Positions 1 through 64,000 of a stretch of 64,000 nt of DNA are shown piece after piece. The translations under genes and the position numbers were made by a program. The notes beneath the pieces are model-generated. The model was not told where the DNA came from and made no database searches. It worked only from the letters and a program-made list of their open reading frames with translations. Numbering within the stretch: position 1 is the stretch's first letter; the number at the start of each line of letters is the position of its first letter. The DNA comes from a virus. The stretch is taken from positions 1 to 64,000 of IMG/VR virus record IMGVR_UViG_3300030339_000011, one strand, 5' to 3'.

Positions 1-170
1 AAAAATCTATTATTTACTTTATGATGTGTTTGGCGTTTTTTGCTCTATTTGTTATAAATATCAATTTGAATACATCATTCAGTGTTTTTCATACTGTTAT
101 GTCGTCATTATTAATTTGTGCTTCTGGTGTATGTTTAGGATTTGCAATTGGAAATTTAATAAATAAATGA
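1..170 (+). CDS. Small 2-TM membrane peptide, partial at window start; paralogue of 181..363
   Basis: Frame-3 translation KSIIYFMMCLAFFALFVINI...GVCLGFAIGNLINK* closely matches the next ORF. Confidence 0.55.
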   Translation, partial: KSIIYFMMCLAFFALFVININLNTSFSVFHTVMSSLLICASGVCLGFAIGNLINK

Positions 171-180
171 AAATTAAATA

Positions 181-363
181 ATGAAAAAATCTATTATTTA
201 CTTTATAATGTGTTTGGTTTTTTTGATTCTTTTTGTGTTATTTGGAATAAATCTTAATGAAAACACTCCTGTTAGTTATTTTAAAATTATCATATTATCA
301 TTTTTGATTTGTTCTGGTGGCGCTTGTTTATGTATTGCTCTTGGAAAAATTATAGATAAATAA
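181..363 (+). CDS. Small 2-TM membrane peptide, 60 aa
   Basis: ORF track. Two hydrophobic helices. Tandem paralogue of copies on both sides. Confidence 0.6.
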   Translation: MKKSIIYFIMCLVFLILFVLFGINLNENTPVSYFKIIILSFLICSGGACLCIALGKIIDK

Positions 364-368
364 AAATC

Positions 369-548
369 ATGAAAAAAATAAATTCTTCTTATTATTTTGC
401 AGCATCTGCATTTTTGTCTTTTCTGCTAGTTATTCTATTCATTTTAAATAAATCCATAGGATTAACTGATCCAGTATTTATAGTATTATTGTTCTGTGCT
501 GATGGATTATTTTTAGGAATTGGTGCTGGTAAACGTAGATATGAATAA
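369..548 (+). CDS. Small 2-TM membrane peptide, 59 aa, third tandem paralogue
   Basis: Manual translation MKKINSSYYFAASAFLSFLLVILF...GLFLGIGAGKRRYE*. Below the track's 60-aa cutoff. Confidence 0.5.
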   Translation: MKKINSSYYFAASAFLSFLLVILFILNKSIGLTDPVFIVLLFCADGLFLGIGAGKRRYE

Positions 549-562
549 TAAAAATTAAAATT

Positions 563-922
563 ATGAGAAAATTAAATAAATTCTCTGATAACTGTGACAA
601 ATTACAGTTTGGAGATTATATTCTATTTCAAGAATATAAAGATAAAAATTCACTAAGTGAAGATATGTTTAAAGTTACAAAACCTATATTCTCTATTTAT
701 CTTGGTTGCTTTGTTGCAGATATGGCGTTATCATTTAATTATGTTGAATGGATTAATGATAATAGAGAAGAAGTATCAGATTTTAAAAGTCACTATGAAT
801 GGGTTGATTGTGTGGATGTACTTGGTATTTGGAAAGTTAGACCAACATGGCAAGAAATTATTTCTAAATATAGAAATCAAGAAATTAAAGATTTTGTGTC
901 AAGTAATGATATTGATTGGTAA
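563..922 (+). CDS. Hypothetical protein, 119 aa
   Basis: ORF track. Sits in a codirectional gene block. The overlapping 657..932 ORF is low-complexity and rejected. Confidence 0.5.
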   Translation: MRKLNKFSDNCDKLQFGDYILFQEYKDKNSLSEDMFKVTKPIFSIYLGCFVADMALSFNYVEWINDNREEVSDFKSHYEWVDCVDVLGIWKVRPTWQEIISKYRNQEIKDFVSSNDIDW

Positions 923-931
923 TAATAAATA

Positions 932-1324
932 ATGACTGAATCATTAAATAATGATATTAAATATGTAATTGGTCAAAAAGTTTGGATTGAGTATTTAGGA
1001 AAATCTAAAAGAAAGGCTATTATACTTGGTATCAGTGAAGATATTATAAAAATAAAATTTTCATATTGGGGTGTTGATATTGAAGATTATGTTAGAGACA
1101 TTGAAGTTTTTCCTTTAATGATTGATGATTATATTAATGAGATTAAATTCACTATGAAAATATTAGGTTATGATTTGACTTTTGTTGAAAATTATTTAAG
1201 AAAAATTAAATTATTAAAATTGAATAATAATTCTAATAATAATATAACAAAAGAAGAAGAAGTTTTTGAGAATTTTGAAATTAAACATATTGAAGAATAT
1301 GTATTAAGAATTAAAAATAATTAA
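932..1324 (+). CDS. Hypothetical protein, 130 aa
   Basis: ORF track. Starts at 932; the preceding ORF ends at 922. Confidence 0.5.
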   Translation: MTESLNNDIKYVIGQKVWIEYLGKSKRKAIILGISEDIIKIKFSYWGVDIEDYVRDIEVFPLMIDDYINEIKFTMKILGYDLTFVENYLRKIKLLKLNNNSNNNITKEEEVFENFEIKHIEEYVLRIKNN

Positions 1325-1471
1325 TGTAGATGATTGAAAAAGTGTTGAATATCAGTGAGGAATTAAAAAGTAAATTACCTGATGATGCAAAAGATTTAAG
1401 AATGATTGATAGTAGATTATATTTCAAGACAAAAGTTGGTGGTAAAAAATTTATGATAAAGTATATAGAAT

Positions 1472-1651
1472 ATGAATAAAATTATAGGTAAAACAGAAGA
1501 AGAAGGAATAATAATATTAAAGGAAAATCATATAGATTATAGAGTTGTTAGAAAAAATTCTATTGATTATATAATCACTTGTGATTATATTCCTGAAAGA
1601 TTAAACTTAGAAGTTGATAATGGTATCATCACATCTTTTAGTAAAGGATAA
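1472..1651 (+). CDS. Small protein, 59 aa, possibly potato-inhibitor-I-like fold
   Basis: Manual ORF MNKIIGKTEEEGIIILKENHIDYRVVRKNSIDYIITCDYIPERLNLEVDNGIITSFSKG. Residue pattern resembles the I13 inhibitor family (weak match). Confidence 0.3.
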   Translation: MNKIIGKTEEEGIIILKENHIDYRVVRKNSIDYIITCDYIPERLNLEVDNGIITSFSKG

Positions 1652-1668
1652 ACAAAAACACTAATATT

Positions 1669-2319
1669 TTGAAAATTATATCAAAATTTAAAGATTATTA
1701 TGACTTCCTAACAGGTATTTATGGAGTAGATCCATTAATAGTTTTGGATCGGTTAGATTTTTCTATGCCAATATTTAGAAATTTTCCTCCTAGTAAGGCA
1801 TTTCCTGATGGTGATATTGAAGAAGGTAAGCTCAGATTATATATTGGAGGGTTTTATATTGAAGCATACTATAATGGTGATAAAATATATTATGGTGAAG
1901 AATTAAAACAATTTGCTATTGTAGAAAAGCACTCAAGTTGGTATTACAGATATCATATGAATAGTACAGAAAAACCAAAAGATAAGGTTTCTATTAAAGT
2001 TAAATCTTCCAGGTATCATTGTGAATCATTTAATTTGTTTATCATAAAAGATACATTAAAAATGAATGATAAATATAATTGTCCAATACTTTCAATAAAA
2101 AACGATGAGTCAGATAAAAACATACATAAAAATTGTATTTTAAAAGATTTAAATCTTAATTCGTTTATTTCACCTGAAGAAGTATATAAAATGATATCTG
2201 ATTGGATTTCATATCAACGAACAATTGCAGAGGAACATGTAGATACTATGACTAATGTTCAAAAAATAGAATCAAAAGGATTTGACAAAAAAACGTCTTT
2301 CAGACCTAATATGAAATAA
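1669..2319 (+). CDS. Hypothetical protein, 216 aa
   Basis: ORF track. Long uninterrupted ORF. Confidence 0.55.
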   Translation: MKIISKFKDYYDFLTGIYGVDPLIVLDRLDFSMPIFRNFPPSKAFPDGDIEEGKLRLYIGGFYIEAYYNGDKIYYGEELKQFAIVEKHSSWYYRYHMNSTEKPKDKVSIKVKSSRYHCESFNLFIIKDTLKMNDKYNCPILSIKNDESDKNIHKNCILKDLNLNSFISPEEVYKMISDWISYQRTIAEEHVDTMTNVQKIESKGFDKKTSFRPNMK

Positions 2320-2323
2320 TATT

Positions 2324-2500
2324 ATGATATACAATATTGTTGATTCTGAAACAGGACAAAATATCACATATGATAGTAATAGTAATAGTACTATTACTAA
2401 AATTAATACTGATAGAGAAAAACTTGATAGTATTGATGATAAAGTTATAGAATCTTACATAAGAGAGAAAAAATTAAATAATATTAAAAAATCAAAATAG
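2324..2500 (+). CDS. famB small protein, 58 aa
   Basis: Manual ORF ending ...DKVIESYIREKKLNNIKKSK*. Same C-terminal motif as the next two ORFs. Confidence 0.45.
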   Translation: MIYNIVDSETGQNITYDSNSNSTITKINTDREKLDSIDDKVIESYIREKKLNNIKKSK

Positions 2501-2503
2501 TTT

Positions 2504-2686
2504 ATGAATAATTTTCCTTCAGATTCATTTATTCATTCATGTGATAATATATTTTATGGTAAAAAGGCATATAAAAAAACTATTAAATATGAAGAATCAA
2601 TTGAGGATAAGCTTGATAAAATTGATTTTAGTATAATAGAAAGATATGTCAGGAATAAAAAATTAAAAAACATAAATAAGAAATAA
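2504..2686 (+). CDS. famB small protein (C-term IERYVRNKKLKNINKK)
   Basis: ORF track. Tandem paralogue. Confidence 0.55.
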   Translation: MNNFPSDSFIHSCDNIFYGKKAYKKTIKYEESIEDKLDKIDFSIIERYVRNKKLKNINKK

Positions 2687-2687
2687 T

Positions 2688-2885
2688 ATGTATAATTTAG
2701 AAGATGACTTGAATTTGAATTTTGATGCTTTAATTAATGAATATAAAAATAAAAGAAATCCTTATGATTACGTAAATATCAGAGATATTGAAGAAACTGA
2801 TGAAGAAAAACTTGATAATATTGATATTAGAGTAATTGAATCATATGTTAGAAAGAAAAAATTAGAAACCATAAATAAGAAATAA
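2688..2885 (+). CDS. famB small protein (C-term IESYVRKKKLETINKK)
   Basis: ORF track. Starts 2 nt after the previous stop. Confidence 0.55.
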   Translation: MYNLEDDLNLNFDALINEYKNKRNPYDYVNIRDIEETDEEKLDNIDIRVIESYVRKKKLETINKK

Positions 2886-2886
2886 T

Positions 2887-3117
2887 ATGAATAACGATGA
2901 ATTATTAGTAATGTTAAGCTGTGTTAGTAATAGAAGTTTGAATCAAACTAAACTATTATTTGATTTGTGTGATAATGACTTCGAAAAATTAATGAAAGTA
3001 GAAGCTTGTGTGAAAAAGACTTTTGTTTCTTATTGTCCAGGAGATAAGGAACTTGTTAATGAGTTAGTTAATACTTGGGATGAATTAAGAAAAAAAGAAA
3101 AATCTAAACAAAAATAA
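2887..3117 (+). CDS. Hypothetical protein, 76 aa
   Basis: ORF track. 2-nt spacing from the upstream gene. Confidence 0.45.
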   Translation: MNNDELLVMLSCVSNRSLNQTKLLFDLCDNDFEKLMKVEACVKKTFVSYCPGDKELVNELVNTWDELRKKEKSKQK

Positions 3118-3119
3118 TC

Positions 3120-3290
3120 ATGAATACATATTTATTAATATTGCTAGGTATTTGGATTGCATCATTGATTGGTGTTATTTCAATATTTGTTATTTCAAAT
3201 TATATTGAAAAAATAAAAAATAAAAGGTTTGTAGAGTGGTGGAACAAAAATATTAGTCATCTATTAAATCCGGATGATCCTAGATTTTAA
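3120..3290 (+). CDS. Small TM protein, 56 aa
   Basis: Manual ORF MNTYLLILLGIWIASLIGVISIFVISNYIEK... One hydrophobic helix. Confidence 0.4.
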   Translation: MNTYLLILLGIWIASLIGVISIFVISNYIEKIKNKRFVEWWNKNISHLLNPDDPRF

Positions 3291-3302
3291 ATCTAACAAC
3301 AG

Positions 3303-3533
3303 ATGTTTAAAACAGGCGAGAAAGTATTATGTTTGCTAGATGATTATAAATATGATTATTTATATGGATATCATGTTAGAACACAATTATTAAAAAAGGG
3401 TAAAATATATACTATCATGAATCCTTATGATATAAGTTTAGAAGAATTACCAAATTACTCATTCTCAGATGGACATTTTATGTCAATGAGTGAATTAAGA
3501 AAGAAAAAACTTATAAAATTATCTGAATGTTAA
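3303..3533 (+). CDS. famA small protein (KVGDKVVC / RFxxLxEYRKxKL family), first of the array
   Basis: ORF track. Motifs GEKVLCL and SELRKKKLIKLSEC. Confidence 0.6.
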   Translation: MFKTGEKVLCLLDDYKYDYLYGYHVRTQLLKKGKIYTIMNPYDISLEELPNYSFSDGHFMSMSELRKKKLIKLSEC

Positions 3534-3790
3534 ATATAGGAGATAAAGTAGTCTGTATTAAAACATTTGATAGTGACAGAATAATTTGTGATCAATTAAT
3601 TATTGGAAAAGAATATGAAATATTAGATATTCATCAGAGTGTATATCTATATGAAGATCTTGAATATTTTAAACTTGTTGGTGTTGCATATAATCAGGAG
3701 TCATATAAATTTTTATCTATTCCTGACTATATAAAAAAAGTGAGATTAGAAAAACTTAATATTATAAAAAATGTTAAAATCAGGAAATAA
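3527..3790 (+). CDS. famA small protein
   Basis: ORF track. MLNIGDKVVCI... 7-nt overlap with the upstream gene (stop lies inside ATGTTAA). Confidence 0.6.
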   Translation: MLNIGDKVVCIKTFDSDRIICDQLIIGKEYEILDIHQSVYLYEDLEYFKLVGVAYNQESYKFLSIPDYIKKVRLEKLNIIKNVKIRK

Positions 3791-4004
3791 AGTAGTGTGT
3801 ATAACTGATGAAGGTTATTATGAAAATCGTTATGCATTAAAAAAATATACTAATTATATTATAAGAGATGTTTATTATGAATCAGTTAAACTTTCATTAG
3901 GTAATGTATATGTTTATGATAGCGAAATAAACTGGCGTCCTACTCAATTTGTTAAATTATCTGAGTATAGAACACTTAAACTTAATAAATTAAAACTGTG
4001 CTAA
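3771..4004 (+). CDS. famA small protein
   Basis: ORF track. MLKSGNKVVCI...KLSEYRTLKLNKLKLC. Confidence 0.6.
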   Translation: MLKSGNKVVCITDEGYYENRYALKKYTNYIIRDVYYESVKLSLGNVYVYDSEINWRPTQFVKLSEYRTLKLNKLKLC

Positions 4005-4261
4005 AAATAGAAGATTATATAGTATGTATTGATGTTATTAGTCATACTAATAGTGATAAACTTACAGTAAAACATTTATCTCTAAATAAAAAATATTCAA
4101 TTAAAATATTTTTTGATAGAAATACTGGCTGTGAATATTCTTATTATCAGGATTATTTAATAGTTAATGAAATTAATCATTCATATATTTATGCTTCAAA
4201 TAGATTTATTACTGATAAAGAATATAGAAAACGTAAACTTTTAGAAATAGATAAATGTTAA
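3998..4261 (+). CDS. famA member whose ATG is replaced by CTG/GTG; either a non-AUG start or a decaying copy
   Basis: Position 3998 is GTG. The equivalent ATG of other units reads cTG here. The body is otherwise intact (LKIEDYIVCI...KEYRKRKLLEIDKC). Confidence 0.4.
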   Translation: MLKIEDYIVCIDVISHTNSDKLTVKHLSLNKKYSIKIFFDRNTGCEYSYYQDYLIVNEINHSYIYASNRFITDKEYRKRKLLEIDKC

Positions 4262-4725
4262 AAGTAGGGGATAAAGTAGTTTGTTTTGATATTATTAGCC
4301 ACACTAAAACAGATAATAATACAATAAAAAATCTAATATTAAATAAAACATATACGATTAAGATGTTTTATGATATAATTAATTCTAAAAAAACTAATTA
4401 TGATGACGATTATTTATTTGTCGAAGAGATTGATAATAGATGCATTTACTCATCAAGTAGATTTATGCTATTATCAGAATACAATAAAAAATTCAAAATT
4501 GGAGATAAAGTTGTATGTATAGATAATAGTGGCAAGACAATTAATTCATTAAAAAAAGGAGATATTTATACAATATCCAATTATGTGCCATATATTGATA
4601 AGTATGATGAAATAGTTGAAAATGTACATTTATATGAACAGCCTGGTGGTAGATATTATCCTGATAGATTTATGAAATTATCTGAATATAGAAAAAATAA
4701 ACTCTTAGAAATAGAAAAATGTTAA
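4255..4725 (+). CDS. famA double-domain protein (two units fused)
   Basis: 156 aa with two KVGDKVVC...RFM.LSEY repeats in a single frame. Confidence 0.6.
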   Translation: MLKVGDKVVCFDIISHTKTDNNTIKNLILNKTYTIKMFYDIINSKKTNYDDDYLFVEEIDNRCIYSSSRFMLLSEYNKKFKIGDKVVCIDNSGKTINSLKKGDIYTISNYVPYIDKYDEIVENVHLYEQPGGRYYPDRFMKLSEYRKNKLLEIEKC

Positions 4726-5000
4726 AGGTAGATGATAAGGTAATTTGTGTTGATAATGGTAGTCACAGTGAAAATGATAAACTCACAATTGGAGAATTGA
4801 AACTCAATAAAATATACACTATTAGAATATTTTTTGATAATGACACCAGAAAGAGAACTCAGTATTATACTGATCTTTTATTCTTTACTGAAATTAATGG
4901 TTGTTATTATTATCCATCTTATCGGTTCATGAAATTATCTGATTATAATAGAAAAAAGAAACTGTTAAAAATTGAGAAATGTGTGAATATATTAAATTAA
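4719..5000 (+). CDS. famA small protein
   Basis: ORF track. MLKVDDKVICVD...RFMKLSDYNRKKKLLKIEKC. Confidence 0.6.
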   Translation: MLKVDDKVICVDNGSHSENDKLTIGELKLNKIYTIRIFFDNDTRKRTQYYTDLLFFTEINGCYYYPSYRFMKLSDYNRKKKLLKIEKCVNILN

Positions 5001-5203
5001 TTGAACATTTTAAAGATGGTGATAGAATTGTTTGTGTTGATAACTCAGGATTAGGAAATGTTTTAAAAACTGGTACGACATATATTGCAGTAAGATTTAA
5101 CACAGAAGTTCATTGCATATCTTCAATGTCTTATACTCCACAAAGATTTATCACATTAAAAGAATATAGAAAACAGAAACTAATAAGAATAGAAGATGTA
5201 TGA
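4979..5203 (+). CDS. famA small protein (variant N-terminus)
   Basis: ORF track. GDRIVCVDN...RFITLKEYRKQKLIRIEDV. Confidence 0.55.
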   Translation: MCEYIKLIEHFKDGDRIVCVDNSGLGNVLKTGTTYIAVRFNTEVHCISSMSYTPQRFITLKEYRKQKLIRIEDV

Positions 5204-5441
5204 TTATATCGCAATAAATCAAAACGATAGATTTTATAATGGTGATAAAATAGTTTGTGTTGATAATGACAGAGTTGGAGAATTAAAAATTAATAAAATT
5301 TATATTGCTTGTATTGGATTTGAAATGATTAGAATAGTAAATTATAAAGATTATCCTATTGTTTATAAATCATATAGATTCATTCTATTGAAAGAATATA
5401 GAAAGCAGAAAATTAATCAATTGAAGAAATGTTCAAAGTAG
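5196..5441 (+). CDS. famA small protein
   Basis: ORF track. GDKIVCVDN...RFILLKEYRKQKINQLKKCSK. Confidence 0.6.
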   Translation: MYDYIAINQNDRFYNGDKIVCVDNDRVGELKINKIYIACIGFEMIRIVNYKDYPIVYKSYRFILLKEYRKQKINQLKKCSK

Positions 5442-5647
5442 GAGATAAAGTTGCTTGTATAAATGGCTTAGTTAAGAATACATATGTAAACAGTCTAAAA
5501 ATAAATAATATTTATACAATATCAGAGATTCGTGGTATATTGGTTAGATTACATGAAACTAATATATGCTACAACTCTAATAGATTTATGTCATTACAAG
5601 CTTATAGAAGAGTTAAACTTAATCAGTTGATGAAATGTTCAAAGTAG
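5429..5647 (+). CDS. famA small protein (MFKVGD subtype)
   Basis: ORF track. 13-nt overlap AAATGTTCAAAGTAG with the upstream gene. Confidence 0.65.
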   Translation: MFKVGDKVACINGLVKNTYVNSLKINNIYTISEIRGILVRLHETNICYNSNRFMSLQAYRRVKLNQLMKCSK

Positions 5648-5859
5648 GAGAAAGAGTTGTTTGTGTGAATGATAAGTCAATAATTCCAAATAAAATTCTA
5701 TTTATAAAAAAAAATAATATTTATATTATATCGGAAAATATAAATGATTCAGTTAAATTGATTGAAGATAATATATATCTTTATTCAGAGACAAGATTTG
5801 TATCATTAAAAGCTCACAGGAGAATTAAACTTAATCAGTTAATGAAATGTTCAAAGTAG
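5635..5859 (+). CDS. famA small protein (MFKVGD subtype)
   Basis: ORF track. Same 13-nt junction. Confidence 0.65.
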   Translation: MFKVGERVVCVNDKSIIPNKILFIKKNNIYIISENINDSVKLIEDNIYLYSETRFVSLKAHRRIKLNQLMKCSK

Positions 5860-6065
5860 GAGATAGAGTTGTTTGTATAAATGATATACCATTTAATAGA
5901 ATGAAACCTTTACTTAATATCTATAAATATAAAGTCTATACTGTAAAAAGTAGTGATGATGATTTTACCGAGTTATTTGAAACACATAATTTTTATAATT
6001 CTAATAGATTTGTTCTATTATCAAAAATAAGAAAACAAAAACTTAATAAATTAAACATATTATAA
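5847..6065 (+). CDS. famA small protein (MFKVGD subtype)
   Basis: ORF track. Same 13-nt junction. Confidence 0.65.
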   Translation: MFKVGDRVVCINDIPFNRMKPLLNIYKYKVYTVKSSDDDFTELFETHNFYNSNRFVLLSKIRKQKLNKLNIL

Positions 6066-6301
6066 TGGTTAAAATAGGAGATAGAGTAGTTTGTGTAAAT
6101 CCAGGTAAAATTAATTCTGAACACTTAAAAATAAAATGTTCATATTTAGTATTGTTTGTTATTGATTTTCATGCATCAGGATTAGATGGAGTTAAAATAC
6201 GTATAGATAATGATACTAAAATTTTTTATAAGATGAAAAGATTTATATTATTAAAAGAACAAAGAAGAGATAGATTAAAACAATTGGAATGTTCAAAGTA
6301 G
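6065..6301 (+). CDS. famA small protein (MVKIGDRVVCV)
   Basis: ORF track. TAATG junction with 1-nt overlap to the upstream gene. Confidence 0.6.
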   Translation: MVKIGDRVVCVNPGKINSEHLKIKCSYLVLFVIDFHASGLDGVKIRIDNDTKIFYKMKRFILLKEQRRDRLKQLECSK

Positions 6302-6534
6302 GAGATAAATTAGTTTGTATTGATATTGATAATCTGGTAAATATTGATAAATCATTATCATTAAATTATACTGAAATATACATAGTAACTAAATGCGATA
6401 GTATTAGAGTTGGAAGTGTAGAACTGAATAGTGTTGAAATAAATTGTCGTGATTTTCTTTATGACCGTAATAGATTTGTATTATTATCTGAACAAAGAAG
6501 AAATAAATTAAAACAATTGGAATGTTCAAAGTAG
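6289..6534 (+). CDS. famA small protein (MFKVGD subtype)
   Basis: ORF track. 13-nt junction. Confidence 0.65.
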   Translation: MFKVGDKLVCIDIDNLVNIDKSLSLNYTEIYIVTKCDSIRVGSVELNSVEINCRDFLYDRNRFVLLSEQRRNKLKQLECSK

Positions 6535-6752
6535 GAGATAAAATTCAATGTATAAATAATAAGAATTTGAATCATCTTAATAAATTAAATCAATTGAAAT
6601 ATTTTTGTGTTTATACTGTAACAGATTCTATGATAGTAGGAATTAAAATAAATGATCTTAATTGCATTTATTCTGAAACCAGATTTTTATTATTATCTGA
6701 ACAAAGAAGAAATAAATTAAATAAAATAAATAATTATGAATATAATATGTAA
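6522..6752 (+). CDS. famA small protein (MFKVGD subtype), last of the array
   Basis: ORF track. 13-nt junction. Confidence 0.65.
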   Translation: MFKVGDKIQCINNKNLNHLNKLNQLKYFCVYTVTDSMIVGIKINDLNCIYSETRFLLLSEQRRNKLNKINNYEYNM

Positions 6753-6948
6753 ATTTTTTGGACATAAGCCAGATTTAATCAAGCTTATTGATAGTGAAAT
6801 TGATCTGAGCAATAAAGACACTAATTACACAACTAACTGTACCAGATGTAATAAATTGATGACATATGATGAGTGTTGGAAACATAATTCATATAAAATG
6901 GTAATAATATTGCAGAATAAATTAAAAACTATATTAAAAAATAAGTAA
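6736..6948 (+). CDS. Small Cys-rich protein, possible zinc ribbon
   Basis: ORF track. Contains NCTRCNKLMTYDECWKH. Confidence 0.4.
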   Translation: MNIICKFFGHKPDLIKLIDSEIDLSNKDTNYTTNCTRCNKLMTYDECWKHNSYKMVIILQNKLKTILKNK

Positions 6949-6952
6949 AAAA

Positions 6953-7300
6953 ATGAGTAAATATATTTATATTAAAGCTGATACTAATGATGGTGATTAC
7001 ATTAGTAAAAAAAGTGAAATAACAGACGATCAAATTGAATTAATAAAACCAGTAATTGAACAACTTAAATTTCGTAAAGATAAACTTAACGAAGATAAAA
7101 TGCATAATTGGAATGAATGGCGTCATAACTGGGTAACATCAGAGTATTCAGAATCAACACTATATGATATGTATATAGAAACTAATTTATTGACTCAAGA
7201 ACAGGTTGATTCGTTCGATGAATTCGTTCCATTTGGTGAATATGGAGTTCATACTGTTGAAAGTGTTGAGATATTAAAAGAAGGTGAAATGTTATTTTAA
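6953..7300 (+). CDS. Hypothetical acidic protein, 115 aa
   Basis: ORF track. Followed by a terminator hairpin. Confidence 0.5.
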   Translation: MSKYIYIKADTNDGDYISKKSEITDDQIELIKPVIEQLKFRKDKLNEDKMHNWNEWRHNWVTSEYSESTLYDMYIETNLLTQEQVDSFDEFVPFGEYGVHTVESVEILKEGEMLF

Positions 7301-7302
7301 TA

Positions 7303-7337
7303 AAAAAAGGGAGAATCAATTGATTCTCCCTTTTTTT
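7303..7337. terminator. Bidirectional hairpin terminator between convergent genes
   Basis: Perfect palindrome GGGAGAATCAATTGATTCTCCC, with an A-run on its 5' side and a T-run on its 3' side. Confidence 0.6.
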
Positions 7338-7644
7338 AATCTATTTCATCATCTAATGTTTCTTTTGAATTTGATATTAGTTCTTTAATTTTATTCATGA
7401 ATAATTCCTTATCAAAATAACAGTCAGTTATATTTCCTTCTGATATTAGTTTTTTTATATGTTCATCATAATCTGTAATAGCAAATTCCCCTCCCTTGAA
7501 TACTATTAATGAATTTGGACTTCTTCCTTCTGAAGCATAATTTCCACAACTATGCAATACTAATATAAGTAAATCAATAGAATTATCTTTATAATTCTCC
7601 AATCCTCTCACAATTACTGATTCTTCTAACTGAATGTATTTCAT
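7336..7644 (-). CDS. Hypothetical protein, 102 aa
   Basis: ORF track. Confidence 0.5.
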   Translation of the reverse strand: MKYIQLEESVIVRGLENYKDNSIDLLILVLHSCGNYASEGRSPNSLIVFKGGEFAITDYDEHIKKLISEGNITDCYFDKELFMNKIKELISNSKETLDDEID

Positions 7645-7653
7645 AGTTTTTTA

Positions 7654-7908
7654 TTAAGAAATCATTTCATTGACATCTACAAATTCTACTTTATATGACA
7701 AATAATAAGGATCATGTTTGTCCTCATAGTATTTTTCAACTTTTGTTTCTACTTCAGTTTGTGATTCTGCTTCTACAATATGAAATTGTTCAGATGTTGA
7801 AGTTTTTCCTTCATAATAAGATTTGGTGACTTTCAAATGTGCTAAGTAAATCATATTTTTATATTTTTTAATTGTATTACAAAAGTAAACAAAAAAATCT
7901 GTTACCAT
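7654..7908 (-). CDS. Hypothetical protein, 84 aa
   Basis: ORF track. Confidence 0.45.
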   Translation of the reverse strand: MVTDFFVYFCNTIKKYKNMIYLAHLKVTKSYYEGKTSTSEQFHIVEAESQTEVETKVEKYYEDKHDPYYLSYKVEFVDVNEMIS

Positions 7909-7964
7909 ACTATGATAACAGATTTTTTATTTATTAGATACTATATTTAATATAAATTAAATAT

Positions 7965-17552: not shown

Positions 17553-17836
17553 TTTCTTTTATTTTTTAAATATTCTAATATTTCTTTGATTTCTACTCCA
17601 TTTAATATCTGATTATCTGTAAGAGTTGAGAAATCTCTTTTTGAGTAATTGAATTTTGCATTTTCAATATAAATTGAAATAGCTTTGATGAACCAGAATT
17701 TAGATAATTTTTGTACTTTACGTTTTCTAACATAAGATTCAATCTTCTTAGTATCAATATAATATAGGTAACTAACTAAATCTTTTTTTGTTTCTGGTGC
17801 TTTTCTATAGCATTCTCCATCAGTCATATCAGACAT
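17549..17836 (-). CDS. famB-like protein (IESYVRKRKVQKLSKF motif, Cys-containing N-terminus)
   Basis: ORF track. Confidence 0.5.
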   Translation of the reverse strand: MSDMTDGECYRKAPETKKDLVSYLYYIDTKKIESYVRKRKVQKLSKFWFIKAISIYIENAKFNYSKRDFSTLTDNQILNGVEIKEILEYLKNKRK

Positions 17837-17904
17837 AATTTAATAATTTAAGTTTTTGTTATTTAATAAAAAAACTTTCACACATGATTAATATATGAAA
17901 GTAC

Positions 17905-18122
17905 AAATGTAAGGATATTATTTTAATATTCAATGAATAAACGTGAATATTTTAATATTATTTGTTTGCTTTTTTTCTGTAGTGTATATTTACAAAATAT
18001 AATATTACAAAACAAAGAACAAAAAATGCTGAAATGAAAGTAGGAATAGAACTCATGATAATTATTTTTAGTTATACATATTAATTAGAATTACAAAGAT
18101 AAGGATATTATTTTAATATATA
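17905..18122. repeat. Divergent intergenic region carrying a 20-bp direct repeat, TAAGGATATTATTTTAATAT, in two copies
   Basis: Copies at about 17911-17930 and 18101-18120. The region lies between divergent genes 17549..17836(-) and 18147..18671(+). Confidence 0.5.
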
Positions 18123-18146
18123 ATAATAAATAAAGTTAAATATATT

Positions 18147-18671
18147 ATGAATAGATTAAAAAGATTTGAATCATTTGGTGTGACAGATGATATTATACTT
18201 TCAATGACTGATAAATGTATTATTGATAATATTTTTTCGTCAAATGAAAGTATTTCTGAGTGGTGGAGTAAATTTATAGATTATGGTAAGAAAGGATTAT
18301 TGACTGCTACTATATTATTATCAATTGCTTTCTCATCTCAAGCACAGCAACAGAATAAATCAATGGATGTTATTAAGCAGGGTACTCAGATGATGCAATC
18401 AAATGATAAGAACAATGTTTATTCATTCTTTGTTGGAATATCAACAGAAAATTCTTCGTTGTCTATGAGAAATGGTGACATTGAATCTGCTGCAGGATTC
18501 AAAGAAATATCAAAATATTATGAAAATTTGAGAGATGGTAAAGATGCAGAAAAATTATCAATTAATGCAATTAAATGTATTAAAAAGATTAAAAATTTGT
18601 ATAATAAATTAGATAAAAACGACATTTCTAACTTTATTCAAAATGGTAAAAATTTACACACTATAGATTAA
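18147..18671 (+). CDS. Hypothetical secreted or membrane protein, 174 aa
   Basis: ORF track. Hydrophobic segment LLTATILLSIAFSSQAQQ. Confidence 0.5.
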   Translation: MNRLKRFESFGVTDDIILSMTDKCIIDNIFSSNESISEWWSKFIDYGKKGLLTATILLSIAFSSQAQQQNKSMDVIKQGTQMMQSNDKNNVYSFFVGISTENSSLSMRNGDIESAAGFKEISKYYENLRDGKDAEKLSINAIKCIKKIKNLYNKLDKNDISNFIQNGKNLHTID

Positions 18672-19041
18672 ATTTATTTGTTGAGAATCCTAAAATCAAA
18701 TCTAATTTGCTAATAACATGCCATGAGTCATATCCTGGTGATGAGTTACCAATTTTCATTTTATTTTTAAGTTCATCAATTTTCATTTCTCCATACAAAG
18801 AGCTTAATGACGGAGAATATTTAAAATTATTGCTAAGTAAAATATCAGTCTTTGATGAATTAGGATATCCATATATAATAATGGTGTCATGATTATCTTG
18901 AGTCATTTTATAGATATCATATTCTATTTGATTATCTTCTAATGTATTTATATTTGTCATTATATCATTACTATAATCATTGAATCTTCTATAATATATG
19001 TAATAATCAGTTTTTTTTTCAAATTCTTTTATATATTTCAT
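18661..19041 (-). CDS. famC protein (C2 body; MKYIKEFE ... NKFNL)
   Basis: ORF track. Conserved termini. Confidence 0.65.
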   Translation of the reverse strand: MKYIKEFEKKTDYYIYYRRFNDYSNDIMTNINTLEDNQIEYDIYKMTQDNHDTIIIYGYPNSSKTDILLSNNFKYSPSLSSLYGEMKIDELKNKMKIGNSSPGYDSWHVISKLDLILGFSTNKFNL

Positions 19042-19043
19042 TG

Positions 19044-19430
19044 TTATATGTTAAATTTATTGGACATTTTGACACTATCTATTAATTGATCAACATCTTC
19101 TATTTCAATTAAAGTCCAAAATTCAGAATTCAAAATAATTTCTTTTTCTTTTTCTAATTCATCAACTGAAAAAATATCATTATTTGTAGTAAAATTTATA
19201 CCTTTAAGAATGAAATCACTTTTTGATGATTCTAAATATGCATTTATGGCAAGAAAAATATCTTTTCCATTCATTATATAATAGAACATATCAAATTTTA
19301 TTTCAAATTTATTTAATCTTTGAATGTCACTATATAATCTAAGTTTAGATATATTATCTAATTGATAAGTTTTTACATATTTCTTAAACTTGTCATCATC
19401 TAAACTTTCATTAAATTTTTTTACTATCAT
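19044..19430 (-). CDS. famC protein (C2-like)
   Basis: MIVKKFNES ... SNKFNI. Confidence 0.6.
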   Translation of the reverse strand: MIVKKFNESLDDDKFKKYVKTYQLDNISKLRLYSDIQRLNKFEIKFDMFYYIMNGKDIFLAINAYLESSKSDFILKGINFTTNNDIFSVDELEKEKEIILNSEFWTLIEIEDVDQLIDSVKMSNKFNI

Positions 19431-19753
19431 AAATTAAATTTATTTGTTTGTAATATTAAAATTAAATCTTTCTTGTTTCTACTAAAATGATTTATTTCTT
19501 TTATGCTAAAAGGAAATGCTTCTTTATTTATTTTTGATGTGAACATTTCTAAATCTTTTAATAATTGTGGATCAAGATCATATTTTATGATATAAGGATA
19601 TTGAGCACCAAATGTGTCTACATAATCAATAATTTCTCCTATCATATCATGAATAAAAGAATTTAATCCACCTGTTTCATCAGTACATATGACAAAATCT
19701 CCAATTTCTGGCTTTCCTTCATCTAAACTTTCATTAAATCTTTCTACTTTCAT
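19427..19753 (-). CDS. famC protein (C1 body: PEIGDFVIC)
   Basis: MKVERFNES ... TNKFNL. Confidence 0.65.
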   Translation of the reverse strand: MKVERFNESLDEGKPEIGDFVICTDETGGLNSFIHDMIGEIIDYVDTFGAQYPYIIKYDLDPQLLKDLEMFTSKINKEAFPFSIKEINHFSRNKKDLILILQTNKFNL

Positions 19754-19754
19754 A

Positions 19755-20165
19755 TTATATATTAAATTTCATAGAATTTATAATAGTCTCTATCTCATCA
19801 AATTCAACTTCTGTCCATAAATCATGTTTATTAATTAAGGTATTCTTATAATTTTCGTCTTCATGTCTAAGAAAATCAAAGTTCATCTTATCAAGAACTA
19901 CTCTTTCTTCTATATTAATAGGAAATGCATATATTTTAAATGTGAAATGAGATGGTTCTATATGATCAAAATACTTATAGTATATAATGTTATCTATTTT
20001 GCAATTGTTTACTAGATATTCTGAGTCTTGCAATAAAAATTCTATATCATCATCATCATAAATGGAATATCTTTTGTAATAAACTTTAATCTGTACGTTA
20101 ATATCTTCATTAATATCTTCATTAATATCTTCATTATTATGTTCATTAAATTTGTTGATCCTCAT
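19755..20165 (-). CDS. famC protein (C2). Start moved to the internal MRINKFNE
   Basis: The track ORF (19755..20198) reads through the upstream KFNI-stop junction. The family start lies at the internal Met. Confidence 0.6.
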   Translation of the reverse strand: MRINKFNEHNNEDINEDINEDINVQIKVYYKRYSIYDDDDIEFLLQDSEYLVNNCKIDNIIYYKYFDHIEPSHFTFKIYAFPINIEERVVLDKMNFDFLRHEDENYKNTLINKHDLWTEVEFDEIETIINSMKFNI

Positions 20166-20166
20166 A

Positions 20167-20502
20167 TTATATGTTAAATTTTTGTGCTTGAATTTCAATT
20201 TTTAATTCTTCTTTTGTTAAAAATCTGCCATCTTTAATGTCTTTTACTTTTCTTTCTGTATCATAAACTTGAGATAAATTATAACCATTAGGAATATATA
20301 ACCCCATTAAATTACCAGGTATTCTAGCAAATATTCCTACAATAAATGAATTATTAGTTATTAATATATCATATTTTATTTTCAGATTATCAAATTTATT
20401 TAAATCTTTAATTATATCATCTATCGAATTATATTTTTCTCCATATAATTTATTATATATGAAAATATTTTCAACAGTATCATTAAATTTTAGTATTTTC
20501 AT
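20167..20502 (-). CDS. famC protein (C2)
   Basis: MKILKFNDT ... AQKFNI. Confidence 0.65.
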   Translation of the reverse strand: MKILKFNDTVENIFIYNKLYGEKYNSIDDIIKDLNKFDNLKIKYDILITNNSFIVGIFARIPGNLMGLYIPNGYNLSQVYDTERKVKDIKDGRFLTKEELKIEIQAQKFNI

Positions 20503-20503
20503 T

Positions 20504-20857
20504 TTATAAGTTAAATTTTCGTGCTTGTATTGTTGGTATAATATCTTCTTTCTTTATTAAATTTGAACTTCTACCTTTTCTTTTTTCTTCATATTCAGAT
20601 TCATTATCATAAATATCAGATGACTCAAAATCAATTGGTAGATTTTCTAATAAGAATTTTCCATCTAATTGAGCATATACTCCTAAGTAAATGTCTTTTT
20701 TATTTAATATGTATATATCATATTTTATGTTCTGTTTGTCTAATTTTTTCAAATCATTAAATACATCATCTATCTTATGATATTTTCCTTCTCCACTATA
20801 TAACTTATAATATATGTGAATTCTTTCGTTATTTTCATTGAATTTTAGTACTTTCAT
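20504..20857 (-). CDS. famC protein (C2). Start moved to MKVLKFNE
   Basis: Same junction logic as 19755..20165. Confidence 0.6.
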   Translation of the reverse strand: MKVLKFNENNERIHIYYKLYSGEGKYHKIDDVFNDLKKLDKQNIKYDIYILNKKDIYLGVYAQLDGKFLLENLPIDFESSDIYDNESEYEEKRKGRSSNLIKKEDIIPTIQARKFNL

Positions 20858-20858
20858 G

Positions 20859-21224
20859 TTATATGTTAAATTTATTTGCATTTAAAATTATTGGTATATC
20901 TTCTATTCTAATGATCTTATAACCAGCTCCTAAATACTCTTCTTCTATGTCTTCTTTACTTTTTGCTGATGATGAAATATATTCATATTTTAATATATTT
21001 CTTAAATGACAATCAGGATATATAAATATAAAAAAAACTCCAACTGTGTGATTATAAAGAAAGCTATAATCTACTTCATTCTTAGTTAATTCAACTAAGC
21101 AATTTAATAACACATTATATACATCATCAGTCTCAATATTAAATAACATATAATATATCTTATTTGGCTCATAAGTATTGTCTTCTGTATAAACAGAATT
21201 TTCATTAAATCTTTTTATATTCAT
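20859..21224 (-). CDS. famC protein (C2-like)
   Basis: MNIKRFNEN ... ANKFNI. Confidence 0.65.
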   Translation of the reverse strand: MNIKRFNENSVYTEDNTYEPNKIYYMLFNIETDDVYNVLLNCLVELTKNEVDYSFLYNHTVGVFFIFIYPDCHLRNILKYEYISSSAKSKEDIEEEYLGAGYKIIRIEDIPIILNANKFNI

Positions 21225-21225
21225 A

Positions 21226-21582
21226 TTAAATATTAAATTTGCTTGATTGAATTAATAATTCAATGTCATCTTTTTTTATAATTCTATTTCCTATGCGTAA
21301 TCTTGTTTCTATTATACCTTCTTTAGTTTCATTTTTGCTTATCATGAAATTTGGAATTGTAGAGTCCAGTTCATAATTTGTAAACGCGTATATTCTGAAG
21401 TAATTGAAATTTTTATTAAAATAAAAAATCACGTAATCTATTTTATATCTTTCTAATGATAATATATCAGAAGTTAAGTCCTCTAATTCATTTTCAATAA
21501 TATCATCAGGATTATCATTATACATATTATAATATGTATTTACTTTATTTTTATTTTCATTAAATTGTATATATGTTTTCAT
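21226..21582 (-). CDS. famC protein (C2)
   Basis: ...KIDYVIFYFNKNFNYFRIYAF...SSKFNI. Confidence 0.65.
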   Translation of the reverse strand: MKTYIQFNENKNKVNTYYNMYNDNPDDIIENELEDLTSDILSLERYKIDYVIFYFNKNFNYFRIYAFTNYELDSTIPNFMISKNETKEGIIETRLRIGNRIIKKDDIELLIQSSKFNI

Positions 21583-21900
21583 TTATAAGTTGAATTTTAT
21601 TGCGTTTAATATAGTTTCTAAATAAATTTTATTCTCACTATAGTATAAAATTTCTTCTCTATTGATCATGAATGAATTTTTATACTTTATAAGTGTCTCA
21701 TCTGTTATTTCTTTAATGTCTGGTATATTATCGTATTTTACTATGTATTCATACATCCCTCCGTTATCTATTTTTGTTAATACTCCAATATTATTTCTTG
21801 TGAATTCATTTATTTTAATATTTGAATGATATTCACATATTATATAATCACCTACTTTTATATCGTCAATTATATTTTCATATTTTTTTATATGCTTCAT
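21583..21900 (-). CDS. famC protein (C1)
   Basis: MKHIKKYEN..VGDYIICEY..VKYDNIPDI..AIKFNL. Confidence 0.65.
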   Translation of the reverse strand: MKHIKKYENIIDDIKVGDYIICEYHSNIKINEFTRNNIGVLTKIDNGGMYEYIVKYDNIPDIKEITDETLIKYKNSFMINREEILYYSENKIYLETILNAIKFNL

Positions 21901-22299
21901 TTATAAGTTGAATTTTTTCGCTCTCATTAAAAATATTATTTCATCCTTAGTTATTTTTAACCAATCCACATTTTTACGTAATTCTATGACTTTTTCCTTT
22001 GATAAATATCCAGAAAAATATGAATTGTCTATGAATTTTGATATTCTTATTTTTTCTCTATCATCAGGAAAGAAATTAATTCTTATAAATGAACCATTTG
22101 TCATGTCTTGATAATATATTACATAATCTATATTTGAATCTTCCAGTATTTTTATTTTCTCTATGACTTTGATTAATAATTTTTCATCATCAAATATAGA
22201 ATTTGATACTATCATAGTGTCAGAATGATAAGAACGTGGTTTAAATTTAGATTCATTAGATGATTCATTAAATGATAGATAAGAATTTATGTTATTCAT
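21901..22299 (-). CDS. famC protein (C2)
   Basis: ...NIDYVIYYQDMTNGSFIRINFF...AKKFNL. Confidence 0.65.
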   Translation of the reverse strand: MNNINSYLSFNESSNESKFKPRSYHSDTMIVSNSIFDDEKLLIKVIEKIKILEDSNIDYVIYYQDMTNGSFIRINFFPDDREKIRISKFIDNSYFSGYLSKEKVIELRKNVDWLKITKDEIIFLMRAKKFNL

Positions 22300-22395
22300 A
22301 TGATCTATATATTTAATTTACAATTCATAAAAAAAGAACCTATGAAATTAATCATAAGTTCCTTTTATTTAAATTATTATTATTATTAATTTATT

Positions 22396-22758
22396 TTATA
22401 CTATTATTTTAATATTAAACTTCTCCTCATATAATTTTATTTTTTCTTTTTGATATTTAATATTCGAATTTGTTGTATAATCTAAAAGAAATTGTAAAAT
22501 TTCAATGTGATCTTTAAATATTTTCTGAGATAAGAACTTTTGTATTCCAATATTTCTATCTGAGATATTTTCAATTGAATCGTAAAAATTTCTAACAATA
22601 TCAAAAATTACATACAATTGTTCACTAAAATCAAGTGATAATATTTTATCAGAAACAATAACAATATCTTTATCAATTTTTAATCCATTTAAAATTGACT
22701 TAGTTAATTCTAATATATCATCAGGATTACCATTAAATATAAATTCTCCTTTTTTCAT
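22396..22758 (-). CDS. famD hypothetical protein, 120 aa
   Basis: ORF track. Paralogue of the next gene (ELTKSILNGL / ELTKSVLNDL). Confidence 0.55.
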   Translation of the reverse strand: MKKGEFIFNGNPDDILELTKSILNGLKIDKDIVIVSDKILSLDFSEQLYVIFDIVRNFYDSIENISDRNIGIQKFLSQKIFKDHIEILQFLLDYTTNSNIKYQKEKIKLYEEKFNIKIIV

Positions 22759-22764
22759 AAATTA

Positions 22765-23136
22765 TTATATTTTACTTAAATCAATTACTATGTTATGAGT
22801 TTTCTCGTGTAATTCAAGTAGTTGAGTTCTGCTTAATCCATCATGTCCTTCATCAAAGAAAATGTCTACTAAAATTTCTCGGTGAGGTTTAAATTCTTTC
22901 TGAATTAAAAATTTTTCAATTGTTTTTATTTCAATTTTAGATCTATCAGTTAATGAATACAAATTATTTATGATATCATTAATTACTAGTAATTGTTTAC
23001 TAAATTCCAGAGATAATATGTTATCAGATATTTCCTTTGAATTTTCTTCCATGCTTAAATCATTCAAAACTGATTTTGTTAATTCAGATAATTCTTCAAA
23101 TGATTCACTTGTAGCCACAAATATTCCTTTTTCCAT
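22765..23136 (-). CDS. famD hypothetical protein, 123 aa
   Basis: ORF track. Confidence 0.55.
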   Translation of the reverse strand: MEKGIFVATSESFEELSELTKSVLNDLSMEENSKEISDNILSLEFSKQLLVINDIINNLYSLTDRSKIEIKTIEKFLIQKEFKPHREILVDIFFDEGHDGLSRTQLLELHEKTHNIVIDLSKI

Positions 23137-23267
23137 AACTTTTCATTTTAAATTGAGTACAAAAATATCTATTAATTCATATAATCCCTAATATTAATGT
23201 ATAATATTATAATTTATTAACCTTAATTCATATTTATTTTTACCTTTCTTAAAATTATATATAGCAT

Positions 23268-23510
23268 ATGAAACATTTAAAACAATTTGAAAATAAAAAA
23301 GAATTTGAAGTTGGAAATTATGTTCAAATAAATTATACAATAGGTAAAATTGTTGGAAGAATAATAGAAATTGACGGTAATGATGCAATTCTTGATACAA
23401 TTAATGGAATGAGAATTGTATTCTCATTCATTAACTATTTAGAAATAGCAAATAATAAACAAATAGAAATTTTTATAATGGAGAAAAATGCAAAAAAATT
23501 TAACTTATGA
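23268..23510 (+). CDS. famC protein (short C1-like; MKHLKQFE ... AKKFNL)
   Basis: Conserved termini. The overlapping minus ORF 23194..23400 is rejected. Confidence 0.6.
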   Translation: MKHLKQFENKKEFEVGNYVQINYTIGKIVGRIIEIDGNDAILDTINGMRIVFSFINYLEIANNKQIEIFIMEKNAKKFNL

Positions 23511-23839
23511 AACATTTAAAAATATATGAAGGTTATAATATGCCAGAAATAGGAGATTATGTCATATGTGATATAACTCCTGGACAATATGATGAATTTA
23601 GAGAACTTAAAGATTTTCTTATTGTTAATATAGGATTAATAATTTATGCTCCTAAATATTCAGATGAGTATGACTATGTTATAAGTTTTGATAATTTACC
23701 TAAAAATCTTGATTCTATGTTTGGCTCTAATACAAAAAATGGAAGAGGATTGAAATTCTCAATCGATGAGATTAAACATTTTAGTAAAGATAAGGAAAAA
23801 ATGAAGATTATACTATCATCAAATAAATTTAATATTTAA
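23507..23839 (+). CDS. famC protein (C1)
   Basis: MKHLKIYE..PEIGDYVICD..SFDNLP..SSNKFNI. Confidence 0.65.
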   Translation: MKHLKIYEGYNMPEIGDYVICDITPGQYDEFRELKDFLIVNIGLIIYAPKYSDEYDYVISFDNLPKNLDSMFGSNTKNGRGLKFSIDEIKHFSKDKEKMKIILSSNKFNI

Positions 23840-23840
23840 T

Positions 23841-24467
23841 ATGAAATACATTAAAAAATTTGAAAGTTCAATTAAAAAAATGATTTTGATTGGCGAAAAT
23901 TTGACTGAGTTGCCTGAATTACCAGATACTCTTATGAAATTGCAATGTTCTGATAATAAATTGACATCATTATCTAATTTACCTAATACATTAAATGAAA
24001 TATATTGTAACAATAATATGATAATTGAAATTTCTAAATTACCAGAATTTTTAACTGATTTTGCTTGCTCATATAATAAATTAAAAAAATTGCCAAATTT
24101 GCCTAATACATTAAAAGAACTTTTTTGCTGTGATAATAAACTAACAGAATTACCTATTCTGCCAGATAACTTAAGAATTCTTAGCTGTGATAATAATAAT
24201 TTAAATGAATTACCGATTTTACCAAAAAAATTAACATTATTATCTTGCTCTGGAAACAATTTAGAGAAATTGCCTGAATTACCAGATGGCTTATTGGATT
24301 TATATTGTTATAATAATAATTTAAAAGAATTACCTATATTACCAATTACATTGAAATCGTTGGCTTGTTCTGGTAATAATTTACCATATACTAATTTAAA
24401 AGAATATGATGAGTGGTTAGAAATAAATCATCCTGATATTTTTATGACTAGAAAATTTAACATATAA
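23841..24467 (+). CDS. famC LRR protein (YopM/IpaH-type 20-residue LPxLPxxLxxLxCxxNxL repeats, ~8 repeats)
   Basis: MKYIKKFES ... TRKFNI. LRR consensus visible throughout. Confidence 0.75.
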   Translation: MKYIKKFESSIKKMILIGENLTELPELPDTLMKLQCSDNKLTSLSNLPNTLNEIYCNNNMIIEISKLPEFLTDFACSYNKLKKLPNLPNTLKELFCCDNKLTELPILPDNLRILSCDNNNLNELPILPKKLTLLSCSGNNLEKLPELPDGLLDLYCYNNNLKELPILPITLKSLACSGNNLPYTNLKEYDEWLEINHPDIFMTRKFNI

Positions 24468-24468
24468 T

Positions 24469-25035
24469 ATGAAATACATTAAAAAATTTGAAAATTCAAA
24501 TATAGAATTGAATGATAATCATAAAAATTTAACTATATTGCATAAATTACCAAGAAATTTAGTAAAATTGGAATGCTCAGATAATAAATTGATTAATTTA
24601 CCTACGTTACCAAAAACATTAGAATATTTAGATTGTTCTGGTAATAAATTAATTAAATTGCCTGATATACCAGATTCCTGTAAAAAATTGTATTGTTATA
24701 ATAATAAATTAACTAAGTTGCCTAAATTGTCACAGAATTTAAAAATTATATCTTGCGCAGACAATAAATTAACAGAATTATCAGAGTTACCTGAATCATT
24801 AGATAAATTATATTGTGGTGAAAATAAATTGACAACTTTACCTAATTTACCAAGCAAATTAACTGTATTGTCTTGTAGATTTAATAAATTAACTGAGTTG
24901 CCTATTTTACCAGAAACAATAACAACATTGTATTGTGAAGGAAATGATTTAGGATATTCTGATTTGGATGGTTATTATGATTGGCTGGAAATTAATCATC
25001 CTGAAGTAGTTGATGCAAGTAAATTCAATATATAA
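24469..25035 (+). CDS. famC LRR protein
   Basis: MKYIKKFEN ... ASKFNI. 1-nt spacer from the upstream gene. Confidence 0.75.
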   Translation: MKYIKKFENSNIELNDNHKNLTILHKLPRNLVKLECSDNKLINLPTLPKTLEYLDCSGNKLIKLPDIPDSCKKLYCYNNKLTKLPKLSQNLKIISCADNKLTELSELPESLDKLYCGENKLTTLPNLPSKLTVLSCRFNKLTELPILPETITTLYCEGNDLGYSDLDGYYDWLEINHPEVVDASKFNI

Positions 25036-25038
25036 AAA

Positions 25039-25434
25039 TTATAAATTGAATTTGTCTGCTGTTAATATCATTTCTAATTCTTCAATTGTTTTACCAAATG
25101 CTTTTATATTTGTTTCATTTAGATGAATAACCTTATTTTTTTTAGAACCTAAATTAAAATAATCCCTAATTATATCTGGAATATTTTCATATTCAAAATA
25201 ATTTGATATTTCAGGATGTTTGTTTGATATGTCATATGATACATAATATGTTCTTAAAGTCTTTCCGTTTACTACTACTTTTCCTCCATAATTTCTTATT
25301 CTACCAATATTATTAGTTAAAAAGTCATAAATATCTCCTCCTAAATTGTAATTACTATTATCATATTCAAAAATAATATAATCATTTATTTTTGGCTCAT
25401 TATTTGTGTTTTCATTGAATCTTTCTATTTTCAT
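25039..25434 (-). CDS. famC protein (C1). Start moved to MKIERFNEN
   Basis: The track ORF (25039..25500) reads through the junction. Body has YENIPDII and ends TADKFNL. Confidence 0.6.
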   Translation of the reverse strand: MKIERFNENTNNEPKINDYIIFEYDNSNYNLGGDIYDFLTNNIGRIRNYGGKVVVNGKTLRTYYVSYDISNKHPEISNYFEYENIPDIIRDYFNLGSKKNKVIHLNETNIKAFGKTIEELEMILTADKFNL

Positions 25435-25436
25435 TA

Positions 25437-25754
25437 TTATATGTTGAATTTTCTGGATTGTAAAATAGTTTCTAAATCTTCTATGTTGTCTGACCAACAT
25501 AATATTTCTTTCCTTGAAAAAGTAGTTGTACCTTTATTGAAATATTTTTCTGTATCTTCTGGTATGTTTTCATATTGAACTACAAATGGATATTTATCTC
25601 CTCTATTAAATTCTATGCAAATACCAATATGACTATTAACAAAAGTTCTAGATTTAAATGCTCCAACGTAATCATTAGATAAAATGTATTCTCCTACCAT
25701 TGGAAAGTCTTTTTTATCAGACATTAATTTTTCAAACTCCTTTATATACTTCAT
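25437..25754 (-). CDS. famC protein (C1)
   Basis: MKYIKEFEK ... YENIPED ... SRKFNI. Confidence 0.65.
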   Translation of the reverse strand: MKYIKEFEKLMSDKKDFPMVGEYILSNDYVGAFKSRTFVNSHIGICIEFNRGDKYPFVVQYENIPEDTEKYFNKGTTTFSRKEILCWSDNIEDLETILQSRKFNI

Positions 25755-25756
25755 TG

Positions 25757-26101
25757 TTATAAGTTGAATTTATTTGTTTTTACTATATATTTTATCTTCT
25801 CCAAATCATCTCTTTTTATTTGAGTATATCCATTATTAGGTAGATTATTTTTTATGTCTTCTATGCTTGCAAATGATGAATTATCAAAATATCCTACTAA
25901 TAAATCTATTTTTGGCGTTCTTTTAAAATATATGAAAATTTCATATGTATTATCATGAGAATATATATAATGTTTTATTCTATTTTTTTCTAAATCATTT
26001 AAATCACGTATTAAAACTAACTCATCCTCTTTGCTATCTAAATTATAATTTTGGTAGTAGATATCAAATTCCCTACCTTCATTGAATCTTTCAATTTTCA
26101 T
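25757..26101 (-). CDS. famC protein (C2)
   Basis: MKIERFNEG ... NRIKHYIYSHDNTYEIFIYF ... TNKFNL. Confidence 0.65.
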   Translation of the reverse strand: MKIERFNEGREFDIYYQNYNLDSKEDELVLIRDLNDLEKNRIKHYIYSHDNTYEIFIYFKRTPKIDLLVGYFDNSSFASIEDIKNNLPNNGYTQIKRDDLEKIKYIVKTNKFNL

Positions 26102-26457
26102 TATAATGTATTATTATTTTCACTATTTCTTATTGATTCTAATTCATTTTTATTGTCCCCCCAATATCTAATCTCACCGTTGAATGCATAAATTTCCTTG
26201 ATATCATTATCAGATTCATAGTCACCATAAACATCATCAATATAGCTGTAATTTATAGTATAAAGAACTTCATATTTTTTAATAGAATTATTGTTACCTC
26301 TATTTATTTTTTTATTTTGGTCGTCAATATTTGTTATTAATCCAATAGAATCATTTATATTCTTTTTGTCATGACGGTTATTTACATTTAGTAATACATA
26401 ATTGCCTATCTCAGGCTCTCCATTGTTCAAACTCTCATTAAATCTTTTAACTCTCAT
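26101..26457 (-). CDS. famC-like protein (C1 N-terminus; lacks the KFNI terminus)
   Basis: MRVKRFNESLNNGEPEIGNYVLLN...; ends SENNNTL. Confidence 0.55.
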   Translation of the reverse strand: MRVKRFNESLNNGEPEIGNYVLLNVNNRHDKKNINDSIGLITNIDDQNKKINRGNNNSIKKYEVLYTINYSYIDDVYGDYESDNDIKEIYAFNGEIRYWGDNKNELESIRNSENNNTL

Positions 26458-26459
26458 TA

Positions 26460-26801
26460 TTATATGTTATATTTTTTAGAAACTAAGATAATTTCCAATT
26501 TAGATTTATCCTTAGAAGAATATTTTATTTCTTCTCTTAAAAATCTGATAGCTGATTCATATTTATTGTCCAAGTAGCCAACATGTAATGATTCAGGTAT
26601 GTTATCATATTGTACAACATATTTATCATCCCTACTTTTTTCTCCATTTATGTCTATTACTTTTCCAATATTATTATTTACAAGAATATTAAAGTCATCA
26701 AATTTATAATTTTCTGGATCATATTCATTGCATATTACATAATCACCAATTTCAATTTTTTTCTTATTTATATTACTTTCATTGAATCTAATTATCTTCA
26801 T
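26460..26801 (-). CDS. famC protein (C1)
   Basis: ..IEIGDYVICNEY..VVQYDNIPESL..SKKYNI. Confidence 0.65.
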   Translation of the reverse strand: MKIIRFNESNINKKKIEIGDYVICNEYDPENYKFDDFNILVNNNIGKVIDINGEKSRDDKYVVQYDNIPESLHVGYLDNKYESAIRFLREEIKYSSKDKSKLEIILVSKKYNI

Positions 26802-26803
26802 TG

Positions 26804-27136
26804 TTATATATTAAATTTATTTGATTTTAGAATTAATTCTAATTCTTTTTTATCTTGAGTCCAATATTTTATTTCAGTGCGCTTCATTCTTACTGTATTA
26901 TCACTATTGAAAAAAATATGTAAATTATGTGGAATATCATAAAATCTAATAGCATACGGATGAGTTGGATATTTATCATAATCATTCTTTACATACATAC
27001 CAATAGATGACATCATAAAATTATCAATGTCACTAAAATCATTTATAGTACTATCATGATTGTCATTGCATATTACATAATCACCAATTTCTGGGTTTCC
27101 TTCATTTAAACTCTCATTAAATCTTATTATCTTCAT
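26804..27136 (-). CDS. famC protein (C1)
   Basis: ..PEIGDYVICND..RFYDIPHNL..SNKFNI. Confidence 0.65.
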   Translation of the reverse strand: MKIIRFNESLNEGNPEIGDYVICNDNHDSTINDFSDIDNFMMSSIGMYVKNDYDKYPTHPYAIRFYDIPHNLHIFFNSDNTVRMKRTEIKYWTQDKKELELILKSNKFNI

Positions 27137-27510
27137 TATATGTTAAATTTATTTGATATTGTTGATAGATAAATTGATTCTATATCTTCTTTATTTACTT
27201 TTTCAAAATCTGTGTTATTGAACCAATGTCTAACTTCTCCTAAATCTTTACGATCAGTCACATGTTTAAAATTGTGAGTATTGGCAAAATCATAGAATGT
27301 GTTAATTGAGTCGTTTATATATGAATATAATATAAAATTCCAACTTGAATCTACTCCTTCTTTATAATATATATCATATAATAAAAATCCAGATTTTATT
27401 AAGTCTCTAATATCATCATTTAATATTTCAACTCCAATGTCATCACATTTATAAGTTTTTAGATATAATTTGAAATTGTTGATGCTTTCATTAAATCTAT
27501 TAATCTTCAT
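27136..27510 (-). CDS. famC protein (C2)
   Basis: MKINRFNES ... YDIYYKEGVDSSWNFILYSY ... SNKFNI. Confidence 0.65.
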   Translation of the reverse strand: MKINRFNESINNFKLYLKTYKCDDIGVEILNDDIRDLIKSGFLLYDIYYKEGVDSSWNFILYSYINDSINTFYDFANTHNFKHVTDRKDLGEVRHWFNNTDFEKVNKEDIESIYLSTISNKFNI

Positions 27511-27512
27511 AA

Positions 27513-27875
27513 TTATAAGTTAAATTTTTTAGTTATTAAATTAAGTTCTAATTCTTCTTTGTTTTTAGAATAATCTAATATTAAACTATCTCCAAATAAA
27601 CACAAATTGTTAACAATTGGTTTAATTTCAATATCAGGATCATTATGAAATCTATTTAATATATCATCAGGTATGTTATCATATTTAACTTTAATATCAT
27701 GACTATAACGATAAATATAATATATTTGACCTACATTATTATTTATAAAATTTATAAATTTTTTATCATCATCATCAGATGATGATCTTAACATTTTATT
27801 CGCATTTATTAAAACATAATCATCTTCACTAGGTTCATCATATTGTAGGCTATCATTAAATCTATTAATCTTCAT
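27513..27875 (-). CDS. famC protein (C1)
   Basis: ..VKYDNIPDDIL..TKKFNL. Confidence 0.65.
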   Translation of the reverse strand: MKINRFNDSLQYDEPSEDDYVLINANKMLRSSSDDDDKKFINFINNNVGQIYYIYRYSHDIKVKYDNIPDDILNRFHNDPDIEIKPIVNNLCLFGDSLILDYSKNKEELELNLITKKFNL

Positions 27876-27877
27876 AT

Positions 27878-28255
27878 TTACAAGTTAAATTTATTTGATC
27901 TTAAAATAATTTCAATATCTTCTCTATTAGTATTTTTATCAAAGTCATTATTTATTAATGTTTTTCTGAATCTTTCTACTGTACTTATTAATGAATACCA
28001 TGTCAAATAATGATATTCATTTATCAGTCTTTCATCTTCTACATTTTTAGGATAACAATATAAGTAATATATATTAAAATCCATATCAACCTTAATATCA
28101 TATTTTATATCATTAGATTCCAAAATATCTATTATTTTTATTATCTTATGCGATATATTGATAATATTTTTATTTTCGTATCTATATTCTGCAAAATATA
28201 TATTGTGATAAGGTTTATTATTTTCTACATTATCAGTATTTTTTTTAATTATCAT
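27878..28255 (-). CDS. famC protein (C2)
   Basis: ..NDIKYDIKVDMDFNIYYLYCYP..SNKFNL. Confidence 0.6.
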   Translation of the reverse strand: MIIKKNTDNVENNKPYHNIYFAEYRYENKNIINISHKIIKIIDILESNDIKYDIKVDMDFNIYYLYCYPKNVEDERLINEYHYLTWYSLISTVERFRKTLINNDFDKNTNREDIEIILRSNKFNL

Positions 28256-28257
28256 AA

Positions 28258-28551
28258 TTATAAATTGAATTTATTAGTATTTGATAATAAATCTTTATTC
28301 ATTTTTAATTCTTCTAAATCATGAGAATGTAGCAATATTTCATCCCTACTGTACATTTGGTTGTCATTAGCATCTCCTATCTGTATTTCATATGTATAAT
28401 AACCAGTTGGACCTTCTACTATATAAACTACCTCTCCTATGCAATAATCAAAGGTGTCTTTATGCCCTTTTCTCTTGCAAATTACATAATCATTCATCCA
28501 AATATCTGGATATTTAGAGTAAGTATCTTCAAATGTTTTTATATGATTCAT
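28258..28551 (-). CDS. famC protein (C1-like)
   Basis: MNHIKTFED..DYVICKRKGH..TNKFNL. Confidence 0.6.
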   Translation of the reverse strand: MNHIKTFEDTYSKYPDIWMNDYVICKRKGHKDTFDYCIGEVVYIVEGPTGYYTYEIQIGDANDNQMYSRDEILLHSHDLEELKMNKDLLSNTNKFNL

Positions 28552-28886
28552 ATATTAAATTTCTTAGCATTTATCATAGTTTCTAAATCATTTATATTTT
28601 TATTCCATAATTCAATCTCCCATTTTCCAAATTGAAAATTATCAGTCTTGCCACTTTTTTTCGTGATTAAGTCATATTGCATTCTAAATTCACTGAAATT
28701 ATCAGGAATATTATCATAATGAACAATATATGGATAATTTTTATCTTCAGATATACTAACAATTTGACCTATTTTATCCTTTATAAATTTATTCCTTTTA
28801 ATATTATTTGAAGATAATTTCGATACACAATAAACATAATCACCAACTTCTGGATTATTTTCAAATGAGTTAAAATCGGTTATCAT
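28548..28886 (-). CDS. famC protein (C1)
   Basis: ..PEVGDYVYC..VHYDNIPDNF..AKKFNI. Confidence 0.65.
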   Translation of the reverse strand: MITDFNSFENNPEVGDYVYCVSKLSSNNIKRNKFIKDKIGQIVSISEDKNYPYIVHYDNIPDNFSEFRMQYDLITKKSGKTDNFQFGKWEIELWNKNINDLETMINAKKFNI

Positions 28887-29215
28887 ACGTTGAATTTGTT
28901 AGTTTTTAATATTAGTTCTAATTTTTCCTTATCTTTATCCCAGTATTTTATTGCTCTTCTAGCAATCTCACATTCATAGAAGCTTTTATCATTTTTAGTC
29001 TTTCTACTGAATTCATTTTTTAATTCTCTTGGTACGTCTTCATATTGAATAACATATATTTTCTGAAGATTATTCCATAAATAAGAAAAACTCAATTTTG
29101 AAATATTATTATTTATAAAATCATATAATTTTGTTTTTACATTTACTTCACATAAAATATAATCGCCATTCTCTGGCTCATCTTCTATGCTTTCATTAAA
29201 TCTTTTTATGTTCAT
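28883..29215 (-). CDS. famC protein (C1)
   Basis: MNIKRFNES..PENGDYILC..QYEDVPREL..TNKFNV. Confidence 0.65.
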   Translation of the reverse strand: MNIKRFNESIEDEPENGDYILCEVNVKTKLYDFINNNISKLSFSYLWNNLQKIYVIQYEDVPRELKNEFSRKTKNDKSFYECEIARRAIKYWDKDKEKLELILKTNKFNV

Positions 29216-29217
29216 TA

Positions 29218-29628
29218 TTATATGTTAAATTTTCTTGATCTTATTCTCATCTTAAATGCTTCTAAATTTTGAATATTCTTTGAAGATACATTATCAAATT
29301 TGTCATATTTATTTAATAATTCTTTTTCTATCTCATCTATCTCATCTATCTTCAATCCTAAATACATCTTATTTGTAAAATCACTATATAAATATTCCAT
29401 TCCCCATAAAATATCACGTTGATTTATGTCATATCTATTTTTGCTATTATTATAAATAAATGCATACACAATTGCAATATTTCTTAAATTGTAATAAATG
29501 TTATAATCAATATTTGAATTATCTAAATTACTCAAATCTTCTATTAATTCATCATATGATTCATATTTTTTGGAATATAAATCGCATGTCTGTTGAGATT
29601 TTTCTTCATATGTCTTTATATTTTTCAT
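29218..29628 (-). CDS. famC protein (C2)
   Basis: ..NIDYNIYYNLRNIAIVYAFIY..SRKFNI. Confidence 0.65.
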   Translation of the reverse strand: MKNIKTYEEKSQQTCDLYSKKYESYDELIEDLSNLDNSNIDYNIYYNLRNIAIVYAFIYNNSKNRYDINQRDILWGMEYLYSDFTNKMYLGLKIDEIDEIEKELLNKYDKFDNVSSKNIQNLEAFKMRIRSRKFNI

Positions 29629-29637
29629 ATATTAAAC

Positions 29638-30090
29638 TTATATATTTTTTTTAGCCAGTATATACTCATTATATTTATCTGGATATAATTTCTTTAAAAT
29701 ACTAGCATTCTCAAAATTTAAATGATCAAACATATACATACCTTTATGATCTCTTTCTCCCCAATATGCTCCTGCATCAGTCAGCATTTTTATTATTTCA
29801 ATACAATATTCTCTATTACCTTTTGACGCTAATATGATAGGAAACATTGGTGATTTATTTGGTAAATTAGGATCTGCTCCATTTTCAAGTAATTCCTTTA
29901 TTATTATTATATTTTGATAAGAAACTGCCATTATTAGAGGAGTGTTTCCAAACTGACTAAATATATTAACATTATCAAAAGAATCAATAACCCTTTTAAT
30001 TGAATCTTTTTTATTAGAATAACTAATAATGGACATTAATTCACCAATAGTATAATCATTAGAATTCTCAAAAGTCTTTAAATATTTCAC
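29638..30090 (-). CDS. Ankyrin-repeat protein with a famC-type N-terminus (MKYLKTFEN)
   Basis: Two ankyrin repeats: GNTPLIMAVSYQNIIIIKELLENGADPN and SPMFPIILASKGNREYCIEIIKMLTDAGA. Confidence 0.65.
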   Translation of the reverse strand: MKYLKTFENSNDYTIGELMSIISYSNKKDSIKRVIDSFDNVNIFSQFGNTPLIMAVSYQNIIIIKELLENGADPNLPNKSPMFPIILASKGNREYCIEIIKMLTDAGAYWGERDHKGMYMFDHLNFENASILKKLYPDKYNEYILAKKNI

Positions 30091-30419
30091 ATGTTAAATT
30101 TATTTGTTGAGATATTTAATTCTAATTCTTCTAATGTAGAACCAATTTCTAAAATATCTGTAACATAAAATAATTTTGATTTTATATTTTTATCACTAAT
30201 ATAATTAAAGTATGCACTAATAATATCAGGTACATTTTCATATTTTACTACAATTGTAAATACCTCACCGTTTGAAAAAGTACCTATTTTTATAATTTCT
30301 CCTGGATTATTTTTAACAAAATTTGAAATAGATTTTATTCCTACTGGTTCAATTAGTACATAATCTCCTACTTCTGGTACTTTTTTATTTATGCTCTCAT
30401 TAAACTTTAATATTTTCAT
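30087..30419 (-). CDS. famC protein (C1)
   Basis: MKILKFNES..PEVGDYVLIE..KYENVPDII..TNKFNM. Confidence 0.65.
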   Translation of the reverse strand: MKILKFNESINKKVPEVGDYVLIEPVGIKSISNFVKNNPGEIIKIGTFSNGEVFTIVVKYENVPDIISAYFNYISDKNIKSKLFYVTDILEIGSTLEELELNISTNKFNM

Positions 30420-30420
30420 A

Positions 30421-30747
30421 TTATATGTTAAATTTTTTAGTCTTTATGATAGTTTCTAATTCTTCTTTATTCTTAGAAAAATATAATATTTCTTCTTTTT
30501 TAAATGGTATCGTATTATAATCATTATTATTTGTATAGCTACTTAACTGACTTGGTAAATCATCATATTTTATTGAATATGGATAATTTATCATATCTTT
30601 ACTCGTTGTATCTATAATAATGCCAATATTTACACTTGTAAATTCATTTAATGATTTCTCACCTGATTCATCACTATGACAAATTACATAATCTCCAATT
30701 TCTGGCTCATTTTCATTTATATTCTCATTAAATTTTCTAACTTTCAT
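30421..30747 (-). CDS. famC protein (C1)
   Basis: MKVRKFNEN..PEIGDYVICH..KYDDLPSQL..TKKFNI. Confidence 0.65.
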   Translation of the reverse strand: MKVRKFNENINENEPEIGDYVICHSDESGEKSLNEFTSVNIGIIIDTTSKDMINYPYSIKYDDLPSQLSSYTNNNDYNTIPFKKEEILYFSKNKEELETIIKTKKFNI

Positions 30748-30794
30748 ATTATTATATATTTATTTTAAAATACCATAATATTTAACACTATTAT

Positions 30795-31241
30795 TTATAC
30801 AACTTTATAATCAAAATAATCTTTTATATTTTTATACTTAATTTCTAATTTTTTATTAAAGGTATATTGATAACTTCTATCTGATTTGACATCATTAAAA
30901 GTTACATTATATGTCCTAAAATGTTTAATGTCATTTAATTTATCAAATATGAACATTAAAGCACTTCTTTCATCAGGTAATCCATTATTAATTAAATAAT
31001 CTCTGATATTATAGTCACACATAAAAATATTTCTTAGATTATCTATCTCAAATAAACATATTCCTTTATCTACATCAGGCAATATCTTATCATCTTTATT
31101 ATCTATCTGGCATAATTTATTGTGACGTATGTATGATATGTCATAATACAATCCTATGACATCACGTGGTTGTTTAGTTCTAACTATATAGCAGGAATTA
31201 AATATACTCAAAAACCAGTTACTTAAATCTTTGTTGTCCAT
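30795..31241 (-). CDS. famE protein (MDNKDLSNWFLSIFNSCYIV...)
   Basis: ORF track. Paralogous to the 52530-53898 and 58164-59356 clusters. Confidence 0.55.
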   Translation of the reverse strand: MDNKDLSNWFLSIFNSCYIVRTKQPRDVIGLYYDISYIRHNKLCQIDNKDDKILPDVDKGICLFEIDNLRNIFMCDYNIRDYLINNGLPDERSALMFIFDKLNDIKHFRTYNVTFNDVKSDRSYQYTFNKKLEIKYKNIKDYFDYKVV

Positions 31242-31689
31242 ATGGTTTTAATATTGTATTAATATCTAATGAAGTTAATTTTAATTTAAGACTATCAATT
31301 TTAACAGTATTTATAACAGCAAAATATGTAGGAGTATAATCATGAAATCTAGTGTATTTCAATATCTCTTGTATAAATTTTTGAATATCATTATCAAGAG
31401 TTTTAGATTTTATATCAGATTCATTAAATTTCTTTCTTAAATGTGACCAAATAATATAATAATCACATGACATCATATTATATTTAATGTCAATGTCAAA
31501 TAATTTTATTCCTTTGTTGAAATTTGGAATAAATGATAATTCTTTTTTACTTATAACACACAATTTCTTACTACGAATAAATGACTTATCGTAATATAAA
31601 TATACATGATTAGGAAAAATATCACTTGATACTACATAGCATGACTTAAATTTACTCCAAAACCATTTACTTAATTCTTCTTTATCCAT
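31219..31689 (-). CDS. famE protein
   Basis: MDKEELSKWFWSKFKSCYVV... Confidence 0.55.
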   Translation of the reverse strand: MDKEELSKWFWSKFKSCYVVSSDIFPNHVYLYYDKSFIRSKKLCVISKKELSFIPNFNKGIKLFDIDIKYNMMSCDYYIIWSHLRKKFNESDIKSKTLDNDIQKFIQEILKYTRFHDYTPTYFAVINTVKIDSLKLKLTSLDINTILKPYGQQRFK

Positions 31690-31690
31690 G

Positions 31691-32188
31691 CTATTTTAAT
31701 ATTTTTTTAATGTCTAAATATTTAATTTCTAACTGATTAATATCTATAGAGTATAATTCTGGACTTGATTTTAAATCTAAACTGAAAGAACTTGTGCATA
31801 AATATGAATGAGAAATAAAAAAATCTCTATCGTTATGAGAAAATATATTAAATTTGAATATTTCTCCTTTAATAAATTTGTCCAACTCATTGACATTTGA
31901 TGAGTAATTTGATTCTAAATAACTATATATCTTATCATAAGAGCAATTGATACCATAAAGAGAACAATGTATGATTAATAATAATTCACTCTTACCAATG
32001 TCAGGTAAAATAGCTTCACTGTCATTAATATTATAATATATTGAATTTAATCTTGATAATTTATTACGACGAACATAAGATTTATCATATAATAGATATA
32101 ATAATTCTGGTTGTGTTGTATCATTTGCTACATAACAAGATTTTAATATGTCCAAAAACCATTTAATAGATTCATTCTTTGTCATCAT
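31691..32188 (-). CDS. famE protein
   Basis: MMTKNESIKWFLDILKSCYVAN... Confidence 0.55.
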   Translation of the reverse strand: MMTKNESIKWFLDILKSCYVANDTTQPELLYLLYDKSYVRRNKLSRLNSIYYNINDSEAILPDIGKSELLLIIHCSLYGINCSYDKIYSYLESNYSSNVNELDKFIKGEIFKFNIFSHNDRDFFISHSYLCTSSFSLDLKSSPELYSIDINQLEIKYLDIKKILK

Positions 32189-32296
32189 CTGTAATAAAAA
32201 CTTTATTTGTAATCTCTATATTTTTTACAAATATACTAAATTATATCCTATCTAACAAATATAAATGTTCAACATGAAAAATTAATATATAACTAC

Positions 32297-32611
32297 ATGA
32301 AATATATTAAACAATATGAAGAAAAAGACTATATTCCACATGTTGGCGATTATGTTCTATGTCATACAGAATCTGACACAAAGGATAAAGATACTTTTAA
32401 TCACACGATAGGTTATTTTGATAGAATGTTTTCAAGCTATTATGTCATAAGATTTGATAAAAAACAGGAGATGAAACAAGGTAATAGAATATATGCAAAA
32501 AATGATTTAGATAAAATATATTTATATGCTTATAAATATGAAGTTATATATTGGTCTAAAAATAAAGAAGAGTTAGAATTAATATTAACCGCAAATAAAT
32601 TTAACCTTTAA
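32297..32611 (+). CDS. famC protein (C1; MKYIKQYEEK ... TANKFNL)
   Basis: ORF track. AATATATAACTAC sits directly upstream of the ATG. Confidence 0.65.
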   Translation: MKYIKQYEEKDYIPHVGDYVLCHTESDTKDKDTFNHTIGYFDRMFSSYYVIRFDKKQEMKQGNRIYAKNDLDKIYLYAYKYEVIYWSKNKEELELILTANKFNL

Positions 32612-32790
32612 TAACTATGAATTATAAAAATAAGTATTACCTTTGTAGACTAATAATTAATACTAAGTCTATTATGAAAATGCACAACAAAGAAATTATT
32701 AAATATGCTATTCGATGGGCAGTAATTGCATATGTTTTTCTTTCTATTTTATATATTTCATATATTCATTTTATTCATTAACATCACATT

Positions 32791-33006
32791 ATGAAACTAA
32801 CACTTGGAAATTTATTAATTATAACTACAATAGTTTTTACATTATTTGTAGATTTTATATATATTGTAAAGTTTGGTAATCCATTTATATCTCAATTTGG
32901 TGGATATTATCAAACATTTGTATATATTACGCTAGAATTTATTATAGTATTTTCTTTAGCATGGGTAGTTAGTTTTATTATAAAACATTGGAACACTGAA
33001 TTATAA
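32791..33006 (+). CDS. Small 2-TM membrane protein, 71 aa
   Basis: ORF track. Hydrophobic. Confidence 0.45.
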   Translation: MKLTLGNLLIITTIVFTLFVDFIYIVKFGNPFISQFGGYYQTFVYITLEFIIVFSLAWVVSFIIKHWNTEL

Positions 33007-33041
33007 AAAAAGTTCAACTTAATTATAAGTTGAACTTTTTT
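33005..33041. terminator. Bidirectional hairpin terminator whose stem encodes the KFNL C-terminus of the minus-strand gene
   Basis: Palindrome AAAAAAAGTTCAACTTAATTATAAGTTGAACTTTTTT between convergent genes. Confidence 0.55.
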
Positions 33042-33358
33042 GTGTTTATATATCTCTCTGCATTATCTATATCAAATGAAAAGTATTCAATCTCACTATC
33101 ATCAAATACAATAACTTTTACATCATTAATCTTGGATATCCAAACTCCATCAGGTATGTCATCATATGTTACAGCATATTTATATTTAATATTCCAATTA
33201 TCTTTTACTATCCTACCTATTTTATTCTGTATAAATTCCTGTTGTTCAGATTTATTATTATTATAAAAATTATTCATATCATTATCAGAATATGAACACA
33301 CCACATAATCTCCTAATGATGGTTCATCAACAATCTCTATTAATTTTAATTTTTTCAT
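33023..33358 (-). CDS. famC protein (C1)
   Basis: ..PSLGDYVVCSY..VTYDDIPDGV..TKKFNL. Confidence 0.65.
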   Translation of the reverse strand: MKKLKLIEIVDEPSLGDYVVCSYSDNDMNNFYNNNKSEQQEFIQNKIGRIVKDNWNIKYKYAVTYDDIPDGVWISKINDVKVIVFDDSEIEYFSFDIDNAERYINTKKFNL

Positions 33359-33660
33359 ATATTGAACTTTTTAGAATTAATTATTGACTCAATAGTATCT
33401 TTATCACTGTTCCAATTTATTATCTCTTCCCTTTTAAAAACTATAATTCTTTCATTATCAATAATATTGTTCCATAAATCTCCTGGTATATTATCAAAAG
33501 TTATAAAATAAGAATATTTACCACCATCATAATATTTAACAATTTTACCAATTTTATCTTTTATGAAATCGTTATATTTATCAAATTCACCAATATCACC
33601 ACATGAACAAATGACATAGTCTCCTACCTTTGGCTCAGATTTAATCTCTTTGTCTTTCAT
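33355..33660 (-). CDS. famC protein (C1)
   Basis: ..PKVGDYVICSC..ITFDNIPGDL..SKKFNI. Confidence 0.65.
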   Translation of the reverse strand: MKDKEIKSEPKVGDYVICSCGDIGEFDKYNDFIKDKIGKIVKYYDGGKYSYFITFDNIPGDLWNNIIDNERIIVFKREEIINWNSDKDTIESIINSKKFNI

Positions 33661-34019
33661 ATATTAAATTTTTTAGATATTAATATCAATTCTAATTCTT
33701 TTATATCTTTACTACAATATTCAATGTCATAAATATCTCTAGATAATTCAAGATAAACATCAGAATAATTATCATCTTTATCAAGACTCAATAACTCTTT
33801 TATTCTAACAGGAGCATCTTTATATTCAATGTCATATATAACTTCATTATTTCTTTTTCGACGTCTTATTCTATAAATTTTACCTACATGAGAGTTTAAA
33901 TAATCTCTTTGATAATTACTGTCGATATCTGAATAATCAACATCATCATTAATTATTACATAATCACCAACTTCTGGATTATCTTTATTTAAACTATCGT
34001 TAAAATTATTTATTTTCAT
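33657..34019 (-). CDS. famC protein (C1)
   Basis: MKINNFNDS..PEVGDYVIIND..SKKFNI. Confidence 0.65.
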   Translation of the reverse strand: MKINNFNDSLNKDNPEVGDYVIINDDVDYSDIDSNYQRDYLNSHVGKIYRIRRRKRNNEVIYDIEYKDAPVRIKELLSLDKDDNYSDVYLELSRDIYDIEYCSKDIKELELILISKKFNI

Positions 34020-34112
34020 ATGTTAATTTTATTCAGTGGTCACAAATTATTCTATAATTTACCGCATTATGATGTGACCACAAAGATAATAAATATTTTT
34101 CAATTATGAAAA

Positions 34113-34739
34113 TTATAAATTAAATTTTCTTGCCATTACTTTTTCTGGATATTTAATCGCAAACCATTCTCTATATTCTCTTAAATCTGAATACGGTAAT
34201 TCATTACCTGTACATTCTAAATCTACTAAGCTTTGAGGTAACTCAGGTAACTCTGTTAATTTATTATTTGAACAATCTAAAAATTCTAAACCATCAGGCA
34301 AATTAGGCATTGATGTTAATTGATTTCCTGTACATTGCAAATCTCTTAATGTGCTTGGTAACTTAGGTAATGAAGTTAATTTGTTATTCATACAATATAG
34401 TTCAATTAATATGTCAGTAAGATCAGGTAACTTAATTATTCTATTATCTGAACAATATAGATATTTTAATGAACTTGGTATTTTATCTAACTTATTCAAG
34501 TCATTTTCAGAACAATTTAATGTTATCAATGTATTCGGTAACTTAGGCATTAAAGATATTGGATTACTCTCGCAATCTAAAATTTCTAATTTAATAGGTA
34601 ATTTTGGTAAAGATTTTATATTATTATTAGCACAACTTAAATATGTTAATGTATCAGGCAACTCTGGTATTTCTGATAATCCACTAAATGAACAATTTAA
34701 TTCTGTGGTCACACTCTCAAATTTCTTTATGTATTTCAT
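34113..34739 (-). CDS. famC LRR protein. Start moved to MKYIKKFES
   Basis: The track ORF (34113..34802) reads through the junction. ~8 YopM-type repeats; ends ARKFNL. Confidence 0.7.
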   Translation of the reverse strand: MKYIKKFESVTTELNCSFSGLSEIPELPDTLTYLSCANNNIKSLPKLPIKLEILDCESNPISLMPKLPNTLITLNCSENDLNKLDKIPSSLKYLYCSDNRIIKLPDLTDILIELYCMNNKLTSLPKLPSTLRDLQCTGNQLTSMPNLPDGLEFLDCSNNKLTELPELPQSLVDLECTGNELPYSDLREYREWFAIKYPEKVMARKFNL

Positions 34740-34740
34740 A

Positions 34741-35490
34741 TTATATGTTAAATTTTTTAGACATTCCCTGAGGAGTTTTAGAAAACCATTTCTTATATTC
34801 ATCTAAATTATCATAAGGTAAATTATTATCAGAGCAATTCAATGTTATTAATGTATCAGGTAACTCTGGTAGTTCTTTCAAATTATTATTTGAACAAGAT
34901 AAATATCTTAATGACTTAGGTATAAATAAAATTTCATTTAAAAGATTATATGAACAATATAATTCTTCTAATTTATCAGGTAAATGTGGTAAATTTGTTA
35001 AATTATTATATGAACAATCCAATGATTCTATTGTATTGGGTAATTTAGGTATCTCTATTAAATGATTTTTGTTGCAATATAAATATTCTAATTTTCCGGG
35101 TAATTCTGGTAATTCATTCAATTTATTATTAGAACAATATAATTCTAATAAAGTATCAGGTAATTTTGGTAACTCAGATATATTATTTTTAAAGCAATCT
35201 AAATATTCTAATCTTATTGGTAATTCTGGTAAATCCATTAACTTATTATTACCAGAATAAAGTATTCTTAAATTTTTAGGTAACTCAGGAAAGATTTCAA
35301 ATTTATTGTTACTAAAATTCAAATTTAATAATGTACTAGGCAATTTTGGTAAATATGTCAAATTATTGTCTTTACATACCAAATGTTCTAAGCCTTCATA
35401 TAACTCTGGTAATTCAGATAACCCGCTAAAAGAATAATCCAACTCTGTTTCAACACTCTCAACACTCTCAAATTTCTTTATATACTTCAT
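34741..35490 (-). CDS. famC LRR protein, 249 aa
   Basis: MKYIKKFES ... MSKKFNI. ~10 repeats. Confidence 0.75.
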   Translation of the reverse strand: MKYIKKFESVESVETELDYSFSGLSELPELYEGLEHLVCKDNNLTYLPKLPSTLLNLNFSNNKFEIFPELPKNLRILYSGNNKLMDLPELPIRLEYLDCFKNNISELPKLPDTLLELYCSNNKLNELPELPGKLEYLYCNKNHLIEIPKLPNTIESLDCSYNNLTNLPHLPDKLEELYCSYNLLNEILFIPKSLRYLSCSNNNLKELPELPDTLITLNCSDNNLPYDNLDEYKKWFSKTPQGMSKKFNI

Positions 35491-35491
35491 A

Positions 35492-36178
35492 TTATATGTT
35501 AAATTTTCTAGCCATGGCTATATCTGGAAATTTATTATCAAACCATATTTGGTATTGTTCTAAATTTTCATAAGGTAAATCATTACCCAAACAATTTAAA
35601 TATATTAATGACATAGGTAACTCAGGCAACTCAGTTAATTTGTTATTTGAACAATCTAATTCTCTTAATGTACTAGGTAAATCAGGTAATAATTCTAACT
35701 TATTAAAATTACAGTGTAAATGTTTTAACGTATTAGGTAAATCAGGTAATGATTCTAATTTATTACCAGAACAATAAAAATATACTAATGAATCAGGTAA
35801 CTCAGGTAATGAAGATAATTCATTATTTGAACAATATATTTCTCTTATATAATGAGGTAATTCTGGTAATGAAATTAAACTATTTGACATACACCTCATC
35901 ATTTTCAAACTATTAGGTAACTCAGGTAATGATTCTAATTTATTAAAATTACAAAGTAAATTTATTAAAGTATCAGGCAATTCTGGTAATGATTCTAATT
36001 TATTGCTGTTACAATTTAACACTTCTAATGTGCTTGGCAACTTAGGTAAATATTTTAAATCATTATAAAAACATGATAATTTTATTAATCCATCAGGTAA
36101 TTCAGGAATTTCTTTTAATCCTGCTATGGAATAATCTAAATCTTTTATTATTGTATAATATTTGTTTATGTATTTCAT
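35492..36178 (-). CDS. famC LRR protein, 228 aa
   Basis: MKYINKYYT ... ARKFNI. Confidence 0.75.
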   Translation of the reverse strand: MKYINKYYTIIKDLDYSIAGLKEIPELPDGLIKLSCFYNDLKYLPKLPSTLEVLNCNSNKLESLPELPDTLINLLCNFNKLESLPELPNSLKMMRCMSNSLISLPELPHYIREIYCSNNELSSLPELPDSLVYFYCSGNKLESLPDLPNTLKHLHCNFNKLELLPDLPSTLRELDCSNNKLTELPELPMSLIYLNCLGNDLPYENLEQYQIWFDNKFPDIAMARKFNI

Positions 36179-36185
36179 TTATATT

Positions 36186-36560
36186 TTATATGTTAAATTT
36201 TTTAATCATTGAATTAAAGTACCATTCTTTGTATCCTTCTAAACTATCATAAGGTAAATGATTTCCTTTACAATATAATAATGTTAATGTATCAGGTAAC
36301 TTTGGTAGTATTTTTAATTCATTGTAACCACAATCTAAATATTCTAATTTATCAGGAAGTTTTGGTAAAGTTTCTAATTTGTTACAACTACAATCTAAAT
36401 ATATTAATGAATCAGGTAACTCAGGTAGCTCAGCCAATCTATTATTATAACAATATAAATGTTTCAACGTATCAGGTAACTCTTCTCTTAGTTCAGTTAA
36501 TCCTCTATTAGACTTATATAAAAATTTAATTTCTTTCTCAAAAATTTTAATGTGTTTCAT
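36186..36560 (-). CDS. famC LRR protein, 124 aa
   Basis: MKHIKIFEK ... IKKFNI. Confidence 0.7.
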   Translation of the reverse strand: MKHIKIFEKEIKFLYKSNRGLTELREELPDTLKHLYCYNNRLAELPELPDSLIYLDCSCNKLETLPKLPDKLEYLDCGYNELKILPKLPDTLTLLYCKGNHLPYDSLEGYKEWYFNSMIKKFNI

Positions 36561-37006
36561 ATGTTAAATTTATTTGCATTAACTACCTCAGGATGATTAA
36601 TATTCAGCCATTCATTATATTCCGCCAGATTTTTAAAAGGAGCATCATTTCCTTTGCAAAATAATTCTTTTAATGTGACTGGTAATATTATAGGACATTT
36701 AATTAATATATTATAATCAAATGATAAATATTCTAATCTACTTGGTAACTCTGTTAATTTTTCTAAATTATTATCATAACATGACAAAATTCTTAATGAT
36801 TTTGGTAACTCAGGTAACTTAGTTAATTTATTATCTGAACAATACAATTCTTCTAGCCCATTTGGCAACTCAGGTAGTTCAGTTAATCTATTGCCATAAC
36901 AGTATAATTTAATTAATGTTTTAGGTAATTTTGGTAATGTGCCTAATCCGTTAGCATTATAATATAATTCTTTCACTACTTTTTCAAACATTTTAATGTA
37001 TTTCAT
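36557..37006 (-). CDS. famC LRR protein, 149 aa
   Basis: MKYIKMFEK ... ANKFNI. Confidence 0.7.
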   Translation of the reverse strand: MKYIKMFEKVVKELYYNANGLGTLPKLPKTLIKLYCYGNRLTELPELPNGLEELYCSDNKLTKLPELPKSLRILSCYDNNLEKLTELPSRLEYLSFDYNILIKCPIILPVTLKELFCKGNDAPFKNLAEYNEWLNINHPEVVNANKFNI

Positions 37007-37047
37007 GTGAGTATATATTATATTTCAATTGTCAAATCCTTATATTG

Positions 37048-37078
37048 AAAAACTCAGTTAAAATTAATTAACTGAGTT
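37048..37078. terminator. Fibre-gene terminator hairpin AACTCAGTTAAAATTAATTAACTGAGTT
   Basis: Palindrome with a T-run. The same hairpin follows four other fibre-cluster genes. Confidence 0.55.
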
Positions 37079-37086
37079 GTTTATTT

Positions 37087-38970
37087 TTATTCATTAGCAT
37101 TTACAATTGTGTTCCTGTCGTATGCTAATTTTTGTTGTCCTGATGAATCTACATATAATTCTTTTGTGTAAGATTGATAAACATGAGTAGATGATGAGAA
37201 ATCCAATCCACCACTAGTACTAAATGAATCAAAAATATTATTCATTCTAAAATAACTTCCAATCCTATTATTTTGAAATAGATTTCCAATACTATTATAT
37301 CCAAAATTACTACCAATAGTATTATAATTAACAAAATTTCCAATAGTATTACCATAAAAATAACTATCAATACTATCATTTCTAAAATTACTACCAATAC
37401 TATTATTTATAAAATTACTACCAATACTATTATAATAAAAATAACTTCCAATACTATTATAATAAAAATCAATACCAATACTATTATATGCAAAATTACT
37501 ACCAATACTATTAGAATTAAAATTACTACCAATACTATTATATCCAAAATTACTACCAATACTATTCATTCTAAAATTACTACCAATACTATTATAATAA
37601 AAAACACTACAAATATTATTCATTCTAAAATCACTACCAATATTATTAGAATAAAAATCACTACCAATACTATTAGCATTAAAATAACTACCGATACTAT
37701 TAGAATTAAAATAACTACCAATACTATTATAAAAAAAATCACTACCAATACTATTAGCATTAAAATAACTACCAATACTATTAGAATAAAAATAACTACC
37801 AATACTATTAGAATAAAAATTACTACCGATACTATTAGAATTAAAATTACTACCAAAAATGACATTATTTGAATTATATAATATTTCTATATTTGAATTA
37901 GGAAATTGAATAATATTAGAATATGCTGTTTCATAATTACTCCAATCACTCCACATATTATAATCAGTATATTCGGTTGAACATGATATTCTTAAATTAC
38001 CAACAGATAAATTATCAGGAAAGATACTAATATAACTTAAATTATTCCATTCAAATAACTTCCAAACTTTTTCATTGTCTTGACTTGGATCTACATTGTA
38101 TGTATTATTAGTTATACAAATATAAATATTTAATGAATCTTTATATGAAACAACACTATTTCTAGTATAGGTTATTCCTGAAATCCAACTATTAGTAACA
38201 TTTATTTGCCATCTTCTAAACTTAGCTTGTCTAAAATCAAAAGGAATATCATTATTTTGTAATGTATCTATTCTTCTATAAATATATCCCTTTGTACAAC
38301 CTGGAATCATAACTTGATCATTTTTATGATTGTAATAAATTACATCCTGAGGATATAAAGTAGAATAAGCTTCTGGTTTCAATGTATTTAATCCACTAGC
38401 TGTAACTAATAACGGTTCAATGATACCAGTAGATAAATAATCATTTGGATATTCAAAAACCTTTGTATCACTCCAATAATTAGGTGATTCATTAGTTGCT
38501 ATAAATGGAACTCCATCACTTACATAACCTACATTACTAAAATCATCATCAGAGTTTTCATCAGGATTATTAGTTTTAAATAAGTAATATATGATATATT
38601 CCTTTCCTATTTCTAAATTATTCCAATATTCAGTGTACGGTATTACATGTACTGTCTGATAATCAGTTATTAAATATGAAGAATTTATTGTTAATCCACT
38701 ATTATTTATTAATTCACTCAATTCATTATATGTAACATTAGTTACTACACTTCCAGTACTTCCTGTATTTGATGTACCATCAACTCCTGATGTACCATTT
38801 AATCCATTTACACCTGAAGTTCCAGATGCTCCAGAATTTCCGTTTCCAGTTGTTCCTGTCATTGCATAAACTTCATTAAAATTGTTATTAATTTTAATGA
38901 ATGAATCTCTTAGATTATCACCAGTGCCGTCATTAGGATATGTGCCGATATTAATTGTTTGTTTGCTCAT
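37087..38970 (-). CDS. famF fibre-like protein, 627 aa. N-terminus GTGDNLRDSFIKINNNFNEVY (phage tail-fibre-like), Gly-rich GXY-like tract, conserved core domain, ~25 eight-residue NSIGSNF repeats, conserved C-terminus
   Basis: Core VTNVTYNELSELINNSGLTI..YLITDYQTVH..IEPLLVTASGLNTLKPEAYSTLYPQDVIYYN..TKGYIYRRIDTLQNNDIPFDFR..FRRWQI is shared with 39034, 40934, 59773 and 61973. C-terminus STHVYQSYTKELYVDSSGQQKL. Confidence 0.75.
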   Translation of the reverse strand: MSKQTINIGTYPNDGTGDNLRDSFIKINNNFNEVYAMTGTTGNGNSGASGTSGVNGLNGTSGVDGTSNTGSTGSVVTNVTYNELSELINNSGLTINSSYLITDYQTVHVIPYTEYWNNLEIGKEYIIYYLFKTNNPDENSDDDFSNVGYVSDGVPFIATNESPNYWSDTKVFEYPNDYLSTGIIEPLLVTASGLNTLKPEAYSTLYPQDVIYYNHKNDQVMIPGCTKGYIYRRIDTLQNNDIPFDFRQAKFRRWQINVTNSWISGITYTRNSVVSYKDSLNIYICITNNTYNVDPSQDNEKVWKLFEWNNLSYISIFPDNLSVGNLRISCSTEYTDYNMWSDWSNYETAYSNIIQFPNSNIEILYNSNNVIFGSNFNSNSIGSNFYSNSIGSYFYSNSIGSYFNANSIGSDFFYNSIGSYFNSNSIGSYFNANSIGSDFYSNNIGSDFRMNNICSVFYYNSIGSNFRMNSIGSNFGYNSIGSNFNSNSIGSNFAYNSIGIDFYYNSIGSYFYYNSIGSNFINNSIGSNFRNDSIDSYFYGNTIGNFVNYNTIGSNFGYNSIGNLFQNNRIGSYFRMNNIFDSFSTSGGLDFSSSTHVYQSYTKELYVDSSGQQKLAYDRNTIVNANE

Positions 38971-38994
38971 TAATATTTTTATTTCTATATATTA
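38971..38994 (-). promoter_or_regulatory. Conserved fibre-gene upstream motif (TAATATATAGAAATAAAAATATTA on the gene strand)
   Basis: The same TATATATAGAAATAAAA element precedes the ATG of genes at 40872, 43333, 59773, 61973 and 63650, and the micro-ORF at 59456. A shorter form precedes 51589. Confidence 0.5.
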
Positions 38995-39033
38995 AAAAAC
39001 TCAGTTAAAATTAATTAACTGAGTTGTTTATTT

Positions 39034-40872
39034 TTATTCATTAGCATCTACAATTATCATCTTGTCATATATTAACTTCTTATTACCTGATGAATCTATG
39101 TATAATTCTTTATTGTATTGATTGTAAACATGAGTAGATGATGAAAAATCCAATCCACCACTAGTACTAAATGAATCAAAAATATTATTCATTCTAAAAT
39201 AACTTCCAATCGTATTATAATAAAACAAACTTCCAATACTATTATTTTGAAAATTAATTCCAATACTATTAGAATTAAAATTACTACCGATACTATTATT
39301 TATAAAATTACTACCAATACTATTATAATAAAAATAACTTCCAATAGAATTGTAATTGAAATAACTTCCAATATTATTATCATAAAAACCACTTTCAATA
39401 GAATTATTCTCACATGAAATTCCTATTGTGTTATTTCTAAAATAACTTACAACATTATTATTATCAAAATTCCTTCCAATGTTATTAGAAGAAAAACTAC
39501 TTACTATTATATTATTACTAAAACTACTTCCAATTGTATTATTACCAAATTCACTTCCAATAATATTATATTGACACCCTTTTCCTATGCTATTTTGATA
39601 ATATCCACTTCCAATTGTATTATTCATAAAATCCATTCCAATTGTATTATTATTAAATTCACTTCCAATAATATTATTTCGAAAATTGCTTCCAATATTA
39701 TTACCATCAAATCCACTTCCAATTGTATTACAATTGAAATCACCACCAAAAATCACACTATTTGAGTATCTAATTAAGTCCCCATATTGTGAATTAGATG
39801 AGCCTATTTTATTTGAATATGATGATAAATAATTAGTCCAATCACTCCACATATTATAATCAGTATATCCTGTTGAACACATAATTTCTACATTATTACC
39901 AATATAACAAGAATCTGGATAAATACTTATATATGATAAATTACTCCATTCAAATATCTTCCAAAAATTATCACTATCTTGAATTGGATCAATATTAGTT
40001 ACATTATCAGATAAACATATATAAATATCTGAATTTCCACATAATACTACATCATTCCTATTATAAGTAGTACTTGAAATCCAAATGTTAGTGACATCAA
40101 TCTGCCATCTTCTAAATTTTACATTCCTGAAATCAAAAGATATATCATTATCATGTAAAGTATCAACTCTTCTGTAAATATATCCTTTTGTGCATCCAGG
40201 TGTAATAATTTGATCACTCTTATGATTATAATAAATTACGTCCTGAGAATATAAAGTAGAATATGCTTCTGGTTTTAATGTATCAACACTACTTGATGTT
40301 ACTAATAAAGGTTCAATTTGTGAAGTAAACAAATAATCAGTTGAGTAATCATATACATAAGTATTATCCCAATAATTAGGATATTCATTCGTTGATACAA
40401 ATGGAACACCATCACTTAAATATCCAACATTACTAAAATCGTCAGATTCATCATCAGGATTATTGCTTTTGAATAAATGATATATAATATATTCTTTACC
40501 TATTTGTAAATTGTTCCAATATTCTGTATTAGGTATAATATGTACTGTCTGATAGTCAGTAATTAAATAAGATGAATTTGTTGTTAATCCACTATTATTT
40601 ATTAATTCACTCAATTCATTATATGTAACATTAGTTACTACACTTCCAGTACTTCCTGTATTTGATGTACCATCAACTCCTGATGTACCATTTAATCCAT
40701 TTGTTCCATTAAATCCTGATGTTCCAGATGTTCCAGAATTTCCGTTTTCTGTTGTTCCTGTCATTGCATAAACTTCATTAAAATTGTTATTAATTTTAAT
40801 GAATGAATCTCTTAGATTATCTCCAGTTCCATCATTTGGATAAGTACCGATATTAATTGTTTGTTTGCTCAT
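39034..40872 (-). CDS. famF fibre-like protein, 612 aa (same architecture as 37087..38970)
   Basis: Near-identical N-terminus MSKQTINIGTYPNDGTGDNLRDSFIKINNNF. More divergent repeat block. Same C-terminus. Confidence 0.75.
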   Translation of the reverse strand: MSKQTINIGTYPNDGTGDNLRDSFIKINNNFNEVYAMTGTTENGNSGTSGTSGFNGTNGLNGTSGVDGTSNTGSTGSVVTNVTYNELSELINNSGLTTNSSYLITDYQTVHIIPNTEYWNNLQIGKEYIIYHLFKSNNPDDESDDFSNVGYLSDGVPFVSTNEYPNYWDNTYVYDYSTDYLFTSQIEPLLVTSSSVDTLKPEAYSTLYSQDVIYYNHKSDQIITPGCTKGYIYRRVDTLHDNDISFDFRNVKFRRWQIDVTNIWISSTTYNRNDVVLCGNSDIYICLSDNVTNIDPIQDSDNFWKIFEWSNLSYISIYPDSCYIGNNVEIMCSTGYTDYNMWSDWTNYLSSYSNKIGSSNSQYGDLIRYSNSVIFGGDFNCNTIGSGFDGNNIGSNFRNNIIGSEFNNNTIGMDFMNNTIGSGYYQNSIGKGCQYNIIGSEFGNNTIGSSFSNNIIVSSFSSNNIGRNFDNNNVVSYFRNNTIGISCENNSIESGFYDNNIGSYFNYNSIGSYFYYNSIGSNFINNSIGSNFNSNSIGINFQNNSIGSLFYYNTIGSYFRMNNIFDSFSTSGGLDFSSSTHVYNQYNKELYIDSSGNKKLIYDKMIIVDANE

Positions 40873-40933
40873 TAATATTTTTATTTCTATATATTAAAAA
40901 ACTCAGTTAAAATTAATTAACTGAGTTAGTTTA

Positions 40934-43333
40934 TTATGCATTTGCATCTACAATTATCATCTTGTCATATATTAACTTCTTATTACCTGATGAATCTATG
41001 TATAATTCTTTATTATATGAATTATAAACATGAGTGGATAATGAGAAATCTACTCCAGTATAATCAAAATTAAAATTATCAAAAACATTATTCATAATAA
41101 ACCCACTTCCAACTGTATTATATTTAAAATCACTTTCAATAGTATTCTGATTGAAATTATCACCAATATTATTCTGATAAAAATTATATCCAGTTGTATT
41201 TTTAGAGAAATTATTACCTATTGTACAATTAGAAAAATAAATTTTTAATATATTATTATTAAAGTTATCTCCTATTGAATTATTATTAAACACTCCATTA
41301 ATAATATTACTATTAAAGTTATCACCAATAGAATTATTATATTGAAAATAATTTTTTATATCATTACTAGCAAAAGAATTTCCTATTTTATTACTTTGGA
41401 ATCCATTTACTATTAAATTATCCCGAAAATCACCCAAAATAATATTATAATTAAATGAACTTCCTATTATGTTATTTTGAAAACTATCTCCTGTTTTATT
41501 ATTATAAAAATTAATTCCTGTATTATTATATTGAAAATATTTTCCTATATTATTATCATGACAATTATCACCCATTACATTATTGTTAAAACTATTTCTA
41601 ATTATATTATTAGTAAAATAATTTCCGTTAATCTCATTTGAATTAAATCCATCTAAAATAATATTACCATAAAAATCATCACCAGATGAATTATTATGAA
41701 ATCCATTAGAAATTGAATTTCTGCCAAAATCACCATACGTATTATTATTTGTAAAATCAGACCCTATTGAATTATTATAAAAAACATCTATTATTATATT
41801 ATTTCTAAAATTATTCTTTATTGAATTATTACTAAACTCTGCATAAATATCATTATTACTAGATGAACCATAAAAAATAGAATTACTATAAGATATATTA
41901 TTACGATTAGCCATTGAATTAATCTTATTCGAATAAGAAGATATATAACCATTATAACCCCAATTGATCCACATGTTATAATCAGTATATCCAGTTGAAC
42001 AATTTATTGAAAAATTAGAAAGACTCCAGCTATTATTAACTGGACTTACATAACTTAAATTGGTCCATTCAAATAACTTCCATGAATTTTCATTATCACT
42101 TGATGGATCAATTCCAGTTACATTATCATTTAAACAAATATAAATATTATTAGAGTTAGGATATAAAACTACACTATTCTTATTGTATGATGTTGAATTT
42201 TCCCATGTATTTGATGTGACGTCAATTTGCCACCTACGAAACTTAACATTTCGGAAATCAAATGGAATATCATTATTCTGAAATGTATCTATCCTTCTAT
42301 AAATATATCCCATTGTGCTACCATCTATCACTTTTGTCATTGCCATACTATCTACGATTTTTGGATCATTACTCACTTCATAGTAAATTATATCTTGAGG
42401 AAATAAACTTGAATATGACTCAGGCTTTAATGTATTTAATCCACTTGCAGTTACTAATAAAGGTTCTATGATACCAGTATTAATATCACTTGTATTAGGT
42501 ATGGCATGAACTGTCTGATAATCAGTAATCAAATACTGACTACCAATTGTTAATCCGCTATCATTAATCAATTCACTTAATTCATTGTATGTAACATCAG
42601 TTACGGAAGAACCTCCTCCTGTTGGTAAATTGTCAATATCACTAGCATATATCTTTCTATCTAATGTTGGTCTAATATGAGTTAAGTCATCAGTTGTCGT
42701 TATGTCATATACATTATTTTCATCATCATTATATGAACATACTGCACCAAATGTTCCAGAAAAATCTGAACCAATAGGATCACCATTTTGATAATGTCTA
42801 ACTGCTAAATTCTGTTGCAACCACACTTGGCTACCAATTGTTACAGAGTGATAAGTGTCTCCATCAATAATTACATCGCCTTCATTATTAGAATCATTTT
42901 TAATAAGCTTAATATATGATCCAAATTTTAAAGAATCAACCCCTCCAGAATTTCCAACATAAAATGTATTATTAACATAATAATAAACGTATTTAATGTA
43001 AGAGCCATCCCACTCCGTAGTCATAATTCTTTCTAAACTATTAATACCGGCAAATTCAAATGGGTAATTATATTGACCACCATATATACCTCCAGATAAT
43101 AATATCGGGAATCCATTGGCTTCATTTAATGTTTGGCATTCTGCTACTGTAGCTATATGCCATCCTATAGGAGCAATACCTCTTGAATCAGTTGCTGCAT
43201 ACCAATTGTAAAGCCTGCCGTATTTAATAGTTTTTCCTGTAATTGAAGGTATTAATTCCCAAAATGATTCACCAGTACCTCCGCTCAATTTTCCATCTAC
43301 CCACTCTTCACTTGCTAATTGTATATTTAACAT
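40934..43333 (-). CDS. famF fibre-like protein, 799 aa: MLNIQLASEEWV anchor, then a Fib_succ_major-like domain, then fibre core, repeats and C-terminus
   Basis: N-terminal region has KYGRLYNWYAATDSRGIAPIGWHIATVAECQTL and GSQVWLQQNL, matching hallmarks of the Fibrobacter succinogenes major paralogous domain (TIGR02145). Core and C-terminus (STHVYNSYNKELYIDSSGNKKLIYDKMIIVDANA) as in the other fibre genes. Confidence 0.7.
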   Translation of the reverse strand: MLNIQLASEEWVDGKLSGGTGESFWELIPSITGKTIKYGRLYNWYAATDSRGIAPIGWHIATVAECQTLNEANGFPILLSGGIYGGQYNYPFEFAGINSLERIMTTEWDGSYIKYVYYYVNNTFYVGNSGGVDSLKFGSYIKLIKNDSNNEGDVIIDGDTYHSVTIGSQVWLQQNLAVRHYQNGDPIGSDFSGTFGAVCSYNDDENNVYDITTTDDLTHIRPTLDRKIYASDIDNLPTGGGSSVTDVTYNELSELINDSGLTIGSQYLITDYQTVHAIPNTSDINTGIIEPLLVTASGLNTLKPESYSSLFPQDIIYYEVSNDPKIVDSMAMTKVIDGSTMGYIYRRIDTFQNNDIPFDFRNVKFRRWQIDVTSNTWENSTSYNKNSVVLYPNSNNIYICLNDNVTGIDPSSDNENSWKLFEWTNLSYVSPVNNSWSLSNFSINCSTGYTDYNMWINWGYNGYISSYSNKINSMANRNNISYSNSIFYGSSSNNDIYAEFSNNSIKNNFRNNIIIDVFYNNSIGSDFTNNNTYGDFGRNSISNGFHNNSSGDDFYGNIILDGFNSNEINGNYFTNNIIRNSFNNNVMGDNCHDNNIGKYFQYNNTGINFYNNKTGDSFQNNIIGSSFNYNIILGDFRDNLIVNGFQSNKIGNSFASNDIKNYFQYNNSIGDNFNSNIINGVFNNNSIGDNFNNNILKIYFSNCTIGNNFSKNTTGYNFYQNNIGDNFNQNTIESDFKYNTVGSGFIMNNVFDNFNFDYTGVDFSLSTHVYNSYNKELYIDSSGNKKLIYDKMIIVDANA

Positions 43334-43423
43334 AAGTTATTTTTATTTCTATATATAAAAATATATAAAAAAATAACATTTGTGAACACAAATGTTATTA
43401 TATACCTTACTAATTTTTATATT

Positions 43424-44110
43424 TTAAATATTAAATTTGCTCATATCACCAACCTCAGGCTGATTCTCACTCATCCATTTTTTATAACCATCTAAATCAT
43501 CATAAGGCAAATTATTACCATCACAATCTAAATATAATAATGATGAAGGTAATATAGGTAATGTTTTTAAATTGTTGTTAGAACATTTTAAATCCTTTAA
43601 GCCCTCAGATAAATAAGGTAAGGATGATAACTCATTGTTCTTGCAATCTAATATTTTTAATCCATCAGGTAAAGTAGGCAATGAAGTTAAAAAATTATCA
43701 AAACAATGTAACTCTATTAATCCATCAGGTAAAGTAGGTAATGAAATCAATTTATTGTCCCTACAATATATCTCCCTTATATTCTTAGGTAAATTAGGTA
43801 ATGAATATATTTCATTATTAGAACAATCTAAATATATTAATCTATCAGGTAAAGTAGGTAATGATGTTAAATGATTTTTTGAACAACATAACTCTAATAA
43901 TCTGTCAGGTAACTCTGGTAATGAATCTAATAAATTACCCCTACAATCTAAATCTTCTAATGTACTTGGTAACTTAGGTAACTCTGTTAATATGTTATAT
44001 TTACATGATAAATTTGTTAATCCTTCTTGTAAATCTGGTAACTTACCTAATTTTTTTATATCACAAATTAACGTTTGTTCAATACCCTCAAACTTCTTTA
44101 TATATTTCAT
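43424..44110 (-). CDS. famC LRR protein. Start moved to MKYIKKFEG
   Basis: The track ORF (43424..44140) reads upstream. ATGA overlap with the GNAT gene. ~9 repeats; ends MSKFNI. Confidence 0.7.
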   Translation of the reverse strand: MKYIKKFEGIEQTLICDIKKLGKLPDLQEGLTNLSCKYNILTELPKLPSTLEDLDCRGNLLDSLPELPDRLLELCCSKNHLTSLPTLPDRLIYLDCSNNEIYSLPNLPKNIREIYCRDNKLISLPTLPDGLIELHCFDNFLTSLPTLPDGLKILDCKNNELSSLPYLSEGLKDLKCSNNNLKTLPILPSSLLYLDCDGNNLPYDDLDGYKKWMSENQPEVGDMSKFNI

Positions 44111-44520
44111 GATTTTAGTTTTTTTATTAAGATGAAACATGAATCCTTATCAGTATCATCTTTATTCATTTTATCAGAATCTTGAAACACTTTGAACCCA
44201 CAACCTAAATATAATTTTACAGCACCTTCATTATTTTTAAATACAAGTAATGTGATAATATCAATACCAAGATCATCTTTAATATAATCAAACATCTGAT
44301 TTAGTAAGTATTTAGCATACCCTTTTCTCTTAAATCTATTAACAGTCCTTAAATTAAATATTGTAATATACTCGTCCTTAAACCATTTATCTGGTTTTTC
44401 TATCCTATATTCAGTCTCAGATACTAATATATCATCTAAAAATAACTGAAATTTATTATTAGTCTTGTCAATTATAAAGGTTTTTTCTTCTTTCTTCTCA
44501 TAACTTTTTATATACTTCAT
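44107..44520 (-). CDS. GNAT-family N-acetyltransferase with a famC-type N-terminus (MKYIKSYEKK)
   Basis: Motif A/B-like RFKRKGYAKYLLNQMFDYI ... AVKLYLGCGFKV. Confidence 0.6.
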   Translation of the reverse strand: MKYIKSYEKKEEKTFIIDKTNNKFQLFLDDILVSETEYRIEKPDKWFKDEYITIFNLRTVNRFKRKGYAKYLLNQMFDYIKDDLGIDIITLLVFKNNEGAVKLYLGCGFKVFQDSDKMNKDDTDKDSCFILIKKLKS

Positions 44521-44522
44521 GA

Positions 44523-44924
44523 TTATATGTTAAATTTATTTACATCAATAAACATCTGATATCCTTTTGTGTCAAATGATAAATCATCTGGTAGATTATC
44601 TAAATTTATTATATGTAATATACTATTATTAATAAGACTACTAGAAAGATTTTTTGATTCATGATATATATTAGACTCAATATAATCAAATAATCCTGGA
44701 TATCTATAAATAAATTCAGGAGTAGCAAATATTCTACCATCTTTATCAACTTGATTTATCTTAAATATTGTCTGATTACGGTCATTACACATATTTATAT
44801 CATTATAAGGCAAACTTTGAATATTAATATAATCTCCATCCTTTTTAATCAATTCTAAAAAATCATGTAATCTATTAAAAAAAATATTCTGAGACATTGT
44901 TTCAAATTTCTTTATATACTTCAT
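44523..44924 (-). CDS. famC protein with a unique body (MKYIKKFETMS ... VNKFNI)
   Basis: ORF track. Conserved termini. Confidence 0.6.
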   Translation of the reverse strand: MKYIKKFETMSQNIFFNRLHDFLELIKKDGDYINIQSLPYNDINMCNDRNQTIFKINQVDKDGRIFATPEFIYRYPGLFDYIESNIYHESKNLSSSLINNSILHIINLDNLPDDLSFDTKGYQMFIDVNKFNI

Positions 44925-44926
44925 AG

Positions 44927-45427
44927 TTATATGTTAAATTTATTTGCAGAATACTTCTCTGGAAATTCTTTAAAATCCTTATAACCATCTAAGTTATTAT
45001 AAGGTAAATTATTACCATAACAATATAACCTCTCTAATGAATCAGGTAACTCTGGTAATTCAGATATATTATTGCTCTCACAATCTAAATATTTTAATGT
45101 ATTAGGTAATTTAGGCAATGATGTTAATTCATTACTTGTACAAAACAATTCCTCTAATGTATCAGGTAACTCAGGCAACTCACTTATTTTATTATAACAA
45201 CAATCTAAGCCAATTAATTTAGTAGGTATCTCTGGTAATTTCGTTAATTTATTACTAGAACAATTTAAATTTTTTAATGTAACAGGTAACTTTGGTAACG
45301 TAGTTAAATCATTACCAAGACAATTTAAATTTAATAATGTACTAGGCAACTTCGGTAACTTACTCAATCCTTTTTGAAAACAATTTAATGTTGTTACTAT
45401 GCCCTCAAACTCCTTTATATACTTCAT
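44927..45427 (-). CDS. famC LRR protein, 166 aa
   Basis: MKYIKEFEG ... ANKFNI. Confidence 0.75.
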   Translation of the reverse strand: MKYIKEFEGIVTTLNCFQKGLSKLPKLPSTLLNLNCLGNDLTTLPKLPVTLKNLNCSSNKLTKLPEIPTKLIGLDCCYNKISELPELPDTLEELFCTSNELTSLPKLPNTLKYLDCESNNISELPELPDSLERLYCYGNNLPYNNLDGYKDFKEFPEKYSANKFNI

Positions 45428-45429
45428 AA

Positions 45430-45747
45430 TTAAATATTAAATTTTGTTGCACAAACTGATAACATATATTTATTTTTCTCCTCATCTGTAGCATCTTTTG
45501 TTATTTTATTTATATTAGACCTTTTGATTTGTATGTAACCATCACTTAACGTATTGAAATTAACATCTTTTGATTTTATCTCATATGTATCACCAATATA
45601 ATTACAAAAATAATCATAAAATTCATAATTTAAAGAATTAGTCTTAGATAACCTTAATTTACCTATCGCTCTGAAATCTTTATAATTATAACTAAATATA
45701 TCATCAAATGATTTTACTATACCCTCAAACTCCTTTATATACTTCAT
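45430..45747 (-). CDS. famC protein with a unique body (MKYIKEFEGIV ... CATKFNI)
   Basis: ORF track. Confidence 0.6.
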   Translation of the reverse strand: MKYIKEFEGIVKSFDDIFSYNYKDFRAIGKLRLSKTNSLNYEFYDYFCNYIGDTYEIKSKDVNFNTLSDGYIQIKRSNINKITKDATDEEKNKYMLSVCATKFNI

Positions 45748-45749
45748 GA

Positions 45750-46337
45750 TTAAATATTAAATTTTCTTGATTGAAAAATATCAGGCTGATTTATCTCTAA
45801 CCATTCATTATATTCTTTCAAATTTTTATATGGTAAATTATTACCGCCACAATCTAAATATTCTAATGTATAATGCAATAATGGTAACTCACTTAAATTG
45901 TTATCATGACAATCCAATTCTTTTAATGATAATGGTAATATAGGTAGAGAAGTTAAATTATTTTTATAACAACTTAATTTTATTAATGTACTTGGTAATT
46001 TAGGTAACTCAGTCAATTCGTTTTTATAACAATTAAATTTTATTAATGTATCAGGTAATTCAGGTAACTCAGTTAATTTATTATTACTACAAAATAATAC
46101 TTCTAATCCATCAGGTAAAGTTGGTAAAGAGTATAATAAATTTTTACCACAATATAACTCTTTTAATGTATCAGGCAACTCTGTAAACTCACTTATCTTA
46201 TTTCCACTACAATACAATTTCTCTAATGTATCTGACAACTCAGGTAACTCTGTTATGCCTTCTCCAAAACTTGTATTAGTTAATTTTAAGATATTGTCTT
46301 CGTTCTCTATATGTTCAAACTTTTTTATATACTTCAT
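45750..46337 (-). CDS. famC LRR protein, 195 aa
   Basis: MKYIKKFEH ... SRKFNI. Confidence 0.75.
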   Translation of the reverse strand: MKYIKKFEHIENEDNILKLTNTSFGEGITELPELSDTLEKLYCSGNKISEFTELPDTLKELYCGKNLLYSLPTLPDGLEVLFCSNNKLTELPELPDTLIKFNCYKNELTELPKLPSTLIKLSCYKNNLTSLPILPLSLKELDCHDNNLSELPLLHYTLEYLDCGGNNLPYKNLKEYNEWLEINQPDIFQSRKFNI

Positions 46338-46339
46338 TG

Positions 46340-46858
46340 CTATATGTTAAATTTATTTGCTCCACCAATCTCAGGATGATTTTCTTCTAACCACTTCTTA
46401 TATCCAATTAAATCATTATAAGGTAAATTGTTCCTTGAACATGTTAATGTTCGTAATGTATTAGGTAATAAAGGCAACTCACTCAAATTGTTATCCTGAC
46501 AATATAACTCCTTTAATCCATCAGGTAAAATAGGTAACTCACTTAATTTATTATCAGCACACGATAATATAAATAATGTATCAGGTAACTTTGGTAACTC
46601 AATTAATTCATTTTCATAACAATATAATATCTCTAATCCATCAGGTAGATTTGGTAATCTCTCTAATCTGTTCCTTGTACAATCTAAATATCTTAATGTA
46701 TCAGGTAACTTAGGTAATGTATGTAAATTGTTAAGAGAACAACGTAACTTCTCTAATGTATCAGGTAAATTAGTTAAATCATTAATATTTTCATCATTAC
46801 AATCTAAATCTGTAACAATACTCTCAAATTTCTTATTAAATCTCTTTATATACTTCAT
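46340..46858 (-). CDS. famC LRR protein, 172 aa
   Basis: MKYIKRFNK ... ANKFNI. Confidence 0.75.
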   Translation of the reverse strand: MKYIKRFNKKFESIVTDLDCNDENINDLTNLPDTLEKLRCSLNNLHTLPKLPDTLRYLDCTRNRLERLPNLPDGLEILYCYENELIELPKLPDTLFILSCADNKLSELPILPDGLKELYCQDNNLSELPLLPNTLRTLTCSRNNLPYNDLIGYKKWLEENHPEIGGANKFNI

Positions 46859-46860
46859 AG

Positions 46861-47310
46861 TTATATGTTAAATTTATTAGCTGCATACTTCTCTGGAAAT
46901 TCTTTCCAATCATTATAACTATCCAAATCATAATATGGAAAATCATTTCCTCCACAATCTAAATTCTCTAATGATGCAGGCAAATCAGGTAATGAATTTA
47001 ACTTATTATTAGAACAATCTAATATCCTTAATCCTTCAGGTAACTTTGGTAAATATTTTAATTTGTTGTTGTAACAATATAATATCTCTAATGTATTAGG
47101 TAACTTCGGCAATGACATTAAATAATTACTGTTGCAATATAATGTCTTCAAATTGATAGGCAACTCAGGTAATTCATTTAAATAATTATCATTGCAATAT
47201 AATGTAACCAATCCATTAGGTAAATCAGGTAATACAGTTAAATAAGATTTAGAATAATCTAATGGCATTATCAAAATTTTTATCTTCTCAAAACTCTTTA
47301 TATACTTCAT
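46861..47310 (-). CDS. famC LRR protein, 149 aa
   Basis: MKYIKSFEK ... ANKFNI. Confidence 0.75.
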   Translation of the reverse strand: MKYIKSFEKIKILIMPLDYSKSYLTVLPDLPNGLVTLYCNDNYLNELPELPINLKTLYCNSNYLMSLPKLPNTLEILYCYNNKLKYLPKLPEGLRILDCSNNKLNSLPDLPASLENLDCGGNDFPYYDLDSYNDWKEFPEKYAANKFNI

Positions 47311-47312
47311 TG

Positions 47313-47753
47313 TTATATGTTAAATTTTTTAGCCATTCCCTGAGGAGTTTTAGAATACCAAAATTTATATCCATCTAAATCCTCATAAGGTAAATTGTTA
47401 CCACCACAATGTAATATACTTAAATTTTCAGGCAACTCAGGCAAATCACTTAATTTATTGTTAGAACAATATAACATTTTCAATGTATTAGGCAACTTAG
47501 GTAATGACGTTAATTCATTATTAGTACAATATAATTCTTTTAATTCAATAGGTAACTCAGGCAACTCTGTTAAATAATTAAAATTGCAAACTATATTCTC
47601 TAATGTATCAGGTAATATAGGTAACTCAGTTAATTTATTACGATGACAACGCAATGTTATCAAATTATTAGGCAACTTAGGTAATTTTGTTAACTGTTGA
47701 TCAGAACATTCAAAATCTGTAACTCTACTCTCAAACCTCTTTATATACTTCAT
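47313..47753 (-). CDS. famC LRR protein, 146 aa
   Basis: MKYIKRFES ... AKKFNI. Confidence 0.75.
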   Translation of the reverse strand: MKYIKRFESRVTDFECSDQQLTKLPKLPNNLITLRCHRNKLTELPILPDTLENIVCNFNYLTELPELPIELKELYCTNNELTSLPKLPNTLKMLYCSNNKLSDLPELPENLSILHCGGNNLPYEDLDGYKFWYSKTPQGMAKKFNI

Positions 47754-47755
47754 TG

Positions 47756-48136
47756 TTATATGTTAAATTTATTAGCTGAATAAGACTCAGGAGATTCTTT
47801 CCATTCCTTATACTCTCTCAAGTTATTATAAGGCAAATAATTACCATCACATTCTAAAAATTCTAATCCTATCGGTAAATTAGGTAACTCCCTTAACTTA
47901 TTATCAGAACAATCTAAATATTGTAATGTATCAGGTAACTCTGGTAATGAAGTTAAATAATTACCACTACAATATAATAAATCTAATGCATCTGGTAACT
48001 TAGGTAACTCTGTTAATTCATTATAATTACAATTCAAATAAGTTAATGTATCAGGTAACACTGGTAATATTTTTAAATTACTACTAGATAAATCTAACTC
48101 TGTTACTGTACTATCAAATCTCTTTATATACTTCAT
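47756..48136 (-). CDS. famC LRR protein, 126 aa
   Basis: MKYIKRFDS ... ANKFNI. Confidence 0.75.
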   Translation of the reverse strand: MKYIKRFDSTVTELDLSSSNLKILPVLPDTLTYLNCNYNELTELPKLPDALDLLYCSGNYLTSLPELPDTLQYLDCSDNKLRELPNLPIGLEFLECDGNYLPYNNLREYKEWKESPESYSANKFNI

Positions 48137-48138
48137 TG

Positions 48139-48525
48139 TTATATGTTAAATTTTTTACCATTACTAACCTCAGGATGATTTACTTCTAACCATCTATTAT
48201 ATTCTCTTAAATTGTTATAAGGTAATTTGTTACCACTGCAATTAAAATCTATTAATGAATTAGGTAATATAGGTAACTCTCTTAATCTGTTATCACTAAT
48301 ATCTAAATATAGTAAATTATAAGGTAAATTAGGTAAAGAATCTAAATTGTTAGATTGACAATATAATTCTTCTAATGTTATAGGTAACTCTGACAACTCT
48401 GTTAAATTATTATAAGAACAATTTAAATATTCTAAATTTTCAGGTAAATGCGGCAACTCAATTAAATGCTCATTAGAACAATCTAATGATATAATAGTAT
48501 GCTCAAACTTTTTAATGTATCTCAT
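48139..48525 (-). CDS. famC LRR protein. Start moved to MRYIKKFEH
   Basis: Track ORF is 48139..48567. Ends GKKFNI. Confidence 0.7.
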   Translation of the reverse strand: MRYIKKFEHTIISLDCSNEHLIELPHLPENLEYLNCSYNNLTELSELPITLEELYCQSNNLDSLPNLPYNLLYLDISDNRLRELPILPNSLIDFNCSGNKLPYNNLREYNRWLEVNHPEVSNGKKFNI

Positions 48526-48595
48526 AACATTATATATTATTTTATAAATGCCATAAATCTTAATCAATCATAATTTTAAACAAAAAATAACAAAT

Positions 48596-48635
48596 GTGAC
48601 CACAAATGTTACTTTAACCCTCACCGAAGTTTTAA
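48596..48635 (-). promoter_or_regulatory. Conserved GC-rich upstream element GTGACCACAAA...TTTMMCCCTCACCGAAGTTTTAA (shown on the plus strand)
   Basis: Near-identical copies at 49244-49296, 50428-50480 and 50777-50802. Each lies upstream of a minus-strand LRR or famC gene. Confidence 0.5.
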
Positions 48636-48636
48636 T

Positions 48637-49215
48637 CTATATGTTGTATTTTCTACTATTAATAACCTCAGGATGATTAATAGAAAGCCAATCATTATAA
48701 CCATCCAAACCATCATAAGGTAAATTATTATGATCACAAACTAAATATAGTAATGACTTAGGTAAATTTAATGGTAACTCACGTAAATCATTATAAGAAC
48801 ATTCTAATAACTCTAACGTATCAGGTAACTCTGGTAACTCACTTATGTTATTCTCAGAACAATTTAACTTGATTAATCCATTAGGTAATGTAGACAAACT
48901 TTTTAATTTGTTGTCAGAACAAAATATGTATTTTAATCCTTCAGTTAAGCCAGATAAATCTTCTAACCTGTTGCTGTTGCAATTTAAATAATCTAATGAA
49001 ATAGGTAACTCAGGTAACTTAGTTAATCTGTTGTTAAAAAAACTTAAATTTACTAATCCATCAGGTAAGCCAGATATTGTAGTCAATCTGTTGTTATAAC
49101 AAAACAAATTTATTAATGTACTAGGTAACTCTGGTAATACCTCTAAACCCTTATCACTTAAATCTAACTCTGTTATTGGAATAATAAATTTCTCAAACTG
49201 CTTTACATGCTTCAT
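48637..49215 (-). CDS. famC LRR protein, 192 aa (MKHVKQFEK ... SRKYNI)
   Basis: ORF track. Confidence 0.75.
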   Translation of the reverse strand: MKHVKQFEKFIIPITELDLSDKGLEVLPELPSTLINLFCYNNRLTTISGLPDGLVNLSFFNNRLTKLPELPISLDYLNCNSNRLEDLSGLTEGLKYIFCSDNKLKSLSTLPNGLIKLNCSENNISELPELPDTLELLECSYNDLRELPLNLPKSLLYLVCDHNNLPYDGLDGYNDWLSINHPEVINSRKYNI

Positions 49216-49306
49216 AATCTATATGTATTTTTTTAATAACAAGTGTGACCACAAAAAATCAATAAAATGTTACTTTCTCCCTCACCGAAGTTTTAAAATA
49301 TCTAAA

Positions 49307-49816
49307 CTATATACTAAATTTAGAAGCAGCATATACATCTGGATGATTCTCCTTTATCCATCTCCTGTAACCATGTATATTATTATAAGGTAATCCATTA
49401 CCATCACAATATAAATATTCTAATGAAGAAGGTAAATGTAAAGGCAACTCAGTTAATTTATTGTTATTACACGTCAATTCAATTAATGACTCTGGTAATA
49501 TAGGCAGTGAAGTTAAATTGTTATCATCACATCCTAAATATTCTAATCCATTAGGTAAATTAGGTAACTCACTTAATCCATTACCATTACAACCTAAATC
49601 AACTAATGTATCAGGTAATTCAGGTAACGAACTTAAATTATTATGATCACAATATAAAACTGTTAAACCATTAGGTAACTCTGGTAACTCCTTTAATCTA
49701 TTACCACTACACCTTAACTCCCTTAATTCATTAGGTAAATCAGGTAATACCTCTAAATTCCTTAAAGATACATTTATATCTGTAACCATACTCTCAAACT
49801 GCTTAATATGCTTCAT
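49307..49816 (-). CDS. famC LRR protein, 169 aa (MKHIKQFES ... ASKFSI)
   Basis: ORF track. Confidence 0.75.
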   Translation of the reverse strand: MKHIKQFESMVTDINVSLRNLEVLPDLPNELRELRCSGNRLKELPELPNGLTVLYCDHNNLSSLPELPDTLVDLGCNGNGLSELPNLPNGLEYLGCDDNNLTSLPILPESLIELTCNNNKLTELPLHLPSSLEYLYCDGNGLPYNNIHGYRRWIKENHPDVYAASKFSI

Positions 49817-49819
49817 AAA

Positions 49820-50326
49820 CTATATGTTAAATTTTCTACTATTAAATACCTCAGGATGATGTATTGACATCCAATGATTATAACTATTCAAATCCTTATA
49901 AGGTAACCCATTACCACTACAATTTAAAATTCTTAATCCATTAGGTAATATAGGCAATGACTTTAATAAATTACCTGTACAATATAACTCCTTTAAACCC
50001 TCAGGTAAATTAGGTAACTCCATTAAATTGTTGTCAGAACAATATAACTCCCTTAATCCATCAGGCAACTTAGGTAACGATGTTAATTCATTTATACTGC
50101 AATATAAATATACTAATGATTCAGGTAACTCTGGTAATGATACTAATTTATTACTACCACAATATATTGTAATTAAACCATTAGGTAAAGTAGGTAATGA
50201 TACCAATAAATTGCTGTTGCACTCCAATGTCTCTATAGTAGAAGGCAAATCAGGTAATAATTCTAAATCCTTGTGAGAATATACTAATTTCCTAACTATC
50301 TCTTCATTTACTTTTAAATGCTTCAT
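49820..50326 (-). CDS. famC LRR protein. Start moved to MKHLKVNEE
   Basis: Track ORF is 49820..50374. Ends SRKFNI. Confidence 0.7.
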   Translation of the reverse strand: MKHLKVNEEIVRKLVYSHKDLELLPDLPSTIETLECNSNLLVSLPTLPNGLITIYCGSNKLVSLPELPESLVYLYCSINELTSLPKLPDGLRELYCSDNNLMELPNLPEGLKELYCTGNLLKSLPILPNGLRILNCSGNGLPYKDLNSYNHWMSIHHPEVFNSRKFNI

Positions 50327-50489
50327 AATATTATATATTAATCTAAAATACCCCAAAATAACAACCCAACACAATTAGAGACGCATTCCAATAAATTCAC
50401 TTAATATCAATATGTTAAACGATAACCGTGACCACAAAATAACCAAAAATATTCACTTTCTCCCTCACCGAAGTTTTAAATAATTAATG

Positions 50490-50768
50490 CTATATGTTAA
50501 ATTTCATAGAATTAAGTATAACCTCTATTGATTCTAAATTATTAGAATAATGCTTTATGTCCTGTAAATTGCAATAATACCTCTCTATTCCAATATAAAA
50601 ATATAAAAGATGATATAAACCATCAGAAATTGATGTTATCTTACCAAAGTTGTTTGATATGAAATTTATTTCATCATCTCCATTACCTATATATTCACCA
50701 TAACATATAACATAATCTCCTACCTGCGGTATATTCTCAGTCATTTCAATTTCCATTTCAATTTCCAT
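50490..50768 (-). CDS. famC protein (C1; PQVGDYVICYGEY ... SMKFNI). The start may be the internal MTENIP at 50744
   Basis: ORF track. The N-terminal MEIEMEIEM arises from a short tandem DNA repeat. Confidence 0.55.
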   Translation of the reverse strand: MEIEMEIEMTENIPQVGDYVICYGEYIGNGDDEINFISNNFGKITSISDGLYHLLYFYIGIERYYCNLQDIKHYSNNLESIEVILNSMKFNI

Positions 50769-50769
50769 T

Positions 50770-51588
50770 TAATTATTCACTTTCTCCCTCACCGAAGTTT
50801 TAATATCAAAAAAATATTTAAAATGCTCTAAATATTCAAAATCTTCTAAATATCTACAAAAATGATTACAATCATTTGATAATCAACTAAATATGAATGC
50901 ATTATATCATCATACAAATATACTAATAAATATCGGTACTGACAAATTATAAAACAAGAAAAATAGTGCTAAATATAGTGCTAAATTTGTGTCCGTGACG
51001 TGCCAAATTGATGAAATACTTGGTAAAATTTCTTAAAATGACACTTTTTTAACTAAAAATTAATGGTGGTCACGTAATAATGTGAAAATAAAAACATTGA
51101 CCACTGACGGTGGTCCAAAGAAAAATAAATCTTCTAAGATAGTATGCATATATTTCAACGTAACCACCTAATACTCAGACCTTTACAAATTTCCATAAGT
51201 CTTTGATAATCAGTACTTTAAATTTTAACAAGATTTATGGATCATTATGATTTAGGAAATTTAGGAATCATTAAGTTAAAATTATAAAAGGAAAGATAAT
51301 GGAATTTAACGTTTGCTGAAATGTTAAAATCCTTTAAGTTAAAATTATTAAGTTAAATATTATAAAGGTAAGATAATGGAGATTAACATAAAGTATTGAT
51401 GTTAATATATTTATAAATTTGTATTATATACAATAAATAAGAATATAATTAAATATAATTAAACTTGTTAATATATAGATATTATTACACATTACTGTAA
51501 TTAGAAAAATAAAAGAATGATAAAAGATAGTGGATTTTTACAAATGTAAATTTCTTAAAATAATATATCTTTTTTAATATATAGAAGT
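50770..51588. other. 820-bp non-coding strand-switch island
   Basis: No ORF of 60 aa or more. Contains palindrome GACCACTGACGGTGGTC, GTGGTCAC/GTGACG motifs, and two ~40-bp direct repeats TTAAGTTAAAATTATAAARGGWAAGATAATGGARATTAAC at about 51280 and about 51345. Confidence 0.5.
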
Positions 51589-51855
51589 ATGATAACAATT
51601 TTTAAGACATTTGAAATGAATGAATATAAACCTGATGTAGGAGACTATGTCATTTGTTCTGGAGAATTTTCATCAAATAAAAATTTCATAACAACTCATA
51701 TTGGTAAGATAAGACGTATTGATAGTTGGCAATATAAAATAGAATATAAATATAGTGAAAATGATTACTTATGTAATTTACAGTGCATCTTATATTGGTC
51801 CAACAATAAAGAAGAATTAGAATTAATATTAAATACAAAAAAATTTAACATATGA
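51589..51855 (+). CDS. famC protein (C1; ends NTKKFNI)
   Basis: MITIFKTFEMNEYKPDVGDYVICSG... TTAATATATAGAAGT sits directly upstream of the ATG. Confidence 0.65.
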   Translation: MITIFKTFEMNEYKPDVGDYVICSGEFSSNKNFITTHIGKIRRIDSWQYKIEYKYSENDYLCNLQCILYWSNNKEELELILNTKKFNI

Positions 51856-52142
51856 AATATATAAAGACATTTGAAATGAATGAGAATAAGCCAGAAGTAG
51901 GAGACTATGTCATTTGCACATATATTGATGATTCTGATGATAGTAGAGATTATGTCAATAAATTTACTTCTTCTCATGTTGGAAAAATAATTGAGATATT
52001 AATAGATATTGACTATCCTTATAAAGTAGAATATTCAAATAATAATAATATTATGATATTTAGTGATAGTGAGATTTTATATTATAGTAAGGATAAAGAA
52101 GAATTAGAATCAATTCTGCAATCAAACAAATTTAACATATAA
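51852..52142 (+). CDS. famC protein (C1; MKYIKTFEMNENKPEVGDYVIC ... QSNKFNI)
   Basis: ATGA overlap with the upstream gene. Confidence 0.65.
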   Translation: MKYIKTFEMNENKPEVGDYVICTYIDDSDDSRDYVNKFTSSHVGKIIEILIDIDYPYKVEYSNNNNIMIFSDSEILYYSKDKEELESILQSNKFNI

Positions 52143-52171
52143 AATTTATATATAATAAAAAAAGAAATGAT

Positions 52172-52492
52172 ATGAATCATATAAAAAAATTAAATGAATT
52201 TACGAATTACTCTGATGATTTGGGTGAAACATTACCACGTGAGTTATTAAACACGGGTGAGGATAGTGATGATATTGGTGCTGAAGATAGTTCTGATATA
52301 TTATCGTTATCACCTAAATTAAGAGCAGTGATTGGTCAAATAATGAATTTGAGTGCTCAGGGTGAATATGACGAAGTAGAAGATATATATTCAACATTAA
52401 CTGATGAAGAAGTAGATAGAATAACTGATCTATTAGAACGATTGACTGACATATTTTCCAATCAATTTAGGAATAAGGTAAGGCAGAATTAA
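52172..52492 (+). CDS. Acidic hypothetical protein, 106 aa
   Basis: ORF track. Followed by a hairpin. Confidence 0.5.
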   Translation: MNHIKKLNEFTNYSDDLGETLPRELLNTGEDSDDIGAEDSSDILSLSPKLRAVIGQIMNLSAQGEYDEVEDIYSTLTDEEVDRITDLLERLTDIFSNQFRNKVRQN

Positions 52493-52494
52493 AT

Positions 52495-52527
52495 AAAAAA
52501 TGTGAACTGATTTAGTTCACATTTTTT
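52495..52527. terminator. Bidirectional hairpin terminator AAAAAATGTGAACTGATTTAGTTCACATTTTTT
   Basis: Perfect palindrome between convergent genes. Confidence 0.6.
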
Positions 52528-52529
52528 AT

Positions 52530-52952
52530 TTAAAATACCTTAATTGTGAAGTCATCTTCATCACAAGTATATTCTGTGAATTTCAGATTATAATCTAATG
52601 ATTCTTGAGTAATTGAATATGAATTTATATTTTTATTGTTATGTAATATATCAGTAATAAGGTTTTTAAGTATAATATAGCTATCAGTATAATAATTATC
52701 TTTAAAGAACTTCCAGATTTCATCATAGTCACAGAATAAAACTTTATCTTTTTTATTTTGTTCAAATAATAAAATTCCTTTTATATTAATTGGTAACTTA
52801 ACAGTTTTATTATTTAATTTAGACAGTTTAAGTTTTCTAATAAATTGTTCATCATATATCCAGTATATGGAATCAGGATACGCAGCACGCTTAACTGGAT
52901 AGCATGAGTTAAATTTATTTAATAACCATTCACTTAGTTCTTCTTTATTCAT
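52530..52952 (-). CDS. famE protein (MNKEELSEWLLNKFNSCYPVKRAAYPDSIYWIYDEQFIRKLKLSKLNN)
   Basis: ORF track. Confidence 0.6.
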   Translation of the reverse strand: MNKEELSEWLLNKFNSCYPVKRAAYPDSIYWIYDEQFIRKLKLSKLNNKTVKLPINIKGILLFEQNKKDKVLFCDYDEIWKFFKDNYYTDSYIILKNLITDILHNNKNINSYSITQESLDYNLKFTEYTCDEDDFTIKVF

Positions 52953-52996
52953 TGTATAATATTTATTTTTGTGGTATCAGACAGTAATGAAAAGAT

Positions 52997-53500
<504 letters not shown>

Positions 53501-53517
53501 CTACAAAGATAATACAT

Positions 53518-53898
53518 TTATTTGATAATATTAGGTCTTAGTGGATAATAACTATGATATGGAGTATATAAGAACAATTTTTCATTATCTAACAATATTT
53601 CCAGTATAAGACATTTAACTTCATTGTAGTCAGTTGAGTAATTTGTTATAAAAAATGACCACACTTCATCATAATCACACCATAATTTTTTAGTGAATAC
53701 ATTTTGTTCAAATAAACATATGCCTTTGATTTGGTTTGTAATTATATAATCAGAATTACATATCTTACACATTTTAATCTTTCTTGCAATTTGTTCATCA
53801 TAGTACCAATAAATGCAATTAGGATAATCAGAATGAGTAATAGAATAGCACAAATTAAATTTGTTATTGAACCATTTTCGTAATTCTTCTTTATTCAT
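53518..53898 (-). CDS. famE protein
   Basis: MNKEELRKWFNNKFNLCYSITHSDYPNCIYWYYDEQ... Confidence 0.6.
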   Translation of the reverse strand: MNKEELRKWFNNKFNLCYSITHSDYPNCIYWYYDEQIARKIKMCKICNSDYIITNQIKGICLFEQNVFTKKLWCDYDEVWSFFITNYSTDYNEVKCLILEILLDNEKLFLYTPYHSYYPLRPNIIK

Positions 53899-54029
53899 AA
53901 TTTAATATAGTTTAGGTAGGATAAAGATATGTAAAAATTTTGAGTTACACAATTATTACTACATTTATTATTACATTATTTTTGAAATAAATGCTACAAA
54001 AAAAAGAAGAACTAAATGTTCTTCTTTTT

Positions 54030-54284
54030 TTATATGTTAAATTTATTAGTTATTTTACTGATGTCATAACTTTCAATTTGATCTGGTGTCATTAGATATA
54101 ATACTTTCTCTTCAAAATAAAGTGTAGGATATTCTTCTAATGAATATAAAAATTCTTTTCTATATTTAGAATATTCTGCTTCAGATACAACTCCTCTTCT
54201 ACCTCCTGTTGATATAACACAATCTCCTACTTTAAATTTACTCATACTATTATCAATCTTTTCAAACTCCTTAATGTATTTCAT
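54030..54284 (-). CDS. famC protein, subtype C3 (MKYIKEFEK..SKFKVGDCVIS..LMTPDQIESYDISKITNKFNI)
   Basis: Paralogue of 55999..56268. Confidence 0.6.
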   Translation of the reverse strand: MKYIKEFEKIDNSMSKFKVGDCVISTGGRRGVVSEAEYSKYRKEFLYSLEEYPTLYFEEKVLYLMTPDQIESYDISKITNKFNI

Positions 54285-54301
54285 GCAGGTATATATTAAA
54301 T

Positions 54302-55303
54302 TTATTTAACGTTTGTGTCATTCAAAGGAGAACTAAGTATATCATAAATTCGATAAATACTTTCCCAAACATATACAGCTCCCTCATGATTTGAATTATC
54401 AACATATTCAGCAAACAATAAAACTTTTCCTCCAACTTCTACTATTTCAGGATCTGCTACTTGATTTGTATCAGGAAAAGGTGATCTTGTGATATCCAAT
54501 AATGGATAGTATATCTTTTCAAAATATAATGGATTATTAAAATCTGCCTCTGCATATCCAAGAATTGAAGGTGGAGTTGCCTGCATTGAATAATGATAAA
54601 ACATTTTAAATATACCATTATCATAGAATACTTTTGCTCCACCATGAGAACTATATGCAGGAGCTAATCCATTAACAACACCAACCATCTCCCAGCCACT
54701 TTCCATTGAGATGCTTTTTAATAGTTTCATACCCCATGGACTTCCTGAATCCATTGATTCACGACCTTCAATAAACCAGTAAAAATAGCCATCAATTCTG
54801 TATGGAATTATACAATGATTACCAAACATACCCGCTTTAAAATTACTAACAACATCCAATAAAGTTTTACTAATTACCGTAAAATTTCTACCATCTGTGG
54901 ATGATAACATTGCACAATAGTTGCTACTCCAACAACTAACTACCATATATACCTTGGAGTTAAATATAAAAGCGTAACTACATTTTACTATAGCTGAATC
55001 AATACCTAATAATGCTGAATTAACTGCAATTGATGTATTGGTAGCAATATGATTTAATACATCATACTCAGCTACATTAATATGTTCTGATTCCCATCCC
55101 TCAGTATAATAAATAAAATTTATACCATTAAACTTTACAAGTCCAAATTCCTGAGCACTAGGTACTGAAAGTCCTTGTACCAATGTAGCAGAATCATTTG
55201 AAATCAATTTTTGCTTTAAACTCATAGCACCACTATCTCCTCCTGTCGAACCAGTTAATTGCACTCCTACCCATTCTTCACTTGCTAATTGTATATTTAT
55301 CAT
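54302..55303 (-). CDS. Protein with the famF N-terminal anchor motif (MINIQLASEEWVGVQL..GSTGG) fused to an unrelated ~300-aa body, possibly a beta-propeller or glycosidase-like fold
   Basis: N-terminal 20 aa match the fibre genes. The body (GYFYWFIEGRE, NGIFKMFYHY, W/Y/G-rich) has no fibre core and no repeats. Confidence 0.6.
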   Translation of the reverse strand: MINIQLASEEWVGVQLTGSTGGDSGAMSLKQKLISNDSATLVQGLSVPSAQEFGLVKFNGINFIYYTEGWESEHINVAEYDVLNHIATNTSIAVNSALLGIDSAIVKCSYAFIFNSKVYMVVSCWSSNYCAMLSSTDGRNFTVISKTLLDVVSNFKAGMFGNHCIIPYRIDGYFYWFIEGRESMDSGSPWGMKLLKSISMESGWEMVGVVNGLAPAYSSHGGAKVFYDNGIFKMFYHYSMQATPPSILGYAEADFNNPLYFEKIYYPLLDITRSPFPDTNQVADPEIVEVGGKVLLFAEYVDNSNHEGAVYVWESIYRIYDILSSPLNDTNVK

Positions 55304-55340
55304 ATTTTTTTATGATTATATATTAAATTTAATTACTGAA

Positions 55341-55934
55341 TATTACTGTGGTGACTTCTATTATTTAACAATCTTTAACTTGGTATATCCGATATAAAGC
55401 GTTATCTTTGTATCGTGATTGACAGTGTAATGCCTGGAGTATATTCTCCAACGCGGGACATTACGTAACTGTTAAACAATCATTATAAATGTTATCACTT
55501 TAACTGTTTTAACCTAACAATATTAAACTTGTTAAGGATTTAACTCTTCACAAATGTACAACACACTTTAAATCAAATAGTTACAGAGATATACAGGAAA
55601 TATGCAGGATTAACGCATAATTATAGATGTTAATACGGTATATAAAATGCATAAACGTAACTCTGTTATTTACAGATAGTTACAAGTAAGTCCTATAATA
55701 ATATATTATGATCAATACTAATTTCCTGTTATAACTGTTAAGGATTTAACTACTGTTATACTAATCTTAAATAAGTTAAAATGTTTTAACAGTTACGTAT
55801 TACCCCGCTCTCGGGCTCCATGATCCTACGTCCATGTTATCAAGACAAAGATAACGCTTTTAATTGATTTTACAAAATTTTATATGGTTAAGAATAAATA
55901 AAGATTGTTAAATTTAACATATCACCACAGTAAT
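55341..55934. repeat. Large imperfect inverted repeat (arms ~130-150 bp) around a ~310-bp centre. Could be a foldback or MITE-like element, or an origin-like structure
   Basis: Left-arm blocks ATTACTGTGGTGA, AAAGCGTTATCTTTGT and TACGTAACTGTTAAA reappear as reverse complements in mirrored order in the right arm (55786-55934). The centre has the direct repeat GTTAAGGATTTAACT at 55529 and 55727. Confidence 0.55.
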
Positions 55935-55998
55935 ATTTACAAAGTAAATACCTGCAACAGCAGTAATGTTCGATAAATAAATTTTAATATATAACAAT

Positions 55999-56268
55999 AT
56001 GAGACACATTAAAAACATTAAACAATTTAAATCAAGTAGAAATTCTAAATTTAAAAAAGGAGATTATATCATGTCAACTAAAAGTAATAAAAAAGGTATT
56101 ATAGATAATATAATATCTTCTGATAAACCTGAAGATTTTGAATTTGCATATCATTTAAAAGATTATAAAGATAATATTTATCTTAAAGATACAAGTATAA
56201 TATTAATGACACCAGAACAAATTGAACAATATAACCTTGAAAAATCAACTGATAAATTTAACCTATGA
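55999..56268 (+). CDS. famC protein, subtype C3 (MRHIKNIKQFKS ... STDKFNL)
   Basis: AATATATAACAAT sits directly upstream of the ATG. Confidence 0.6.
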   Translation: MRHIKNIKQFKSSRNSKFKKGDYIMSTKSNKKGIIDNIISSDKPEDFEFAYHLKDYKDNIYLKDTSIILMTPEQIEQYNLEKSTDKFNL

Positions 56269-56831
56269 AATATATTAAACACTTCGAAAGATCTTATGTA
56301 ACAGTAAATTATTCTAATCAACATTTAACTGAACTTCCTATATTACCTGATATATTATATGAATTGTATTGCTCAAATAACGACATATATAAGCTACCTA
56401 CATTACCTGATACATTAATATATATTACCTGCGCTAATAATAATCTTAATGAGCTACCTGAGTTGCCAATATCATTGAAACATTTATTTTGCTATAATAA
56501 TAAATTGAATGAACTACCTAAATTACCTGACAGCTTATTAACATTGTCATGTAGTAGTAATAACATTACTGAACTTCCTATACTACCTAATAAATTAGAG
56601 TCATTGTCATGTAGTGGTAACTATATATCTGAGCTACCTATGCTACCTAATACATTGATTGAACTGAATTGTAGTGACAATAACCTTACCATGCTACCTA
56701 TACTACCTGATAGCTTAAAAACATTGTACTGTAATGGTAATGAACTACCATACACTAACCTCAAAGAGTATAATGAATGGCTAACGATAACCCATCCTGA
56801 AGTAATCAACGCTAAGAAGTTTAACATATAA
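56265..56831 (+). CDS. famC LRR protein, 188 aa (MKYIKHFER ... AKKFNI)
   Basis: ATGA overlap with the upstream gene. ~8 YopM-type repeats. Confidence 0.75.
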   Translation: MKYIKHFERSYVTVNYSNQHLTELPILPDILYELYCSNNDIYKLPTLPDTLIYITCANNNLNELPELPISLKHLFCYNNKLNELPKLPDSLLTLSCSSNNITELPILPNKLESLSCSGNYISELPMLPNTLIELNCSDNNLTMLPILPDSLKTLYCNGNELPYTNLKEYNEWLTITHPEVINAKKFNI

Positions 56832-57016
56832 TATAATGTGACCACATACCATTACATATGTACATACCTTAACACATACCTTAACATTATTCACACGTGA
56901 CCACACAAATGCCATAGACATATACCTTAACATATCATAAGGACAACACGTACATATAAATGTCCTGAACATTATCTACACAATAAATGCTCTTAACATT
57001 TTATTTGTTGAGAGCA

Positions 57017-57282
57017 TTTATTGTTTTCTATACACTACACAGTATATCTTTATATGTATATAGTTCCGTAACACCACATCATGTGATATACTTTTCTTTC
57101 ATCATTCAACGAGGGTCTAATGAACTTACTCTCCTGATGCGTTAATTCGGGTGAACTCAACCCTATATAAAATGTATAGATACATTTTATTAATAAGTTT
57201 AATTTATTATACATATGTATCTACATTAATAAAAAGTTTATTGTTTTCTATACACTACACAGTATATCTTTATATGTATATA
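57017..57282. repeat. Exact ~46-bp direct repeat TTTATTGTTTTCTATACACTACACAGTATATCTTTATATGTATATA in two copies about 220 bp apart
   Basis: Copies at 57017-57062 and 57237-57282. Hairpin AAATGCTCTTAACATTTTATTTGTTGAGAGCATTT lies just upstream at about 56984-57020. Confidence 0.6.
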
Positions 57283-57399
57283 AATATAATATACAGTAGT
57301 CTATCATACTTGTATGCTTATACATATAACTATACTGATGTCATTGATTATAATACTATGCATAGTTATAACTATGTTGTCATGGTGGATGAATGATAT

Positions 57400-57760
57400 A
57401 CACAGGTTGTGTGTAATACTTGGGTACTACTGGGGTGCTATCCACTGGGTGGTATCTGGTATCAACATATCAATACTGCTGCTAAGGTATCTAAGTACCA
57501 TGATAGAAATCTTAGAAATTTTTAAAGAGTTCTTCACAAGGTTGTCCATCAAGAGAGGGAGCGAAGAAGTTCATGAACATTTGTCGGAGATGACGACGCG
57601 CGAAAGTCGGCCGTGACTTACTAAGTGTTAATACGAATTCGCACTTGAGTCGGATGTTCATGAACACTTGCCTACTAGACTTGGTGATGGTGTTGAGCGA
57701 CTTGCGCGTGTAGAGTGTGTATGCAGGTATAGGGCAGCCATGGCGAAAAATTGTTAATAT
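57400..57760. other. GC-rich non-coding block (locally much higher GC than the 24% background)
   Basis: Contains the 10-bp palindrome GTTCATGAAC twice (about 57568 and about 57655), plus CGCGCG and GTCGGCCGTGAC. Only a low-complexity ORF overlaps it. Confidence 0.4.
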
Positions 57761-57779
57761 TTGAGTATGTTAATATTTG

Positions 57780-64000: not shown

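Follow-up and report, generated by a model that had tools for sequence, protein, structure and literature searches.

Composite promoter/terminator cassettes occur in the hyperplastic regions of T4-type phages (PMC4122927). These elements, the promoter-early and promoter-middle stem-loops or PeSL and PmSL (Arbiol et al. 2010, PMC2839356; Comeau et al. 2014, PMC4122927), have so far been described in T4 relatives infecting coliform hosts (coliphage), Yersinia and Vibrio. They are short, conserved composite sequences occupying the spacers that separate small accessory ORFs, lineage-specific in sequence and often degraded ('half' elements); they cluster where relatives differ in gene content and are thought to move gene cassettes via recombination between copies. 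In a PeSL, a stem-loop lies immediately upstream of a sigma-70-like early promoter of the form -35, N17, -10, and a Shine-Dalgarno sequence with a start codon forms the 3' edge. T4 middle promoters, which serve a subset of genes and involve sigma appropriation by MotA/AsiA, combine a host-type -10 element with a phage-specific MotA box, (a/t)(a/t)(a/t)TGCTT(t/c)A, placed 11-13 bp before it. The lambda nutL/nutR, RfaH ops and Bacteroides opsX (PMC11685472) signals are directional and sense-oriented, are found in few operon-specific copies in the transcribed leader or right after the first gene's stop, ahead of a terminator, and lie at variable distances from the start codon.

We analysed a window of 64,000 nt (24% GC) from IMG/VR record IMGVR_UViG_3300030339_000011, which derives from a peat source. 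The phage is huge and T4-related, with a gp9/10 N-terminal domain, gp32 and Y16D as T4-type markers in the window or its flank, and its host is probably a member of the Bacteroidota. Searches for tRNA and tmRNA were negative. The signal considered here lies in a dense, tightly packed, co-directional array of small LRR and other genes (100-200 aa), whose products have a common N-terminal tag and could be effectors that are packaged or injected; no relatives of them were found in cultured phages. By analogy, the signal resembles the promoter/terminator cassettes of T4-type phages, and the best reading of the element is a lineage-specific, PeSL-like boundary cassette. It shares with PeSLs their placement, lineage specificity, degraded copies and, perhaps, clustering where gene content varies. 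It differs in that its purine-rich 27-nt core lacks sigma-70 -35/-10 hexamers, in that hairpins follow or overlap the core instead of preceding it, and in that no Shine-Dalgarno sequence and start codon stand at the 3' edge, the distance from core to ATG varying from 8 to about 140 nt. It is also scarce, with four copies in 84 kb and no indel polymorphism among strains.

The 18-mer CCCTCACCGAAGTTTTAA (+ strand) has exactly four matches in the window, at 48618, 49279, 50462 and 50786. A scan tolerating up to three mismatches returned the same four sites and no others (expected 0.02), and four matches were reached in 0 of 100 shuffled sequences. The string TTAAAACTTCGGTGAGGG likewise occurs four times against 0.02 expected, always in intergenic sequence and always on the minus (gene) strand. 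Among GC-containing 12-mers repeated at least three times in the window, the motif is the sole purely intergenic family. The fourfold repeat upstream of minus-strand genes that a sequence-only reading had noticed is thus real. It does not, however, consist of near-identical blocks of 40-55 bp, because the four window cores are 94% identical and their flanks fall to 34-42%. The conserved unit is instead a 27-nt core with a T-run, giving a signal of 27-35 bases with the consensus AA(C/G)TT(C/T)(G/A)GT(G/C)AGGG(A/T)GAAAGT(G/A)A, then 2-3 nt, then the T-run, which resembles the host -7 box TAnnTTTG and is retained at +31 to +35 in 6-8 of 8 copies from the window and a related phage. Copies in the window are spaced 324, 1183 and 661 nt apart, all within 2.2 kb, and c4 and c3, with one gene between them, are identical over 30 nt. 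Features of the array head and of related sites are collected in Table 1.

Table 1. Positions of the core copies and of associated features in the window (c1-c4, core copies; strand as annotated).
Feature	Position	Strand	Remarks
Core copy c4 (TTAAAACTTCGGTGAGGGAGAAAGTGA)	50777..50803	-	first array gene begins 8 nt further on, at ATG 50768; without GTGACCAC and without T-run
Core copy c3 with T-rich box	50443..50479	-	core 50453-50479; starts 10 nt after TAG 50490-50492
T-rich box of c3 (TATTTTTG)	50444-50451	-	perfect fit to Bacteroidota -7 consensus TAnnTTTG
Core copy c2 with T-rich stretch	49260..49296	-	core 49270-49296, ...AAAGTAA subtype; 10 nt after TAG 49307-49309
Core copy c1 (TTAAAACTTCGGTGAGGGTTAAAGTAA)	48609..48635	-	begins 1 nt after TAG 48637-48639
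Terminator-type hairpin after c1, then T-tract	48579..48615	-	-8.7 kcal/mol, z -3.0; 5' arm AAAGUAACA is the core 3' end; tip GUGGUCAC
GTGACCAC after c1 (GTGGTCAC on gene strand)	48596..48603	+	
GTGACCAC after c2	49245..49252	+	within a decayed version of the c1 hairpin
GTGACCAC after c3	50428..50435	+	without hairpin
Second GC-containing box of c3 spacer (ATGCGTCTCTAATTGTGTTGG)	50366..50386	-	kept in relative (L015 8946-8966); box repeated twice at 59657-59726
Proximal TTAATATATAAT	50330..50341	-	3 nt before ATG 50326; general pre-ATG element of the phage; string also ends KFNI* genes
Predicted host-type (Bacteroidota) promoter, TTTG-N20-TATATTTG	50915..50946	-	~110 nt upstream of c4; leftward array
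Perfect 18-bp palindrome, AAATGATT-AC-AATCATTT	50860..50877	.	between predicted promoter and c4; kept in relative
Terminator hairpin GACCACCGTCAGTGGTC with T-run	51099..51115	-	upstream of the predicted array promoter; kept in relative
Strong array-end terminator (AAUAACAUUUGUG/CACAAAUGUUAUU)	43365..43399	-	-10.4 kcal/mol, z -4.3, then U7
Inverted pair GTGGTCAC ... GTGACCAC	34036..34081	.	after another LRR gene; -15 kcal/mol hairpin
Two direct GTGACCAC copies (56838, 56897)	56838..56904	+	after LRR gene 56265-56831
GTGACCAC in divergent spacer	51066..51073	-	

The genes marked by the element are set apart by longer spacers, as had been proposed: copy-bearing spacers measure 111, 91, 163 and 820 nt, compared with 0-3 nt between neighbouring array genes. 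They are not four consecutive genes, since the gene at 49307-49816 keeps an ordinary 3-nt junction and the element precedes array genes 1, 2, 4 and 5. Two of the gene starts assigned earlier, 48567 and 50374, belong to TTG ORF extensions, and the conserved N-termini begin at ATG 48525 and ATG 50326. Describing the copies as lying upstream of genes also gives half the picture: every copy has a same-strand gene downstream, but three begin 1-10 nt past the stop codon of the preceding gene. The full order in the spacers is the previous stop codon, core and T-run, in some copies a terminator-type hairpin representing the GTGACCAC part, and an AT-rich stretch that ends in TTAATATATAR followed by N3 and the ATG. 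Genes of this phage have no Shine-Dalgarno sequence and carry TTAATATATAR before the ATG. The element is always intergenic and gene-oriented, and it is indeed distinct from the junction sequence, previously read as mini-promoters.

A related phage carries four diverged, gene-oriented copies (La, Lb, Lc and Ld), and all eight copies from the two phages are intergenic and run in the same orientation as their flanking genes. Core identity is 76% within the relative and 78% between the phages, with flanks at 34-46% overall and at 35-46% in the comparison between phages; proteins of the pair are about 40-50% identical and their spacers are at background. On this comparison the repeat is a real, selected cis element, because the core stays 78% identical between two phages whose flanks have reached background. 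The syntenic phages differ in copy positions, the array-leader position alone being common to both, and two copies are adjacent in the relative where the window has one gene between c4 and c3. In the relative the copies are arranged as two tandem pairs whose starts lie 89 and 88 nt apart, and at 46% vs 38% identity (p about 0.09) the spacers of the pairs show no detectable homology.

An nhmmer profile of the eight copies found no further copies in the window or its 20-kb flanks (84 kb in total) and none in three more distant relatives, including near homologous genes. A genome-wide motif scan had been proposed, and over the 84 kb nothing beyond the four copies came of it; a genome-wide promoter class does not fit so local a distribution. 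Contigs carrying the same genes (11, then 8 more) proved to be 99.4-100% identical strains of no comparative value, and in 20 near-identical strain contigs the same four copies were present throughout, with no presence/absence or indel polymorphism. The exact 18-mer gave no match in a scan of IMG/VR and three in JGI metagenome contigs, of which the one inspected was an unrelated contig of 44% GC; that collection evidently does not contain this phage. BLAST of the region and of a 40-nt motif against 50,697 phage records returned nothing meaningful. The repeat is part of neither a larger dispersed repeat nor a mobile element with terminal repeats: no terminal inverted repeats of the MITE type bound the copy-bearing spacers, and an ATATAG repeat flanking the c2 spacer, in the place of a target-site duplication, is ordinary gene-end/junction sequence.

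The motif GTGACCAC had been regarded as a part of all four copies. It accompanies c1, c2 and c3 only, and we treat it as a feature separate from the core because it is missing from the related phage and because in c1 it forms the loop and tip of a terminator-like hairpin. Its earlier sightings elsewhere in the window are borne out, with nine occurrences of GTGACCAC/GTGGTCAC against 0.17 expected, except that the last lies at 56897 and not at 56890; the ninth copy, newly added, lies within a coding region at 34705-34712 and encodes V-T-T in MKYIKKFESVTTELNCS. An origin as a relic of LRR 5' coding sequence (V-T-T, 34705) was rejected, as the core-adjacent intergenic copies are oppositely oriented. 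In the hairpin at 34036..34081, the first arm shares sequence with TATCTTTG, a perfect -7 box on the minus strand (34081-34088).

Two copies, c1 and La, run directly into terminator-type hairpins, which lie downstream of the core or overlap its 3' end; the hairpin of La is strong (-17 kcal/mol) and lies within 10 nt. The search found none at c3, c4, Lb, Lc and Ld. The c1 hairpin and the array-end terminator show just four differences over about 32 positions, and the latter is the intact relative (homologue) of the former. At c2 the outer stem AGUAACA/UGUUAUU is kept in a remnant whose fold (-6.4 kcal/mol) is not significant. The segment after c1 and the perfect 18-bp hairpin after La are like the phage's intrinsic terminators, whereas the 27-nt core has no hairpin and the segments after c2 and c3 no longer fold. 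Two Logan assemblies (four samples) contain a 2,997-nt contig that runs from window position 51582 to 48586 and ends inside the T-tract after the c1 hairpin; this end would be direct evidence of 3'-end formation if the runs are metatranscriptomes, and it does not enter into the argument here.

As a single reading of its function, we tentatively favor a factor-dependent promoter, formed by the core and the T-rich box, that would restart transcription at a terminator. Transcripts arriving from upstream would stop at the hairpin, and the promoter would start new ones into the next gene, with a phage-specified recognition box, comparable to the MotA box of T4 middle promoters, substituting for the host -33 element. 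At c1, a start inside the hairpin would yield a transcript without the 5' arm, which would not be terminated; the identity of that arm with the core 3' end fits an overlapping terminator and promoter. Recombination would have copied the cassettes or moved them about within the region, as happens to PeSLs in T4-type phages. We infer promoter activity, a reading factor and recombination alike. Full promoters of the form TTTG-N19-20-TAnnTTTG (seven matches in the window) use the same box type, and four of the seven, all gene-oriented, fall in spacers, which make up about 8% of the sequence; the boxes of Lb, Lc and Ld match TAnnTTTG at 7 of 8 positions.

Of the earlier suggestion of an operator or a promoter, the promoter half thus stands as the most probable single function, and the operator half fits an asymmetric core poorly. 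Several points nevertheless weigh against a promoter. Four copies in 84 kb and none in distant relatives are sparse for a promoter class. There is no -33 TTTG at the correct distance, the -7-like box is exact in c3 only, and conservation spans the whole would-be promoter spacer, which is unusual for sigma-type promoters. The copies c1 and La would fire straight into terminator-type hairpins, the order of core and hairpin being the reverse of that in PeSLs, and the predicted host-type promoter already serves the array; at least c4 is probably transcribed, because that promoter lies 110 nt upstream of it. The proposed likeness to T4 middle promoters, namely a host-type -7-like box with a phage-specific upstream box in place of -33/-35, serving some of the genes of a T4-related phage, likewise has its differences: TGCTT is found in 0 of 8 cores, core conservation is continuous up to the -7-like element, and the host, probably of the Bacteroidota, has another sigma architecture. 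Pfam searches of the 136 ORFs of the window, beyond which the genome extends for >200 kb, detected no sigma, MotA/AsiA, other transcription-factor or DNA-binding domain, no RNA polymerase domain and no NusG/KOW or N-/Q-like protein. A sigma-70 consensus scan, uninformative in such AT-rich sequence, gave 38 sites against 33.8 expected, which is not enriched, and none coincides with the core. Sigma-54, ECF and SPO1-type promoters were rejected on a comparison of consensus sequences by eye.

The strongest competitor, on balance rather unlikely, sees the core as a signal that is transcribed and directs processive antitermination or pausing, in the manner of lambda nut or ops/opsX. Recognition would take place either in the nascent RNA or on the non-template strand of a paused bubble, and an elongation factor of phage or host origin would be loaded there; polymerase from the array promoter would then pass the following hairpins, and distal array genes would be expressed with a delay. 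Placement mirrors nutL/nutR, with the predicted promoter followed by one or two leader copies (c4; Lc and Ld) and other copies 0-10 nt after a stop, c1 and La standing between stop and hairpin (-8.7 and -17 kcal/mol). Such a signal would also suit the use of the gene strand in 8 of 8 copies, the variable gap before the next ATG, the linear, unfolded character of the motif and a local, operon-specific distribution. Furthermore, GGGAGAAAGT|G fits the elemental pause G-10 / Y-1 / G+1 and is followed by the T-run, but this match is short and common by chance. Leader ops elements of about 40 bp are used with NusG paralogs by Bacteroidota (PMC11685472). The core, however, contains no boxA CGCTCTTA, no ops GGCGGTAGnnTG and no published opsX string such as CTGCGAAGCATA; no boxB-type or upstream pause hairpin precedes it, and no cognate factor, whether N or a NusG paralogue of the RfaH/UpxY type, was identified among the window ORFs. 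Lb lies after a hairpin and before a promoter-like box, where the signal is not needed, and c2 and c3 have no convincing downstream terminator. A new directional elongation-control signal, nut/ops-like in behavior but unrelated in sequence and without a hairpin, also seems unlikely to us; in the leader or after early stops, it would license read-through of the phage's own terminators into the array and so would time the expression of the LRR and other array proteins.

We consider it rather improbable that the core is a DNA operator at the array head, not itself a promoter, for a sequence-specific regulator (a repressor, activator or looping protein) or a nucleoprotein complex. Few, local sites would suit an operator, and so would conserved blocks that recur roughly every 5 nt, a weak dyad (ACTTC-N9-GAAAGT) discernible within the core and the nearby perfect palindrome, itself conserved. 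The tandem pairs of the relative, kept at 89 and 88 nt despite spacers without detectable homology, hint at a spacing constraint, but the window copies are unevenly spaced and keep no fixed distance to the promoter-like box or the ATG. An operator does not require the single orientation seen in all eight copies of the asymmetric core, and it leaves the T-run unexplained; no DNA-binding domain was detected in the window.

That the copies are functionless, passive relics of gene-plus-spacer tandem duplication or recombination scars is quite improbable. Neighbouring LRR genes are paralogues, the c2 spacer ends with a 13-nt relic of the 3' end of a deleted gene (AAAATACATATAG), and the near identity of the four window cores is what a recent duplication or gene conversion would leave. 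Within these units, however, the adjoining coding and spacer sequence is only 34-76% identical against 94-100% for the core, the core is conserved between phages whose spacers are at background, and c4 sits before a non-LRR gene.

The best explanation is that the signal is read as sequence, by a protein or by RNA polymerase, and not as an RNA fold. No consensus structure emerged over the eight copies, single-fold z scores were about 0 and leader folds gave no signal; Rfam 15 yielded no covariance-model match at gathering score in the window and chance-level matches only in 48400-51700 (E 0.8-3.7, scores below half of the gathering value). It is very improbable that the element is a structured RNA, be it a riboswitch-like leader, an sRNA or a ribozyme, or that it codes for a short leader peptide initiated at GTG (MREKV...). 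RNAalifold of the c3 and Ld leaders pairs the core with a downstream GCGTCT box and finds one compensatory change, C:G to G:C, which was judged too weak; the consensus energy is only -4.5 kcal/mol, the single folds differ (z +0.8 and -0.3), the partner box is missing from the other six copies, and no Rfam match above chance level was obtained even at E <=5. A GTG-started ORF of 7-18 codons is present in one frame in six of eight copies, but its length and sequence vary, its start is missing in two copies, and the most conserved bases lie upstream of the start. Stop-codon read-through with a C-terminal extension was rejected, c3 having a TAA two codons past its TAG. Least likely of all is a promoter for a T7/T3-type single-subunit RNA polymerase (T3 consensus AATTAACCCTCACTAAAGGGAGA) with a minus-strand start at GGGAGA: the length of about 23 nt and the high conservation are typical of T3/T7/SP6 promoters, c1 on the plus strand (TTAACCCTCACCGAAG) matches the T3 promoter TTAACCCTCACTAAAG at 14 of 16 positions, Lc reads CCCTCACTAAAC, the motif carries CCCTCAC on one strand, and GGGAGA stands on the gene strand in six of eight copies, but in both phages the flanking genes all lie antisense to the T3-like strand, which has (G/C)TTT(T/A) instead of GGGAGA at +1 to +6 and TTTCT(C) instead of AT-rich sequence at -17 to -12, the gene strand has GTGA, GTCA or GTGG instead of AT-rich sequence at -4 to -1, and four sites in 84 kb go with no RNA polymerase domain in the window.

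To our knowledge, metagenomes are the only source of Mahaphage-type huge phages, and we know of nothing on their transcription timing. The signal is short, well-delimited and strand-specific and marks the head of an accessory-gene array, and thus offers a concrete handle on this timing: it can be used for scanning complete genomes, for mapping metatranscriptomes of the same peat samples and as bait for its reading factor. Should it prove to be a factor-dependent promoter, as we tentatively favor, a T4 middle-mode-like programme fitted to Bacteroidota sigma factors would be hinted at for the first time; an antitermination signal would represent a new class. PeSL-style boundary cassettes may also reach very distant huge phages, where they could drive the turnover of effector-like gene arrays.

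A sequence-only reading had described four near-identical 40–55-bp blocks upstream of four consecutive genes in the leftward, minus-strand array of small leucine-rich repeat (LRR) and other genes. The observation was largely right as to a four-copy intergenic repeat, but the conserved unit is only 27 nt long and reads TTAAAACTTCGGTGAGGG(AG/TT)AAAGT(G/A)A on the minus (gene) strand. Pairwise identity among the copies of this core (c1–c4, Table) is 94% over the 27 nt, compared with 34–42% in the 50–80 nt on each side. The exact 18-mer inside the core has four occurrences, to which allowing three mismatches adds none (chance expectation 0.02), and the core family is the sole GC-containing repeated 12-mer family that is wholly intergenic. 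Counted leftward, the genes marked are numbers 1, 2, 4 and 5 rather than four in succession; gene 49307-49816 retains a normal junction with no core ahead of it. The core-bearing spacers (111, 91 and 163 nt, plus an 820-nt divergent region) are the only real ones of the array, whose other genes abut at 0–3 nt. Three of the four window cores start 1–10 nt past the preceding gene's stop codon, and c4 lies 8 nt from the ATG of the first array gene. This gene is without the usual N-terminus of its family, which reads as a deletion fusing the core to codon ~6. Within the core, 13–15 of 20 positions are purines, and a T-run comes next. No RNA structure above shuffled controls was obtained in single folds, in the consensus fold of eight copies or in whole-leader folds, and searches of the window gave no tRNA and no Rfam family. 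Hence, the core is recognised as sequence and not as a fold.

Contigs with the same proteins were 99.4–100% identical in the region and carried the same four core copies. SNPs between these near-identical strains were few and clustered in LRR coding sequence. All 14 strain SNPs of 48100-51600 fell at 49705-50022, within the adjacent LRR genes 49307-49816 and 49820-50326, and the bunching of several at 49759-49766 suggests gene conversion between LRR repeats. A related phage (contigs L015–L018; IMG/VR L020–L022) was found through the LRR homologue P0005 (46% identity, same N- and C-terminal tags). Its locus, in synteny with 48-54 kb of the window, comprises MNKEEL-family genes, a GDYVIC-family gene, an LRR array and a homologous divergent spacer, and contains four diverged core copies (La–Ld), 4/4 on the gene strand. 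Between the two phages, identity is 78% in the core versus 36–40% in the flanks, a contrast that shows clear purifying selection on the core. La begins at a KFNI-gene stop codon. Downstream of it come T7 and a perfect 18-bp hairpin (−17 kcal/mol, z −7.7), behind which Lb is positioned; a TATCTTTG box follows ~40 nt past Lb, 20 nt ahead of the ATG of an MNKEEL gene. Within the array leader, Lc and Ld stand in tandem. Both pairs, La/Lb and Lc/Ld, are spaced at 88–89 nt, with intervening spacers that have no detectable homology. The homologous KFNI-gene/MNKEEL-gene spacer of the window (53899-54029) holds a terminator and a promoter-like box and no core, and the related phage has nothing that corresponds to c1 or c2. 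Since the leader is the sole position common to both phages, core copies have been gained, lost or moved. In the MNKEEL-family genes themselves (52997-53485; L015 about 10250-10700), LSD(T/V)TKLNVYTP is encoded by tandem repeats that differ in number from one phage to the other and from strain to strain (products of 162 aa versus 140 aa in different contigs).

Table. Coordinates of core copies, predicted promoter elements and other repeated motifs (window positions unless stated; L015, contig of the related phage).
Feature	Position	Strand	Remark
Core c4	50803-50777	minus	
Core c3	50479-50453	minus	
Core c2	49296-49270	minus	
Core c1	48635-48609	minus	
Core La	related phage	gene strand	TAATAAGTTCGGTCAGGGAGAAAATGA
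Core Lb	related phage	gene strand	TTCAAAGTTCGGTCAGGGTGAAAGTGA
Core Lc	related phage	gene strand	TATAAAGTTTAGTGAGGGAGAAAGTAA
Core Ld	related phage	gene strand	TTGGAAGTTTAGTGGGGGAGAAAGTGA
Bacteroidota-type predicted promoter	50915-50946	minus	110 nt upstream of c4
Bacteroidota-type predicted promoters	32228-32259, 13095-13126, 55846-55876	minus	pattern match
−7 boxes	53504-53511, 34081-34088	minus	pattern match
Shared C-terminus/pre-ATG string regions	37007-37086, 38971-39033, 40873-40933, 43334-43423, 59740-59772, 61901-61972, 63551-63650		
GGGGAACGCGTCTCTAATTGATTAGGCT motif	59650-59730	plus	tandem pair upstream of tail-fibre-like gene
GGGGAACGCGTCTCTAATTGATTAGGCT motif, diverged	50366-50386	minus	c3 spacer
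GGGGAACGCGTCTCTAATTGATTAGGCT motif, diverged	L015 8946-8966	minus	related-phage counterpart

The short motif GTGACCAC, previously taken as the second half of the repeated block, lies 12–30 nt behind c1–c3 only, at variable distance. After c1, GUAACAUUUGUGGUCACAUUUGUUAUUUUUUG folds with −8.7 kcal/mol (z −3.0); the 5' arm of this hairpin is formed by the final nine bases of the core, and four positions distinguish it from the array-closing terminator at 43365-43399 (−10.4 kcal/mol, z −4.3). The c2 remnant keeps the outer stem only and that of c3 does not fold, so the terminator-type hairpin whose tip is GTGACCAC has decayed to varied degrees in these spacers. The window contains nine copies in total versus 0.17 expected, all within or beside LRR genes. 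The pair at 34036/34074 forms a hairpin of −15 kcal/mol, the first arm of which overlaps a perfect −7 box (TATCTTTG-TGGTCAC), those at 56838 and 56897 are direct repeats behind an LRR gene, and the one at 34705 falls in coding sequence. The palindrome-type pattern TTGTGNNCACAA was modestly enriched (8 versus 2), and the related phage has zero copies of GTGACCAC. The motif is genuine but heterogeneous (hairpin tip, possible 5'-terminal stem or short protein site) and is to be kept apart from the core as a separate feature.

The Bacteroidota promoter pattern TTTG-N18-21-TAnnTTTG gave seven matches versus 3.8 expected, which is not significant overall; four of them, including 50946-50915, fell in spacers (~8% of the window), each directed at the downstream gene. 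Full promoters of this type, TTTG-N19-20-TAT(A/C)TTTG, were seen in spacers toward downstream genes. Between c4 and the predicted promoter ahead of it lies a perfect palindrome (50860-50877) that is kept in the related phage, and a conserved minus-strand terminator (51115-51099) lies upstream of that promoter. Based on the predicted promoter, these conserved elements and the array-end terminator, the array transcript probably starts at ~50910 and ends near 43,370, with c4 transcribed. Assemblies of four sequencing runs (L010/L011) contain an identical 2,997-nt contig (48586-51582) whose two ends fall in the T-tract past the c1 hairpin and 7 nt short of the plus-strand ATG (51589). Should the runs prove to be RNA libraries, these positions would represent the ends of transcripts. 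The T-rich box past the core resembles a −7 box, exactly in c3 (TATTTTTG, 50451-50444) and at 7/8 positions in Lb, Lc and Ld. TTTG is absent 19–21 nt upstream of it, and a conserved AA(C/G)TT(C/T)(G/A)GT is found there instead.

The core is asymmetric and strictly intergenic, has a single orientation (8/8), and lies at a fixed distance from a conserved T-rich box and at a varying one from the ATG, features that suit a directional signal read by a protein or polymerase. The earlier interpretation as an operator or separate promoter class holds in part: the motif is a regulatory signal in its own right and may be a promoter. It is not an operator-like palindrome, nor a general promoter class, the copies being sparse and an eight-copy profile adding none in the window, in 20 kb flanks or, in three relatives that are more distant, near the homologous genes. 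Ranked first, if tentatively, is a factor-dependent promoter made up of core and T-rich box. A host-type −7-like box would be paired with a phage-specific upstream box substituting for the −33 element, set within boundary spacers that combine terminator and promoter, of the PeSL (promoter-early stem-loop) kind. At c1, the predicted start would lie inside the hairpin loop, so that incoming transcripts would be stopped and the new one would not. We counted against this promoter the sparseness of the motif, the conservation throughout the would-be promoter spacer, the strong hairpin that La faces and the other predicted promoter upstream of c4. A transcribed antitermination or pause signal, ranked second, appears doubtful. 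The placement of the core mirrors lambda nutL/nutR (in the leader, past the first stop codon, ahead of a terminator), and Bacteroidota use leader ops elements of about 40 bp with NusG paralogues (PMC11685472), but sequence similarity is lacking, no factor was found in the window and Lb is wrongly placed. The fixed spacing within the related phage's pairs would suit a DNA operator or nucleoprotein site, which we ranked third and consider improbable. That conservation of the core stands out against that of the flanks makes a passive relic of duplication unlikely. The opposite strand strikingly resembles a T3 promoter (14/16 in c1; CCCTCACTAAA in Lc), a likeness taken as coincidence because this strand runs antisense to every gene and the start region is missing.

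The window (GC range 19–30%) has ~136 ORFs, mostly small and densely packed, in none of which a domain of transcription-factor, sigma or NusG type was found. Two products have a T4 gp9/10-type N-terminal domain; others include Fib_succ_major, major-vault-protein-like and 18 LRR proteins, and gp32-like and T4_Y16D proteins are encoded in the left flank. The vault-like protein (7965-10424, 819 aa) combines major-vault-protein shoulder and repeat domains with a Band 7 domain. Over its full length it is 50–53% identical to proteins in three uncultured phage records of 462–735 kb. The largest phage genome reported by Al-Shayeb et al. (2020) is 735 kb, and the largest genomes there belong to the Mahaphage clade, with predicted Bacteroidetes hosts (PMC7162821). 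Contigs carrying identical genes were recovered from metagenomes of peat or bog, with JGI 3300029998, 3300029923, 3300030685 and 3300028859 and ENA ERZ272487xx as the source peat samples, and the longest contig is in the 0.2–1 Mb class. From the T4-type markers, the vault-like relatives and these contigs, we infer that the source is a huge T4-related phage, probably with a Bacteroidota host. No Shine-Dalgarno (SD) sequence precedes any gene, which, with the Bacteroidota-type promoters, fits such a host. Bacterial-type intrinsic terminators are evident, e.g. AACTCAGTTAA..TTAACTGAGTTTTTT ahead of each large structural gene.

About 60 small genes at 18661-56831 (e.g. 44927-48525), 0–3 nt apart, share the start MK(Y/H/I)IKxF(E/N) and the end KFN(I/L)-stop around unrelated middle parts (LRR, GDYVIC-type, others). 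The N-terminal tag is kept in distant relatives (loci L030, L033, L034 near 6000) where the C-terminal tag is lost. By its resemblance to MKTYQEFIAE, the capsid-targeting sequence of T4 internal proteins, the tagged proteins may be packaged or injected. The DNA string of the C-terminus, TTTAAYATATAR (F-N-I-stop), also occurs 17 nt ahead of the ATG of large structural genes, there as TTTAATATATAGAAATAAAA directly behind terminators. The string resembles a promoter of T4-late type (TAGAAATA versus TATAAATA) inside the last codons of the array genes. A 695-nt non-coding region (55304-55998) is built of nested long inverted repeats (arms of 51, 47 and 24 nt, 74–88% complementarity), with two inward-facing TATCTTTG boxes (55403 plus strand, 55846 minus strand) and no Rfam match; it may serve as an origin or an invertible segment, or encode a large structured RNA. 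GGGGAACGCGTCTCTAATTGATTAGGCT, the second of the GC-containing motifs in spacers, includes the palindrome CTAAT-TG-ATTAG. The 150-nt spacer at 57617-57766 has 43% GC versus 24% for the genome, no ORF and no Rfam hit with E ≤ 1.

None of the known consensus sequences compared matches the core element. Its closest functional likeness is to the PeSL/PmSL (promoter-early/promoter-middle stem-loop) cassettes, the former being composite terminator/promoter boundary cassettes of T4-type phages (PMC4122927), although it is without the three PeSL-defining features, namely sigma-70 hexamers, an upstream stem-loop and an SD at the edge. The proposed logic, in which the −33 element is replaced, parallels that of T4 middle promoters, where a MotA box takes the place of −35. 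The core element belongs with the conserved boundary/regulatory cassettes in hyperplastic regions of T4-related phages, and would be of higher interest if antitermination or a promoter of the sigma-appropriation type were shown.
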